This document shows, piece by piece, positions 1 to 64,000 of a stretch of 64,000 nucleotides of DNA (positions are counted from its first letter, which is position 1; every line of letters begins with the position of its first letter). The position numbers and the translations under genes are program-made. The DNA is from Dehalococcoidia bacterium (lineage in GTDB: Bacteria; Chloroflexota; Dehalococcoidia; UBA2979). A model generated the notes under the pieces. The model saw nothing but the letters and a program-made list of their open reading frames with translations. It did not search any database and was not told where the DNA came from. Location: NCBI GenBank assembly GCA_964291495.2, contig OZ219871.1:1408001-1472000 (forward strand), read 5' to 3'.

Positions 1-3
1 CGA

Positions 4-384
4 ATGGCTCGCGTCGCAGGCGTCGAGATCCCCAACGACAAGCGGTTCGAGTTCTCGCTGCCGTACGTCTACGGCATCGGGCGCTCCCGCGCCCGTCAGA
101 TCGCTGAGCAGATCGGCGTCCCGCTGGACACGATGGTGCGGGATCTGACCGAGGAGCAGCTCGTTCGCCTGCGCGCCGTCGTCGAGGGCGAGTACACGGT
201 GGAGGGAGACCTCCGCCGCGAGGTGCGCCAGAACATCCAGCGGCTGATCGAGATCAACTGCTACCGCGGCTACCGCCATCGCCGCGGGCTGCCCGTGCGC
301 GGGCAGCGCACCAAGACCAACGCACGCACGCGCCGCGGCTCCCGGCGAACCGTCGCCGGCAAGCGCCGCGTCGCGCGGAAGTAA
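4..384 (+). CDS. rpsM: 30S ribosomal protein S13
   Basis: [10 protein letters not shown]...YGIG...[20 protein letters not shown]; operon order. Confidence 0.98.
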
Positions 385-399
385 GGGAGCGTCGCGAGT

Positions 400-783
400 A
401 TGGGTGGTCGACGCGGTCGGCGTCGCGAGCGCAAGTCCGTCCCACGGGGCCGGGCTTACATCCGCTCGACCTTCAACAACACGCTGATCACGATGACCGA
501 TCCGAACGGGAACGTGATCGCCTGGGGCTCCGGCGGCACCGCCGGCTTCCGCGGCTCGCGCAAGAGCACGCCCTACGCGGCCCAGCTCGCCGCCGAGGAC
601 GCCGCCTCCAAGGCGGTGGAGCACGGCATGCGCGAGGTGGACGTCTACATCCGCGGGCCCGGAGCGGGCCGCGAGGCAGCCGTCCGCGCGCTGCAGGCGA
701 GCGGCGTGCGCGTCTCCTCGATCCGCGACGTCACCCCGATCCCGCACAACGGTTGCCGCGCGCGGCGGCGGCCGCGGAACTAG
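400..783 (+). CDS. rpsK: 30S ribosomal protein S11
   Basis: [31 protein letters not shown]. Confidence 0.98.
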
Positions 784-802
784 CGGCGAGGAGAGCGAGC
801 AG

Positions 803-1411
803 ATGGCCCGTTACACCGGACCTCGCGTGAAGAAGGCGCGCCGCTACGGCGCTCCGATCTTCGCCAACGCCGCCGTCGTGCGGATGCGCCGCACCAACCC
901 GCCCGGCCCGCGCCCGCTGCGCCGCCGCAAGGTCTCCGACCGCGGCCTGCAGCTGAACGAGAAGCAGAAGGTGCGCTTCGCCTACGGCCTGATGGAGAAG
1001 CAGTTCCGCCGCTACTACGAGCGCGCGGTCCGGCACCCCGGCGTCACCGGCGACCAGCTGATGATCTCGCTGGAGCGCCGTCTCGATAACGTGGTCTACC
1101 GCCTCGGGCTCGCGGGTACGCGCGCCCAGGCGCGCCAGCTGGTGACGCACGGCCTGGTCGCCGTCAACGACAAGAAGCTCGACATCCCCAGCGCCGAGAC
1201 TTCGGTCGGCGACGCGATCGGCTTCAGCGCCCGCGGCAAGCGCTCGAAGTACCTCGACATCCTGCGCGAGGAGATCCAGGCGCGCGAGGTGCCCGGCTGG
1301 CTCGAGGTCGACCGCGAACAGCTCTCCGGCCGTGTCGTCGCGCTCCCCGGCGCCGGCGACTACGAGCCTCATTTCAACCCGAGCGCCATCGTTGAGTACT
1401 ACTCACGCTGA
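803..1411 (+). CDS. rpsD: 30S ribosomal protein S4 (no Zn-binding cysteines)
   Basis: MARYTGP, EKQK, LERRLDNVVYRLG, ARQLVTHG, IVEYYSR. Confidence 0.97.
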   Translation: MARYTGPRVKKARRYGAPIFANAAVVRMRRTNPPGPRPLRRRKVSDRGLQLNEKQKVRFAYGLMEKQFRRYYERAVRHPGVTGDQLMISLERRLDNVVYRLGLAGTRAQARQLVTHGLVAVNDKKLDIPSAETSVGDAIGFSARGKRSKYLDILREEIQAREVPGWLEVDREQLSGRVVALPGAGDYEPHFNPSAIVEYYSR

Positions 1412-1461
1412 GCAAGTGACAAGCAGCCCGCTCCACTGGCGAGCACGCAGCGAGGTGACTT

Positions 1462-2583
1462 TTGGCGGCTGAACTACAAACCCCGACCCTTCGCATCGAC
1501 GAGTCGGAGCTGGAATACGCGAAGTTGGTGATGGAGCCGCTGGAGGCGGGCTTCGGCACGACGATCGGCAACGCCCTGCGCCGCGTGCTGCTCTCCTCGC
1601 TTCCCGGCGCCGCGATCACCTCCGTGCGCATCGACGGCGTCGAGCACGAGTTCTCGACCGTCCCGCACATGCAGGAGGACGTGACGGAGCTGCTGCTCAA
1701 CCTCAAGGACGTCCGGCTGCGCGCCTTCGCCGACCGCCCGGCTCGGCTCTCCCTGGACATCGCCGGCGAGACGGCGATCACCGCGGGCGACATCCGCGCC
1801 ACCGCGGACTACGAGGTCGCCAACCCTGATCACCACCTCGCGACGCTCGGCCACCCGGAGGCGTCGCTCGTGATCGACCTCAACGTCGAGACCGGCCGCG
1901 GCTACGTGCCGGCGACGGTCAGCGAGGGCCTGCCGATCGGCGTGATCCCGGTCGACGCGCTGTTCACCCCGGTGAAGCGGGTCAACTACAACGTCTCGCA
2001 CACGCGCGTGGGGCAGGACACGAACTTCGACCGCCTCGAGCTTGAGGTCTGGACCGACGCCACCATCGACGGCCAGACCGCGATCTCGATGGCGGCGGGC
2101 ATCCTCCGCGACCAGCTGCTGCAGCTTCAGCAGCTCGGACGCGGCGAGATCGTCGCCGAGCGCGCCAGCGAGGCCGCTCCCGCCGACGGCCACGACACGC
2201 CGATCGAGACGCTCGAGCTGTCCGTGCGCGCCTACAACTGCCTCAAGCGCTCCGGCCTCGTCACGATCGGGGCGATCCTCGAGCGTTCCGAGGAGGAGCT
2301 GCTGGCGCTGCGCAACTTCGGCGAGAAGTCGTACGAGGAGCTGCGCGACAAGCTGGTCGCCAATGGCTTCCCGGCGCCGCGCGGCGAGGCGCCGCGCTCG
2401 CGCCAGCCGGTCGCCGTCGCGGAGCCGGCCGCTGCTGCCGGCGATGCCGCCGCGCCGGAGCCGGAGGCGGCCGCTCCGGCGGAGGATGACGACGGCGAGG
2501 AGGTCGGCTCGCTCGGCGCCGCGCTGATCCAGGCGCTGCGCGAGGCCGGCGAGGACGCGCCGGATCTGAGTGAGCGAAGCTGA
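1462..2583 (+). CDS. rpoA: RNA polymerase alpha subunit with acidic C-terminal extension
   Basis: [49 protein letters not shown]; TTG start. Confidence 0.97.
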
Positions 2584-2933
2584 TGCGTCACAAAGTCGAT
2601 GGCCGCAAGTTCGATATGCCGACCGCGCAGCGGATGGCGATGCTGCGCAACCTCACCACCGACGTGCTCAGACACGGCTCGGTGACCACCACCGAGGCGC
2701 GCGCCAAGGAGGCGCGGCGCTTCGTGGAGCGCATGATCACGCTCGGCAAGCGCGGGACGCTGCACTCCCGCCGCCAGGCGCTCGCCTTCGTCTACGACCC
2801 GAAGGTGGTCAAGCGCCTCTTCGACGAGATCGCGCCGCAGTACGAGAGCCGCCCCGGTGGCTACACGCGCGTGCGCAAGCTGGGCCCGCGTCGCGGCGAC
2901 GCGGCGCGGATGGCGGAACTGGAACTGGTCTAG
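2583..2933 (+). CDS. rplQ: 50S ribosomal protein L17
   Basis: [25 protein letters not shown]. Confidence 0.98.
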
Positions 2934-2938
2934 GCCTG

Positions 2939-3766
2939 ATGTCCTCCCCAATCTCCCCGCGACGCCTCGCGCTGCTCGTCGAGTACGACGGGACGGAGTT
3001 CTCCGGCTCGCAGTCGCAGCGCGGCCGGCGCACGGTGCAGGACACGCTGGAGGCCGCGATCGCCGACTACTGCGGCGAACCGTCCGAGGACGCGCCGAGG
3101 CGCATCACCCTCGCCGGGCGCACCGACGCCGGCGTGCACGCTCGCGCGCAGGTGGCCGTGATCGAATGCCCGCGCGCGGACGCCCTCGAGACCGTGCGCG
3201 ATGCCTTGAACCACTACCTCCCGGAGGACGTAGCCGTGCGCGCGGTCTGCGAGGTCGCGGCGGACTTCGATCCGCGCCGCGATGCGATCGCGCGCCGTTA
3301 CTGCTACCGCATCCGCGACGGCGGCACGCGATCGCCGCTGCGCCGCCGCGACGTCTGGCAGCGCCCGCACGCCCTCGATGCAGCCGCGATGGCAGCGGCC
3401 GCTGCCGCGCTGCCGCGCGGCCGGCGCGACTGGGCCGCCTTCGCCGGCGCGCCCGCCGGGGGCGGCTCCACGGTCCGCACGCTGACCAGCATGGCCGTGC
3501 GCCGTCGCGGCCCGCACGAGATCGAGGTCACGATGGAGGCCGACGCCTTCCTGCCGCACCAGGTGCGGCGCACCGTCGGCGCCCTCGAGCGTGTCGGCGC
3601 GGGCGCGCGCTCGCCGCGCGAGTTCGCCGCGCTCACCGACGCACCGGCGAGCAGCGTCGGCCCCACCGCGCCGCCGCAGGGACTGACGCTCGAGGCCGTC
3701 CGCTATCCCGCAGGCGCCGTCGAGTGGGGACTGGACCGCGAAGCCGAGCAGGGGATGGTGGCCTGA
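2939..3766 (+). CDS. truA: tRNA pseudouridine(38-40) synthase
   Basis: EYDGTEFSG, AGRTDAGVHARAQV, FLPHQVR, TAPPQGL; ATG at 2939 after the rplQ stop. Confidence 0.95.
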   Translation: MSSPISPRRLALLVEYDGTEFSGSQSQRGRRTVQDTLEAAIADYCGEPSEDAPRRITLAGRTDAGVHARAQVAVIECPRADALETVRDALNHYLPEDVAVRAVCEVAADFDPRRDAIARRYCYRIRDGGTRSPLRRRDVWQRPHALDAAAMAAAAAALPRGRRDWAAFAGAPAGGGSTVRTLTSMAVRRRGPHEIEVTMEADAFLPHQVRRTVGALERVGAGARSPREFAALTDAPASSVGPTAPPQGLTLEAVRYPAGAVEWGLDREAEQGMVA

Positions 3767-3767
3767 G

Positions 3768-4445
3768 GTGACGACGAAGACCTACCGGCTGAGCGCCAAG
3801 GAGTTCGACCGCCGCTGGCACGTGGTCGACGCGGGCGGGCGGCCCCTCGGGCGCGTCGCCAGCGAGGCCGCGCGGCTGCTGCTCGGCAAGCACAAGCCGG
3901 ACTACGAGCCGCACCTGCCGATGGGCGACTACGTGGTGGTGATCAACGCCTCCGGGGTGGTCCTCACGGGCAACAAGGCGCAGCAGAAGGTGTACTACCG
4001 GCACTCCGGCTACCCGGGGAACCTGCGTCAGCGCACCTTCGAGGAGCAGATGGAGCGCGATCCTCGCAAGGTGGTGGAGCGCGCGATCCGCGGCATGCTG
4101 CCGCACACGCGCCTCGGGCGCGAGCTGTTCCGCCACCTCCGCGTCTACGCCGGTGCGGACCACCCGCACGAGGCGCAGCTGCGCGCCGGCACGGGCGCTC
4201 GCGCCCGCCGCCGCGCCGCCGCCGAGGCTCGCGCCGCCGAGGCGGCCGTGGCCGCGCCGCCGGCGGAGGAGATCGTGGCCGACGAGATCGTGGCGGACGA
4301 GGTGGTGGCCGAGGAGGTCGCCGTCGACGAGCCGGAAGTGGATGAGGCCACGGCGGACGAGGCCGAAGAGACTGTCGCCGACGCCGAGGAGCCGACCGAA
4401 GACGCCGACGCGAGCGACGATGCAGACGCGAACGACGACGACTAA
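3768..4445 (+). CDS. rplM: 50S ribosomal protein L13 with long acidic C-terminal tail
   Basis: WHVVDA, LGRVAS, GKHKP, GDYVVVINA, HSGYPG, HPHEAQ. Confidence 0.96.
   Translation: MTTKTYRLSAKEFDRRWHVVDAGGRPLGRVASEAARLLLGKHKPDYEPHLPMGDYVVVINASGVVLTGNKAQQKVYYRHSGYPGNLRQRTFEEQMERDPRKVVERAIRGMLPHTRLGRELFRHLRVYAGADHPHEAQLRAGTGARARRRAAAEARAAEAAVAAPPAEEIVADEIVADEVVAEEVAVDEPEVDEATADEAEETVADAEEPTEDADASDDADANDDD
4269..4328 (+). repeat. 15-bp degenerate tandem repeat (4 units) in the rplM tail
   Basis: gagatcgtggccgac/gagatcgtggcggac/gaggtggtggccgag/gaggtcgccgtcgac encoding EIVAD-EIVAD-EVVAE-EVAVD. Confidence 0.8.
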
Positions 4446-4472
4446 GCACACGGGGAGCGAGCGAGTGGCACG

Positions 4473-4874
4473 ATGACGAACGAGCAGCAGCACTACTACT
4501 ACGGCCTCGGCCGCCGCAAGTCGGCAGTCGCCCGCGTCCGGCTCACGCCCGGCAACGGCGCCTTCGTCGTCAACGGCAAGCCGCTGGAAGACGTTGTCTT
4601 CCGCGCCTCGATGCGCCAGGACCTGCTGCGCCCGCTCGTCGTCACCGAGAACGCGAACCGCTTCAACGTGCAGGTCAAGGTCAGCGGCGGCGGTATCTCC
4701 GGCTGGACCGGAGCGATGCGTCTCGGCATCGCCCGCGCGCTCGTGGCCGCCGACGAGGGCTACCGACGCCCGCTGCGCCAGCACGGCCTGCTGACGCGCG
4801 ACGCGCGCGAGAAGGAGCGCCAGAAGCCCGGCCTCAAGCGCGCCCGCAAGGCCCCGCAGTACACCAAGCGCTAG
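4473..4874 (+). CDS. rpsI: 30S ribosomal protein S9
   Basis: GRRKSAVARV, GGG, LTRDAREKERQKPGLKRARKAPQYTKR. Confidence 0.98.
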   Translation: MTNEQQHYYYGLGRRKSAVARVRLTPGNGAFVVNGKPLEDVVFRASMRQDLLRPLVVTENANRFNVQVKVSGGGISGWTGAMRLGIARALVAADEGYRRPLRQHGLLTRDAREKERQKPGLKRARKAPQYTKR

Positions 4875-4915
4875 CCTCCGCGCCCAGCGTGCTCCTTCGC
4901 CTCCGGCCTCCCCTC

Positions 4916-4943
4916 CGTCATTCCGGCGAAAGCCGGAATCCAG
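4916..4943. repeat. REP-like palindrome (GTCATTCC-N-GGAATCCA type)
   Basis: cgtc-attccggc-gaaa-gccggaat-ccag, perfect 8-bp stem; resembles widespread dRS3-like intergenic repeats. Confidence 0.75.
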
Positions 4944-5025
4944 GCGGGGGCTCGCCGGCGGTTCTCGCCACCTCGAGGGATGTGCGCCCTCGGAGCCCCT
5001 TGCCCGCGGGCGGGCTGCGCCCGCT

Positions 5026-5064
5026 CCCCCTCACCCCCACCCTCTCCCGCCGGGGGAGAGGGGG
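5026..5064. repeat. BoxC-like intergenic repeat (CCCTCACCC...CCCTCTCCC-N-GGGAGAGGG)
   Basis: ccccctcacccccaccctctccc-gccgg-gggagagggg, 9-bp stem with pyrimidine leader. Confidence 0.75.
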
Positions 5065-5124
5065 CCGGATCGGCCCTCGCGGGTGAGGTGCGCCCGCGGA
5101 AGTCACGTAGCGAGCAGCGGAGCC

Positions 5125-5152
5125 GAGGGGGCGTGGGGGCGCAGCCCCCCGC
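5125..5152. repeat. GGGGC-GCA-GCCCC hairpin repeat
   Basis: gggggcgcagcccccc at 5135-5150; related agggcgcagccct at 13472-13484. Confidence 0.5.
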
Positions 5153-5211
5153 AGCAGACACGCATCCGCCCTCGAGGTTCCGCGTCCGGCTCCAGAGGTG
5201 AGGGTGCGTCG

Positions 5212-6261
5212 CTATGCGCCGCGCGGGTCGCGGCCGTAGCGGACGGCGAGCATCTCCGCGAGGATCGCGACGGCGATCTCCGCGGGCTCCCGACCGCCGA
5301 TGTTCAGCCCGATCGGCGCGCGCAGCCTCGCGAGGGCGTCGTCGTCGCAACCCGCCTCCCGCAGCTGCTCCAGCCGCCGCTCGTGCGTGCGGCGGCTCCC
5401 CATCACGCCGATGTACCCCGCCTCCGACCGCAGCGCCGGCACCAGCGCGGGCACGTCGAACTTCTCGTCGTGCAGCAGCATCACGATGTAGGAGTGCGGC
5501 CCCAGCGCGGCCGCCTCGAGCGCCTCGTTGGGCCAGCCGACGATCAGCTCGTTGGCGCTGGGGAAGCGCTCGCGCGTCGCGAACGCGGAGCGCGGATCGA
5601 CGACGGTGACGTGGAAGCCCGCCTCGCTCGCCATCCGGGCCAGCGGAGGCCCGGCGAAGGCCGCGCCGAGCAGGAACAGGTGCGGCGGTGGCCGGAACGC
5701 CTCGAGGAAGACGACGCGCTCCGCGCCCGGCTCGCCGAGCGTCAGCCTGCGCGTGCCGCCCTCGAGCAGCAGGCCACGCGCCTGCTCGGCGATCGCGCCG
5801 TCGAGGCCCGCCTCGACGCTGCCGGTCGTCGCGCCGTCCTCGAAGACGACCATGCGCCGTCCCGCGATCGCGGTCGGCTGGAGGCCGACCGCGAGCACCG
5901 CGGAGCGCTGGCCGATCAGCGCCTCGCGCAGCGCCTCCCAGACGGCGTCGGACCGGAACGGCTCGACGAGCACCTCGATCTCCCCGCCGCAGCTGAGGCC
6001 GACCTCGAAGGCGAACTCGTCGGAGATCCCGTACTGCACGACGGCCGGCCGGTCGCCGTCCAGCACCTGCATGGCGTGTTCGTAGAGATCGGCCTCGATG
6101 CAGCCGCCGCTGACGGAGCCGCTGACCTCGCCGGAGCGGGTCGCGCAGAAGCGTGCGCCCGGCAGCCGGGGCGCGGAGCCGCGCACCTCGGTGAGCGTCG
6201 CGATGGCGACCTGCTCGGACTGGCGTTGCCAGCGCTCCAGATCGTCGAGCACGTCCCGCAT
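5212..6261 (-). CDS. XdhC/CoxI family Moco-insertion accessory protein
   Basis: GSAPRLPGA, GSVSGGCIE, VGLSCGG, HDEKFD, YIGVMGSR, PIGLNIG, PAEIAVAILAE. Confidence 0.92.
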   Translation of the reverse strand: MRDVLDDLERWQRQSEQVAIATLTEVRGSAPRLPGARFCATRSGEVSGSVSGGCIEADLYEHAMQVLDGDRPAVVQYGISDEFAFEVGLSCGGEIEVLVEPFRSDAVWEALREALIGQRSAVLAVGLQPTAIAGRRMVVFEDGATTGSVEAGLDGAIAEQARGLLLEGGTRRLTLGEPGAERVVFLEAFRPPPHLFLLGAAFAGPPLARMASEAGFHVTVVDPRSAFATRERFPSANELIVGWPNEALEAAALGPHSYIVMLLHDEKFDVPALVPALRSEAGYIGVMGSRRTHERRLEQLREAGCDDDALARLRAPIGLNIGGREPAEIAVAILAEMLAVRYGRDPRGA

Positions 6262-6286
6262 CAGGTTGCTCCGGCGCGCGGAGGCG

Positions 6287-6901
6287 TCAGCGCCGCGCGG
6301 CCCGCGGGCCGGAGTCGGCTCGCACCGCCTCGTAGTCCCGCCAGGTGTCCACGTCCCTCGGGAGCGGGCGGCCCACCTCGACGTCGTCGATCCAGTCCGG
6401 GTGGCGGTCGAGGATCTTCCACGCGGCTTTGTCCCCGTGCAGCTCGTGCAGGAGGCCGAACAGCTCGCGCGAGAAGAGCAGCGGGTGGCCTCGCTCGCCC
6501 TGGTAGGAGACGGCCATGATCCGTCCGCCGCTGCGCCGCCACTCGGACACGAGGCGGTCGATGTCCTCCGTCTCCACGCCGGGCTGATCGCCGAGCGTCA
6601 CGACGACGGCCTCGGCGTCCGGGTGCAGCGCGGCCAGCCCCGCCTGGTACGACGACGAGCAGCCGTCTTCGTAGTCGGGGTTCTCAACGACCTGCGCTCG
6701 CCCGAGCGTGAGTTGCGGTCGCACCTCGGCCGAGGCGCCGCCGAGCACCACGGTCACGTGGTCGAGGCTCGCAGCCGCCTCGACGCTGCGCACGACCCAG
6801 TCGACGAGGATCGTGCCGCGGTAGGGCAGGAGCTGCTTCGGCTGGCCGAGGCGGCTGGAGCTGCCCGCCGCGAGGACGAGCCCGTGGACGGGCGCGCTCA
6901 T
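6287..6901 (-). CDS. mocA: Molybdenum cofactor cytidylyltransferase (MocA-like NTP transferase)
   Basis: LAAGSSSRLGQPKQLL, LGDQP, GHP, GDKAA, DVDT; within cox cluster. Confidence 0.85.
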   Translation of the reverse strand: MSAPVHGLVLAAGSSSRLGQPKQLLPYRGTILVDWVVRSVEAAASLDHVTVVLGGASAEVRPQLTLGRAQVVENPDYEDGCSSSYQAGLAALHPDAEAVVVTLGDQPGVETEDIDRLVSEWRRSGGRIMAVSYQGERGHPLLFSRELFGLLHELHGDKAAWKILDRHPDWIDDVEVGRPLPRDVDTWRDYEAVRADSGPRAARR

Positions 6902-7917
6902 CGCAGGGCCGCGGCGTAGCGCTCCGGCTCCTGCTCGAAGCGCTGGCGGCACCCCGCCGCGCAGAAGTAGACCGTCTGGCCCTCGTGCTCGGTGGTATGG
7001 CGCGCTGTCGCCACGTCGACCGTCATGCCGCAGATCGGGTCGAGCGCCTGCTCGCCGCCGCCGGCGGGGATGGGGGTGAGGATCAGCGGCTCGGCGGCGG
7101 ACGAGGCGGCCGGCTCGGGCTGTCTCGCGGGCTGCTCCCGCCGCACCTGCAGGATCTCGGCGGCGATGCTGAGCGCGATCTCCGGGGGCGTCACCGCGCC
7201 CAGGCTCAGCCCGGCGGGGCAGTGCAGCCGCTCCAGCTCGTCAAGCCCGAAGCCACTTCCGCGCAGGTAGTGGAGGACCGCCTCGGCCCGCTTCACGCTC
7301 GCGACGAGGCCCACATAGGCGGCCTCGGAGCGCAGCACGGCGGCCAGCGCGTCCTCGTCGTACTGCCCCTGCGTGGCGACGACCACGTAGCTGTCGGCCC
7401 GCAGGCGCGCCGCGGTCGCCTCGAGGTCCGTCAGCAGCAGATCGGCCTCGGGGAAGCGCTCGGCGGTCGCGTCCGGGTCGGACACGCAGACGTCGAACTC
7501 GATCAGCTTGCCCGCGCTTGCGAGGGCCTGCGCAAGCGGGGTCTCGCCGATCACGACGAGTTCGGGGCGGGGCAGGAACGGCTCCACGTAAATCTCCAGT
7601 GCGCCCTGGCTCTGGCAGGGCATCGCCAGCTCGAGCACGCCCTCCTCGGGCTCGCTCTCGAGGTCCGGCTCGGGGCTGATGCGGAGCAGGCGCGGCTTGC
7701 CGTCCTCGAGGGCCGCGAGCGCCTCGCGCAGCACCAGCGGCTGGGCGCAGCTCCCGCCGACCCAGCCGCTGAACGCGCCGTCGGCATCGATCAGGGCCTT
7801 CGCACCGGGGTAGGCCGAGGTCGGCCGGCGGCAGGCGACGACGGTCGCGAGGGCGAACGGTTCGCGGCGCTCGCGCAGTGTGACCGCCTGACCGAGCGGG
7901 TCATCCGATCCTGGCAT
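6898..7917 (-). CDS. coxF: CoxF/XdhC-family protein with C-terminal YHS domain
   Basis: GWVGGSCAQP, VATQG, YVGLVAS, PEIALSIAAE; C-terminal DPICGM...YFCAAGC. Confidence 0.85.
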   Translation of the reverse strand: MPGSDDPLGQAVTLRERREPFALATVVACRRPTSAYPGAKALIDADGAFSGWVGGSCAQPLVLREALAALEDGKPRLLRISPEPDLESEPEEGVLELAMPCQSQGALEIYVEPFLPRPELVVIGETPLAQALASAGKLIEFDVCVSDPDATAERFPEADLLLTDLEATAARLRADSYVVVATQGQYDEDALAAVLRSEAAYVGLVASVKRAEAVLHYLRGSGFGLDELERLHCPAGLSLGAVTPPEIALSIAAEILQVRREQPARQPEPAASSAAEPLILTPIPAGGGEQALDPICGMTVDVATARHTTEHEGQTVYFCAAGCRQRFEQEPERYAAALR

Positions 7918-7954
7918 GGCCCATCTCCACGCGAGGGCCGATCGCCTCGCCTCG

Positions 7955-10330
7955 CTACTCCGTCACGCCGTGCTCGCGCAGGATCGCCCACACCTTGTCC
8001 GGCGTGATCGGGATGTCGATGTGGCGTACGCCCAGGTGCGACAGCGCGTCCACCACGGCGTTCGCGATCGCAGGCGGCGCGCCGACCGTGGCCGACTCGC
8101 CGATGCCCTTCGCGCCCAGCGGGTGGTGCGGCGAGGGCGTCACGGTGTTCGCCGTCTCCCAAGCCGGCGTTTCAACCGCCGTCGGCACGAGGTAGTCGAC
8201 GAACGACGCGCTGAGCGGGTTGCCGCTCTCGTCGTACGACAGCTCCTCGTAGAGCGCCGGTGCGAGGCCCATCGTCAGCCCGCCGTGGACCTGACCCTCG
8301 ACGATCATCGGGTTGATGATGTTGCCGCAGTCGTCCACGGCAACGAAGCGCCGCACGTGGACCTCGCCCGTGCCCTTGTCGATGTCCACCACGCAGATGT
8401 AGCTGCCGAAGGGGAACGTCAGGTTGGGCGGGTCGTAGTAGGAGACGGCCTCGAGGCCGGCCTCCATGCCCTGCGGGTGGTTCGTGTAGGCGGCGAGGGC
8501 GATCTCCTGGATGGTGACGCCCTTCTCCGGGTCGCTCCGCACGAAGAAGCGGCCGGGCTCCCACTCGAGGTCATCCTCGGTGACCTCCTCCGCCTCGAGC
8601 AGGTGCGCCGCGATCGCCCGCGCCTTCTCGCGCACCTTGCCCGCGGCGACGGCGCCCGCCGCTCCGGCTGTCGGCGTGCTGCGGCTGGCGTAGGTGCCGA
8701 GGCCGTACGGCGCCGTGTCGGTGTCGCCCTCCTCGACGGCGACGTCGCTGGCCGGGATGCCGAGCTCCTGGGCGATGATCTGCGCGTAGGTCGTCTCGTG
8801 GCCCTGGCCCTGCGACTTCGTGCCGAAGCGCGCGATCGCCTTGCCGGTCGGGTGCACGCGCAGCTCGCAGCTGTCGAACATCTTCAGCCCGAGGATGTCG
8901 AAGTGCCTCGAGGGCCCCGCGCCCACGATCTCGGTGAAGCTCGAGATGCCGATGCCCATCAGCTCGCCGCGCTCGCGCTTCTCGGCCTGCTCGCGCCGCA
9001 GCTCGTCGTAGCCGATCGTCTCCATCGCGAGGTTGAGTGCGCCCTCGTAGTTGCCGCTGTCGTACTCCCAATCGAAGACCGACTGGTAGGGGAAGGCGTC
9101 CGCGGGGATGAAGTTCTTCTTCCGCACGTCGGCCGGGTCCATCCCGACCTCGGTCGCCAGCACGTCGACGAGCCGCTCGATGGCGTGGACGGCCTCGGTG
9201 ACGCGGAACGAGCAGCGGTAGGCGATGCCTCCGGGCGGCTTGTTCGTGTAGACGCCGTCCACCTCGGCGAAGGCCTGCTGGAAGTCGTACGAGCCCGTGC
9301 AGATCGAGAACAGGCCGGCCGGGAACTGCGAGGGGTTGCAAGCGGCGTCGGTGTAGCCGTGGTCCGCCAGCGTCTTGATGCGGAGCGCCTTCATCGTGCC
9401 GTCGCTGTCGGCGGCGATCTCGGCGGCCATGTGGTAGTCGCGGGCGAACGAGTCCGCCTGCAGGTTCTCGATGCGGTCCTCGATCCACTTCACGGGGTGC
9501 CCCGTGACGACCGCGGCGGCGACCGCGATCACGTAGCCGGGATAGACCGGGACCTTGCCGCCGAAGCCTCCGCCGATGTCCGGCGAGATGATCCGGATCT
9601 TCTCCTCGGACAGCCCGACGTGGCCCGCGACGAGGGCGAACACCGTGCGGATCGCGTGCGGCGCCTGCGTGGTCATCCAGACCGTCAGCTGCCCGGTCAC
9701 CGAGTCGAACTCGGCGACGCAGCCGCAGGTCTCGATCGAGGCGACGTGGATGCGCGGCAGGTAGACGTCCTGCTGCACCGTCACGTCGGCTTCCTCGAAG
9801 GCGCGGTCGGTCGCGTCCCTATCGCCGACCTCCCAGTGGAAGATGTGGTTGTCGGTCTTGCCTTCCTTGTCGTCGCGCAGCACGGGCGCGTCCGGCTCGA
9901 GCGCCTTGAACGGGTCCACCACCACGGGCAGCGGCTCGTACTCGACCTCGACGGCCTCGACGCCGTCGGCGGCGGCGTAGCGGCTGGTCGCCACGACGGC
10001 GGCGACCTCCTGGCCGGCGTACATCACCTTGTCGACCGGGAGCACCATCTGCGTGTCCGACATCAGGGTCGGCATCCAGTGCAGGTTGTAGGCCTCCAGT
10101 GTCTCGCCGGTGATCACGGCGAGCACGCCGTCCACCTCGAGGGCGGCGTCGCTGTTGATGCTCTTGATGCGGGCGTGCGCGTAGGGGCTGCGCACGATGT
10201 CCAGGTAGAGCATCCCCGGCCGCACGATGTCGTCGACGTAGTTGCCGCGGCCGCGGATGAAGCGCGCGTCCTCCTTGCGCTTCACGCTGTGGCCCATGCC
10301 TCCGATCTCGGGGCTTGTCTCTGCGACCAT
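7955..10330 (-). CDS. coxL: Aerobic carbon monoxide dehydrogenase large subunit, form I
   Basis: Active-site AYRCSFR (form I AYXCSFR), IGGGFGGKV, SQGQGHET, GAKGIGE. Confidence 0.96.
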   Translation of the reverse strand: MVAETSPEIGGMGHSVKRKEDARFIRGRGNYVDDIVRPGMLYLDIVRSPYAHARIKSINSDAALEVDGVLAVITGETLEAYNLHWMPTLMSDTQMVLPVDKVMYAGQEVAAVVATSRYAAADGVEAVEVEYEPLPVVVDPFKALEPDAPVLRDDKEGKTDNHIFHWEVGDRDATDRAFEEADVTVQQDVYLPRIHVASIETCGCVAEFDSVTGQLTVWMTTQAPHAIRTVFALVAGHVGLSEEKIRIISPDIGGGFGGKVPVYPGYVIAVAAAVVTGHPVKWIEDRIENLQADSFARDYHMAAEIAADSDGTMKALRIKTLADHGYTDAACNPSQFPAGLFSICTGSYDFQQAFAEVDGVYTNKPPGGIAYRCSFRVTEAVHAIERLVDVLATEVGMDPADVRKKNFIPADAFPYQSVFDWEYDSGNYEGALNLAMETIGYDELRREQAEKRERGELMGIGISSFTEIVGAGPSRHFDILGLKMFDSCELRVHPTGKAIARFGTKSQGQGHETTYAQIIAQELGIPASDVAVEEGDTDTAPYGLGTYASRSTPTAGAAGAVAAGKVREKARAIAAHLLEAEEVTEDDLEWEPGRFFVRSDPEKGVTIQEIALAAYTNHPQGMEAGLEAVSYYDPPNLTFPFGSYICVVDIDKGTGEVHVRRFVAVDDCGNIINPMIVEGQVHGGLTMGLAPALYEELSYDESGNPLSASFVDYLVPTAVETPAWETANTVTPSPHHPLGAKGIGESATVGAPPAIANAVVDALSHLGVRHIDIPITPDKVWAILREHGVTE

Positions 10331-10334
10331 GGCG

Positions 10335-10805
<471 letters not shown>

Positions 10806-10809
10806 CGGC

Positions 10810-11676
10810 CTACCCTCCAGCCCGCTCGACGGCTCGGCGCAGGGCTCGCAGGGTGAGCACCCGCACCATGTCTCGCTTGTACTCCTCGGAGCCGCGCAGG
10901 TCGGCCGCCGGCTCCGAGGCGGCAGCCGCCAGCTCGGCGGCGGTCCGCAGCGCCTCGTCGTCGAGGCTGCTGCCGAGCAGCGAGTCCTCGGCCTCGCTCG
11001 CGCGGATCGTCGTCGGTCCGACCGCGGTGAGGCCGATCCCGGCCGCGCTGCAGCTGCCGTTCGAGCGCGTGATCTGCACGGCGACGGCCGCCGTGGCGAA
11101 GTCGCCGACCTTGCGTTCCAGCTTCTCGTAGGCGCCGCCGCTTCCGTCGGTCGGTTGCGGGACGCGCACCTCGGTGAGGATCTCGCCCTCATCGAGCGTG
11201 GTCATGAACGGTCCGAGCAGCAGCTCGTCGATCGAGAGCGTGCGCTCGCCGCCCGGCCCGGCGACGCCGACCTCGGCGCCCAGCGCGGTCATGACCGATC
11301 CGAGATCCCCCGCGGGGTCGGCGTGGGCGAGCGAGCCGCCCGTCGTGCCGCGGTTGCGCACGAGCGGGTCCGCGATGACGGCGGCGGCGTCGGCGATCAG
11401 CGGATAGCGCGAGGCGATCAGCTCCGAGCGCTCCAGCGCCGAGTGGCGGGTCATCGCGCCGATGCGCAGCTGCCCGTCGGACTCCTCGATGCCGCTCAGC
11501 GAGTCGACCGTGTTGAGGTCGACGAGCACGGCGGGGGAGGCGAGCCGCAGCTTCATCAGCGGGATCAGGCTCTGGCCGCCGGCGAGCACGCGCGCGTCGG
11601 AGCCGTGCTCGGCGAGTAGTGCGAGTGCTTCGTCCAGCGTCGAGGGGGCGTGGTATTCGAACTGTCCGGGGATCAT
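10810..11676 (-). CDS. coxM: CO dehydrogenase medium (FAD) subunit
   Basis: [35 protein letters not shown]. Confidence 0.95.
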
Positions 11677-11769
11677 CGGGGTACTCCTTGGCGTTCGCCC
11701 GGGCGGATGCTACAAGGCAATCACGAGTCTAGTAGGAACCGACCCGCTTGTGGGGCGAGGAGTGCGGCG

Positions 11770-12216
11770 ATGGAGATCAAGATCGACAAGACCTTCAAGG
11801 TGAACGCGCCGATCGACCGCGTCTGGGACTTCCTCACCGACCCCGAGCAGGTGGTGCAGTGCATGCCCGGCGCCGAACTGGACGAGGTGATCGACGAGCG
11901 CAACGTGCGCGGCCGCGTCGGCGTGAAGGTCGGACCCGTCGAGGCCCGCTACCGCGGCCAGGCGACCTTCGAGGAGCTCGACGAGGAGAACCACCGCATC
12001 CGCGTCGTCGGCCAGGGTATGGGCGACGGCAGCGCCGACATGCAGCTGGCGGGCGAGCTGCGTGCGCTGGACGACGGCAGCACCGAGGCCGAGTTCGCGG
12101 CGGCCGTCAACGTCGGCGGCCGCATGGCGCAGGTCGGCTCGCGCCTGATCAAGTTCGTCTCGGACCGCCTCTTCCAGCAGTTCGTCTCGCGCGTGCGCGA
12201 GCAGCTCGAGACGTAG
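11770..12216 (+). CDS. coxG: CoxG/SRPBCC family protein
   Basis: VWDFLTDP...CMPGA, VKVGPV, GRMAQVGSRLI; divergent from coxM. Confidence 0.85.
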   Translation: MEIKIDKTFKVNAPIDRVWDFLTDPEQVVQCMPGAELDEVIDERNVRGRVGVKVGPVEARYRGQATFEELDEENHRIRVVGQGMGDGSADMQLAGELRALDDGSTEAEFAAAVNVGGRMAQVGSRLIKFVSDRLFQQFVSRVREQLET

Positions 12217-12233
12217 CGAGCCGGGAAACGCGG

Positions 12234-13421
12234 TTACTCCCCGGGGTCGATTGGAAGCACGGCCGGGTCGTCCGCGCCGAGCAGGACGCTGCCGACCGAC
12301 TCGTAGTGTTCCCTCGAGGCTGCGACGTGCTGCTTCGCCACATTGAGGTCGCGGAGGGCGCGTTCGATGCGGTGCTCGGTGAAGATGGCGTTGCTGCCGG
12401 CGGCGTCATAGAGCAACTGCACCGCTCGCAGCGCTTCATGCACCGAGTGCATCAGCGCCAGTCGCGCGATCCAGGTCCGCCGCATGGCGTCGGGCGCGTC
12501 CTCGTGCGCCGCGATCCATGCCGCCTCGACCGCCTCGAGGAGGAAGGCGCGGGCGCTCCGGACGATCGCCTCGGCCTCGGCGATCGCGCTCTGCACACGC
12601 GGGCGGTTGCGCAGCAGCGTGGCCGAGTGCTTCGAGCCGTGCGTCTGGGCGAGCGCGCTCAGATCCTCGATCGCGCCGCGCGCCATGCCCAGGGAGTTGC
12701 CGCCGTGCAGCGACCAGCCCCAGGTGCCGACGTACGGCCGGCGGTAGCGCGGGCCGGGGAACGGGGACGGGTCGGCGTACCACATCGTTCGTTCCGCCGG
12801 GACGAAGCGGTCGCGCACCACGAAGTCGTTGCTGCCCGTGCCGCGCATGCCCATCACGGTCCACGTATCGAGGACCTCGCCGTCCCCGTGCGGAATGAAC
12901 GCGATGCGCTGCAGCGGCTCACCGTCGGCGCCAACGCGCCGCTCGCCGCCCGGGCGGTCGAGGATCCAGAAGCCCCCGAGGATCCAGTTGGAGTGCATGA
13001 CCCCGCTGACGAAGTCCCAGCGTCCGTCAATGACATAGCCGCCCTCGACCTCGACGGCGGTTCCCTGGGGTAGATTCGCGCCGCCGACCAGGATGTCCGC
13101 CGAGCCGCGACTCTCGAGGGCGCGCATGCCCGCGATCGCCTCGGAGGAGAGCCAGCCGAGCAGCGCCGACTCGAACGATCCGTTCTGCGCCAGCCAGCCG
13201 GCGGAGCCGTCCGCGCTACCGATCAGCTCGATGGCGCGAATGGCGGTGGTGGGTTCGGCCTCCGCACCGCCGTAGGCGGCGGGCGCCAGCAGCGTGAAGA
13301 GCCTGGCTTCGGCCATGGCCTCAACGATCTCGTCGGGTAGCTGGCGCTCGGCCTCGATCGTGTCGGCGGCGGCACGGATTCGGGGCGCGATGGCCGCTGC
13401 CGCAGCTACGACGTCGAACAT
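12234..13421 (-). CDS. Flavin-dependent monooxygenase, acyl-CoA dehydrogenase fold (HsaA-like)
   Basis: DGSAGW, GRWDFVSG, DTWTVMGMRGTGSND, IERALRDL. Confidence 0.85.
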   Translation of the reverse strand: MFDVVAAAAAIAPRIRAAADTIEAERQLPDEIVEAMAEARLFTLLAPAAYGGAEAEPTTAIRAIELIGSADGSAGWLAQNGSFESALLGWLSSEAIAGMRALESRGSADILVGGANLPQGTAVEVEGGYVIDGRWDFVSGVMHSNWILGGFWILDRPGGERRVGADGEPLQRIAFIPHGDGEVLDTWTVMGMRGTGSNDFVVRDRFVPAERTMWYADPSPFPGPRYRRPYVGTWGWSLHGGNSLGMARGAIEDLSALAQTHGSKHSATLLRNRPRVQSAIAEAEAIVRSARAFLLEAVEAAWIAAHEDAPDAMRRTWIARLALMHSVHEALRAVQLLYDAAGSNAIFTEHRIERALRDLNVAKQHVAASREHYESVGSVLLGADDPAVLPIDPGE

Positions 13422-13500
13422 GGGACGCTGAGCATAGCAGCCGAGGCAGCGGCGAACGGCGGCGACGCGTCAGGGCGCAGCCCTCGCGACGGGGCGCGCG

Positions 13501-14925
13501 CTACAGCGTGACGCCGGCGAGGGCCTGGCCCTGCGCGATCGCCCGGCGGACCTGCTCCGCCGAGGGCAGCTCGGCGTAGATGCGCAGCAGCGGCTCGGTC
13601 CCGCTGAAGCGCATCAGCAGCCACCAGCCGCCCTCGAGGGTGAAGCGGTAGCCGTCCAGCGTGTCGCGTGAGACCACGCGCAGCCCGGCGATCTCCGAGG
13701 GCGTCGCGGCTGCCGCCTGCTCCGCGATCGCGTCGCGCTCCTCCTCGCGCAGGGTGACGTCGACGCGGTCGTACTCGTGCGGCCCGAGCTCGGCGTACAG
13801 CTCCGCGAGGAGCTGCGAGGCGGGCTTGCCGGTCTGCACCATGTAGTCGAGCAGCAGCAACCCGGACAGCACGCCGTCGCGCTCCGGGATGTGGCCGCGG
13901 AAGGCGTAGCCGCCCGACTCCTCGCCGGCGGTGATCGCGTCCTCGTCGATCATCCTCGGCCCGAGGTGCTTGAAGCCGACGGGCGTCTCGAAGACCGGGC
14001 AGTCGTGGCGCTCGCCGAGCAGGTCGACCATGCGCGTCGTCGTGATCGAGCGCACGATCGCGCCCCGCTCGCCGCGCACCTCCAGCAGGTAGCGCACGAG
14101 CAGGGCGAAGACCTGGAGCTGGTTGAGGAAGCGCCCCTGCTCGTCGACCAACCCGAAGCGATCGCCGTCGCCATCAGTTGCGAGGCCGACGTCGTGCTCA
14201 CCCTCCTGGAGCAGCCGCATCAGCGCGCCGAGGTTGGGGGCGATCGGCTCCGGCGCGCGCATGCCGGGGAAGGCCGGGTTCGGCTCGCCGTGCAGCTCGT
14301 GCACGGTCGTGGCGCCCTCGCCGATCGCGGCCGCCGTCAGCCCACCCGCCGCGCCGTACATCGAATCGACTGCGACGCGCAGTCCCGCCTCGCGGATGCG
14401 TTCGAGGTCGACGAACTCACGCAGCGCCGCGAGATAGGGCGGATTCGGGTCGAAGCGCTCGATTCTCGCCGCGCCCTCGCCGTCGGCGCCGCCCGCCGCC
14501 CCGCCGCCATCGAGGATGGCCGGCACGGCCTGCTCGATCTCGCTCGTGACCTCGGGAGGGGCGGAGTTACCGGCGGCCTGTTTGACCTTGAAGCCGTTCC
14601 AACGCGCCGGGTTGTGGCTCGCCGTGATCACCACGCCCGCCGCCGCTTCGCGGTCCAACACCGCGTGCGAGAGCGCCGGGGTCGGTGCGGCCCTTGAGGC
14701 GAGCGCGACGGCGATGCCGTTCGCGGCCAGGACCTCGGCGGCCGCGGTCGCGAAGGCGTCGGAGAGGAAGCGCGTGTCGTAGCCGACGACCACGCCGCTG
14801 CGGGCCTGCCCGGTGCGGCGCAGCCAGCCCGCGGTCGCCTGCGCGACCGCGCGCACGTGCTCGAAGGTGTAGTCCTCGGCGATGACGGCGCGCCAGCCGT
14901 CCGTGCCGAAACGGATCTCGGCCAT
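13501..14925 (-). CDS. Phosphoglucomutase/phosphomannomutase
   Basis: FGTDGWR, TASHNP, DGDGDR, GEESGG, RFSGTEP. Confidence 0.95.
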   Translation of the reverse strand: MAEIRFGTDGWRAVIAEDYTFEHVRAVAQATAGWLRRTGQARSGVVVGYDTRFLSDAFATAAAEVLAANGIAVALASRAAPTPALSHAVLDREAAAGVVITASHNPARWNGFKVKQAAGNSAPPEVTSEIEQAVPAILDGGGAAGGADGEGAARIERFDPNPPYLAALREFVDLERIREAGLRVAVDSMYGAAGGLTAAAIGEGATTVHELHGEPNPAFPGMRAPEPIAPNLGALMRLLQEGEHDVGLATDGDGDRFGLVDEQGRFLNQLQVFALLVRYLLEVRGERGAIVRSITTTRMVDLLGERHDCPVFETPVGFKHLGPRMIDEDAITAGEESGGYAFRGHIPERDGVLSGLLLLDYMVQTGKPASQLLAELYAELGPHEYDRVDVTLREEERDAIAEQAAAATPSEIAGLRVVSRDTLDGYRFTLEGGWWLLMRFSGTEPLLRIYAELPSAEQVRRAIAQGQALAGVTL

Positions 14926-16064
14926 CAGGCCTCGCCCGTTCCGAGGGCCGACGCGGGAGTCATCACCCGACCGTCGCGGTAGACATCGTCCGGATCCAGC
15001 AGCGTCCCGGCTCGCGGCCGCTCGCCCGCCTCGACGGCGGCGCCGTGGGCGAGCACCGCGCCCTCGAGGACCGCGCCCGCACTGACGCGCGCGCCCGTGG
15101 CCAGCACCGAGTCGCGCACCTGTGCGCCCTCGCCGATGGTCACGCCGTCCCAGAGCACGCTGCCGGCCACGCTCGCGCCGCGCCCGATCTGGCAGCCCGC
15201 CCCGGCCACCACGCCGCCCTCGAGGATCGCGCCCTCACCGACGCGCGTCCCGGCGCCGAGCAGCGCCCGGCCCTCGACACGCGCGTCCGCGGCGAGATCG
15301 GCCTCGCCGATCGCGCGTCCGTCCTCGGGCCAGCCGGGGGGCAGCAGCGAGGGGGCCGCCCCGGCGAGGAGGTCGAGGTTGGTCTGCAGGTAGGCCTCGG
15401 GGTTGCCGACGTCGGCCCAGTAGCCCTCGTGGCGGTGGCCGAAGATGCCGCGCCCGTCCGCGGCGAGGTTCGGGAACAGCTCGTCCTCCACCCGGTTGAA
15501 GCGGTTCGCGTCGAGCATCCGCCCGACCTCGGACTCGAACAGCCAGAGCCCGGCGTTGATCAGCCTCGAGGGAGCCTCCTCGCGCGGGGGCTTCTCGACG
15601 AAGCGCGTGATCCGCTCGCCGTCGCCGAGCACGACCACGCCGAAACGCGAGGGATCCTCGACCTCGGAGAGGGCGATTGAGAGCTCGGCGGTGCGTTTGC
15701 GGTGCCTGGCGGTGAAGGCACCGAGGTCGATGTCGCTCACGATGTCGCCGTTGCAGACGAGGAAGGGCTCGTCCCAGCCCGCGGAGGCGTTGGCGATCGC
15801 GCCGCCGGAGCCGAGCGGCTCGCCCTCAAGGACGCACTCGATCTCAAGGCCCGGCGGCGAGGCGTCGCCCGTGAAGGCGGCCTCGATCGCCTCGTCGCGC
15901 TCGGTCATCGCGAAGGTGACACGGTCGAAGCCATGACTGTGCAGGGCGTCGAGCAGGTAGGAGAGGAGTGGGCGGTTGAGGATCGGGACGAGTTGCTTCG
16001 GCGACCGCCACGAGAGCGGGCGCAGCCGCGTTCCCTTGCCGCCGATGAGCACGACCGCGCGCAC
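14925..16064 (-). CDS. NDP-sugar pyrophosphorylase (mannose-1-P guanylyltransferase-like)
   Basis: GGKGTRLRPL, NGDI, FVEKP, INAG, YWADVG, hexapeptide C-terminus. Confidence 0.9.
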   Translation of the reverse strand: MRAVVLIGGKGTRLRPLSWRSPKQLVPILNRPLLSYLLDALHSHGFDRVTFAMTERDEAIEAAFTGDASPPGLEIECVLEGEPLGSGGAIANASAGWDEPFLVCNGDIVSDIDLGAFTARHRKRTAELSIALSEVEDPSRFGVVVLGDGERITRFVEKPPREEAPSRLINAGLWLFESEVGRMLDANRFNRVEDELFPNLAADGRGIFGHRHEGYWADVGNPEAYLQTNLDLLAGAAPSLLPPGWPEDGRAIGEADLAADARVEGRALLGAGTRVGEGAILEGGVVAGAGCQIGRGASVAGSVLWDGVTIGEGAQVRDSVLATGARVSAGAVLEGAVLAHGAAVEAGERPRAGTLLDPDDVYRDGRVMTPASALGTGEA

Positions 16065-16065
16065 G

Positions 16066-17286
16066 TTACCCGTCGAGGCCTGCGCTCTGGCGCAGTGCGT
16101 CCACTGTGTCCAGCTGCTCCCACGGCAGATCGAGCAGGGGGCGTCCGAAGTGCCCGTAGGCCGCCGTCTGCTGGTAGATCGGGCGGCGCAGCTCGAAGCG
16201 GTCGATGATCGCAGCGGGCCGCAGGTCGAAGTGCTCGTCGATCAGGCGCACGAGGTCCGCGTCGGGCAGCTTCCCTGTCCCGAACGTCTCGATCGCAACC
16301 GAGGTCGGGTGCGCCACGCCGATCGCGTACGAGACCTGTACCTCGATGCGGTCGGCGAGGCCGGCCGCGACGATGTTGCGCGCGACGTGGCGCGCGGCGT
16401 AGGAGGCCGAGCGATCCACCTTCGTCGGATCCTTGCCGCTGAAGGCGCCGCCGCCGTGGCGGGCGATGCCGCCGTACGTGTCGACGATGATCTTGCGGCC
16501 GGTCAGCCCGGCGTCGCTGGCCGGTCCGCCCGAGACGAAGCGCCCGGTCGGGTTCACGAAGATCTTGTCCTCGGCGAGGCCTGCCAGCAGCTCCTCCGGG
16601 CAGACGTATTCGATGACGAGCTTGCGCACGTCCTCGCGCAGCTGCTCGATGCGCACGTCGGGGTCGTGCTGGGTGGAGACGACGACGGCTTCGAGGCGCT
16701 TCGGGACGCCGTACTCGTACTCGATCGTGACCTGCGACTTGCCGTCGGGGCGCAGGTAGGGCAGCACGCCGCTCTTGCGCAGCGCCGCCAGCCGCTGCGC
16801 GAGCCGGTGCGCCAGCCAGAGCGTGAGCGGGATGTGATCAGGCGTCTCGTTGCAGGCGAAGCCGATCATCATTCCCTGGTCGCCCGCGCCGATCTGGTCG
16901 TACACGTCCTCCGAGCCGCGCTCGCGCGCCTCCATTGCCGCGTCGACGCCGCGTGCGATGTCGCTGGCCTGCTCCTTGAGCGAGGAGATGACGCCGCAGG
17001 TGCGCCAGTCGAAGCCGACCTCGGAGTCGTCGTAGCCGACTTCGCGGATGGTCTGGCGCACGACGTCCTGGAGGTCGACCCAGGACGTCGTGCTGACCTC
17101 GCCGAAGACGAACACCAAGCCGGTGTTGACGGCCGTCTCGCAGGCGACGCGGGCGTCGGGATCCTTCTCAAGCAGCGCGTCGAGCACGGCGTCCGAGATC
17201 TGGTCGCAGAGCTTGTCCGGGTGCCCCTCGGTGACCGACTCGCTGGTCAGCAGCAGGGACGGCGAGTCGAAGAAGGTGTTGCTCAT
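16066..17286 (-). CDS. metK: S-adenosylmethionine synthase
   Basis: [33 protein letters not shown]. Confidence 0.98.
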
Positions 17287-17362
17287 GCGCCCGCCGTGCC
17301 TTCCGCGCGTCTTCGCGCTCGATTGGACCGCAGTTCCGCCGCAGCCGCCATCGGGGCGGCGC

Positions 17363-18670
<1,308 letters not shown>

Positions 18671-19600
18671 TTACTCGCCGGGCGCGACGCGCACGAGGCG
18701 CTCACCGTCCGGGCCGCGCCGCGCGAAGCGGCGGCGCAGCACGGCGCCTAGTCCGAGCACGTCGCGGCGCTGGAAGCGAGCCTCGTGCACCGGCGCGCCT
18801 CGCCCGTAGCCGAGCCGCTCGTAGGCGCGCAGCGCGGGGGCGTTGTCCGGGTCGACGGTCAGCGTCACCTGCCAGCAGCCGCGCTCCAGCAGGTCGGCGG
18901 TGACGGCCGAGGTGACGCGCGTCGCGAGCCCGCGGCCGCGCGCCGAGGCGCGCGTGAAGACGTTGCCGACCACGCCGATGCCCATGCCCGGCGAGACGAG
19001 GTGCGTCCCGGCGACGGCGGCCAGCGAGCCGCCCTCGAAGACACCGTAGTAGACGCCCTGCTCGATGTGCTCGCCGCGGTAGCCGGTGGGACCGCCGCCG
19101 GTCGCGTAGAGCGCGTTCAGCTGGCGCGCGTCGCGTGCGGCGAGGCGCTGCACGGTGCGCTGGCCGATGCCCGCGCCGATCGGCTGGAAACTGTCGGCGT
19201 CCACCGACATGCGGATCATCGAGATCAGGCCGCCGAGCGTGTAGACGCCGCGCACGGCCGGCAGGTGCTCCGGGGCGCAGGTTGCGAGGTAGCCGCCTCG
19301 CGGGCCCGGGTGCAGGGACAGGGCCGCGGCGGCCGCGGCCGGGTCGCCGCTGATCACGCTCATGCGCCCCAGCGAGCCGTTGGCGTGCATCACCACCGCG
19401 TGCGCGCCCGCCGGTCCTTCGGCCGTCCAGAACCGTGCATCGGCGAAGAGGCCGCTATCGAGGTGCCCGATCGCGAACGCGGCAAAGGCGCGGTCGTCGG
19501 CGAGGAGCGCAAGCAGGCGCTGGCTGTCGCGCTCCTCGTGCACGCGGTAGATCGCGGAGTCGCCCTCGACGGCGTGGTCTTGCGAGAGCGTCCGGGTCAT
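18671..19600 (-). CDS. GNAT family N-acetyltransferase
   Basis: GNVFT..RGRGLA motif A; N..ALRAYERLGY. Confidence 0.85.
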   Translation of the reverse strand: MTRTLSQDHAVEGDSAIYRVHEERDSQRLLALLADDRAFAAFAIGHLDSGLFADARFWTAEGPAGAHAVVMHANGSLGRMSVISGDPAAAAAALSLHPGPRGGYLATCAPEHLPAVRGVYTLGGLISMIRMSVDADSFQPIGAGIGQRTVQRLAARDARQLNALYATGGGPTGYRGEHIEQGVYYGVFEGGSLAAVAGTHLVSPGMGIGVVGNVFTRASARGRGLATRVTSAVTADLLERGCWQVTLTVDPDNAPALRAYERLGYGRGAPVHEARFQRRDVLGLGAVLRRRFARRGPDGERLVRVAPGE

Positions 19601-20481
19601 GGCTCGTCCGGCGGCTCGCCGTGGTAGCGCCGCAGCAGCAGCGCGAGCCGCCGTCGCGTCTCCGGCGGGACGAGGTCCGGCGAGGTGACGAGCGCCGAGG
19701 CGAGCGCGTCGCCGCAGCCGCAGTCTCCGCGCGCGCCCAGCCCGGCGACGGTGCGCACCAGCGCCTGGCGGCCGCGCGCGGCGTTCCTCGAGAGGTTCTC
19801 CAGCACCATGTCCGCGCTCACGTCCTCCTGCGAGTCGCGCCAGACGTCGTAGTCGGTGACGAAGCAGAGCGCCGCGTAGCAGAGCTCGGCCTCGCGGGCG
19901 AGCTTCGCCTCAGGGATCGCCGTCATCCCGATGATCGTGCCGCCCGCGTCGCGGTTGACCCGCGCCTCCGCGCGCGTCGAGAACGATGGACCCTCGGTCA
20001 CCACCAGCGCGCCGCCTCGATGCGTCGTGACGCCACTCGCCTCGGCCGCGTCGGCCAGCGCGGTCGCGAGGTCGGCGCAGAACGGGTCGGCGAAGCCGAT
20101 GTGCACGACCATCCCGTCGCCGAAGAAGGTGTGCGGCCGCTTCCAGTTCGTGCGGTCGATGATCTGGTCCGGCGCGACGGCGTGCAGCGGCGCGATCTCC
20201 TCGCGCAGCGAGCCGACGGCGGAGAGCGAGATCACGCGCTCCGCCCCGAGCTGCTTCAGCGCGTGGATGTTGGCGCGCGCGGGCACCTCGGACGGCAGTA
20301 GCCGGTGCCCCTCGCCGTGCCGCGCGATGAAGGCGACGCGCCGCCCCTCGATCGTGCCGGCGACGATCGGCCCGCTGGGCGCGCCGAAGGGCGTCTCGAC
20401 CTCGAGCCGCTCGGCGTCGCGCAGCTCCTCGAGCTGGTAGAAGCCGGATCCGCCGATGACGCCGATCTCCGCGGTGCTCAT
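19597..20481 (-). CDS. mtnP: 5'-methylthioadenosine phosphorylase
   Basis: GVIGGSG, ARHG, AVGSL, EGPSFSTRAE, GMT, VTDYD. Confidence 0.93.
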   Translation of the reverse strand: MSTAEIGVIGGSGFYQLEELRDAERLEVETPFGAPSGPIVAGTIEGRRVAFIARHGEGHRLLPSEVPARANIHALKQLGAERVISLSAVGSLREEIAPLHAVAPDQIIDRTNWKRPHTFFGDGMVVHIGFADPFCADLATALADAAEASGVTTHRGGALVVTEGPSFSTRAEARVNRDAGGTIIGMTAIPEAKLAREAELCYAALCFVTDYDVWRDSQEDVSADMVLENLSRNAARGRQALVRTVAGLGARGDCGCGDALASALVTSPDLVPPETRRRLALLLRRYHGEPPDEP

Positions 20482-20491
20482 CTCGTCTCCA

Positions 20492-21031
20492 TCAGTACGT
20501 CACCAGCGACGTTACCCCGTGCGGGGCCAGCCGGTCGCGTCCGCCGAGCCCGGCGAGCTCGACGACGAAGGCGAAGCCGGCCACCTCGCCGCCGAGGCCG
20601 GCGACCAGCTGCGCCGCCGCCTCGGCGGTGCCGCCCGTCGCGATCAGGTCGTCGACGATCGCGACGCGGTGGCCGCCCACCGAGGGGTCGCGGTGCACCT
20701 CGAGCGAGGCCGAGCCGTACTCAAGCTCGTAGGCGACGGAGGCGCGGTCGGCGGGCAGCTTGCCCGGCTTGCGCATCGGCACGAACGGCACGCTGAGGCG
20801 CTCCGCGACGGGCACGCCGAAGATGAACCCGCGCGCCTCGATGCCCGCGACGAGCGTCGCGCCGTAGCCGCGCGCCACCTCGGCGAGCGCGTCGTTGGTC
20901 TCGCGCAGGCCGTCGGGGTCGTGGAGCAGCGGGGTGATGTCGCGAAAGAGGATGCCGGGCTCGGGGAAGTCCGGGATCGCGCGAATCAGCGCGCGCAGCC
21001 GTCCGCCGTCCAGCGGGGCCGATGCCGTCAT
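20492..21031 (-). CDS. apt: Adenine phosphoribosyltransferase
   Basis: IPDFPEPGILFRDITPL, EARGF, RKPGKLP, YELEYG, VDDLIATGGT. Confidence 0.96.
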   Translation of the reverse strand: MTASAPLDGGRLRALIRAIPDFPEPGILFRDITPLLHDPDGLRETNDALAEVARGYGATLVAGIEARGFIFGVPVAERLSVPFVPMRKPGKLPADRASVAYELEYGSASLEVHRDPSVGGHRVAIVDDLIATGGTAEAAAQLVAGLGGEVAGFAFVVELAGLGGRDRLAPHGVTSLVTY

Positions 21032-21103
21032 GCGCCCGATGCTGCGTTCCGTCGGCTGCCCGGTCAAGCACGCCCGGCTGCCTGTCCGCCGCTCGCGGCG
21101 TGG

Positions 21104-21112
21104 TGCTAGCAT
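21104..21112 (+). promoter_or_regulatory. Extended -10 promoter, probably leaderless transcript
   Basis: TGcTAGCAT 7 nt before ATG 21120; no SD. Confidence 0.6.
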
Positions 21113-21119
21113 CGCGCGA

Positions 21120-21932
21120 ATGCTGGAGCCGCCCGTCGACCCGTTCGCGCAGATCGCGCCCTTCTACGACCTCGATCTGGAGGGCTTCGACGACGATCTT
21201 GCGCTCTACCTCGCGCTCGCCGGGCGCGCGGCGGCGCGCGACGGTCGCGAGGACGTGCTGGAGCTGGGCTGCGGCACGGGCCGGGTCGCCCTCGCCCTCG
21301 CCGGCGCCGGCTTCGGCGTCGCCGGCGTCGACTACAGCGCGGCGATGATCGAGGCCGCCCGCGCGCGCACCGAGGGCCTGCCCGTCCGCCTCGTCGAGGG
21401 CGACATGCGCTCGCTCGCCCTCGGGGCGAGCTTCGGCCTCGTGCTCGTCCCGCTCGGCGGCCTGCAGCACCTCGAGACGACCGAGGACCTCGCCGCCGCC
21501 TTCGCGACCATCGCCGTACACCTCGCGCCCGACGGGATCGCGGCCGTCGACGTCGAGGCGCCGCACGCAGACGACTGGCTGCCGGGCCCGCGCCCGCTGG
21601 TCGAGCACTGGACGCGCCCGCTGCCCTGCGAGGACGGCGAGGCGCACGTGACGAAGCTCGTCGCCGTCGAGGGCGCGCCGAGCGAGTCGCTGCGCCTCGT
21701 GACGTGGCACTTCGACGTGCAGCCGCCGTCCGGTCCGCTGCGCCGCGTCACGCAGCAGTTCGCGCTGCGCGTCATCACCGCCGGCGAGATCGAGCTGGCC
21801 GCGCGCCTCGCGGGCCTCCGCTTCGACGCCTGGTACGGAGACTACGAGGGCGCCCCGCCGCGCGACGGCGACGAGCGGCTGATCGCCGTACTCTCGCACG
21901 AGGATGACGAGGAGCCGGAGGACGCGCCGTGA
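21120..21932 (+). CDS. Class I SAM-dependent methyltransferase
   Basis: VLELGCGTGR, GVDYSAAM, GDMR. Confidence 0.9.
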   Translation: MLEPPVDPFAQIAPFYDLDLEGFDDDLALYLALAGRAAARDGREDVLELGCGTGRVALALAGAGFGVAGVDYSAAMIEAARARTEGLPVRLVEGDMRSLALGASFGLVLVPLGGLQHLETTEDLAAAFATIAVHLAPDGIAAVDVEAPHADDWLPGPRPLVEHWTRPLPCEDGEAHVTKLVAVEGAPSESLRLVTWHFDVQPPSGPLRRVTQQFALRVITAGEIELAARLAGLRFDAWYGDYEGAPPRDGDERLIAVLSHEDDEEPEDAP

Positions 21933-22930
21933 CCCGCGTTGCGATCGACGGCATGGGTGGCGACCTCGCACCCGCGGCGACGACCGAAGGAGCGATCGCG
22001 GCGGCTCGCGAGGGCATTGAGGTCGCCCTCGTTGGCGACGAGCAGCGCCTGACAGCCGAGATCGAGCGGCTCGGCGGTGCGCCCGCCGGGCTGCGCGTGG
22101 TGCACGCGCCGGACGTGATCGAGATGGGCGACCACGCCGCGCGCGAGGCGATCCGCCGCAAGGAGTCCTCGACCTACGTCGGCGTCGCGCTCGTCCGCGA
22201 CGGCGAGGCGGACGCCTTCGTCTCCGCCGGCAACACCGGCGCCGTCTTCGTCGTTGCCCTGCTGGAGCTTGGGCGGCTGCCGGGCGTCGAGCGGCCGGCG
22301 ATCGGGGCGCCGATTCCCTTCCCGAACGGGCTGACGCTGCTGCTCGACGCGGGGGCGAACGCGGAGTGCCGCGCCTCGCACCTCGTGCAGTTCGCGCACC
22401 TCGGGAACAGCTACATGCGCGCCGCGCGCGGGGTGGCCGAGCCGCGCGTCGGCCTGCTCAACATCGGCGAGGAGGGCAGCAAGGGCTCGCCGCTCACGAT
22501 CGAGACCCATGAGCGGCTGAGCGAGTCCGGCCTGCGCTTCATCGGCAACATCGAGGGCCGCGAGATGGTCGAGAACCGCGCCGACGTGGTCGTGACGGAC
22601 GGCTTCACGGGCAACGTCGTGCTCAAGCTCGGCGAGGGCCTGATGGAGCTGCTGATGGGCGAGTTGCGGAGTGCCGCGGAGCGTTCCTGGCGGGGCCGCC
22701 TCGGCGGGCTGCTGATTCGCCCGGCGGCGCGCAGGGTGCGCGACTCGCTGGACTACCGCGCGCACGGCGCCGCGCCGTTGCTCGGCCTCGACGGCTCCGT
22801 CTTCATCGCGCACGGCACGAGCGACGCCTTCGCGATCGCGAACGCGCTGCGCAGCGCGGCCGCGGACGTCGAGCGCGGCGCGCTCTCCGCGCTGCGCGAA
22901 GCGATGGAGGCGCAGTCCGGCGGGGAGTGA
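21929..22930 (+). CDS. plsX: Phosphate acyltransferase
   Basis: IDGMGGD, SAGNTGA, LDAGAN, NIGEEGSKG, DGFTGNV. Confidence 0.96.
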   Translation: MTRVAIDGMGGDLAPAATTEGAIAAAREGIEVALVGDEQRLTAEIERLGGAPAGLRVVHAPDVIEMGDHAAREAIRRKESSTYVGVALVRDGEADAFVSAGNTGAVFVVALLELGRLPGVERPAIGAPIPFPNGLTLLLDAGANAECRASHLVQFAHLGNSYMRAARGVAEPRVGLLNIGEEGSKGSPLTIETHERLSESGLRFIGNIEGREMVENRADVVVTDGFTGNVVLKLGEGLMELLMGELRSAAERSWRGRLGGLLIRPAARRVRDSLDYRAHGAAPLLGLDGSVFIAHGTSDAFAIANALRSAAADVERGALSALREAMEAQSGGE

Positions 22931-23078
22931 GGAGCGCGGTCGGCCGCAGGCCTCGGCGCTCCGCTATGATGCCGCCCGACGGCGGTCGGCGAACGCGCGG
23001 GCAGGCAAGCGCCGGCGCTGCGTGAGATACTGGATCCAGGCCCGGCGGGTGCGGGCGATCGAAGGGGGAATGCACGTC

Positions 23079-23405
23079 ATGGCGATGCCTACCGACACGA
23101 CGGACGCGACGTTCAACTCGGACGTGATCGAGAACGACGACCCGGTGCTGGTCGACTTCTGGGCGCCCTGGTGCGGCCCCTGCCGCATGGTCGCCCCGAT
23201 CGTCGAGGAACTCGCCGAGGAGTACGACGGTCGCGTCAAGTTCGTGAAGCTCAACACCGACGAGAACCCGATGACCGCCGGCCAGTACGGGATCCGCTCG
23301 ATCCCCACGCTGCTCGTCTTCAAGGGCGGCGAGCCGGTCGGCCAGATCATCGGCTTCCGCCCCAAGGGCGACCTCGCGAAGCAGCTCGACGCCGCCCTCG
23401 CGTAG
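23079..23405 (+). CDS. trxA: Thioredoxin
   Basis: DFWAPWCGPC, IRSIPT; SD-like gaagggggaa before ATG 23079. Confidence 0.97.
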   Translation: MAMPTDTTDATFNSDVIENDDPVLVDFWAPWCGPCRMVAPIVEELAEEYDGRVKFVKLNTDENPMTAGQYGIRSIPTLLVFKGGEPVGQIIGFRPKGDLAKQLDAALA

Positions 23406-23425
23406 CCCTCGCGGCAGACACTGAA

Positions 23426-23458
23426 ACGGGCGCCCCGCCGGCCGGCGAGGGCGCCCGT
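23426..23458. terminator. Hairpin between convergent genes (probable bidirectional terminator)
   Basis: acgggcgccc...gggcgcccgt 10-bp stem with inner cgccg/cggcg. Confidence 0.6.
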
Positions 23459-23495
23459 CGTGTGTCGGCCGCGCGCGGCAGGCGCGGAGCCGCGC

Positions 23496-24059
23496 TCAGA
23501 AGTACTTCTCGGCGCCGCCGTAGCCCAGCTGCCGCCCTTGCTCCGTAGCCCTGATGAAGCTCCGCACGCGGCTCTCGAACACCTCCGGGCGCGCCCTGCC
23601 GACATCGATGTACGCCACGCGGATGCGGCGATACGCATCCGAGAAGCCCTGGTAGTGCGCCCACGCCCGATCGTTCGCCCGGATCGCGTCGAGGATGTCG
23701 TCGGGGAACACGAACTCCTCGCGCAGCACCTCCTCGACTGAGGCGCGAACCGAGGGGTGCAGGAGCCCTTCGCCGGCAAGCCAGCGCAGCCGCTCCTTGT
23801 TCAGCTGCGAGTAGCGGCTGCCCCGCTTCCTCGGCGAGAACCGCTGCGCGGCCCGCAACTCGTCCGGCTTCTTGATGATGCTGTCGATCCAGCCGAAGCA
23901 GAGCGCCTCCTCCACAGCGTCGTTGTAGAGGATGCGCGGCTCGCCCGACGCCTTGTTCGGATACACGAGCCAGATCTCGCTCGCGCTGTCGAAGTTGGCC
24001 TCGAGCCACTCGCGCCACGCCCGGCGCTCGGTGACGTAGAGGGTCTCGCCGATCTCCAC
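23496..24059 (-). CDS. YdeI/OmpD-associated family protein
   Basis: WREWL, AVEEALCFGWIDS, RFSPRK...S.LNK. Confidence 0.88.
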   Translation of the reverse strand: MEIGETLYVTERRAWREWLEANFDSASEIWLVYPNKASGEPRILYNDAVEEALCFGWIDSIIKKPDELRAAQRFSPRKRGSRYSQLNKERLRWLAGEGLLHPSVRASVEEVLREEFVFPDDILDAIRANDRAWAHYQGFSDAYRRIRVAYIDVGRARPEVFESRVRSFIRATEQGRQLGYGGAEKYF

Positions 24060-24093
24060 CGCGCTTGCCTCGGCGGCCGCGCGCCGACTCCCG

Positions 24094-24537
24094 CTACTTC
24101 TTCTCGATCTTGCGGCCCTGTTTCTCCTCGAGGCGCGCGAGGGCGCGGCCCTTGTCCGGGTGCGGGTCCTTCACGAGGCCGTAGATCTCGCGGCCTTCGT
24201 GGTCTTCTGGCAGGTGTTCGGTGATAGGAAGACCTTCCTCATCGCAGAACAGCAGTCAGTGGCAGTATTTGTACTTCTGCATCTCCTCGCAGGCGCAGAT
24301 CCAGGTGCTCCGCTTTACCTCTTCCTCTTTGTCCTCGTAGAAGTTGCAGGGGCAGAGCGGCCGCCCGAGGTCGTCCACGTGCTTGGCGAGGCCGATCACG
24401 AGGAACTCGGTGATCTCGCGCTGCGGGTGGAGGTATGAGCCGCTTTTCTCGGCGAATTTCTCGACGAACTTCCACATCTTCTGGAGCGATTCGTCGGAGG
24501 CCTGCATGCGGTCCGCATCGGTCGGTTGGTCGACCAT
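24094..24537 (-). CDS. Ferredoxin:thioredoxin reductase catalytic subunit, probable selenoprotein (UGA=Sec at 24256-24258)
   Basis: GLA...GRPLCPC...WICAC..MQKYKYCH-TGA-LLF; the frame stays open 53 codons after TGA to TAG at 24094-24096; SD ggagag before ATG 24537. Confidence 0.85.
24215..24255 (-). promoter_or_regulatory. Bacterial SECIS-like stem-loop
   Basis: After UGA: UGUUC/GAACA, GAU/AUC and AGGAA/UUCCU stems, GGUC apical loop starting 21 nt after UGA. Confidence 0.75.
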
Positions 24538-24631
24538 GGCGTCTCTCCGTCCATGCCGTTCGCGCTCTCGATCGAGCGTACCACGGACGCCACCCGCACC
24601 ACCGGGCGAATCGACGAGGATTGCGCGTTCA

Positions 24632-24660
24632 TTGACAGTTGCGCGGCCCGCCGTGACCAT
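24632..24660 (+). promoter_or_regulatory. Sigma70-type promoter
   Basis: TTGACA-N17-GACCAT, 7 nt before GTG 24668. Confidence 0.65.
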
Positions 24661-24667
24661 CCGGCGC

Positions 24668-25678
24668 GTGAGCGACACCCCCTTCCTCGCCGTCCAGACA
24701 GAGACGTCCGACCAGGACCGCCACGCGACCGAACGCGCGATCATCGAAGGCGCGGGCGGGCGGCTGCTCGTCGCGCAGGCCGGAAGCGAGGACGAGCGCA
24801 TCGAGTTGCTGCGCGAGGCTCAGGCGGTGCTCGTCGGCGGCGCGCAGATCACCCGGCGGGTGATCGAGGGGTCGCCGGAGCTGCGGCTGATCGTCCGTTA
24901 CGGCGTCGGCCTCGACACGCTCGACATTCCCGCCGCGACCGAGCACGGCGTCGTCGTCGCGCACTATCCGGACTTCTGCCAGCCGGAGGTCGCGAACCAC
25001 GCGATCATGCTGCTGCTTGCCGTCGCCAAGAAGCTGGTCGTGCACGACCGCGCGATCCGCGCCGGCCGCTGGGGCAGCGTCGACCGCAGCCCGGCCCCCT
25101 CGATCCACGGCCAGACGCTTGGCCTGATCTCCTTCGGCGCGATCGCCCGCGAGGTCGCCGTGCGTGCGCAGGCCCTCGGCATGACGGTGACCGCCTACGA
25201 CCCGTACGAGCAGGACGCGACGTTCGAAGCCTGCGGCGTCGAGCGCGCCGGGAGCCTCGAGGAGCTGCTGCGCGGCGCCGATCACGTCTCGGCGCACCCG
25301 CCGTTGACGCCGGAGACGCGCGGGATGATGGGCGCGGAGCAGTTCGCGCAGATGAAGCCGGACGCGATCTTCCTCAACACCTCGCGCGGGCCGGTGCACG
25401 ACGAGGCGGCGCTGGTCGCCGCCCTCGAGGGCGGGGAGATCGCCGGCGCGGGCCTCGATGTCTTCGAGACGGAGCCGCTGGCGGGCGACTCGCCGCTGCT
25501 GGCGATGGACAACGTGGTACTGACGCCGCACTCCGCCTCGTACTCGGACCTCGCGTTCCAGCGAATCAGGGAGCGCGTCGGCAACACGGTGGTCTCGGTG
25601 ATGAACGGTCGCTGGCCCTCGGAGTTCGCGACGCTGCCGAACCGCCACGCGGTCACGCCGCGCGTGCCGCTGCACTAG
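24668..25678 (+). CDS. D-isomer-specific 2-hydroxyacid dehydrogenase (CtBP/SerA-like)
   Basis: RYGVGLD, FGAIAR, NTSRG, AGLDVFETEP, LTPHSA. Confidence 0.9.
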   Translation: MSDTPFLAVQTETSDQDRHATERAIIEGAGGRLLVAQAGSEDERIELLREAQAVLVGGAQITRRVIEGSPELRLIVRYGVGLDTLDIPAATEHGVVVAHYPDFCQPEVANHAIMLLLAVAKKLVVHDRAIRAGRWGSVDRSPAPSIHGQTLGLISFGAIAREVAVRAQALGMTVTAYDPYEQDATFEACGVERAGSLEELLRGADHVSAHPPLTPETRGMMGAEQFAQMKPDAIFLNTSRGPVHDEAALVAALEGGEIAGAGLDVFETEPLAGDSPLLAMDNVVLTPHSASYSDLAFQRIRERVGNTVVSVMNGRWPSEFATLPNRHAVTPRVPLH

Positions 25679-25813
25679 ACCGGGGCGGGCGCGGAGGCGA
25701 ACGAGCCGGCCGGGGCGTCACGGACAGGGTTCGCAGTCTCTCGCAATGTGGGACCATACGGCCCGTTCAGCGCATAGGCTCGGGGCCGATGCCGCCGGGA
25801 GGAGGATCGAGGG

Positions 25814-26602
25814 ATGCGACCGAACAGGGTGCTGCGCGCATGGCGTGAGGGACGGCAGACCATCGGCGGCTGGCTCAGCACGCCCTCGGGACACTCCGCC
25901 GAGGTGATGGCCAACCTCGGCTTCGACTGGCTCTGCATCGACATGCAGCACGGGGCGATCGACTACGGCGACGTGCTGGAGATGTGCCGCGCGATCTCGA
26001 CCACGGAGACGACGCCGTTCGTGCGCGTCCCCTGGAACGACCCGGCGATGATCATGAAGGTGCTCGACGCGGGCGCCTACGGCGTGATCGTGCCGCTCGT
26101 GAACAACCGCGAGGAGGCCGAACTCGCCGTCTGGTCCTGTCGCTACCCGCCGGACGGCGGGCGCTCCTCCGGCCCTACGCGCGCCGCGATGTACGGCGGC
26201 GCCGGCTACCAGGACGAGGCCAACGACGAGATCGCCGTGATCTGCATGATCGAGACTACCGAGGCGCTCGAGAACCTCGACGACATCCTCTCCACGCCGG
26301 GCGTGGACTGCGCCTACATCGGCCCCTCCGACCTCGCCTACGCGATCGGCATCACGCCGACCGGCGACAACGCCGATCCGAAGCACCAGGAGACGGTGCT
26401 GAGCATCCTCGAGGCGTGCAGGCGGCACGGCGTGGCGGCGGGCATCCACACCGGCAGCCTAGAGTACACGGTGAAGTGGCTGCAGGCGGGCTTCGACACG
26501 GCGATGCTCAACAACGACGTCGGCTTCATCCGCCAGGCGGCGGGCTCGCAGCTCGCAGAGGCGCGCTCGACCACAGGCGTGGCCAACGTCCACGAGGCGT
26601 AG
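25814..26602 (+). CDS. HpcH/HpaI class II aldolase
   Basis: GFDWLCIDMQHG, LDAGAYG, MIET, IGPSDL. Confidence 0.92.
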   Translation: MRPNRVLRAWREGRQTIGGWLSTPSGHSAEVMANLGFDWLCIDMQHGAIDYGDVLEMCRAISTTETTPFVRVPWNDPAMIMKVLDAGAYGVIVPLVNNREEAELAVWSCRYPPDGGRSSGPTRAAMYGGAGYQDEANDEIAVICMIETTEALENLDDILSTPGVDCAYIGPSDLAYAIGITPTGDNADPKHQETVLSILEACRRHGVAAGIHTGSLEYTVKWLQAGFDTAMLNNDVGFIRQAAGSQLAEARSTTGVANVHEA

Positions 26603-26605
26603 CCG

Positions 26606-27730
26606 TTGCCGACCGTTCCGCCCGATGATCTGAGGGGCTACCTCGGGCGCATCTTCGAGGCGGTCGGCGCTCCCCCGGACGACGCCGCGGAGGTCGCCGC
26701 GCACCTGGTGGAGGCGAACCTCAAGGGCCACGACTCGCACGGCGTGATCCGCGCTGCGGGGTACGTCCAGTCCGTACAGGAGGGCCGCATCCGTCCGGCC
26801 GCTCCGATCGAGGTCGAGCGCGAGACGGAGACGACGGCCGTCGTCAACGGCAATTGGAACTTCGGGCAGATCGTCGCCCGTGACGCGATGGCGATCGCGG
26901 TCGCCAGGGCGCGGCAGCACGGCCTCGCCGCGGTGGGCGGCTACCAGTCGGCGCACATCGGGCGGGCGGGCGCTTACGGCGAGCAGGCCGCGGCGCAGGG
27001 GATGGTCGCGCTCGGCTGGGTCAACGGCCACGGCGCCAGCGCCCTCGTCGCGCCCTTCGGCGGGACGGAGCGAAGGCTCGCGACCAACCCGCTCTTCGTC
27101 GCCGCGCCGACCGGCGACCCCGACGCGCCGTTCGTGCTCGACATGGCGACGCCGGTGATCGCCGAGGGCAAGGTGCGGGTAGCGCACAACCGCGGCGCCG
27201 AGCTGCCGCCCGGCCGCATCGTCGCTGGCGACGGCCGGCCCTCGATGGACCCGGACGACCTCTACGGCGGGGACCCGCCGGGATCGAGGCCGGGGGGCGC
27301 GTTGCTGCCCCTTGGCGTCGCGCCCGACTACGGCGCGGGCGGCGACGGCGGGGTGGGCCACAAGGGCTACGCGCTCGCGCTTGCCGTCGATCTGCTCGGC
27401 GGCGCGCTCACCGGGGCGGGCGCGAGCAGCCGCCCCGGAAGCAGCGGCAACGGCTTCCTCTTCATCACCGTCGACCCCGAGCGCTTCGTTGGCCTCGGTC
27501 CGTTCGAGGGCGAGCTCGCCGGCCTGCTCGACTACGTGAAGCAGCCTCCGTACGCCGAGGGCTTCGACGAGATCCTGACGCCCGGCGAGCCGGAGCGCCG
27601 CCGCATGGCAGAGCGCCGCGACGGCATCCCCCTCGACGACGCGACCTGGCGCCAGATCGCCGACGCGGCCGCCTCGGTCGGCGTCGGCCCGTACGAGGGC
27701 GCGATCTTCGAGGGCCTAGCCGTCGAGTGA
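26606..27730 (+). CDS. Ldh_2 family (malate/lactate/ureidoglycolate) dehydrogenase
   Basis: GHDSHG, HIGR, TNP, LDMAT, GHKGYAL, PGEPE; TTG start. Confidence 0.9.
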   Translation: MPTVPPDDLRGYLGRIFEAVGAPPDDAAEVAAHLVEANLKGHDSHGVIRAAGYVQSVQEGRIRPAAPIEVERETETTAVVNGNWNFGQIVARDAMAIAVARARQHGLAAVGGYQSAHIGRAGAYGEQAAAQGMVALGWVNGHGASALVAPFGGTERRLATNPLFVAAPTGDPDAPFVLDMATPVIAEGKVRVAHNRGAELPPGRIVAGDGRPSMDPDDLYGGDPPGSRPGGALLPLGVAPDYGAGGDGGVGHKGYALALAVDLLGGALTGAGASSRPGSSGNGFLFITVDPERFVGLGPFEGELAGLLDYVKQPPYAEGFDEILTPGEPERRRMAERRDGIPLDDATWRQIADAAASVGVGPYEGAIFEGLAVE

Positions 27731-28099
27731 GAGCGGGTTCTCGCCGATCAGGTGGTCCGGCACCGGGCGGCCCTGCCCCAACTCCTCGGCGATGACGCGA
27801 TCGAGGGCGTCCGGGACCAGGCCCGCGTACCAACGGCCCTCCGGGTAGACGACCGCCACCGGCCCGCTCTCGCAGATGCGCAGGCAGCCCACTTTCGTGC
27901 GGTAGATCGGCGGCTCGTCGCCGCGCGCGTTCAGCTCGCCGACGGCGCGCTTGAGGCGCGTCCAGGCGGCCAGGCCCTCCTCGGGCGTGCAGCAGTCCGG
28001 GCCGGTGCAGATGAAGACGTGGCGGCCGTAGCCGCCGACGCCGCGACGCTCCGCCTCGGCGCGCGCGCCCGACAGACCCTCGCTCGTCTCGTCCGTCAT
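27716..28099 (-). CDS. Thioredoxin-like (2Fe-2S) ferredoxin
   Basis: HVFICTGPDCC, GCLRICESGP, VYPEGRWY. Confidence 0.88.
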   Translation of the reverse strand: MTDETSEGLSGARAEAERRGVGGYGRHVFICTGPDCCTPEEGLAAWTRLKRAVGELNARGDEPPIYRTKVGCLRICESGPVAVVYPEGRWYAGLVPDALDRVIAEELGQGRPVPDHLIGENPLSLDG

Positions 28100-28116
28100 G
28101 CGTCCTCCGCTGGAGG

Positions 28117-29097
28117 CTACCCGAGCACCTCGGGGTTGACGATCGCGGGCGGTGTCTCGCCGCTGACGACGGCGATCAGGTTCCGCACCGCCAGCTCGCG
28201 CATCGCGCGCCGCGTCTCGACGGCGGCGGTCCCGATGTGCGGGAAGGTGATCACGTTGGGCAGCCGCACGATCGGGTCGTCCGGGTCCGGCGGCTCCGCC
28301 TCGAGCACGTCGAGGCCCGCCCCGGCGATCGTGCCCGCCTCGAGGGCAGCGACCAGCGCTGGCTGGTCGATGACCGGGCCGCGCGCGGTGTTCACGATGT
28401 AGGCGCTGGGCTTCATCAGCGCCAGCTCGCGCGCGCCGATCAGGTGGTACGACTCCGCCGTCAGGTTCGTGTGGATCGTCACGAAGTCGGACTCACGCAG
28501 CAGGTCGTCGAGCGGGCGGTAGGGCGCGTCCACCACGTCGTCGATCGCGGCGGTCGAGGCGCCCTCGAAGATGTCGTACCAGATGATGCGCATGCCGATC
28601 GCCTGCATGCGTCGCGCGACCTCGCGGCCGATGCGCCCGAAGCCGATCACGCCGAGCACCTTGCCGCTGATCTCGTGGGCGAGCGGTGGGAGCGGCTCGC
28701 GGCGCGCCCAGGCGCCGCTTCGCGAGAACGCCTCGAACTCCCAGAGCCGCCGCGCGAGCGAGATGATGATCGCCATCGTCAGGTCGGCGACCGCCGCATT
28801 GAGCACGGTCGGCGTGTTGCAGACCGCGACGCCGTGCCTCGTCGCGGCCTCGATGTCGATGTTGTTGTAGCCGACGGCGTGCTGCGAGACGACGCGCAGG
28901 CCGGGCACGGCGGCGAAGAACTGCTCGCCGAGGTTGAAGTGTGTCGGGCTGAGCACGCCGTCCACGCCGCGCACCGCCGCGATCAGCTCATCGAGCGGCA
29001 CCCCTGGATCGACGTGTACGACCTCGCCGACCTCGGCGATCTGCGCGGTGAGGTCGTCTTCGAGGGCGGTCGCGATGCAGATCGTAGGGCGGCTCAC
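28117..29097 (-). CDS. Glyoxylate/hydroxypyruvate reductase-like D-2-hydroxyacid dehydrogenase
   Basis: AVGYNNID, GFGRIG, NTARG, AGLDV, PHIGTA. Confidence 0.9.
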   Translation of the reverse strand: MSRPTICIATALEDDLTAQIAEVGEVVHVDPGVPLDELIAAVRGVDGVLSPTHFNLGEQFFAAVPGLRVVSQHAVGYNNIDIEAATRHGVAVCNTPTVLNAAVADLTMAIIISLARRLWEFEAFSRSGAWARREPLPPLAHEISGKVLGVIGFGRIGREVARRMQAIGMRIIWYDIFEGASTAAIDDVVDAPYRPLDDLLRESDFVTIHTNLTAESYHLIGARELALMKPSAYIVNTARGPVIDQPALVAALEAGTIAGAGLDVLEAEPPDPDDPIVRLPNVITFPHIGTAAVETRRAMRELAVRNLIAVVSGETPPAIVNPEVLG

Positions 29098-29101
29098 GGC
29101 G

Positions 29102-29329
29102 CTAGAACCCCTCGTCGAGCGGGCCGCCGGGGTCGAGCACGGCGCCGTCGAGGGCGATCAGGCTGGGGCGCTCGTTGCAGTAGATCTCGCTCTCGCACTT
29201 GTCGAAGCTGAACGCGGCGCGCTCCTTGTCGTAGCGGATCACCCACGTGCCGAGGACGTGACCGTCACGGCCCAGCTCGCTCTGCCCTCGGAGCACCTCG
29301 ATCAGCGCTTCGAGCTCCTTCGCCCCCAT
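29102..29329 (-). CDS. Small hypothetical protein (75 aa)
   Basis: MGAKELEALIEVL...KCESEIYC...; SD ggaggt; coupled to the downstream gene. Confidence 0.65.
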   Translation of the reverse strand: MGAKELEALIEVLRGQSELGRDGHVLGTWVIRYDKERAAFSFDKCESEIYCNERPSLIALDGAVLDPGGPLDEGF

Positions 29330-29403
29330 CTCGCACCTCCGCCGCCACGCTGCCCGCTTCCGCTCGGCGGGCACGCGCCTACAATATGCCGGGCGGGGAG
29401 CGC

Positions 29404-30477
29404 ATGGGCGACAAGGCCAGCACCGGCAACTACTTCGAGGACCTCGAGACCGGCCTCGAGATCCGCCACGCCGTGCCGCGGACCCTCACCGAGGGCGACG
29501 CCGCGCTCTACATCGCCCTCACGGGCGACCGCTACCCGCTGCACTGCAACGCCGAGTTCGCGCGCGCGCTTGGCTACCCGCGCGAGACGGTCAACGACCT
29601 GCTGGTCTTCCACACGGTGTTCGGCAAGTCCGTGCCCGACGTCTCGCTCAACGCCGTCGCCAACCTCGGCTACGCCGACGTGCGCTTCGGCGTGCCGGTG
29701 CTGCCGGGCGACACGATCAGCTCGGTGACGACCGTGCTCGGCCGCCGCGAGTCGCGCGGCGGCGACACCGGCGTGGTCTGGGTGCGCACCACCGGCTCGA
29801 ACCAGCGCGGCGAAGAGGTGCTGACGCTGATCCGCTGGGTGCTGATGAACAAGCGCGACCCCTCGACGCCGACCGGCGCGAACGACGCGCCCGAGACGCC
29901 CGAAGCCGTCGCCCCCGAGGCGCTGCGCGTGCCGGAGCAGCTCGACCGCGCCGGGTTCTCGCCCGAGGTCAGCGGCGGGCGCGCCTGGTGGGAGGACTAC
30001 GAGCCGGGCGAGCGCATCCACCACGTTGACGGCATGGCGATCGAGGAGGCCGAGCACCAGATCGCGACGCGCATGTACCACAACACCGCGCGCGCGCACT
30101 TCAACGCCTACGCGCTCGCGGACTCGCGCTTCGGCCGCCGCGTGATCTACGGCGGGCACATCATCTCGATCGCGCGGGCGCTCTCCTTCAACGGGCTGGA
30201 GCATGCCCTCGGCATCCTCGCCTTCAACGGCGGCACGCACAGCAACCCGACCTTCGCGGGCGATACGGTCTTCGCCTGGACGGACGTGCTCGAGCGCATC
30301 GACCTCGGCCGCGACGACTGCGGCGCGCTGCGCCTGCGCCTCGTCGGCGTCAAGAACGCCGACCCCGCGAGCGAGGATGTCGAACTGAAGCAGACTTCCG
30401 GGGACGGGCGCGAGCGCTATCACCCGAACGTGGTGCTCGACCTCGACTACACCGTGCTGATGCCGAGGGCGCGGTAA
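29404..30477 (+). CDS. mch: Mesaconyl-C1-CoA hydratase (beta-methylmalyl-CoA dehydratase), double MaoC
   Basis: GNYFED..IRHAVPRT, FHTVFGKSVPDVSLNAVANLGY, YGGHIISIARALSFNGL. Confidence 0.88.
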   Translation: MGDKASTGNYFEDLETGLEIRHAVPRTLTEGDAALYIALTGDRYPLHCNAEFARALGYPRETVNDLLVFHTVFGKSVPDVSLNAVANLGYADVRFGVPVLPGDTISSVTTVLGRRESRGGDTGVVWVRTTGSNQRGEEVLTLIRWVLMNKRDPSTPTGANDAPETPEAVAPEALRVPEQLDRAGFSPEVSGGRAWWEDYEPGERIHHVDGMAIEEAEHQIATRMYHNTARAHFNAYALADSRFGRRVIYGGHIISIARALSFNGLEHALGILAFNGGTHSNPTFAGDTVFAWTDVLERIDLGRDDCGALRLRLVGVKNADPASEDVELKQTSGDGRERYHPNVVLDLDYTVLMPRAR

Positions 30478-30523
30478 GCGGACGAGAGAAGGCGCCGAGG
30501 CGCGCAGCGAACGGAGCAGGCAC

Positions 30524-32182
30524 GTGGCGAGCACCGGAGTGGACATCGACGCCGTCGCCGTCGCGCGCACCCTCGTCGACGCGGCCGGAGCGGCCATCGA
30601 CGCGGCGGTCGCGCACGCGGCCGAGGTCACAGAGGGCGGCGCGCTGATCGACGACCACCAGGTGCACACCGAGCGCATCGCCTACCTCGCCACGCAGGTG
30701 CGCGCGGCGACCGCGCTGGTCGCCTCCAGCGAGGGTCTGCGCGAGGCTGGCGTCCGCGACGAGCAGCAGGAGGACGCCGCCCTCGTCTACGCCGCCGAGG
30801 CGACGCACGTGCTGCGCTCCGCGATCGAGGCCTCTCGCGACGACTTCGGCATTGACGCGGCGGCGGACGCCCTCGATGCGCCCGAGCTGCGCTCGGCGGT
30901 CCGCGCCGGCCTCGACGAGTCGCGCGTGCGCGCGCTGGGGCGGCGCGCGATCGCCTCGCTCGGCGTCAACAACCTCGATCTGCGCGACGACGCGGCGATG
31001 CTCACGCGCGAGACGGCGCGCGAGTTCGCGCGCAACGAGGTCGCCCCGATCGCGCAGGAGATCCACCGCCAGGACCTGCTGGTTCCCGACAGCCTGCTGG
31101 AGCGCTTCTCCTCGCTCGGCTTCTTCGGCGCCTCGATCCCGGAGCAGTACGGCGGCACGGGCATGGGCTACCTGCCGATGGTGGTGATGACCGAGGAGCT
31201 GTCGGCGGCCTCGCTCGGCGCGGCCGGGTCGCTGCACACTCGGCCGGAGATCCTCGCGCACGCGCTGCTGACGGGCGGCACCGAGGCGCAGAAGGACGAG
31301 TGGCTGCCCAAGCTCGCCTCGGGCGAGGTGCTGGTCGCGATCGGCGTGACCGAGCCGGACGTCGGCTCGGACAACGCGAACCTCCAGGCGCGCGCGACCC
31401 CGGCCACCGTCGACGGCGTGCAGGGCTGGCGCCTCAACGGCGCGAAGGCGTGGAGCACCTTCTCCGGCCGCGCCAACGTGATCTCGATGCTCGTGCGCAC
31501 GAACCCGAACCCCGAGGCCGCCGGCCGCGGGCTCTCCGTGCTGATCGTTCCCAAGGACCCGCACTACGGCCACGAGTGGACGCAGACCCAGCCCGAGGGC
31601 GGCTCGATGAGCGCCACCGCCAACCCGACGCCCGGCTACCGCGGCATGCACTCCTTCACCGTCGCGATCGACAATTACTTCGTGCCGCACGCCAACCTCG
31701 TGGGCGAGGACGAGGGGATGGGCCGCGGCTTCGCGCTGCAGATGGGCGGCTTCGCCGTCGGCCGCCTCCAGACCGGCGGGCGCGCCTGTGGCGTCGCCCA
31801 GGCCTCGCTGGAGAAGGCCTGCCAGTACGTCACGCAGCGCGAGCAGTTCGGCAAGCCGATCGGCGAGTACCAGCTCACCCAGTTCCGCATCGGCGAGATG
31901 GTCGCCCGCCTCGCCGCCGCCCGGCAGCTCACCTACGCCGCCGCGCACGACTTCGACTCGCGAGGCCTGCCGGCGCCGATGGCGAAGCTGCTCGCCTGCG
32001 ACGTCGCCGTCGATGTCTCGCAGGCCGCGCAGCAGCTGCACGGCGGCTGGGGCTACTCGGAGGAAGACCCGATCGCCCGCTACGTCTCCGACGCGCTCGT
32101 GCTCCCGATCTTCGAGGGCGTCAAGCCGATCCTCGAGCTGAAGGTCGTCGGCCGCCAGCTGCTCGCGGCCGCCGCGCGATAG
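30524..32182 (+). CDS. mcd: (2S)-methylsuccinyl-CoA dehydrogenase-like acyl-CoA dehydrogenase
   Basis: 552 aa with N-terminal extension; TRPEI...GGTEAQK..WLP..ASGE, GYRGM, IFEG; adjacent to mch. Confidence 0.75.
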   Translation: MASTGVDIDAVAVARTLVDAAGAAIDAAVAHAAEVTEGGALIDDHQVHTERIAYLATQVRAATALVASSEGLREAGVRDEQQEDAALVYAAEATHVLRSAIEASRDDFGIDAAADALDAPELRSAVRAGLDESRVRALGRRAIASLGVNNLDLRDDAAMLTRETAREFARNEVAPIAQEIHRQDLLVPDSLLERFSSLGFFGASIPEQYGGTGMGYLPMVVMTEELSAASLGAAGSLHTRPEILAHALLTGGTEAQKDEWLPKLASGEVLVAIGVTEPDVGSDNANLQARATPATVDGVQGWRLNGAKAWSTFSGRANVISMLVRTNPNPEAAGRGLSVLIVPKDPHYGHEWTQTQPEGGSMSATANPTPGYRGMHSFTVAIDNYFVPHANLVGEDEGMGRGFALQMGGFAVGRLQTGGRACGVAQASLEKACQYVTQREQFGKPIGEYQLTQFRIGEMVARLAAARQLTYAAAHDFDSRGLPAPMAKLLACDVAVDVSQAAQQLHGGWGYSEEDPIARYVSDALVLPIFEGVKPILELKVVGRQLLAAAAR

Positions 32183-32193
32183 CAGGGCCGCCG

Positions 32194-32643
32194 ATGCGGA
32201 TCGCGCTCGCCTCCGACCACGCGGGGTTCCTCTATAAGGAGGCGATCAGCGCCTTCCTCGCGGGCGAGGGGCACGAGGTGGTCGACTTCGGTACGGACTC
32301 CGAGGAGGCGTGCGACTACCCGCTCTTCATCCGCCCGGCGGCGGAGGCCGTCGCCCGCGGCGAGTGCGAGCGCGGCATCGTCCTCGGCGGATCCGGGAAC
32401 GGCGAGGCGATCACCGCGAACCGCGTGGCGGGTGTGCGCTGCGCGCTCTGCTGGAGCGTCGAGTCGGCGGAGCTGGCGCGCCGCCACAACGACGCCAACG
32501 TGATCTCGATCGGCCAGCGCATGATCAGCGAGGAAACCGCCCTCGCGATCGTGCGCGCGTGGCTCGAGGCGCCCTTCGACGGCGGCCGCCACGCCCGCCG
32601 CATCGGTCAGATCGACGCGCCGCCGGGCGGACACTCCTCGTGA
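32194..32643 (+). CDS. rpiB: Ribose-5-phosphate isomerase B
   Basis: ASDHAG, DYP, GGSGNGE, ARRHNDANV, GGRHARR. Confidence 0.95.
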   Translation: MRIALASDHAGFLYKEAISAFLAGEGHEVVDFGTDSEEACDYPLFIRPAAEAVARGECERGIVLGGSGNGEAITANRVAGVRCALCWSVESAELARRHNDANVISIGQRMISEETALAIVRAWLEAPFDGGRHARRIGQIDAPPGGHSS

Positions 32644-32894
32644 GCGCCGAGGCGCAGCCGTGCGCGCACGAGCACGGCGAGGAGTGCGACGCGCTCTACG
32701 TCGAGTGGCGGCGCTACCACGCGGCGGTGATCGACCCGGCAGGCCGCTACTCCCGCCAACAGCAGCTGCTCGCCCGCCACGAGCGCGAGCGCTTCGAGCG
32801 CCAGCTGCGTGCGATCGGCTGCTCCGGCGAGGCGCGGCGGGAGGTGGAGCGCGACGCTGAGATCGCCGAGCACGGCCACCCCACGCTGGCCTGA
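32640..32894 (+). CDS. Small hypothetical protein (84 aa)
   Basis: GTGA overlap with rpiB stop; CAHEHGEEC N-terminus; native codon usage. Confidence 0.65.
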   Translation: MSAEAQPCAHEHGEECDALYVEWRRYHAAVIDPAGRYSRQQQLLARHERERFERQLRAIGCSGEARREVERDAEIAEHGHPTLA

Positions 32895-32907
32895 GCGGGC
32901 CGCCCTC

Positions 32908-33861
32908 GTGTCCGAGCCGCGCAGCCCGCAGATCCCCGGCCCCGGCGAATGGCCGACCTGGACGCTGATCGAGCGCGAGCGGCTGGAGGTGACGCGCGAG
33001 GAACGCCCCTTCCTCGAGGCCGCCGCGGGCCTCGTCACGGAGTTCGGCGAGCTGGCCGCCCTGCTCGTGCGCGCCTGGTCGCCGCCGCCCGCGGGCGCTC
33101 GGGCATCCGCGCGCGACGAGGCGATCCTCTGCGCGCTCGCGGTGCGCATCGTGAAGCTGACGCGCCGCCTCGCGGCCGAGACCTACGAGGGCCGGGCGGA
33201 GCTACAGCTGCTGCTCGACCGTGAGATCTTCGTCTCCACCTCGGCGATGGCCTACCTGCTGCGCGGCAGCGGCGAGCGCTTCGAGGCGTTCGTGCGCGAC
33301 AGCCTGCGCGCCGACCGCGCCGTCTGGGCGCACCTCGACGGCAACCGCGAGCTCCGCGAGGGCGAGGTACTGCCGATGGAGCAGCGCATGCGCGACCGCC
33401 TCGCGCGATCGTTCGAGCTCGCGGGCGTCGGCCCGGAGGAGAGTGCTGAGGCCGAGTCCGGCTGGCCCTCGCTCGACGAGCAGCTGGCGGCGATCGGCGA
33501 GCCGGCCGCGCACCGCATGCACCAGCTTGGCGCGGACAGCATCCACGGCCTCTGGAACGAGCTGCACACGCACCACCTGCGCGCCGGAGGGCCGGACGCG
33601 GGAGGCCTCGAGCCGCGGCTGGAGTGGACGGCGGCGCAGGTGCAGCCGCTCACGGCCGTCGCGATCCAGGCAAGCCGAGTGATGGCGGCCTGGTCGCGCC
33701 GCATCGGCCACGAGGCAGCCGAGGCGTTCCGGGACAAGTTCCTCGATCTCGCGGGGCGCGCCGCGCTCGTCGATCGCTTCCACGAGGAGTACCTCGCGCG
33801 ATCGGCGCGCCCGGGGATGGACGACCTCGCAGCGGGCGGCTCGGAGGGCGCGAGCGGCTGA
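32908..33861 (+). CDS. Hypothetical protein, possibly DUF5677-like
   Basis: Helical protein with R.IF, WP, S.HG.W..L pattern recalled for DUF5677; start uncertain. Confidence 0.6.
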   Translation: MSEPRSPQIPGPGEWPTWTLIERERLEVTREERPFLEAAAGLVTEFGELAALLVRAWSPPPAGARASARDEAILCALAVRIVKLTRRLAAETYEGRAELQLLLDREIFVSTSAMAYLLRGSGERFEAFVRDSLRADRAVWAHLDGNRELREGEVLPMEQRMRDRLARSFELAGVGPEESAEAESGWPSLDEQLAAIGEPAAHRMHQLGADSIHGLWNELHTHHLRAGGPDAGGLEPRLEWTAAQVQPLTAVAIQASRVMAAWSRRIGHEAAEAFRDKFLDLAGRAALVDRFHEEYLARSARPGMDDLAAGGSEGASG

Positions 33862-33868
33862 GCCGCGG

Positions 33869-34375
33869 CTACGCCGGGGGCGTCACCGCGGGCGGCGGCC
33901 GGGTGGCCACGTAGTCCTCGACGTAGAGCAGGTTGTCGCCGGCGCGGCGCACGACCTTGAGGAGGTCGTCCATCGTCGAGACCTCCTCGAGCTGTTCGTC
34001 GACGAACCACTGGAGGAAGCCGCGCGCGAGGTGGTCGCGCTCCTCGATGGCGAGGTCCATGAGGTCGTCGAACGCCTTCGCGACGCGCAGCTCGGCGTCG
34101 AGGGCGAGCTGGACGGCCTCCTCGACGGAGCCGAAGTCGGCTTCGCCCTGCGGCACCGCGGGCACCTCGGCGACGCCGCCTGCCTCGGTGACGTAGTCGA
34201 CGATCTTCTGGGCGTGCATCAGTTCCTCGGCGACCTGGGTGCGGAAGAGGCCGGCGAGCTGGGGCAGCGCCTCGCGGCTGAAGTAGGAGGAGATCATCGT
34301 GTACTGGATGGCGGCCCAGTACTCGTTGGCCAGGTGATCGCTAAGCGCCTTCGCCATCCGTTCGGAGATCAGCAC
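33869..34375 (-). CDS. ftnA: Ferritin
   Basis: NE...Y, EELMHA, FLQWFVDEQLEE ferroxidase residues. Confidence 0.9.
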   Translation of the reverse strand: MLISERMAKALSDHLANEYWAAIQYTMISSYFSREALPQLAGLFRTQVAEELMHAQKIVDYVTEAGGVAEVPAVPQGEADFGSVEEAVQLALDAELRVAKAFDDLMDLAIEERDHLARGFLQWFVDEQLEEVSTMDDLLKVVRRAGDNLLYVEDYVATRPPPAVTPPA

Positions 34376-34456
34376 GGGCGTGGTCCTCTCTGAGTCTGTG
34401 TATCCATTTTACCGCTGCGGGGTGCGGAGGAGGACGTAAGCGTCCTTGACAGGCGC

Positions 34457-34753
34457 TCAGCCCACCGGGAACAGCTCGCGCGCACGGTCCGCGAACTGAG
34501 GTCCCGTCATGGGGCAGCGCACGAGATCGTCGAACTCGTCGGGCGAAAGCCGCGTTGCCTTGAGGAGTGAGCGTTGCACCGGCTTGCTCCAGTTGCGATG
34601 CGCTTTCGGGAGGGTCACATAGAACAGCGCCTCACCGCCCGGCAGGCGATACCAGCCAGTGCGATGCTTGCCTTCGCGGAAGTCGATGTCGAGTTTGCGC
34701 TCGAAGGCGCGATTGAGGTCGCGGGGACTGTAGTCAGGCAGCCGGCGCGACAT
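34457..34753 (-). CDS. HicA-like toxin (divergent)
   Basis: 98 aa; REGKH..W..., VTLPKAH, LLKATRLSPDEF. Confidence 0.6.
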   Translation of the reverse strand: MSRRLPDYSPRDLNRAFERKLDIDFREGKHRTGWYRLPGGEALFYVTLPKAHRNWSKPVQRSLLKATRLSPDEFDDLVRCPMTGPQFADRARELFPVG

Positions 34754-35123
34754 AGGCCTCGATCACCGAGAGCATCCGCCGCGCGTTCCCGGAAAGGTGG
34801 GCGTCGTCGGAGCGCAACTCCGTCCACACCTCCACGATGACTTCTGCCAGGCTCTCGACGGCCTCGCCTTCACTGCGGCCGAGTCCCGTGATTGCGGGCT
34901 CAATCCAGCGAGCGACCACGTCGTCTGCGCTCTCCTCGACGACGATCGGGATCGGGCGGCGCAGTTCCAGCCCCGGGAGCACTGACAACTCCGCCGGATA
35001 GATGGCCTGATCGGCGAGATCACCGACCTGGCGTCCGAGATCCTCGACCGCGCGTGCAAGTTCGGCCAGCCGTTCCTCGACTGGCGTCGTCGGCGTGTTC
35101 GCGACCCGCGTCTCAGTCGTCAC
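34734..35123 (-). CDS. HicB-like antitoxin (divergent)
   Basis: IVVEE...VAR....ITGLGRSEGEAVESLAEVI (G.S..EA..L pattern); overlaps downstream gene; TATGAT and ggagg upstream. Confidence 0.6.
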   Translation of the reverse strand: MTTETRVANTPTTPVEERLAELARAVEDLGRQVGDLADQAIYPAELSVLPGLELRRPIPIVVEESADDVVARWIEPAITGLGRSEGEAVESLAEVIVEVWTELRSDDAHLSGNARRMLSVIEAYVAPAA

Positions 35124-35246
35124 GTTGCGCCTCCAGGGCTGCGTGTCGTGCGCGCACCATGAGGATCATACGCGTTCGGTGGGCGTACCGCGCGGCGTCG
35201 GCAGGGGCAATCGGCCAGTGTCGCGTGATGACCTGGCCCCGTGCGC

Positions 35247-35462
35247 CTACTCCTCGTAGAGCTTGACCACCCGCACGGCGTCGCCGGCGGCCTCGATGCA
35301 GAGGTCGCAGAGCGTGCACTCGTCGAGGTTGGACTCGACGGTCTCGAGGCGCTCGCCGTCGAGGGCGAAGATGTCGACGGGGCAGATCTCGGCGAGGCGG
35401 GTGCGGAGGCCGGCGTCCTGCTGGACGGAGTCGTCGATGTCGACGCGGATGAACATCGCCAT
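35247..35462 (-). CDS. 4Fe-4S ferredoxin
   Basis: CPVDIF and CTLCDLC. Confidence 0.88.
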   Translation of the reverse strand: MAMFIRVDIDDSVQQDAGLRTRLAEICPVDIFALDGERLETVESNLDECTLCDLCIEAAGDAVRVVKLYEE

Positions 35463-35464
35463 GG

Positions 35465-36370
35465 CTATGCCACCCCTTCGATGCGCTCGCGCAGCAGCGC
35501 CGGGATCTCCTCGATGCGCTCGGCGACGGCAATTCCGGCCGCCTCGAGGCGCGCGATCTTATCGGCGGTCGTGTCGGCGCGGCCCTCGACAATCGTGCCG
35601 GCGTGGCCGAAGCGCATGCCCGGCATCTCGTCCATGAAGCGTCCCGCCATGAACGCCACCACCGGCAGGCGCGATCCGTGCTCGGCCATGTGCGCCGCCA
35701 GCTGCGCCTCCATCGGCCCGCCCGGCTCCGAGTAGATCGCGATGCCCTGCGTCTGCTCGTCGGCCTCGAAGAGCGGCATCAGCTCGGCGTAGGTGGAGCC
35801 GATCATCGCGTCCCCGCCGATCGAGACGGCGGTCGAGACGCCGAGGCCAGCCTCGGACAGCGCGTTCGCGATCTCCGTCGTCATGCCGCCCGATCGCGAC
35901 ATCACGCCGACGACGCCGGGGACGAAGGCGCGTCGCGTCGCGTCGGCCGCCCCGCCGATGCCGCCCATCTTCGACTTGCCCGGCGAGATCACGCCCAGGC
36001 AGTTGGGGCCGATGATGCGCGCCCCCTCCTGCGAGGCGTACTCGATGGCGCGCGCGACCTGCGCGCGCGGGATGCGCTCGGTCACGACCACGATCAGCTT
36101 CACGCCCGCCTCGATCGCCTCGAGCACGGCGTCGGCAGCGAAGGCCGGTGGGACGGCGACGATCGAGCCGTCGACGTGCAGCTGCTCGGTGAGCGCACGC
36201 ACGGTGTCCTCGACGGGCACGCCGTGTACATCGCGGCCCTTGCGGCCCGGCGTCACGCCGCCCACGACGCGCGCGCCGTAGTCGAGCAGCTCGCGCGTCA
36301 TCGTCACGGCCTCGCGGCCGGTGATGCCCTGGATGATGAAGGTGCTCTCGGCGTCGATCAGGATCGACAC
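35465..36370 (-). CDS. ADP-forming acyl-CoA synthetase alpha subunit (SucD-like)
   Basis: QGITG, GVTPG, IGPNCLG, SRSGG, GGD, phospho-His GHAG. Confidence 0.9.
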   Translation of the reverse strand: MSILIDAESTFIIQGITGREAVTMTRELLDYGARVVGGVTPGRKGRDVHGVPVEDTVRALTEQLHVDGSIVAVPPAFAADAVLEAIEAGVKLIVVVTERIPRAQVARAIEYASQEGARIIGPNCLGVISPGKSKMGGIGGAADATRRAFVPGVVGVMSRSGGMTTEIANALSEAGLGVSTAVSIGGDAMIGSTYAELMPLFEADEQTQGIAIYSEPGGPMEAQLAAHMAEHGSRLPVVAFMAGRFMDEMPGMRFGHAGTIVEGRADTTADKIARLEAAGIAVAERIEEIPALLRERIEGVA

Positions 36371-36372
36371 GG

Positions 36373-37590
36373 CTAGCCGCCCCCGTTCCCGCCCGCGGCC
36401 TTCTCGACCGCGCGCTGCGCCGCCTCGTGCATCGAGACGGAGCGATCCACGTACTCGACGCCGTAGCGCTCGAGGATCTTGACGCCCTCGTCCTCCCAGG
36501 AGCCGGGGATGCGGAAGATCGCGATCGCCTCGGCGGGGTCGTGCCCGGCCTCGATCACGCCCTTGATCACGCCGCGCGCCATGATGTCGACGCGGGTGTT
36601 GGAGACGACGTTCATCATCACGGCGATCTTCTCGACGCCGGGCTTGGACATCACGAGCTTCGTCAGCGCCGCGGCCTTCGCGACCGAGGGATTGCCGCCG
36701 ATCTCGCAGTAGTTCGCCGGATCGCCGCCCGCACCGCGCACGGCGTCGAAGAGTGTCAGCGAGCCGCCGCCGGCGCCGATGATCAGCCCGAGGTTGCCGC
36801 CGAACTCGACGACGCGGCCGGCGACGCCGCGCGTGTCGGCGGCGTCCACCTGCGCGCCGGCGATCTCGAACTCCGTGGGCGGGCGCGCCTGGCGCGTGTC
36901 CTCCTCGGGGATGCCGAGCTCGGCGAGGAGCCGCGCGTGCGGCCCCCGAGCCTCCTCCTCCATGTCGATGTGCGAGTCGAGGGCGACGAAGGCGCCGCCC
37001 GCGAGGCGGCCGATCGGGTTAATCTCGGCGAGCGTCAGGTCGTAGGCGAGGAAGACCTGCACGAGCGCGCCGACGATGCGGCTCAGCCGGTTGAGTTCGT
37101 TGCCCGTGACTCCGGTACGCGAGACCGCCAGCTTCGCCTCGAAGTCCGAGAACGGGCGCAGGTTGGAGAGGTGCGTGCGCGAGAGGTGCTCCGGGTGCTG
37201 CTCGGCGACCTCCTCGATGTCGATCCCGCCCATGTCGCTGAAGATCACGACGGGACGGCGCACGGCGGCGTCCCAGGTCACGGCGGCGTAGTACTCCTGC
37301 TCGACCTCGCCGCGCTCCTCGACGAGCACGCCCATCGGTTGCAGCCCGTTGATCTCGATGCCGAGGATCGCCTCGGCGGCCTCGGCGGCCTCCTCGGGCG
37401 TGTCGGCGAAGCGCACCCCGCCGGCCTTCATGCGCCCGCCGCTGAGCACCTGCGACTTGAGCACGACGGGCCCGCCGAGGTCGGTCGTGGCTGTGGCGGC
37501 TTCCCCCGGCGTGAGGGCGACGCGGCGCTGCGGCAGCGGCACGCCGTGCCGCGCCAGCAGATCCTTCGCCTCGTGCTCGTAGAAGCGCAT
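36373..37590 (-). CDS. ADP-forming acyl-CoA synthetase beta subunit (atypical SucC/CcsA-like)
   Basis: YEHEAK, KSQVLSGGRMKAGGV, GGIDIEEVA, EINP; lacks NGAGL and NIFGGI. Confidence 0.88.
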   Translation of the reverse strand: MRFYEHEAKDLLARHGVPLPQRRVALTPGEAATATTDLGGPVVLKSQVLSGGRMKAGGVRFADTPEEAAEAAEAILGIEINGLQPMGVLVEERGEVEQEYYAAVTWDAAVRRPVVIFSDMGGIDIEEVAEQHPEHLSRTHLSNLRPFSDFEAKLAVSRTGVTGNELNRLSRIVGALVQVFLAYDLTLAEINPIGRLAGGAFVALDSHIDMEEEARGPHARLLAELGIPEEDTRQARPPTEFEIAGAQVDAADTRGVAGRVVEFGGNLGLIIGAGGGSLTLFDAVRGAGGDPANYCEIGGNPSVAKAAALTKLVMSKPGVEKIAVMMNVVSNTRVDIMARGVIKGVIEAGHDPAEAIAIFRIPGSWEDEGVKILERYGVEYVDRSVSMHEAAQRAVEKAAGGNGGG

Positions 37591-37676
37591 CGCTCGCCCT
37601 CGCCTCCGCGCGCACTATGCCACGGCGCGGGCTACGGGGGCAGGGGGCGATGCGCGCGCGTATCATCCCTCGGGAG

Positions 37677-40088
37677 ATGTCCTCCGAGGGCCCCGATCGA
37701 TCTCTGCCAAACGGCGACGGCGCACCGACCGGTGCACTGACCGGCGTCGTGGTCGTCGACGCGAGCGAGGGCGTGGCGGGCGGCTACGCCGGCCGGCTGC
37801 TCGCGGACCTCGGCGCGGAGGTCGTGAAGGTCGAGCCGCCCTCGGGTGATCGCCTGCGGGCGCTCGGACCGTTCCCCGCCGACAAGCCTGACCCCGAGGC
37901 CGGCGGCCTGCACCTTGCGCTGAACGCCGGCAAGCGCTCGCTGGTGCTGGACCTCGAGTCCCGCGAGGGGCGTGAGCGGCTCCGCGCGCTGGCGGCGCGG
38001 GCCGACATCCTGCTCGAGAGCGCCGGTCCCGGGGTGATGGAGGGCCGGGGGCTCGCCCCGGACCGGCTGCTCGAGGCCAACCCGCAGCTCGTCTACGCCT
38101 CGCACTCTCCGTTCGGGCTGAGTGGCCCCTACGCGGGGCGGGTGACGAGCGAGATCGTGGACTGGGCGATGGGCGGCTACATGTACTTCGGCGGCGACCC
38201 CGGGCAGCGGCCAATCATGGTGCACGGCCACCAGGCGGAGCTGCATGCGGGCATGCAGCTCGCCGCGGGAGCCCTCGCGGCGCTGTGGCACGCGCGGCGC
38301 ACGGGCACCGGGCAGCACCTCGAGGTCTCGACGTTCGAGGCGATGCTGAACGCCCACGTCTGGCTGACGACGATGTGGACGCACGAGGGCCTGATCCAGA
38401 CGCGCGAGCCCTCGCTGCTCACCCCCTGTGCGGACGGGCACGTGATCTGGATGGGGATGCGCAACCTCGATGTCTTCGTCCTGATCGAGCGCCCGGACCT
38501 GATCGACGACCCGCGCTGGACGCCCGAGAACTGGCGAGCATCGGTGCCGGAGTTGCGCGCCCTCTTCGCGGAGTGGGCGGCTGACCGCTCCCGCGCCGAG
38601 ATCTGCGAGAAGGGACAGGCGCTGCGGCTGGCCGTCACGCCCGCCAACACCATCGAGGAACTCGCCCGCGCGGTGCAGCTCCGGGAGCGGGGCTGGTGGC
38701 GAGAGACGGCGCACCCGCAGCTCGGCGCACTGCTACTGCCCGGTCCGCCCTGGCTGATGTCCGGTACGCCCGCCGGCCCGCGCTCCGCCGCGCCGCGGCT
38801 CGACGCCGACGCCGGGTACGAGCCCCCGCCACGCGAGCGCGTGGAGCGCGGGCGAGGCGACCCCGACGCGCTGCCCCTCGAGGGCGTCAGGGTCATCGAG
38901 GTCACGGGCAACTGGTCGGGGCCGCTGGCCGCGCGGCACCTGGGCGACCTCGGGGCGGAGGTGGTCAAGATCGAGCTGGCGCGCCGGCCGGCCACTCGCG
39001 TCAGCCATCCGCCGGGAAACGAGGGCTGGGAGACGTTCTACAACCGCTCCGGCTACTTCAACCTGCTCAACCGCAACAAGCGCGACCTCTGCCTCGACAT
39101 GGGGACCGAGGGCGGCCGCGAGCTGTTCCTGCGACTCGTCGACGACGCCGATGTCGTGCTGGAGAACAACAGCGCGCGCGTCTTCCCCCAGCTCGGCCTC
39201 GGCTACGAGACGCTCGCCGAGCGCAATCCGCGGATCGTGATGTGCTCGATCTCCGGCTACGGCGCGACCGGTCCGGAGCGTGACTACCTCGCCTACGGCT
39301 CGAACATCGAGGCGTCGTGCGGGCTGGCCGCACAGACCGGGTACGGCGACGGAGAGCCGCGCGGCACCGGCTCCTACTACGCAGACCCGATCACCGGGGC
39401 GCACGCCACCGTCGGCATCCTCGCCGCGCTGCACGCGCGCGAGCGCACGGGCCGGGGGCAGCACCTCGACATGGCGCTCCAGGAGTCCGGGGCGGCGTTC
39501 ATGGTCGAGTCGATCATGGACTACCGGCTGAACGGCCGGATCGCGAGCCCTCGGGCGAACCGCTCGCCGCGCATCGCGCCGCAGGGCGCCTACCGCTCGC
39601 TCGGGAGCGACTGCTGGCTCGCGATCGGCGTCGAGAGCGACGAGCAGTGGCGCGCGCTCTGCACGGTGATCGAGCGCCACGAGCTCGCCGATCGCTTCCC
39701 CACGGTCGAAGACCGCCTCGAAGCCCACGACGAGATCGATGCGGCGATCGAGGCCTGGTCCGAGACGCGCAACCACAACCACGCCACCGTGCTGTTGCAG
39801 GAGGCAGGCGTCCCGGCGGGGCCGGTGCTCGCGAACTGGGAGATCATGAGCGACCCGCACCTCTTCGATCGCGGCTACTTCGTCGACGTCGTGCACCCCG
39901 ACGTCGGGCACCAGCGCTGGGAGGGCTTCCCGTGGCGGCTCTCGCGCACTCCGGGGCGCGTCCGCCGCCCCGCGCCGCTGTTCGCCGAGCACAACGACGA
40001 GATCCTCGGCGAGCTGGGGCTGAGCCCCGAGGAGATCGGCCGCCTGCGCGACGACGAGGTGATCGACTACGAGCCGCAGTACGGCTGA
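37677..40088 (+). CDS. Family III (CaiB/BaiF) CoA transferase, two fused domains
   Basis: LADLGAEVVKVEPP..GD..R / NAGKRS and LGDLGAEVVKIE / NRNKR; YYADP in domain 2. Confidence 0.9.
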   Translation: MSSEGPDRSLPNGDGAPTGALTGVVVVDASEGVAGGYAGRLLADLGAEVVKVEPPSGDRLRALGPFPADKPDPEAGGLHLALNAGKRSLVLDLESREGRERLRALAARADILLESAGPGVMEGRGLAPDRLLEANPQLVYASHSPFGLSGPYAGRVTSEIVDWAMGGYMYFGGDPGQRPIMVHGHQAELHAGMQLAAGALAALWHARRTGTGQHLEVSTFEAMLNAHVWLTTMWTHEGLIQTREPSLLTPCADGHVIWMGMRNLDVFVLIERPDLIDDPRWTPENWRASVPELRALFAEWAADRSRAEICEKGQALRLAVTPANTIEELARAVQLRERGWWRETAHPQLGALLLPGPPWLMSGTPAGPRSAAPRLDADAGYEPPPRERVERGRGDPDALPLEGVRVIEVTGNWSGPLAARHLGDLGAEVVKIELARRPATRVSHPPGNEGWETFYNRSGYFNLLNRNKRDLCLDMGTEGGRELFLRLVDDADVVLENNSARVFPQLGLGYETLAERNPRIVMCSISGYGATGPERDYLAYGSNIEASCGLAAQTGYGDGEPRGTGSYYADPITGAHATVGILAALHARERTGRGQHLDMALQESGAAFMVESIMDYRLNGRIASPRANRSPRIAPQGAYRSLGSDCWLAIGVESDEQWRALCTVIERHELADRFPTVEDRLEAHDEIDAAIEAWSETRNHNHATVLLQEAGVPAGPVLANWEIMSDPHLFDRGYFVDVVHPDVGHQRWEGFPWRLSRTPGRVRRPAPLFAEHNDEILGELGLSPEEIGRLRDDEVIDYEPQYG

Positions 40089-40097
40089 GGCGGGCCG

Positions 40098-41159
40098 CTA
40101 CTCCAGCCCGTAGGCCTCCGCCAGCTCCGGATCCTTCGAGGCCAGCAACGCCGCCAGGTCGAGCATGACCAGTGCCTGCTTGTAGGTCGCGTCGTCCTGC
40201 ATCTTGCCGTCCAGCATCACCACGCCGGAGCCGTCGCCCATGTGCTCGACGATGCGGCGCGCGAAGGCGACCTCGTCCGGCGGGGGACTGAAGACGCGCT
40301 TCGCGATCTCGATCTGGCTCGGGTGCAGCGTCCAGGCGCCCACGCAGCCCATCAGGAAGGCCCCGCGGAACTGGTCCTCGCAGGCGAGCGGGTCCGCGAT
40401 GTCGCCGAACGGTCCGTAGTAGGGCAGCGCGCCCGCCTCGACGCAGGCGTCGACCATGCGCGCGAGCGTGTAGTGCCAGAGGTCCTGCTGCGCGGTGGGG
40501 CGGGGCGCTTCGTCGTCATCGGGGACGGGGTCGCTGCGCACGAGGTAGCCGGGGTGGCCGCCTCCGACGCGCGTGGTCTTCATCCGCCGCGAGGCTGCGA
40601 GGTCGGCGGGCCCGAGGCTCATCCCCTGCACTCGCGGGCTCGCCTGCGCGATCTCCTTGACGTGGTTCACCCCTCCCGCGGTCTCGAGGACGGCGTGGAT
40701 AAGGTAGGGCCGGCTCAGCCCGTGCCGCGCCTCCAGCTGCGCGAGCAGCTGGTCGGCCCAGTGGATGTCCCACGGCCCGGTCACCTTGGGCAGCATGATC
40801 ACCTCGAGGCGCTCGCCCAGCGCCGCGGTCAGCTCGATCAGGTCGTCCAGCACCCAGGGGCTGTCGAGGCTGTTGACGCGCGTCCACAGCGCCGTCTCGC
40901 CGAGGTCGCCGCTCTGGCCGACCTCGATCAGCCCGGCGCGCGCCTCCAGCTTCTTGTCGGACGGGATCGCGTCCTCGAGGTTGCCGACCAGCACGTCGAC
41001 CTGCGCGGCCATCGAGGCGACGCGCGCGCGCATACGCTCGTTGGAGGGGTCGAAGAAGTGCAGCATCCGCGTCGGCGTGACGGGGATCTCCTCGGGCGGC
41101 GCAGGTGCGCCGAGGGCCAGCGGCTTGCGCCATTCGCGGGGCGTGCGTGTCGCGCTCAT
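40098..41159 (-). CDS. mcl: Malyl-CoA/beta-methylmalyl-CoA/citramalyl-CoA lyase (Chloroflexus-type)
   Basis: [53 protein letters not shown]. Confidence 0.92.
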
Positions 41160-41274
41160 CGGCAGCTCCCGGTGCTCACGGCTGTCGTTCCGTCCAGGCG
41201 CCGGACCGGCCGGCGCGTGCGCAGCCTAGCCGGGGCGGCGACGCCACGCCAGCGCCCGCCTCGTGGCGGCGAGC

Positions 41275-42198
41275 CTAGCGATCGAGGTTGGCCGCGCGAC
41301 GGGCGGCGCGCCGGTCGGAGCTTTCGAAGAGGCGGCCGAGCGCGAGCGCGGGCAGCAGGATCGCGGCGCCGCCGATCGCCATCAGCAGCCCGTTGCGGAT
41401 CGGCCCGCTGGCGAGCGTGCTCATGATCGAGCGCGCCTCGTTGCCGATCGCGCCGTCGTCGGCGAGGACGCCGAACATGAAGCGGATCAGCACCGCGCCG
41501 ATCAGCACGAGCGCGCCCGCGATCAGGGTCGCGCCCCCGAGGCGGATCAGCCGGCCAAAGCCCACGCCGAGCAGCATCACCGCGGCCGCCAGCACCACGG
41601 CGGCGTAGCCGAGCGGCGTCACGAACGAGCTCCAGCGGTCGTGCTCGCTCGCCCGCAGGCGCGTGATCAACTGGTCCAGCAGTCCCGCGCTCGAGAAGCG
41701 CGAGGGCGGGGTGATCGCGCCGCCGGGGTCGCGGAAGGCGGCGAGGCCCTCCTCGCGGAGGAGCAGCGCGCTGCGCTCGACCAGCGCCTCGCGCAGCAAT
41801 CGAAGGTCGAACGCGCCGTCGTTGCCGGTCGCCTCGGCAGTCGGGACGGAGACGTTGAGGGGGTAGCCGGGCACGTCGATCAGGTCGCCGGCGAGCGCCT
41901 GCTCCTCGAGGTTCTCGGCGTGCACGTCGAGCAGGGCGTCGACGCCGCTGAGCACGATCGCGGCGCGGGTGATGGCGGGCAACGCTGACTCGGGGGTGGT
42001 GGCCTGCGCGAGGCTGAAGGCGGAGAGCCAGGCGGTGAGCACGACGGCGAGCAGCAGGCTGGCGGCGGCGAGGGCGAAGTCGCGGAGGCCGGCGGCGGCG
42101 TTGAACTCGTCGAACGGATCGGGGATCACGTCCCAGGGGCCGCTCCGGCTCACCACCGGCGCCGGCCGCCGCCCAACAGGAGGGTCAATGCGACTCAC
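41275..42198 (-). CDS. Hypothetical membrane protein
   Basis: About 4 hydrophobic segments; GTGA overlap with upstream gene. Confidence 0.7.
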   Translation of the reverse strand: MSRIDPPVGRRPAPVVSRSGPWDVIPDPFDEFNAAAGLRDFALAAASLLLAVVLTAWLSAFSLAQATTPESALPAITRAAIVLSGVDALLDVHAENLEEQALAGDLIDVPGYPLNVSVPTAEATGNDGAFDLRLLREALVERSALLLREEGLAAFRDPGGAITPPSRFSSAGLLDQLITRLRASEHDRWSSFVTPLGYAAVVLAAAVMLLGVGFGRLIRLGGATLIAGALVLIGAVLIRFMFGVLADDGAIGNEARSIMSTLASGPIRNGLLMAIGGAAILLPALALGRLFESSDRRAARRAANLDR

Positions 42199-42737
42199 GA
42201 GTGGCGCACCAGGCGCGTGCGGGCGAGCCAGTCGTGCGGCAGGCGCCCGTGGCGCCACTCGCTCCCGCGCGCCACGCTCACAAGGAGCGCTCCCACCCAG
42301 AGCAGGATGATCACGACGGCGGCGTTCACGATCGCGAGCAGCAGCCAGATGGGCGGCGCGCCCGCGAGCAGCAACGTGATCAGCACCCAGCCCCAGAGCA
42401 GCAGCGAGATCGGGTGCAGCAGCAATCGCAACGCACGCCTCCAGCGCGCTCCCTCGACGGTGAGACCGAGGCGTGCCTGGCCGAACGTCGCGCCGAGGCG
42501 GTAGAGGCGCGTCGCCTGCCAGGCCGTCCATGCGGGCGCAATCGCTCCGATCAGCGTGGCGGCGATCAGCGTATCTCCCGTCCCGGCGTCGTAGCGGCCG
42601 GCCGAGCTGCTGATCAGCAGCCAGACGAACGCGACGGCCGCCCCGCCCAGCAGCAGCAGCAGCAGCGACGCGGCGTCGATCAAGACGGCCAGCAGCCGCA
42701 CGCGGCCTCGAGGCCGCCGGACGCCTTCGCTGCTCAT
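42195..42737 (-). CDS. RDD family membrane protein
   Basis: R.LA..ID, G.TFG...LGL.V, R.PHDWLA.T..V. Confidence 0.8.
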   Translation of the reverse strand: MSSEGVRRPRGRVRLLAVLIDAASLLLLLLGGAAVAFVWLLISSSAGRYDAGTGDTLIAATLIGAIAPAWTAWQATRLYRLGATFGQARLGLTVEGARWRRALRLLLHPISLLLWGWVLITLLLAGAPPIWLLLAIVNAAVVIILLWVGALLVSVARGSEWRHGRLPHDWLARTRLVRHS

Positions 42738-42787
42738 CGGCTCCGACTATACGACGGCGCGCCGCCAACGATTACGCTGGATCCACG

Positions 42788-43978
42788 GTGAGATCGAGTG
42801 CCCGAACGTCGGCGGCCGCCGTGAAGCGGCGAGCGAGGGATGCAGTGCCCTCGCTCGCTGCGTTCGTTGCCGGCCTGCTCGCCGCCGTCCTGCTCTGGAG
42901 CGGGCTGTTCGCCCTTCGCGGCGACACGAACGAGGAGTTCGGCGTCGCCCAGCTCGTGCGCTGGGAGTTCGGCGCCCTCGCGAACAAGTGGCTCTTCGCC
43001 GCGGGTGCGCCGCTGCGCGACGACCCGGCGGCCGACGAGGCGATCGCCGCCTGGTTCGCCCTCGGCGACCGTGGTGGCGAGGAGGGGCGGGAGCTCGAGA
43101 ACGTCGTCGAGTCCGCCATCGAAGGCCGCGTCGACGCCGCGATCCGCGAGCAGGGCCTGAGTTTCCCGCTGCGGCTGCCGGGGCCCCTCGCGGTCTGGCC
43201 GCCGCTGGACATCGAGCTGACCCCCTCGCCGCATGTGCTGGTGATCTCGCCCCGCAGCGAGATTCAGCGCCAGGAGGAGCGCATCCTGCAGTTCGACCTC
43301 AGCCTCGACGAGCTCTACCGCATCGAGCGGGAGGCGGAGGAGCGAGACGGCTCGATCGCGTCGTTCGTGGCGCCGACCGGGGGCATTGCTTTCTATCCGG
43401 CGATCGTGGACGCGCGCAGCTACCGTGGCGCCGTCTCTACCGCCGCCCACGAGTGGGTGCACCACTACCTCATCTTCTATCCGCTCGGCCGCGCCTACTT
43501 CGCGGACGCCGACGCCCGAACGATCAACGAGACGGTCGCCAGCCTCGTCGGCTGGGAGTTGCGCGACGCGGCGCTCGAGCGCTTCGGGGATCCGACGGCG
43601 TCCGCGAGGCCGGCCGCCGCGCCCTCCGCCGCTCGCGCTGAAGGCATCGATCGCAACGAGGTGCTGCGCGAGTTGCGCCTGGAGGTCGACGCGCTGCTCG
43701 CCGAGGGCAGGGTGGAGGAGGCCGAGCGACGCATGGAGGAGGTGCGGCTGCTGCTCGCCGATCACGGCTTCGCGATCCGCCGCATCAACCAGGCGTACTT
43801 CGCGTGGTACGGGACATACGCGGCGCGCGCCGACGCCGTCGATCCGCTCGGCGGCCAGCTGCGCGAGCTGCGGGAGCGAGCAGGGTCGCTCGCCCGCTTC
43901 CTGGAGCTCGTGCGCGGCATCACCACCCGCGCCGAGGTCGAGGCGCTGCTTGTGAGCACGGAGAGCGCGGGCGGCTAG
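42788..43978 (+). CDS. Membrane-anchored HEXXH putative metallopeptidase
   Basis: N-terminal TM helix; AAHEWVHHY...NETVA; RRINQAYFAWYG. Confidence 0.7.
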   Translation: MRSSARTSAAAVKRRARDAVPSLAAFVAGLLAAVLLWSGLFALRGDTNEEFGVAQLVRWEFGALANKWLFAAGAPLRDDPAADEAIAAWFALGDRGGEEGRELENVVESAIEGRVDAAIREQGLSFPLRLPGPLAVWPPLDIELTPSPHVLVISPRSEIQRQEERILQFDLSLDELYRIEREAEERDGSIASFVAPTGGIAFYPAIVDARSYRGAVSTAAHEWVHHYLIFYPLGRAYFADADARTINETVASLVGWELRDAALERFGDPTASARPAAAPSAARAEGIDRNEVLRELRLEVDALLAEGRVEEAERRMEEVRLLLADHGFAIRRINQAYFAWYGTYAARADAVDPLGGQLRELRERAGSLARFLELVRGITTRAEVEALLVSTESAGG

Positions 43979-44016
43979 GCAAGCCTTGCGGCTGGCGCTG
44001 CGAGTGACGGCTCCGA

Positions 44017-47000
44017 TCACGGCGCGCCGTTGTCGACGCGAACGCGCACCGTGGCGACCGCGTCCCCGAACTGCCCGTCGCTGACGGTCAGGCGGATCGT
44101 GTAGAGGCCGTTGTCGTACCCGGTCGTGTCCCAGGAGGCGATCGCGCCGCTGGTTGCCGGCTCCTCCGAGCGGCGGATCTCCGTCCAGCTGTCCGGCTCG
44201 ACGCCGGCGCCCACTTCCAGGCGCAGCTCCTCGAACCGGCCGGAGGAGGCGAAGCCGTCGATCGGCACGTTGCCGCTCAGCACCTGGTCCGTGATCGGCC
44301 GCGTGATGCGCGCGATCGGAGGCGTGTTGCTGTTGGAAGCGGCCTCGCCGTTGGCGATCACCACCGGGACGGCGTAGCGCCACCTGCCCAGCTCCGAGTC
44401 CTCCAGCCGCACGCGCAGCGTGTACGCGCCGTCCGGCAACTGTGTCGTGTCCCAGCGCGCCAGCACGCCGGCGTCGATCGCCTCTGTCGAGGCCGCGAAG
44501 GCGACCCAGGCGGACGGGTTGGTGCCGCGCCCCCACTCCACCACGTAGCGCTCGAGGGTGGGCGAGTCCGCGCGCCCGATCACGGCGACCGATCCGGAGA
44601 GCCGCTTGCCTGCGGTGGGCGAAGAGACCTGCAGGAGATCCGCGCCGGCGGCGCTGTCCAGACGGGGGGCGAGCAGGTGCAGGACGCCGTAGCGCTTGCC
44701 CCACTCCTCGATGTCGTCCCACTCCTCGATCTCTTCCTCGGGCAGCACCAGCAGTACCTCGCGCCGGACGAAGGCGGGCGGGGTGTCCTCAGTCGCGCGC
44801 AGCCCGGTGCGTGAGTCGAGCTGCACCTCCTGCCACCACGTGTCCTGCAGCTCCTCGAAGTCGTAGGTGGCGAGCACGTCGAAGGCGTAGAGGCCGTTGT
44901 AGCGGTGGATCTCGGGGCAGAGCTCGCTGGGTAGCCGCCCCGAGGGCCAGCACAGTTCGCGGGACTCGATGCCCGAGGGCTGGAGGAAGTTCCTGGGCTC
45001 CAGCCCGTAGTAGTCGTGCGCGTACTCCATGAAGTCGCGCCAGGCCTTCCAGGCGATTGTCGTCGAGTAGAGGCGCGCGACCTCCGGGTCGTGGATCATC
45101 GGCGTGTTGTCGGAGTTGCCCGCCCAGATCCCCGCTACGAGGTCCGGGGTGTAGCCGAAGGTCCAGGTCTCGCCGATCTCGTCCGGATCCTCGAAGGGTT
45201 CGCTTGTGCCCGTCTTCTTCCCGGATGGCCGGTCCTCCAGCTCCAGCGCGCCGCAGCTGCTGAAGATGATGCATTGCGTGTCCGGGTCCGAGATGATCGA
45301 GGTCACGAGGTAGGCGTAGTTCTCCTCGACCACGCGCCGTTCGACGGGCGCCTGGAAGTCATAGAGCACGGTGCCCTCGGCATTGGTGACGCGCAGCAGA
45401 GCGACGGGGTCGAGCGTGCGCTCGCCGGCGCCATGCGGCTCCAGCGCATCCTGGCCGCGCATCACGCCGCCGGTGGCGAGCACGCTGTAGGCGTAAGTCA
45501 GATCCTCGAGGGTGATGTCGGCGCCGCCGAGCGTGAGCGCCGGTCCGTAACCGCGCGGCGAGTCGAGGGTCGTCAGCCCCACCCGCCGCATGAGCGTGGT
45601 GGTGTTGCCGACGCCGGCGAACTGGATCGTCTTGAAGGCGGGGATGTTGAGCGAGTTGCCGAGGGCGTTCGCGGCGCTGATCGTGCCGGTATAGAAGTCC
45701 TCCGGACCCGGGTTGGTCGGCTCGAAGAACTCGCCCGTGGCCGGATCGATCACCTTCGTCGGGACGTCGAGGATGCCCGCGCCCGTGCTCCAGCCCCGCA
45801 TGAACGCGGACATGTAGGTAAACGGCTTCAGCGTCGAACCCGGCGAGTTCTCCGCGATCACGTTGTCGTTGCGGCCCTCGATGTCGTCGCGGAAGTAGTC
45901 GCGGCTCCCGACGTAGACGAGGATCTGCCCCGTGTGCGGGTCCAGCGCATAGAAGCTGCCGTTGTGTCCCGTCACTCCGGCGTACAGGATGCTGGCGTCC
46001 TCCAGCACATCGGATTCGTAGTCGGAGATGCGCCGCTCGAGGATGCGCTGCGCCTCATGCTGCAGGCCGAGATCGAGCGTCGTGATCACCTCGAGGCCGT
46101 CCTCGTAGAGGGCGCGCTCACCGAAGCGCAGGGCGATCTCCTTCGCGACGCGCCCGAGCACGAAGTGCGGCGCCTCGATGTCGAAGCGGTTGGCCTTGAA
46201 GACCAGCTGCTCGCGACGCGCGGCGGCGGCCTCGCCGGCGGTGATGAAGCCGTGGCGCACCATCAAGTCCAGCACGACGCGCTGCCGGATGAGCGCGCCG
46301 GACGGATTCTCCAGCGGGTTGTAGAGCGAGGGTGACTGCGGGATGCCGGCCAGCAGCGCGGCCTCCGCCAGCGTCAGCTCGCTCGCCTGCTTGCCGAAGT
46401 AGCCCTCGGCGGCGGCCTGGATGCCGACGTAGATGCCGCCGTAGGAGATCGAGTTGAGGTACCACTCGAGGATCTGGTCCTTCGTGTAGCGCTCGGTCAG
46501 CTCGATCGCGATCGCCGCCTCGCGCAGCTTGCGCTCCACCGTGCGCGCGGCGCGCTGCTCCTTGGGGATGTAGACGTTCTTCGCCAGCTGCTGCGTGATC
46601 GAGGATCCGCCCGTCCCCTGGAGGAAGTCGGTGTCGCCGAAGGGCGTCAGATTCTCGATGCCGGCGCGGGCGAGGCCGCGCACGTTGAGGCCGTTGTTCG
46701 TGTAGAAGCTCGCGTCCTCGGTCGCGATCGTCGCGGCGATCACCCACTCGGAGATCCCGTCGATCGGCACCGGTCGCCGCAGTCCGCCGAACTCGTCGAT
46801 GAACTCGTAGAGCAGCACGCCGTTGCGGTCGTAGATGCGCGCTCCGCCGCGCGGCAACGACGCAAGCAGCTCCTCGGGCGGCGCGACGTAGGCGATGAAC
46901 TCGTCGTACTTCTGCTTGCCGTAGAGCGCGCCCGTGGCCGCGGCCGCGCTGCTCGCGACGAGCAACACGCCGAACAGGCCGACGAGCACCAACACGAGGC

Positions 47001-47085
47001 GGCCGAGGCGTCTGCCGTCGCCGTTCGCCGGCGCCTGCCGCCGCCGCCGTGCGCGCTGTCGCCGCGCGCGCTGGCTGACCGTCAC
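44017..47085 (-). CDS. Class A penicillin-binding protein with two C-terminal Ig-like repeats
   Basis: GT motifs EDASF, GGSSITQQLAKN, RKLRE; TP motifs STLK, SLN, KTG; repeated WDTT..G.YT.R. Confidence 0.92.
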   Translation of the reverse strand: MTVSQRARRQRARRRRQAPANGDGRRLGRLVLVLVGLFGVLLVASSAAAATGALYGKQKYDEFIAYVAPPEELLASLPRGGARIYDRNGVLLYEFIDEFGGLRRPVPIDGISEWVIAATIATEDASFYTNNGLNVRGLARAGIENLTPFGDTDFLQGTGGSSITQQLAKNVYIPKEQRAARTVERKLREAAIAIELTERYTKDQILEWYLNSISYGGIYVGIQAAAEGYFGKQASELTLAEAALLAGIPQSPSLYNPLENPSGALIRQRVVLDLMVRHGFITAGEAAAARREQLVFKANRFDIEAPHFVLGRVAKEIALRFGERALYEDGLEVITTLDLGLQHEAQRILERRISDYESDVLEDASILYAGVTGHNGSFYALDPHTGQILVYVGSRDYFRDDIEGRNDNVIAENSPGSTLKPFTYMSAFMRGWSTGAGILDVPTKVIDPATGEFFEPTNPGPEDFYTGTISAANALGNSLNIPAFKTIQFAGVGNTTTLMRRVGLTTLDSPRGYGPALTLGGADITLEDLTYAYSVLATGGVMRGQDALEPHGAGERTLDPVALLRVTNAEGTVLYDFQAPVERRVVEENYAYLVTSIISDPDTQCIIFSSCGALELEDRPSGKKTGTSEPFEDPDEIGETWTFGYTPDLVAGIWAGNSDNTPMIHDPEVARLYSTTIAWKAWRDFMEYAHDYYGLEPRNFLQPSGIESRELCWPSGRLPSELCPEIHRYNGLYAFDVLATYDFEELQDTWWQEVQLDSRTGLRATEDTPPAFVRREVLLVLPEEEIEEWDDIEEWGKRYGVLHLLAPRLDSAAGADLLQVSSPTAGKRLSGSVAVIGRADSPTLERYVVEWGRGTNPSAWVAFAASTEAIDAGVLARWDTTQLPDGAYTLRVRLEDSELGRWRYAVPVVIANGEAASNSNTPPIARITRPITDQVLSGNVPIDGFASSGRFEELRLEVGAGVEPDSWTEIRRSEEPATSGAIASWDTTGYDNGLYTIRLTVSDGQFGDAVATVRVRVDNGAP

Positions 47086-47364
47086 CGGGAGCCCTCGGGC
47101 CTGCTGTGTCGGATCATGCTGCTCGCAGGTGCGTTCGCGATCGGGTCGCCTCCCGCCCGGCCGCCGAGGCGCGGGCGCGACCTCCCGCCGGCCTCGATCG
47201 TATCCGCTCGGCTCGCCTCGCCGCCACCGAGGCCGCCGCCCGTATGGTGCGAGCCGCCCGACCGCACATATAGTGCGTACTCATTGGGCAAACAGCGGGC
47301 GACACGGCCCGCGAGGCGCAACCGCGCTACTCATCCAGACGTCAGACGGCGCCCGGAGGTTCCC

Positions 47365-47664
47365 GTGGATCTGAGCAGCGACGAGGTCCGGCACATCGCA
47401 CGGCTCGCCCGCATCGCGCTCACGGACGGGGAGACGGAGCGCCTCCGCGGCGAGCTGTCGAGCATCCTCGGCCACTGCCAGGCGCTGAGCGCGATCGATA
47501 CCTCCGGCGTGGCGCCGACGGCGCAGTCCTTCTCCCTCGTCAACGTCGAGCGCCCGGACGAGCCCCGGCCCTCCGAGCCGGTGGCCGAGGTGCTCGCCAA
47601 CTCCCCGGCCCGCGAGGGCGACTACATCCGCGTCCGCGCGGTGCTCGACCAGCCCGATGGCTGA
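47365..47664 (+). CDS. gatC: Asp/Glu-tRNA amidotransferase subunit C
   Basis: EVRHIARLARI, IDTSGVAPT, VRAVL; upstream of gatA. Confidence 0.92.
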   Translation: MDLSSDEVRHIARLARIALTDGETERLRGELSSILGHCQALSAIDTSGVAPTAQSFSLVNVERPDEPRPSEPVAEVLANSPAREGDYIRVRAVLDQPDG

Positions 47665-49165
47665 CTCCACACGGTCTCCCGGAGCGGCGATCGACCTCGA
47701 TCGCAGCGCGCACGAGCACGCAGCGGCGCTGCGCGCGGGCGAGTACGGCGCGCGCGCCCTGGCCGAGGCGACGCTCGCGCGCGTGGAGGCGCAGGAGCCT
47801 GACCTCAACGCTTACATCCGCGTGACCCCCGAGCAGGCCCTCGCCCAGGCCGACGCCGCCGACGAGCGGCTGCGCGCCGGCGAGGCGGCGCCCCTGACCG
47901 GCATCCCCGTCGGGCTCAAGGACGTGCTCTCCACCCAGGGCGTGGAGACCACCGCCGGCTCGCGCATCCTCGAGGGCTTCACGCCGATCATCGACTGCAC
48001 CGTCGTGGCGCGGCTGCGTGAGCAGGGCGCGGTCTTCGTCGGCAAGACCAACCTCGACGAGTTCGCGATGGGCTCCTCGACGGAGCACTCCGGCTACGGC
48101 GCGACGAGCAACCCCTGGGACCTGACGCGCGTGCCGGGCGGCTCGTCCGGCGGCTCGGCGGCGACCGTGTCCGCCCGAGGCGTACCGATCGCCCTCGGCA
48201 CGGACACGGGCGGCTCGATCCGCCAGCCGGCCGCGCTGACGGGCATCGTCGGCCTCAAGCCCACCTACGGCCGGGTCAGCCGCTACGGCGTCGTCGCCTT
48301 CGCATCCTCGCTGGAGCAGGTCGGGCCGTTCGCCCGCGACGCGCGCGACGCGGCGACGCTGCTGCAGGCGATCGCGGGACACGACCCCAACGACGCGACC
48401 ACCGCCCCGGAGCCCGTCGCCGACTACACCGAGCGCTTCGATCGCGGCCTCGAGGGCCTGCGCGTCGGCGTCCCCGGCGAGGGCCTCGTCGCGGGCCTCG
48501 AGGACGGCGTGCGCGAGGCGTTCGAAGGTGCCGTCGCGCTGTTCGAGCGGGAGGGCGCGGTCGTCGATCGCTCCGTCGCGCTGCCCTCGCTGGAGGTGGC
48601 GCTGTCCGCCTACTACATCATCGCGCCCGCCGAGGCGTCGGCGAACCTCGCCCGCTACGACGGCGTCAAGTACGGTTATCGCTTCAGGGGCGGCGAAGGC
48701 ATGTGGGACGAGATGGAACGGACCCGCGGCAACGGCTTCGGCGATGAGGTAAAGCGCCGCATCATGATCGGCGCCTACGCGCTCTCGGCCGGCTACTACG
48801 ACGCCTACTACCGCAAGGCGCAGCAGGTGCGCACGCTGGTCCGCGCCGAGTTCGAGACCGCCCTCGGGGCCAACGACCTGCTGCTCACCCCGACGACGCC
48901 GACCGTCGCCTTCCCGCTCGGCGCGAAGCTCGACGACCCGCTCGCGATGTACCTCAACGACCTGCTGACGATCCCCGTCAACATCTCCGGCAACCCGGCG
49001 GTCAGCATCCCCGGCGGCTTCTCCGAGGGCCTGCCCGTCGGCATCCAGCTGATCGCCCGGCCCTTCGAGGAGTCGACGCTGCTCGGCGCCGCGCACGCCT
49101 GCGAGGCGCTGACCGACTGGGCCGCGCGGCGCCCGCCGCTCGCGGAGATCGGAGCGCCCTCGTGA
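47657..49165 (+). CDS. gatA: Asp/Glu-tRNA amidotransferase subunit A
   Basis: GKTNLDEFAMGSSTE, GGSSGGS, GTDTGGSIRQPA, EVKRRIMIG. Confidence 0.97.
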   Translation: MADSTRSPGAAIDLDRSAHEHAAALRAGEYGARALAEATLARVEAQEPDLNAYIRVTPEQALAQADAADERLRAGEAAPLTGIPVGLKDVLSTQGVETTAGSRILEGFTPIIDCTVVARLREQGAVFVGKTNLDEFAMGSSTEHSGYGATSNPWDLTRVPGGSSGGSAATVSARGVPIALGTDTGGSIRQPAALTGIVGLKPTYGRVSRYGVVAFASSLEQVGPFARDARDAATLLQAIAGHDPNDATTAPEPVADYTERFDRGLEGLRVGVPGEGLVAGLEDGVREAFEGAVALFEREGAVVDRSVALPSLEVALSAYYIIAPAEASANLARYDGVKYGYRFRGGEGMWDEMERTRGNGFGDEVKRRIMIGAYALSAGYYDAYYRKAQQVRTLVRAEFETALGANDLLLTPTTPTVAFPLGAKLDDPLAMYLNDLLTIPVNISGNPAVSIPGGFSEGLPVGIQLIARPFEESTLLGAAHACEALTDWAARRPPLAEIGAPS

Positions 49166-50396
49166 CGACCGACGGGCACAGCGGATATCCGGCGGGCGGC
49201 TCCGGCGGGCACCAGGCGCGGCGCGGGCTGCACTCGGAGACGGTCGCCGGCCTCCCGGCTTCCGGCATCCGTCGCTTCTTCGAGCTGCTGGACAGGGCGC
49301 AGGGCGTGATCTCGCTGGCCGTCGGCCAGCCGGACTTCGCGACGCCCGCGCAGATCACCAACGCCGCCGCCGAGGCGATGCTCGCCGGCCACACCGGGTA
49401 CACCAGCAACTACGGCCTGCCCGAGCTGCGCGAGATGCTCAGCAGCCAGCTCGAGCGCCTCTACGGCGTCCGCTACAACCCGAAGAACGAGCTGATGCTC
49501 ACCACCGGCGTCTCCGAGGCGCTGGACATCGCGATGCGCGCGCTCATCGACCACGAAGACGAGGTGCTCACGCCCGAGCCCTGCTACGTCGCCTACCAGC
49601 CGGTGGTGCTGATGGCCGGCGCGCGCTACGTGCCCGTGCCGACCTACCCCGAGGACGCCTTCATGGTCACCGCCGAGGCGATCGAGGAGCGCATCACCCC
49701 GCCACCAAGGCGATCCTGCTCGGCTACCCCTCGAACCCCACGGGGGCGGTGCTGGACCGCAAGACGATGGAGGAGATCGCGGACGTGGCGCGGGCGCACG
49801 ACCTGTTCGTCATCTCCGACGAGCTCTACGACCGCCTGACCTACGACGCCGAGCACGTCTGCTTCCCGACGATCGAGGGCATGCACGAGCGCACGATCCT
49901 GCTCGGCGGCTTCTCCAAGGCCTACGCGATGACGGGCTGGCGGCTCGGCTGGGTGGCGGCGCCGCCGCACCTGCTCGAGGCGATGATGAAGATCCACCAG
50001 TACGTGATGATGAGCGCCCCCACCGCCGCCCAGTACGCCGCCGTCGAGGCGCTCGCCTCGGCCGAGGAGGACGTGCGCGGGATGGTCGCCGAGTACGACC
50101 GCCGCCGCCGCATGGTCGTCGCCCGGCTGCGCGCGATGGGCCTCCCCACGGTGGAGCCGCGCGGCGCCTTCTACGTCTTCCCCGACATCAGCCCGACCGG
50201 CCTCGACGACCTCGCCTTCGCCGAGGCGCTGCTCGAGGAGGAGCACGTCGCGATGGTGCCCGGCTCCGCCTTCGGCGAGAGCGGGCGCGGCTTCGTGCGC
50301 ATCTGCTACGCCGCCGACTACGACGACATCGCGGAGGCGATGGACCGCACCGAGCGCTTCGTCGCACGGCGGCTCGCGGCGGCGGGCCCGAAGTAG
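49162..50396 (+). CDS. Class I/II PLP aminotransferase (one frameshift near 49700)
   Basis: SGIRRFF, GQPDF; after frameshift YPSNPTG, SDELY, SKAYAMTGWRLG; one extra C in the cccc run restores the frame. Confidence 0.88.
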
Positions 50397-50412
50397 CACG
50401 GGCCGGGCGGCG

Positions 50413-51107
50413 GTGAGCGAGTCCGCCGCCGGCAGTCCGGACGACCTCGTCCTCTCGATCCGCGACGTGCGCGCGCAGCCCGGCGAGGAGCCCGGCGAGC
50501 TGGCGCTGGAGATCGACACCTCGCGCGGCACGATCCTCGCCGCGCTCCACCCCTGCGAGGGCAAGACCGGCTGCGCCGTCTTCCTCGGCGGCGCGATGGG
50601 CGGCGGCGACGGGCCGGCCGGGGGCGTCTACCTGCGCCTCAGCCGCGAGCTGGTCGCGGCCGGCGTCACCTCGCTGCGCGTCGGCTACCGCCACCCGGGC
50701 GGAGTTCGACGAGTGCGTGCTGGACGCGCTCGCCGCCTGCTCGTTCCTGCGCGGCATCGGCGCGGAGCGTGCGGTGATCATCGGGCACTCCTTTCGGCGG
50801 GGCGGTGGCGATCCGGGCGGGCGAGCTGGCCCCGCTCGCGAACGCCGTCGCGGCGCTCTCGCCGCAGCGCTTCGGCACGCAGAACGTCGAGCAGCTCGGC
50901 AAGCCGCTGCTGCTGATCCACGGATCCGACGACACCGTGCTGCTGCCCCAGGCCTCCGAGGACATCTACGAGCGCGCCCAGCAACCGAAGCGTCTCGTGA
51001 TCCTCGATGGCGGCGGCCACTCCCTGCGCGAGGTCGCCGCCGACGTCCACACCCTGCTCACGCAGTTCATCAGCGACGCCGCGGGGGATGTCGAGGAGCC
51101 GGAGTAG
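50413..51107 (+). CDS. Alpha/beta hydrolase (frameshifts near 50701 and 50793)
   Basis: Corrected frame gives GHSFGG nucleophile elbow, LLIHGSDD, GGGH. Confidence 0.8.
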
Positions 51108-51130
51108 GGGGGCGGGCGGCTATCCCCTGA

Positions 51131-51442
51131 GAGACCGTTGCGAAACTCCCGCAAGCCCGATCCGGCTCACCTCTCCTGCGTGTTCGGGAGAGCGCGCGGG
51201 GGTCCAGTCCGGGGAGGACCTCCCGCGCCGCCTCCGAGCCGGCATCCGTCGATCGGCGCACCACGCGAATTCCCGGAGGGCGGACCCTCCGCGAGCCAGC
51301 CCGCCTAACCCTGCTCTCTTCTGGGATGGCCGTAGAGGTAGTGCTTCTTGTTCCTGGCGAGGTCGGGGAGCTCGTCCCGTGCGTCCGGGGGCGTTCGCTG
51401 GCCCTGCGATGGGGAGACCCGTCGGGATTTCGCGACAGCGTC
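51131..51442. mobile_element. Possible MITE with IS5/IS1182-like terminal inverted repeats
   Basis: Left gagaccgttgcgaaactccc; right end reverse complement gacgctgtcgcgaaatccc (11/15 match); no transposase. Confidence 0.4.
51305..51391 (-). pseudogene. Antitoxin C-terminal fragment
   Basis: PPDARDELPDLARNKKHYLYGHP resembles the LP.DLA.NHDHYLYG.P tail of small antitoxins; no nearby in-frame start. Confidence 0.5.
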
Positions 51443-51523
51443 AGGTCTCCTCCGAGGGGCTCCGAGGGCGAGACGCCGTTGGCGTAGACACGGTGGTCGT
51501 CACCGTACCCTCGCTGCCGCTAT

Positions 51524-52277
51524 CTAGACGCCGGCCCCTAAGCCCCCGAGCGCGATCGCCTCGGGCGACGGCACCACGATCCACGTCGCACGCACGATTG
51601 CGACCGCGCGCCCGTCCGCCGCGAGCAGCGCCGACTCCGCGTGGCGGCGGTTGCCCTCGGCGCCGGTCCGGCGCGCCACGGCGACGTACTCCTCGCCTGC
51701 TCGCACCGGCTCGAGGACGCGCGCGGCCATCCGCCCCAGCACCGCGCTCAGCCGGTCGTTCACGTGCGCCCAGCCGGTCGGGCAGTCGATCGCGGCCCAG
51801 ACGATGGGCTCCGCCACGACGCCATCCGCACCCGCGAGGTCCGCCGAGGGCGTCCACGGCGCGGCGACGACCTCGGAGCCGTCGGAGACGGGGCCCGTGA
51901 AGATGCGCAGGCCGTCGCCGGGTGCGCGTTCGGTGCCGCACGTGAAGCAGCTCGGGAACGGATGCTGCTCGAATCCGCGGAAGCGGCTCACCGCCTCGAT
52001 GGCCTCGGCCGGACTCACCCGCGGCGGCCCCGCCGGCTCGAGCGAGGTGGGCGCGGCCTCCGCCACCAGGTGCTCGCCGTCGAACAGCAACACGCGATCG
52101 CCCTCGTGGCGAACGTCCATCGCCCGGTCGAGCGGGGGCGGGCTGCGCAGCGTCACCTCGGCCGTGGGCTCGTCGACGTGCCGCGCGAGCAGCGCGCAGG
52201 TGTAGCCGCCGTTGGCGGAGTGCGGCGGCCCGCGAAAGCGCCGGGGGATGGACGATCGTCGCCTCGTTGCCGGCCAC
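51524..52277 (-). CDS. Hotdog-fold thioesterase-like protein (frameshift near 5' end)
   Basis: RFRGPPHSANGGY, HPFPSCFTCG, WAAIDCP. Confidence 0.8.
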
Positions 52278-52348
52278 CGGGCCTGTCCTCCTCGATCGCG
52301 CCGCAACGATACCTGCGGGACGGGGCGCTGCTAAGGTCGTGAGCGCCG

Positions 52349-53281
52349 ATGCGGAATGGGGCGGAGCGATGGCGGATCTCGGCGTGTGGACGGTTGCGCG
52401 ACGCGCCGAGCGTTAGCGCGACCAGGTCGATCTGGAGGACGCAACTCGAGGACTGGATCGCCAACGACTCGTCGCTGCTCGCCGACGGGCTCACCATCGT
52501 CGCCAGCTGTGGTTCGAGGGCGGACCGCTCGACCTGCTGGCGATCGACGAGCAGGACCGCTGGGTAGTGATCGAGCTCAAGCGCGCGCGGCTCTACCGCG
52601 ACGCGATCACCCAGGCGCTCGACTACGCGTCGACGAATGGACTCCGAGGATCTCGAAGCCCTGCTGCGGGTCTCGCCGTCGGCGACGCGGAGGAGCTGTC
52701 GCGCGGTGCGGCGGCAACTGGTAGACCTGAGGAGGCCCCCGCGAGGTGGCCGTGCTGCTCGCCGGTCTCGGCGTCGATGCCGGGCTGGAGCGCATCGTCG
52801 CGCACCTCGGCGGCTACGGCGCCGATCAGCATCGTCACATTCGAGGCCTTCGAGGTGTGACGGTCCCCGCCTGCTGATCCGCGAGGTCACCGAGGAGCAC
52901 GCGTCACGAACGCGACGGCCCGGCCAGCGTCGATGAGATCCGCCAGCTCGCTGAGAGCTGGTGTCGAGGCGCAGTTTACGAGCGCTTCCCAGATGTCGCG
53001 GACCTCGATGCTCGTAGTGCGTTCCTTACGAGCGGGCGTCTCGATCGCCCCCGCTCGGACGCGAGGCTGATTGACGCACCGCGGGACGCATGGCATGTCA
53101 TCGCGGTCCACCCGGAAGTGTTCGCCGAGTTCTTCCCGCCGCTGACCGAAAGCGAGCGAAGCCTTCGGCCCGCCGGGTCCTTTCCGGGCACTTCACCGGC
53201 GCCGACCTCGACGCGCGGCTCGACCAGATCGAGGCGTTCCTGAAGAGCCTGCCGCGCCCTGACGACGACGAACCGGAGTAG
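52349..53281 (+). pseudogene. NucS/RecB-type PD-(D/E)XK endonuclease, multiply frameshifted
   Basis: LEDWIAND, then in another frame PLDLLAID..RWVVIELK...AITQALDYAS; several further shifts. Confidence 0.7.
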
Positions 53282-53290
53282 CCCCAGCCG

Positions 53291-54364
53291 TCACCCGTCG
53301 AGGTAGTTGAGGCCGAGGGCGGAGCGGACGTCCGCCATCGTGTCCTGCGCGACGCCGCGGGCGTGCTCCGTGCCGCGGGCGAGCGCCGCGCGGACCTCGG
53401 CGGGGTTCGCCTCGTAGTGGGCGCGGCGCTCGCGGATCGGGTCGAGGAAGGTGTTGAGCGCCGCCGCCAGCTTGCGCTTCACCTCCACGTCGCCGACGCG
53501 ACCCGTGCGGTAGCGGTCCTTGAGGTCGTCGACCTCCTCGGTGTCGGGGTTGAAGGCGTCGTGGTACATGAAGACCGGGTTGCCCTCGACGTGGCCGGGG
53601 TCGGTGGCGCGCAGCCGCGTCGGGTCCGTGTACATGCGCATCACCTTGCGCTCGACCGTCTCGGCGTCGTCCTTGAGGTCGATCGTGTTGCCCAGCGACT
53701 TGCTCATCTTCGCGTTGCCGTCGATGCCGACCAGGCGCGGGATGCGGCCGACGAGGCCGTCCGGCTCGGGGAAGACGTAGCCGAAGCGGCGGTTGAAGCG
53801 GCGTGCGACCTCGCGCGTCATCTCGATGTGCGGCAGCTGGTCCTCGCCGACGGGCACGAGGTGCGCGCGCGGCATCAGGATGTTGGCGACCTGCATGATC
53901 GGGTAGGTGAAGAAGGCGACGGGCACGGCCCCGCGCTCGCGCACCACCTGCCGCTTGCCCTCGCGCTCGGCCTCCTCGAAGGACATGCCGCGCTCCTCGA
54001 GCTCCTCCATCTCGGCCTTGAGGGTCGGGTTGCGTTCGAGCCGTCCCATGCCGATGAACCAGCTGAGCAGCGTCGTCAGTTCGGCGTGCTCGGGCACCAG
54101 GCTCTCGATCACGAAGTGCGAGCGATCGGGGTCGAGCCCGACGGCGAGCCAGTCGGTGGCGACCTCGATCACGGCCTCGCGGACGCGATCGATGTCATCG
54201 GCGTGGTCGGAGACCTGGTAGTCGGCGATGAGGAAGAAGCACTCGTACTCGTCCTGCAGCCGGAGCCAGTTCTCGAGCGCGCCCGCGTAGTGCCCGAGGT
54301 GCAGCGCCCCGGTGGGCCGCACCCCGGTCAGGATCCGCTGTCGCTCCTCGCCTGCCTCGCCCAT
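53291..54364 (-). CDS. trpS: Tryptophan--tRNA ligase
   Basis: TGVRPTGALHLGH, VPVGEDQLPH, KMSKS. Confidence 0.96.
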   Translation of the reverse strand: MGEAGEERQRILTGVRPTGALHLGHYAGALENWLRLQDEYECFFLIADYQVSDHADDIDRVREAVIEVATDWLAVGLDPDRSHFVIESLVPEHAELTTLLSWFIGMGRLERNPTLKAEMEELEERGMSFEEAEREGKRQVVRERGAVPVAFFTYPIMQVANILMPRAHLVPVGEDQLPHIEMTREVARRFNRRFGYVFPEPDGLVGRIPRLVGIDGNAKMSKSLGNTIDLKDDAETVERKVMRMYTDPTRLRATDPGHVEGNPVFMYHDAFNPDTEEVDDLKDRYRTGRVGDVEVKRKLAAALNTFLDPIRERRAHYEANPAEVRAALARGTEHARGVAQDTMADVRSALGLNYLDG

Positions 54365-54500
54365 CGCTCCGTGCCTCCTCGCGTCGAGGGTATCGCGAGT
54401 GGGGGAGGGGGGCGAGGGATGGGTAGACTACGGAGGTGGTACGCTCGATACCGCGAGGCCACAGTCGGCGCGTGGTGCGCAGGGTTTGAGGAGTGGAAGC

Positions 54501-54803
54501 ATGGTTGCCGGGGCGCCCGAGCAACTGCGCGACGATGCGCTTGCCTTCTTTCGGAGCGAGGATCTTCCCGATTCGCTGTGCTGGGTCGAGGAACTCACGC
54601 CCCTGCAAATGCGCCTGTTCGCGGTTGAGCTCTCTGACGCGCTGAAGGACTGCCTCATCACGGGCGACTACCGGCAGTTGGTTACAGTCATAGAGGGCTG
54701 GGAGGCTACTGCCGAGGTCATGCGCTCGCCAGAGATGATGGCAGCGATTAAACGGCCGGTGGATCTCGACGAATACACCTCGTTGTCCGAGCTCACGGAG
54801 TGA
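54501..54803 (+). CDS. Putative antitoxin (100 aa, acidic)
   Basis: SD gaggag; C-terminal IEGWEATAEVMRSPEMMAAI resembles YefM/Phd-type neutralising tails. Confidence 0.65.
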   Translation: MVAGAPEQLRDDALAFFRSEDLPDSLCWVEELTPLQMRLFAVELSDALKDCLITGDYRQLVTVIEGWEATAEVMRSPEMMAAIKRPVDLDEYTSLSELTE

Positions 54804-55095
54804 TGTAGCCGGGTCGGCTCCGCTCCCAGTCTGGATGCGGACCCACGTAGATGACCAGCACCAGACCCTGGTCCTCGTCGATACGGTAGATCAGTCTGCG
54901 CCGACGACTCACCACGACCTGGTAGTGGTCCGTAAACGGCTCTCTGAGCGCCTTGAGCCTGCCCGGAATGGCCGCTGTCGGTGTCTGCCTGACGTGACCA
55001 CCCAGGAGAGCGAGCAACCGATCGCGGACACCCTGATCCCATGACTCGATCTCTTTGAGGTGGTCTGGACGGAACCGGACATCGTAGAGCGGCAG
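54793..55095 (-). CDS. RelE/YoeB/ParE-superfamily toxin (probable CTG start)
   Basis: YDVRFRP..LKEI...RLKALR...HYQV...RRRLIYRID....VLVIYVGPH; frame open up to the argS stop. Confidence 0.75.
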   Translation of the reverse strand: MPLYDVRFRPDHLKEIESWDQGVRDRLLALLGGHVRQTPTAAIPGRLKALREPFTDHYQVVVSRRRRLIYRIDEDQGLVLVIYVGPHPDWERSRPGYITP

Positions 55096-55104
55096 ATCGG
55101 GCCC

Positions 55105-56767
55105 CTACATCCGCTCCGGCGCCGAGATGCCCATCAGGCCGAGCGTGCGCGCGAGGGTGAGGCGGGTGGCCTCGAGGAGCAGGAGGCGCGCGCGGCTCAG
55201 CGCCTCGTCGTCGCCGAGCACGCGGCACTGCGTGTAGAAGACGTGGAACGACTGCGCCAGCTCCTGCGCGTAGTGCGGCAGGCGGTGCGGCGCCAGCTCT
55301 TCGACGACCTCCTCGATCACCTCGGGCAGCAGCAGCAGCTTGCGGATCAGCGCCTGCTCCGCCTCGTGCGTCAGCAGCGAGGGCTGCGCGCCCTCGGCGG
55401 ACAGGCCCTGCTCGTCGGCGTTGCGGAGCACGCCGGCAATGCGCGCGTGCGCGTACTGCACGTAGTAGACCGGGTTGTCGTCCGACTGCCGCTTCGCCAG
55501 CTCCAGGTCGAAGTCCATCGCCGAGCCCGCCGAGGAGAGCAGGAAGAAGAAGCGCGCCGCGTCGCGGCCGACCTCGTCGACGACCTCGCGCAGCGTCACG
55601 ATCTCGCCCGCGCGCTTGGAGAGCGGCACGACCACGCCGTTCCGCTTGAGCGTCACGAGCTGGTAGAGCAGCACGTCGAGGGCGTCGCCGTCGCCGCCCG
55701 TCGCCGTCACGCCGGCCTTGACGCGCGAGACGTGGCCCTGGTGGTCCGCGCCCCAGACGTCGATCACGCGGTCGAAGCCGCGCTCGATGAACTTGTCGTA
55801 GTGGTAGGCGATGTCCGTGGCGAAGTAGGTCGGCTGCCCGTCCGAGCGGATCAGCACGTTGTCCTTCGACTCGCCGAGCTGCGAGGAGGCGAACCAGACC
55901 GCGCCCTCGCGCTCGACGACGTGACCGTCCTCGCGCAGCAGCGAGAGCACGCGGTCGTAGGGGCCGCCCTCGACCTGCAGCGAGCGCTCGGCGAACCAGC
56001 GGTCGTAGCTCACGCCCATCGCCTCGAGGTCCTCGCGGATCTGCTCGACCATGAGGCGGATGCCCTCGTCGCCGAGTTGGGCGTCGGGCTCCTCGCCCTC
56101 GGGGCGCAGGAGGGCGTCGCCGTGCTCGCCGCTGGAGGCGGGCGGCGACGTCGCGCACGTACTCGCCGGGGTAGCCGTTCTCCGGGATCTCGGCGTCGCG
56201 GCCGAACAGCTGCTGGTAGCGGGCGTAGAGGGTGCGCGCGAAGATCGCGACCTGCTGGCCGGCGTCGTTGATGTAGTACTCCTCCTCCACCTCGTGCCCG
56301 GTCGCGCGCAGCACGGCGGCGAGCGTGGAGCCGATGGCGGCCCCGCGCCCGTTGCCGACGTGGATCGGCCCGGTCGGGTTGGCGGAGACGTACTCGACCT
56401 GCGTCTTGCTGCCGCCGCCGAGGTCGAGCTGCGGCCAGGCGTCACCTTCCTCGGCGATCGCGCGCGCCTGATCGGCGGCCCAGGCGGGGTCGAGGTAGAG
56501 GTTGAGGAAACCGGGCGGGGCGACGCGCACCTCGCCGACGGCGGGGTGGTCGGGCATGCGCGCGCGCAGCGCCTCGGCGACATCGAGGGCGCGCATGCGG
56601 GCGAGGCCCTGGATACGCAGTGGGAGGTTGGCGGCGAAGTCGCCGTGCTCGGGGCGCTGGGGGTGTTCGAGGGTGACCTCGGGCGCGGCGAACGCGGGCA
56701 GGTCGCCCGCCTCCTGCGCGGCGGCGAGTGCGCGTTCGACCAGTTCCCGCAGCTCTTCGCGAATCAC
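55105..56767 (-). CDS. argS: Arginine--tRNA ligase (one frameshift near 56131)
   Basis: HGDFAAN, EYVSANPTGPIHVGNGRGA, WGADHQG, SKRAG, YVQYAHAR. Confidence 0.94.
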
Positions 56768-56874
56768 GTCACGCCCAGTCTATCGCGCGTGGCGTCGCGC
56801 GCGAGGGGTGGGCGGCGCTGCGGGGGAGGGGTATCCGTAGTCGAGGGTGCGGCGCGGACTCCCTCGGCATCCCG

Positions 56875-57399
56875 TCAGAAGGCCAAGATGACCGTCAGTG
56901 CGATAAAGGCGACATCGATCTCCAAGACAACCATAAGGGCGAGAAGCTGATATCTGCCCTTCTTTATCCGTAGCTTCTCCGCATTTTCTTCCACGAGTTG
57001 GTAGATCGCCTCAGTTAACCGGTACTTTGCAGGCAACTCCTCATTGTCGGCGGCGATCCTGAGCACATTCTCTCCGCCTAGATCCAGACCCAGTGCGATC
57101 CGCTGAATGCGCCAGAAGAATAAGAAAACTAGAAGAAACAGGCATAGGATGGCCACGGCGGCCGCGACAGCCCAATAGGGCAGTTCATCCATGTCGCCAA
57201 GTCGGAACACAACGGTGCCGGGGAACACTGCGAGGATCGCGAGGGCTAGCGTCAGCATTCGCTCTGCCTTCGCCTCGACCCTGCTGCTCTCTTGCGACTG
57301 CCCGTCGAGTGTTCGAGTGGCTTGGTCGTAGGCGACGTTTGCCGCCTCGTAGTGAGGTTCCCCGTTCGTCTCACCAGTCGAATCAGAGGCACTCTTCAA
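56875..57399 (-). CDS. Lower-GC 3-TM membrane protein of unknown function
   Basis: EAKAERMLTLALAILA TM1, TM2, NAEKLRIKKGRY then TM3; AT-richer codons; TTG start. Confidence 0.65.
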   Translation of the reverse strand: MKSASDSTGETNGEPHYEAANVAYDQATRTLDGQSQESSRVEAKAERMLTLALAILAVFPGTVVFRLGDMDELPYWAVAAAVAILCLFLLVFLFFWRIQRIALGLDLGGENVLRIAADNEELPAKYRLTEAIYQLVEENAEKLRIKKGRYQLLALMVVLEIDVAFIALTVILAF

Positions 57400-57450
57400 T
57401 GGGTTGTTCCCCGTTCCGTAGGAAGTAGCGGCCAGCGCCGGATCGTGTAG

Positions 57451-57480
57451 ATGATATCAGAATATGTGTTCGCTTTGCGA
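57451..57480 (-). promoter_or_regulatory. Promoter with LexA (SOS)-like box in the spacer
   Basis: TCGCAA-N18-TATCAT; spacer contains CGAACACATATTCT (GAAC-N4-GTTC with one mismatch). Confidence 0.55.
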
Positions 57481-57513
57481 GGTGCGCACCGCAGGGGGGT
57501 AGGCGACTCCCGC

Positions 57514-58800
57514 CTACCCCCCGATCACCCCGTCCCGCCGCAGCGCCGCGATCGCCGAGGGCGCAAGGCCCGCCTCGGCGAGCACCTCGGCGGTGTGCGC
57601 GCCGATCGGGGGCGAGGCGCGCTCGATCGAGGTCGGGGTGGCGGAGAGCTCGACGACGGGGGCAACGACGCGCTGCGGGCCGGTCACCTCGTGCTCGATC
57701 TCGCGCATGTGGCCCGCCGCGACGACCTGCGGGTCGTCGGCCAGCTCTTCCGGGAGCAGGACCGGGGCGATCGGGACGCCATCGGCGCCGAGCGTGTCCA
57801 TCCACTCGCCCGTCGTGCGCTCGGCGAAGCGCGCCGCCATGTAGGCGACCCGCTCGTCGCCGTAGGCGATGCTCGCGGGGTCCGAGGCGTCGTAGTCCGG
57901 GTCGTCGGCGCGGTCGTCCGTGATCTCGAGCGCCTCGCGCACAAGCGCGCGCGTGCGAGGCGTGATCGCGCCGAGCATGATCAGCCCGCCGTCCGCGGTC
58001 TGGTAGGCGTGGCTGAAGCCGCGCAGCGCCGCCGTGTCCGACTGCCGCTGCCCCGCCCGCACATCGAGGATCTCCTCGTAGCTGCCGCCGCGCGCGCGGA
58101 TCGCCCGCACCTCCTCGATCATCGGGTCGCGCGTTGCGGCGTCGCTGACCGGCTCGCGCATCACGACGGTGTCCTGGATCGCCAGCGAGGAGCGCAGCAG
58201 CGAGGCCTCCACGCGCTGGCCCTCGCCCGTGCGCTCGCGGTGGAAGAGCGCGGCGAGGATGCCCGCCGCACCGGAGAAGCCCGCCGAGTAGTCGGCCAGC
58301 GCGGTGGCCGCGAGGTGCAGCGGTTCGCCCTCGGGGCCGACCTTGGCGCCGCCGACGATGATGCCGGCGAAGGCGGTCATCGTCGGGTCGGTCGCGGTGC
58401 GGTCGCTGAGCGGGCCGCCGTGGCCCCAGCCCGTGATCTCGCAGTAGACGAGGTCCGGGCGCAGCTCGCGCAGCGTCTCGTAGTCGAGCCCGTAGCGCTC
58501 GGCTGCGCCGGGCCGCAGGTTCTGCGTCACCACGTCGAAGTGCGGGACGAGCCGCCGCGCGAGATCCCTCCCGGCGGGCTGACTCAGGTCGATCGCGATG
58601 CCGCGCTTGTTGCGGTTGAGCGACTGGAAGCGCTTGCCCTCGTTGGGAACGATCGCGCCCCAGCGGCGGTGCTGATCGCCGTCCGGCGGCTCCACCTTGA
58701 CCACGTCCGCCCCGAGGTCGGCCAGCACGCAGCCGAGAAACGGCGCGGCCACCACCTGCGAGAACTCGAGGACGCGGACACCCTCGAGGGCGCCGCTCAC
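57514..58800 (-). CDS. Family III (CaiB/BaiF) CoA transferase
   Basis: LEGVRVLEF, LADLGADVVKVEPPDGD, NRNKR, LADY. Confidence 0.92.
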   Translation of the reverse strand: MSGALEGVRVLEFSQVVAAPFLGCVLADLGADVVKVEPPDGDQHRRWGAIVPNEGKRFQSLNRNKRGIAIDLSQPAGRDLARRLVPHFDVVTQNLRPGAAERYGLDYETLRELRPDLVYCEITGWGHGGPLSDRTATDPTMTAFAGIIVGGAKVGPEGEPLHLAATALADYSAGFSGAAGILAALFHRERTGEGQRVEASLLRSSLAIQDTVVMREPVSDAATRDPMIEEVRAIRARGGSYEEILDVRAGQRQSDTAALRGFSHAYQTADGGLIMLGAITPRTRALVREALEITDDRADDPDYDASDPASIAYGDERVAYMAARFAERTTGEWMDTLGADGVPIAPVLLPEELADDPQVVAAGHMREIEHEVTGPQRVVAPVVELSATPTSIERASPPIGAHTAEVLAEAGLAPSAIAALRRDGVIGG

Positions 58801-59579
58801 GCGCCGCCCTCGGAGCGACCGCGCCAGGGCTCGTGCTGCTTGGCGCTGCCGCGTGTCTGATAGAGCATCATCTGGCGGAACAGGTCCGCCTGCTCGGTCG
58901 CCGCGAGGCCGGCGTCGTAGCCGTAGCGCAGCGACTCGCGCGCGAGGCGCAGCGCCTGCGGCGGGTAGGAGATGATCTCCTGCATCGTCTCGCGCGCCGC
59001 CGGCAGCAACTCGTCCGGCTCGTGCACGGAGACGACGAGGCCGATGCGTTTCGCCTCCTCGGCGCTGACGGCGCGCCCGGTGAGCGCCATGTGCAGCGCG
59101 TTGCCGCGCCCGACGAAGCGCGCGAGGCGCAGCGTGCCGCCGTAGGCGGGCAGGATGCCGAGGCTGGTCTGCGGCAGCCGGAAGCTCGCCTCGCTGCTGG
59201 CGAGGATGAAGTCCGTACAGCAGCACATCAGGCAGCCGACGCCGATCGCGTAACCGTTGACGGCAGCGATCACCGGCTTCGAGTAGGCCCCGAGGACGTC
59301 GAAGATCGGGCTGCCCTGGTGCTCCTCCAGGTAGGACTCGGCGTCGTCGACGTTGTGCGTCGACTCCTCCTTGAGGTCGGCGCCAGCGCTGAAGGCGCGT
59401 CCCGCGCCGGTGAGGATGACGCCGCCGACTTCCGGGTTGGCCTCGGCGGCGATCAGCTCCTCGACGGTGTGCGCGCTGACCTCGCTGCCCCAGGCGTTGA
59501 GGCGGCTCGTGCGGTCGATCGTGACGACGGCGACGCCGTCGCCGACCTCGGTGCGGGCGTAGCGGGGAGAGTCGCTCAT
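58797..59579 (-). CDS. Enoyl-CoA hydratase/isomerase family protein
   Basis: GRAFSAGADL, KPVIAAVNGYAIG, LGILP..GG. Confidence 0.92.
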   Translation of the reverse strand: MSDSPRYARTEVGDGVAVVTIDRTSRLNAWGSEVSAHTVEELIAAEANPEVGGVILTGAGRAFSAGADLKEESTHNVDDAESYLEEHQGSPIFDVLGAYSKPVIAAVNGYAIGVGCLMCCCTDFILASSEASFRLPQTSLGILPAYGGTLRLARFVGRGNALHMALTGRAVSAEEAKRIGLVVSVHEPDELLPAARETMQEIISYPPQALRLARESLRYGYDAGLAATEQADLFRQMMLYQTRGSAKQHEPWRGRSEGGA

Positions 59580-60181
59580 GCGTCGCCTCCCCAGCGCTCC
59601 CAGTGCAGCACCTCGTCGATCGGCTTGCGGCCGAGCGGGCCGAAGCGGCCCATCGGCCAGCCGACCGGGATAGTCGAGCCGATGTAGACGTCGTCGGGGA
59701 TGCCGAAGTGCGCCTTGATCTCGTCCTCGGCGCCGGCCTGGAACGTGGTCATCGCGGCGCCGAGGCCGAGGCCGCGCGCGGCGAGCAGCAGGTTCTGGGT
59801 GGCGGGGAAGATCGTGGACCACATCGTCGCGCGGATCGGGCGTTCGGCAGTCGGGTAGGCGTTGCGGACGCAGCAGAAGATCACGGCGGGCGTCTCGTGG
59901 AAGTGAGTGATCAGGTAGCGCACCGCGCGCATCATCCGCCCCTGCGCGTCGTCCTCGGGAGGTCTGCTGAACTGGCCCATGCGGCGCTGCAGGATGTCCG
60001 CGAGGAACTGCATGTCCTCGCGGTTGGTGACGACGACGAAGCCCCAGTGCTGCGTGTTGCCCGCCGAGGGCGCGCGCGTCGCCGCATGCACCAGCTTCTC
60101 GAGCAGCTCGCGCGGGACGGGGTCCGGCTTGAGCCGCCGCATCGCGCGGTTCGTGTCCATCGCCTCGAAGAGGTCCATCAC
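59576..60181 (-). CDS. Nitroreductase family protein
   Basis: RAMRR...PVP, APSAGNTQHW, QNLLLAARGLGLG. Confidence 0.9.
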   Translation of the reverse strand: MMDLFEAMDTNRAMRRLKPDPVPRELLEKLVHAATRAPSAGNTQHWGFVVVTNREDMQFLADILQRRMGQFSRPPEDDAQGRMMRAVRYLITHFHETPAVIFCCVRNAYPTAERPIRATMWSTIFPATQNLLLAARGLGLGAAMTTFQAGAEDEIKAHFGIPDDVYIGSTIPVGWPMGRFGPLGRKPIDEVLHWERWGGDA

Positions 60182-60213
60182 GTCTCCTTCCGGTGGTCGC
60201 GCGCTGTCGGGGT

Positions 60214-61095
60214 CTACCCGCGGTAAGCCTCGATGAAGCTGGTGATCGCGTCGATGTGCTGCTGGGGCGAGGTCAGGCCCGCGTTCATCGTGTTGAACGA
60301 GAGGTGCGTCGCGCCCGCCTCTTCCCAGCTCTCGGCCATCGCGAGCTGCGCGTCGAGGTCGCCGTCGAGGACGGCGGCGCGGGTGCAGAGCGCGATCGCG
60401 TCGGGGTCGCGGCCCGCCTCGCGCGCGTGCTCCCTGATCCGCCCGAAGCGGAAGAGGATGTCGTCGCGGTTGCGCTCGTGATCGTCGGGGAACTGGTCGC
60501 GCGGGATGAAGCCGGAGCCGTAGCGGCCGCAGCGGCGCAGCACGGGGCTGGACATGCCGCCGAACCAGATCGGGATCTCGCGCTCAGGCCGCGGGTTGAT
60601 GCCGGCGTGGCGCACCGTGTCGAAGCGGCCCTCGAAGGTGACGAGCTCCTCGGTCCAGAGCCGCTGCAGCAGCTCCAGCTGCTCCTCGGTGCGGCGGCCG
60701 CGGCGGTGGTAGTCCTCGCCCAGCACCTCGAACTCGACCTGGTTCCAGCCCACGCCGACGCCGAGGATCAGCCGCCCGCCGGTGAGCAGATCGACCTCGG
60801 TGGCCTGCTTGGCGACGAGGGCGGTCTGGCGCTGCGGCAGGATCAGGATGCCCGTGACGAGGTCCAAGCGCTGCGTGATCGCGGCGAGGTAGCCGAACAG
60901 CACGAACGGCTCGTGGAACATCGACTCGTGCGTGTAGGGACCGATCAACGTGTGCTTCGAGGGGTCCGCGCCGATCACGTGGTCGAAGGCGACGAAGAAG
61001 TCGTAGCCGAGCTCCTCGGCGGCGACGGCGAAGTCGCGGACCGGTCCGGGATCGCTGCCGATCTCCGTCTGTGGGAACACCGCGCCGAGTTGCAT
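60214..61095 (-). CDS. LLM-class, probably F420-dependent oxidoreductase
   Basis: AEELGYD...DHV, HEPF, ILILPQRQ, GVGVGWN..EF. Confidence 0.9.
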   Translation of the reverse strand: MQLGAVFPQTEIGSDPGPVRDFAVAAEELGYDFFVAFDHVIGADPSKHTLIGPYTHESMFHEPFVLFGYLAAITQRLDLVTGILILPQRQTALVAKQATEVDLLTGGRLILGVGVGWNQVEFEVLGEDYHRRGRRTEEQLELLQRLWTEELVTFEGRFDTVRHAGINPRPEREIPIWFGGMSSPVLRRCGRYGSGFIPRDQFPDDHERNRDDILFRFGRIREHAREAGRDPDAIALCTRAAVLDGDLDAQLAMAESWEEAGATHLSFNTMNAGLTSPQQHIDAITSFIEAYRG

Positions 61096-61166
61096 CGTCA
61101 CCCGCCTTCCGGCTGCCGCAGCCCGAGCCGCGCTGTGCGGCGCCCCGGCGGGCGCCTCGGTGGGGG

Positions 61167-62846
61167 CTAAGTGTACGCGTCGCCCGCGCCGGGCAGATCG
61201 GCGAGCGAGATGATCGGCGAGGCGTCCTGCGCCGTGAGCGCATCGATCAGGTACGGCCCCGGCGTGGACAGCGCCGTCTGCAGCGCCACCTCGAACGCCT
61301 CGAGGTTGGTGACGCGCTCGCCCTGTCCGCCCATCGCGCGCGCGACGCCGGAGAAGTCGACGTCGGAGAAGAGCGAGCGCAGCGGCTGCTCGCGTCGCGC
61401 CTCGATGTGCGTGATCCAGGCGAGCGCGGCGTTGTTGAGCACGATGTAGGTGAGGTCCAACCCGAGCCGCGCGGCCGTCTCGAACTCGCTCAGGCAGTAG
61501 CCCCAGGCGCCGTCGCCGGTGAGCAGCACCATGCGCCGCTCGGGCGGCGTCGCCAGCCGCGCGCCGACCGCGCCGCCGCCGCCCCAGCCGATGCCGGCGA
61601 GGCCGCGCGGCGCGATGAAGGAGCGGGGCCGGCGCACGGGCACGAAGGCCGCGCCCCAGCCCGAGGAGAGCGAGGCGTCGCAGACCAGCACGTCGTCCTC
61701 GCGCAGCGCCTCGCCGAGCACGTCGGCGAGCAGGTGCGGCGGGATCGCGCCCGCCGGGTCGGGCTGCGCCGCCCCGCCCTCGCCCTCGAGGGAGTCGAGC
61801 CAGTTGGCGCGCGGTGCGCGGCCGGCGAGGGCTTGTGTGAGGGCGCTCGCGGTCTCGCGCGCGTCGGCGACGATGCCGACGGCGACGGGGCCGGTGCGCC
61901 CGAGCTCCTCGCCGTCCACGTCGGCGTGGATCACGGCCTGGCCGGGTCCGGGCAGCTGCCAGGAGTGCGTGGTAAGCGAGCCGAGCTTGCAGCCGAGCAC
62001 CAGCACCACGTCGGCCGCCCGGAGCGCGGCGTTGCCGCGCACCGTGCCGAACTGGCCCGCCGCTCCGGCGGCGAGCGCGCTCGTCTCGTCGATCGTGCCC
62101 TTGCCGCTGATCGAGGTGGTGACCGGGATCTGCTGCGCCTCGGCCAGCTCGCGCACGGCCAGCGAGGCGTCGCTGAAGGTCACCCCGCCGCCGGCGAGGA
62201 TCAGTGGCCGCTCCGCTCCGGCAATCAGCGCGGCGGCCTGCTCGACGGCGTCCGGCGGCGGCGCGCTGCGGTGGCGCGGGTAGGCGAAGTCCGCCGGGCT
62301 CCACTGCAGCGGCCCCGAGGGCGGATCGGCCGCGTCGGCGGAGAAGACGTCCTCGGGGATCTCAAGGACGACGGGGCCGGGCCGACCGCCGGTCGCGACG
62401 CGCAGCGCCTGCGCGAGCACGGGCTCGAGGCTGTCCGCCGTCTCGACGCGGCCGACCCACTTCGTGACCGGCGCGAGCAGCGCGGCCTGGTCGAGCGCCT
62501 GCGAGGCGGCGGCGCGGCGCCGCAGGTGCGCGCGGTCGCGCCGGATGTCGGCGACGATCGCGATCACGGGGATCGAGGAGCCGTGCGCCTCGGCAAGGCC
62601 CGAGACCAGGTTCGTCGCGCCCGGTCCGACCGTGGCGTCGCAGAAGCCGACGCTGCCGGAGAGGCGCGCGTGGGCGTCGGCGGCGCAGGCCGCGGCGCGC
62701 TCGTCACGCATCAGCACGTGCTGGAGTCCGGCGTCCTCGACGGCGGCGTAGAACGGCAGCGTCTGTCCGCCGGGCACGCCGAAGACCGCGCCGACTTCGC
62801 CGGCGGCGAGGATGCGCGCGAGGCGTGCGCCGACGGTCTCGCTCAC
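61167..62846 (-). CDS. Thiamine-diphosphate-binding protein (acetolactate synthase-like)
   Basis: FGVPGG, RDE, GPGATN, GDGA...NN motif. Confidence 0.9.
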   Translation of the reverse strand: MSETVGARLARILAAGEVGAVFGVPGGQTLPFYAAVEDAGLQHVLMRDERAAACAADAHARLSGSVGFCDATVGPGATNLVSGLAEAHGSSIPVIAIVADIRRDRAHLRRRAAASQALDQAALLAPVTKWVGRVETADSLEPVLAQALRVATGGRPGPVVLEIPEDVFSADAADPPSGPLQWSPADFAYPRHRSAPPPDAVEQAAALIAGAERPLILAGGGVTFSDASLAVRELAEAQQIPVTTSISGKGTIDETSALAAGAAGQFGTVRGNAALRAADVVLVLGCKLGSLTTHSWQLPGPGQAVIHADVDGEELGRTGPVAVGIVADARETASALTQALAGRAPRANWLDSLEGEGGAAQPDPAGAIPPHLLADVLGEALREDDVLVCDASLSSGWGAAFVPVRRPRSFIAPRGLAGIGWGGGGAVGARLATPPERRMVLLTGDGAWGYCLSEFETAARLGLDLTYIVLNNAALAWITHIEARREQPLRSLFSDVDFSGVARAMGGQGERVTNLEAFEVALQTALSTPGPYLIDALTAQDASPIISLADLPGAGDAYT

Positions 62847-64000
62847 GCGCCGCCACCGTCCGCGCTCGCCGGGGCCTTCGACTCTTCGAAGCGCTCCGCA
62901 CGCGAGCGTAGCTCCTCGGGGAGCTCCTGCCCGGCGTCGGCGTAGGCGCGGCGTGCGGCGGCGCCGCCGCGGCTGAAGGCGTGCTCGAAGCTGCCCTCGA
63001 ACCAGTCGCGGCTCTGCAGCACGCGCGGCAGCTGGCCCTGGAAGTGCGGCATCACGTAGCGCGCGAGCAGCTCGTAGCTGCGGAACGTCGCCTGCGTGTC
63101 GGCCCACTCGTGCGCGAGGCAGAGGATGCCGCCGAGCCCGCCCGAGCGCTCCTGCACGCCCTCGATCTGCTCGATCACGTCGTCGGGCGTGCCGATCGCG
63201 AGCCCGCCCTCATCGATTGCCGCACTGACATCGAGACCGGTGGCGCCGAACGCCTCGCCGAAGGCCTTGCTCTGGTGCTCCTCCGCGAGGTCGCCGATGT
63301 AGGCGCGGCGGCTGTAGCCGTCCTCGACCTCGGCGATCGCCTGCTCGCGGGTGGTCGCGATGTGGATCGGCAGCACCACGCGCCAGGTTCCGCGATCGGT
63401 CGGTCGGCCCGCCGCCTCGGCAGCCTCCTCGACCCAGCCCCAGGTGCGGGTGAAGCCGTCGTGGCTGGCCCCGGCGACGGAGAGCAGGCCGATGCCGTAG
63501 CGGCCTGCCGCCGTTGCGCCCGAGGGCGTGAAGGTGGTGGTGACGGCCACCTCGAGGTGCGGCTTCGTGAAGTTGGGCATCTGCAGGCGCGCCTCGTTGA
63601 GCGTGAACCAGTCGGTCTCCATCGTGACCGGCTCGTCGCCGCGCAGCAGCGCGAGGATCGCCTCGATCGACTCGTACATCATGCGCCGCTGCTCGGTCGG
63701 GTCGATGCCCAGCATGTAGGCGTCCGAGGTGAGCGCGCCGGGGCCGACGCCGAGCATCGCGCGGCCGTGCGTGAGGTGGTCCAGCATCAGCATCCGGTCG
63801 GCGACCATCAGCGGGTGGTGGTAGGGGAGGCTCAGTACGCCGGTCCCGAGGCGGATGCGGCGCGTGCGCTCGGCGGCGGCGGCGATGAAGGCGACGGGGT
63901 CCGCGATCGTCTCCCGCGCGCCGCTGTGATGCTCGCCGATCCAGGCCTCGTCGAAGCCCAGCTCGTCGAGGTGCTCGATCAGCCGCAGGTTGCGCTGCAG
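62843..64000 (-). CDS. LLM-class flavin-dependent monooxygenase (5' partial)
   Basis: GFDEAWIGEHHS, LGTGVLSLPYHHP, GVGPGAL; runs off the window end. Confidence 0.9.
   Translation of the reverse strand: MQRNLRLIEHLDELGFDEAWIGEHHSGARETIADPVAFIAAAAERTRRIRLGTGVLSLPYHHPLMVADRMLMLDHLTHGRAMLGVGPGALTSDAYMLGIDPTEQRRMMYESIEAILALLRGDEPVTMETDWFTLNEARLQMPNFTKPHLEVAVTTTFTPSGATAAGRYGIGLLSVAGASHDGFTRTWGWVEEAAEAAGRPTDRGTWRVVLPIHIATTREQAIAEVEDGYSRRAYIGDLAEEHQSKAFGEAFGATGLDVSAAIDEGGLAIGTPDDVIEQIEGVQERSGGLGGILCLAHEWADTQATFRSYELLARYVMPHFQGQLPRVLQSRDWFEGSFEHAFSRGGAAARRAYADAGQELPEELRSRAERFEESKAPASADGGGA

Follow-up and report, generated by a model that had tools for sequence, protein, structure and literature searches.

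The window analysed here, a 64,000-nucleotide stretch of a Dehalococcoidia genome (contig OZ219871.1), very probably carries a real, full-length selenoprotein gene whose 147-residue product, as read from the sequence, belongs to the catalytic-subunit family of ferredoxin:thioredoxin reductase (FTR). An earlier note on this DNA had proposed that the reading frame runs through an in-frame TGA to a TAG further on, and that selenocysteine (Sec) stands there in place of a redox-active Cys. Translation confirmed the frame: the TGA at 24256-24258 is the sole in-frame stop of 24094-24537 (- strand), lies just after ...EEMQKYKYCH, and is followed by an open frame that closes at TAG 24094-24096 (-), giving 147 residues in all. 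The ATG at 24537-24535 (-) is preceded by a Shine-Dalgarno-like GGAGAG at 24548-24543, 5 nt upstream, and this start occupies the same alignment position as the starts of the Cys homologs. We place Sec at residue 94 because TGA and Cys codons alternate at this column among relatives, because a stem-loop past the UGA is confined to the TGA forms, and because the genome holds the Sec machinery; the same observations support the Sec-for-Cys proposal of the earlier note. The features of the locus are collected in Table 1.

Table 1. Features of the predicted Sec-FTR gene and its surroundings, in positions of the window
Feature	Position	Strand	Basis
Predicted selenoprotein gene, FTR catalytic-subunit homolog, 147 codons + TAG	24094..24537	-	Translation, PF02943
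UGA codon, predicted Sec residue 94 in C92-H93-U94	24256..24258	-	Alignment to FTR CHC, TGA/TGC/TGT in relatives
Cluster and redox motif region, C62-P-C64 ... C81-A-C83 ... C92-H93	24259..24354	-	Alignment
53-codon tail after UGA (LLFC..EGLPITEHLPEDHEGREIYG..DPHPDKGRAL..), lineage-specific C-terminal extension	24097..24255	-	Conservation
Cys98 codon (UGC), 4 residues past Sec	24244..24246	-	Goes with Sec forms
SECIS upper hairpin, GAU-G-AGGAA / GGUC loop (24231-24234) / UUCCU-AUC	24223..24243	-	Minimum-energy fold, relatives
Possible extended lower stem, UGUUC...GAACA + G20-C44	24215..24251	-	Fold of the window, partly kept in relatives (weak)
Thioredoxin gene (WCGPC), convergent with the FTR gene, start codon uncertain	23022..23405	+	PF00085, 114.6 bits

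The read-through product matched the PF02943 (FeThRed_B) profile over residues 18-101 (86.1 bits against a cut-off of 22, E = 2e-24), and the genomic match to this profile crossed the TGA uninterrupted. Among solved structures, the FTR catalytic chains from Synechocystis and Arabidopsis matched the same product at 41-42% identity (E about 1e-22), with C62-P-C64, C81-A-C83 and C92-H93-U94 aligned column for column to the CPC, CPC and CHC motifs of 1dj7_A and 7bzk_A, and with U94 falling on the second Cys of CHC in both the Synechocystis and the Arabidopsis FTR. In Synechocystis FTR, the redox pair is numbered Cys57/Cys87. Across 49 aligned homologs, the columns of C62, P63, C64, C81, C83, C92, H93 and C94 were invariant. 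The AlphaFold model (49 homologs) had a mean pLDDT of 89.7, with block means of about 77-93 in the tail, and Foldseek comparison of this model with 1dj7_A and 7bzk_A returned a probability of 1.00 and an rmsd of 1.7-1.8 Å over 88-89 columns (TM on the target, 0.74-0.75). By alignment, Cys62, Cys81, Cys83 and Cys92 occupy the positions of the four [4Fe-4S] ligands. The FTR nucleophile is described as the Cys 30 residues upstream of its partner (bioRxiv 10.1101/2022.10.17.512470), and this spacing identifies Cys64 as the predicted exposed nucleophile and Sec94, 30 residues downstream, as its predicted cluster-proximal partner.

The solved FTRs 1dj7_A, 2pu9_A and 7bzk_A are heterodimers with a variable subunit (PF02941, FeThRed_A), whereas this profile had no match in the present organism's own genome (93.7% complete); a control Synechococcus genome did match. 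The enzyme therefore probably works without a variable subunit, and it may be, speculatively, that the conserved C-terminal extension takes its place. A thioredoxin gene lies about 0.7 kb past the FTR stop codon on the other strand, with an OmdA-family gene between them, and its WCGPC product is a likely substrate of the FTR homolog. We scanned one genome per species for relatives of the FTR gene and analysed the best 80 of the 249 loci found; a thioredoxin homolog occurred within 3 kb in 35 of these 80, all of them TGA forms. Thioredoxin synteny was accordingly rejected as a universal feature, being present at 35/80 loci only and at none of the 10 Cys-form loci.

A genuine selenoprotein might nonetheless reduce some other disulfide substrate, like the Methanosarcina disulfide reductases that depend on ferredoxin (4tpu) or the Desulfotalea glutaredoxin fusion 7pwe. 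The missing match to a variable subunit would fit such a role, as would the lineage-specific C-terminal extension, since the solved FTR chains cover just 83-89 aligned columns of the model and stop short of its C-terminal ~50 residues. The 45 of the best 80 loci with no thioredoxin gene within 3 kb point the same way, and thioredoxin could be served by two TrxB-like flavoproteins encoded in the genome (282.9 and 243.5 bits, below the curated cut-off of 343). However, the FTR catalytic chains are far closer to the read-through product (41-42% identity, E of 1e-22 and TM of 0.74) than are 4tpu and 7pwe, both at 23% identity with E of 1e-8 and 4e-3, respectively. Moreover, His93 of the CHC motif is retained, and the WCGPC thioredoxin is a convergent neighbour here, in keeping with the 35 related loci that have a thioredoxin nearby. 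We thus consider a different substrate unlikely and retain thioredoxin reduction as the preferred role.

The alternation of TGA and Cys codons that the earlier note had proposed as a check was borne out at the exact column: among the best 80 of the 249 relatives, the UGA position read TGA at 70 loci, TGC at nine and TGT at one. All of these 80 loci are from Chloroflexota/Dehalococcoidia MAGs except for one contig labelled Verrucomicrobia. Within the same genus, the gene was present in 17 of 18 other genomes, and all 17 copies (88-96% identical) had one in-frame TGA, with conservation reaching residue 146. Outside the genus but within the family, there are TGA copies as well as stop-free copies, and the stop-free sequences examined read CHC. 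In a 301-genome sample spread evenly across the class Dehalococcoidia, 75 genomes had a match at E ≤ 1e-30, comprising 42 with one TGA (the unpublished genome G444 included) and 33 without, the UGA column having been checked in the fetched genomes only.

Conservation continued past the UGA. In the tail, many amino-acid columns were 100% conserved among 74 distinct TGA forms, while the mean synonymous entropy over codons +14 to +49 was 1.02 bits; amino acids are thus fixed where synonymous sites vary, which identifies the tail as coding. The tail is joined to the N-terminal part in Cys homologs, and the full-length proteins in databases, up to 81% identical, are Cys forms with the same tail. 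The 53-codon tail is therefore kept as protein in TGA and Cys forms alike, as the proposed read-through had led one to expect. One position within it tracks the Sec column: four residues downstream (+4), 71 of the 74 distinct TGA forms carry Cys, and all 13 Cys forms carry Val. This Cys98 could act in the protein, or its codon could act in the RNA, where G20 pairs with C44; in the former case the +4 Cys, with its 71/74 occurrence in Sec forms against 0/13 in Cys forms, might supply an extra thiol that resolves or protects the selenium.

When the Sec and +4 columns were masked for tree building, the TGA forms made up a single group explained by one change (support 98/94), although the alignment has few columns and the SECIS-constrained codons were left unmasked. 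The 70 TGA loci therefore represent one evolutionary origin, and part of the invariance of the hairpin core described below is inheritance. A separate Sec arrangement was seen at locus L139, which is a CPU-only form of FTR.

If the UGA were instead a true stop, the product would be a 93-residue protein with no second redox residue, and the downstream frame would be a decaying remnant, either of a pseudogene or of a recent nonsense mutation. Gene callers do end the gene there, and the top 120 database proteins include no full-length TGA form; the earlier note had anticipated this truncation by standard annotation correctly. TGA is also a common stop in this genome, terminating 653 of 1520 long high-GC3 open reading frames (ORFs). 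Against such a stop, purifying selection acts on the tail across the 74 distinct TGA forms, whose identity goes as low as about 65%, and the TGA has persisted in 70 of the best 80 loci at the single column that holds an essential Cys in homologs. Two further points on each side come from the hairpin and from the Sec machinery.

The earlier note had described a stem-loop directly after the UGA, consisting of UGUUC/GAACA, GAU/AUC and AGGAA/UUCCU stems with a GGUC loop 21 nt downstream. All of these elements were found, and the arrangement is identical to the minimum-energy structure returned by RNAfold; the upper hairpin begins 12 nt past the UGA and the GGUC loop 21 nt past it. The folding energy is ordinary (z = -0.99, with 36 of 200 shuffles folding equally well or better), which would be compatible with a true stop, and the hairpin is significant because of its comparison with relatives and not because of its stability. 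The GGAA-GGUC-UUCC sequence GGAAGGTCTTCC occurred at the same place in 69 of the 70 TGA loci among the best 80 of 249 relatives. The lone TGA locus without it, L105, lies on a contig with a coverage of about 1.2x and would be compatible with a stop.

Constraint on this element was evident at synonymous sites. Codons +7, +8 and +9 in the distinct TGA forms were GAA (73/73), GGT (73/74) and CTT (73/73), and their synonymous entropies (74 distinct TGA forms versus 13 Cys forms) were 0 versus 0.95, 0.10 versus 1.58 and 0 versus 1.16 bits, respectively. Elsewhere in the FTR gene of the TGA forms, Gly codons had 1.6 bits. The genome has a G+C content of 71%, and the hairpin codons ggt, ctt and cct, which the earlier note had called rare, indeed are so, with GGT making up 6.8% of Gly, CTT 3.6% of Leu and CCT 3.9% of Pro codons in the 1520 long high-GC3 ORFs (GAA, 11.5% of Glu). 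An invariant hairpin core at synonymous sites of the TGA forms only is difficult to reconcile with a decaying frame.

Pairing pointed in the same direction. In 59 distinct TGA forms, 85.2% of cells in the 8-pair upper helix were paired, while slid partners reached at most 56.8%, a control that favours the tested helix in that it was derived from one of the aligned sequences. None of 500 shuffles matched the observed pairing, both-side changes or covariation score of the upper helix. Changes on both sides were seen at pairs 22-42 (GC/AU), 24-40 (UA/CG) and 26-39 (CG/AU), and the number of compensatory pairs (three) was not above chance, being attained by 238 of 500 shuffles. The same columns in 13 Cys forms were 46.2% paired, no better than shuffles. 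Thus, the proposed SECIS holds as a hairpin that is conserved, in part covarying and confined to TGA forms (85.2% versus 46.2% paired). The lower UGUUC/GAACA stem was rejected as a consistently retained part of the SECIS: pair 15-49 did not form in 12 of the 17 distinct sequences compared, and the fold of some relatives is in a different register.

Several searches for similar elements were also made. Scanning 24050-24400 against Rfam with E up to 10 gave two chance matches and no SECIS family. The genome-wide search for GGAAGGTCTTCC returned one copy besides that of the FTR gene (G000 C6:591124), which lies in an open frame (..ARKVFRTEW..) of common codons with no TGA upstream and was set aside as chance. 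The UGA context of selD also has hairpins, with sequences unlike the FTR hairpin, and so has no bearing on whether a SelB motif is shared. A simple pattern (TGA, 12-15 nt, a 5-bp perfect stem and a GGTN loop) gave one implausible match and missed the FTR gene itself, which makes it useless as a selenoprotein finder. SECIS elements of the E. coli fdhF type are hairpins within the coding sequence, with an upper stem about 11-12 nt after the UGA, a G that opens the apical loop and a bulged upper-stem nucleotide. The FTR hairpin has these features in common with them, differs from them in sequence and has a 4-nt GGUC loop on GGAA/UUCC. Conserved loop guanosines in bacterial SECIS elements are described in PMC2398784.

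The Sec machinery that the earlier note had asked after was detected in full in the same genome, each component above its curated cut-off: selA (523.6 bits vs 267.9), selB (301.7 vs 242.25), selD (368.3 vs 125) and tRNA-Sec (77 vs 47), with selD itself carrying one in-frame TGA. Together with the evidence from the tail, the column and the hairpin core, this full set leaves a true stop at 24256-24258 very improbable. Since TGA ends 653 of the 1520 long ORFs, it is a normal stop in this organism and the code is not reassigned. That the UGA is decoded as one of the 20 standard amino acids (Cys or Trp, via a near-cognate tRNA or a reassigned code) would agree with the Cys found at this column in homologs and with a Sec assignment made from sequence, but is hardly credible given the hundreds of normal ORFs that end in TGA, the conserved stem-loop at SECIS distance with its loop-initial G, which SelB needs and plain read-through does not, and the presence of selA, selB, selD (with its own TGA) and tRNA-Sec.

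Contigs from public runs, aligned at 85% likeness, were used to look at the codon in RNA libraries; such runs mix strains and relatives. One RNA-library contig spans the site with the TGA retained (run X18, record 9, 24143-24306), and loose contig ends read ...YCH-TGA-LLFV in two metatranscriptome studies (X18 and X19). No exact-match contig spanning 24256-24274 was among those listed. Part of the depth at 24256 is G on the + strand, that is, TGC on the gene strand, several instances being near contig ends. The earlier note had counted TGC or TGT in reads at this codon against its own reading; the bridging contig keeps the TGA, and some TGC is indeed present, coming from co-occurring Cys-form relatives. 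As RNA-library contigs possibly contain DNA and derive from relatives 85-95% alike and not from the present strain, they lend weak support only.

On the reading that we favour, a selenoprotein FTR, Sec most likely replaces the Cys beside the iron-sulfur cluster and would form a Cys64-Sec94 selenenylsulfide. Following the standard bacterial mechanism, SelB with Sec-tRNA(Sec) would bind the hairpin (GGAA stem, GGUC loop) 12 nt past the UGA, and the ribosome at 24256-24258 would insert Sec as residue 94 and then translate 53 more codons. In FTR (PMC3838966), once the first electron has arrived, one of the two active-site sulfurs attacks the disulfide of thioredoxin and the other binds a cluster iron as its fifth ligand; a second electron then resolves the mixed disulfide. 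By analogy, the resting enzyme would hold the Cys64-Sec94 selenenylsulfide, and one electron from ferredoxin would cleave this bond. Cys64 would attack a thioredoxin disulfide, most likely that of the neighbouring WCGPC thioredoxin (we infer both donor and substrate), while selenium instead of sulfur would become the fifth ligand of the cluster iron, with an Fe-Se contact in the intermediate, until a second electron frees the reduced thioredoxin.

It is possible, though we would stop short of calling it probable, that this clade has placed Sec only at the buried, cluster-facing redox position and passes through a one-electron [4Fe-4S] intermediate with a direct Fe-Se(Cys) bond. If true, an iron-sulfur cluster would here have a natural selenolate ligand in an enzyme that is neither a hydrogenase nor a formate dehydrogenase. 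Taken with the CPU-only L139 and the double-Sec ocean form, it would also make FTR a family that has tried Sec at either or both positions. An FTR with selenium at the cluster-proximal position only may make the five-coordinate cluster intermediate, which has been much discussed, accessible to 77Se spectroscopy, and the single-Sec, Cys, CPU-only and double-Sec forms allow a natural comparison.

These findings also bear on annotation. A gene call that ends at His93 drops a residue essential for catalysis together with 53 conserved ones, and the same truncation is expected in every genome bearing this form, a TGA match having been found in 42 of the 301 Dehalococcoidia genomes sampled. Moreover, the GGAA-GGUC-UUCC hairpin may serve as a clean SECIS example for a phylum with large selenoproteomes: two of the top ten genomes in BSepDB are from Dehalococcoidia, and their selenoprotein genes number 49 and 46. 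The BSepDB main text and one supplement contain none of the terms 'ferredoxin', 'FtrB', 'COG4802' or 'FTR', and its web tables may well list such genes. Our literature search found no paper on a single-Sec CHU form or on Sec-FTR biochemistry.

The only NCBIfam match of the product was NF041072, the 'FtrB family double-selenoprotein', at 40.6 bits (35.5 in the genomic search) against a cut-off of 160, a cut-off reached by none of 201 sampled Chloroflexota genomes. The present gene has a TGC-encoded Cys64 and a single TGA in frame, and so differs from the double-Sec type. The existence of this model indicates that Sec-FTRs are known to NCBI curators and that the present gene lies outside that equivalog. 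The entry MBG54406.1, which was compared by its motif description only, has a CxU motif compatible with the CHU of the present gene.

We finally compared the gene with its known counterparts. The cyanobacterial and plant FTRs (1dj7_A, 2pu9_A and 7bzk_A) have the fold, the six Cys positions and the His in common with it, whereas they are all-Cys and end in a different C-terminus, Sec being a predicted feature of the present gene. The Chloroflexota Cys homologs (for example P0002 and P0003, 80-81% identical, and loci L042, L043 and L087) are nearer, having the same length, the CPC..CAC..CH motif and the tail, but they carry TGC or TGT for TGA, Val four residues on, varied synonymous codons and no hairpin. 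The earlier note had placed Sec-FTRs in marine metagenome surveys, and correctly so: Zhang & Gladyshev 2008 (PMC2398784) introduced a new selenoprotein family, that of the FTR catalytic subunit, from ocean (GOS) metagenomes, with two Sec sequences and 10 Cys homologs. The printed forms, however, have Sec at the first redox position. In Dataset S2 of PMC2398784, both printed GOS sequences have the CPU... motif; the complete one, CPU...CPC...CIU, is of the double-Sec type, each redox position being Sec. The GOS proteins and the present one belong to the same Pfam/COG family (COG4802, FtrB), have a UGA, predicted to encode Sec, where a redox-active Cys would lie next to the 4Fe-4S cluster, and have a SECIS predicted just 3' of the UGA. 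In contrast to the GOS forms with their Sec at the first redox position, the present gene reads CPC...CAC...CHU, with Sec predicted at the cluster-proximal position only, and it has a conserved 50-residue tail that the complete printed GOS sequence lacks. By its sequence, the gene thus appears to belong to a large single-Sec Chloroflexota clade of an already published kind of Sec-FTR, set apart from the printed examples by its predicted cluster-proximal Sec only, its conserved C-terminal extension, its spread through a large Chloroflexota clade and its nearly invariant SECIS.

The residue four positions after the Sec/Cys column largely separates the two forms of the ferredoxin:thioredoxin reductase (FTR) gene. 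Comparing this column (24244-24246 in the window, minus strand) with its counterparts in loci L022-L131, we found Cys in 71 of the 74 distinct TGA forms (U-L/M-L-F-C), including that of the window, and Val in all 13 Cys forms (C-L-L-F-V), a contrast that effectively counts as one event because the Sec forms make up one clade. The Cys of the Sec forms could act as a protein-level partner for Sec, or could reflect an RNA constraint through the G20-C44 pair. Val occupies this position in three TGA forms (L097, L115 and L105). L105 is also the only TGA form lacking the GGAAGGTCTTCC core of the predicted SECIS hairpin, its sequence there (3274-3333) reading GAGGATGGCGTGCCC. The locus has a long branch within the Sec clade, and its contig name indicates a coverage of about 1.2x; it may be a decaying copy or come from an error-rich contig.

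Besides the FTR gene, the window's own genome (G000) holds a single further copy of GGAAGGTCTTCC, at G000:C6:591124 (+). This copy falls in an open frame that encodes a membrane protein (..ARKVFRTEWTPLIGG..) and has no upstream TGA, and it was therefore judged a chance match. Outside the window, selD of the same genome (G000:C5:1608812-1609747, minus strand) also carries an in-frame TGA (..ASCGG-U-AGKLG..), by which its selenophosphate synthetase is predicted to be itself a selenoprotein; the hairpins present downstream of this UGA are not similar to the FTR hairpin.

Both forms were detected in G019, a single bin from the same family as the window's genome, with a Cys form (CHC) on contig C61 and TGA forms on C57 and, partially, C31; these copies are either paralogs or the product of mixed strains, the stated contamination being 2%. 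Farther homologs (61-63% identity) with one in-frame TGA, counted per match irrespective of alignment column, occur in family f24 (e.g., G396, G351, G303, G410, G423 and G473), together with FTR matches free of in-frame TGA in G232, G319 and G335. The TGA-bearing homologs may be deeper-branching members of the Sec clade or the outcome of a second origin. Among the Cys forms, one subgroup (proteins P0066-P0100; alignment A4, columns 132-146) carries about 15 extra residues (..DENGxWPExxLYLP..) between CPC and CAC; this insertion breaks the subgroup's genome-search matches into two pieces.

Among the best 80 of 249 relatives of the FTR gene, a thioredoxin gene was found nearby in 35 loci, and the intervening OmdA/YdeI-family gene was confined to the window's genus (8 loci).

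Genes neighbouring the FTR gene in the window
Feature	Position	Strand	Remark
Thioredoxin, WCGPC	23022-23405	+	Convergent with FTR gene
OmdA/YdeI-family gene	23496-24059	-	Between thioredoxin and FTR gene

A further FTR-like gene of Chloroflexota (CPU...CPC...CRC) was observed at L139 (G087:C292:3184-3459, minus strand) and L140 (G064), in which TGA occupies the first redox position, that of the nucleophile, but not the second. This gene scored 85-91 bits against the double-selenoprotein family NF041072, below the cut-off. A glutaredoxin/thioredoxin-like CPxS segment follows in the same frame, recalling the Grx-FDR fusion 7pwe of Desulfotalea.
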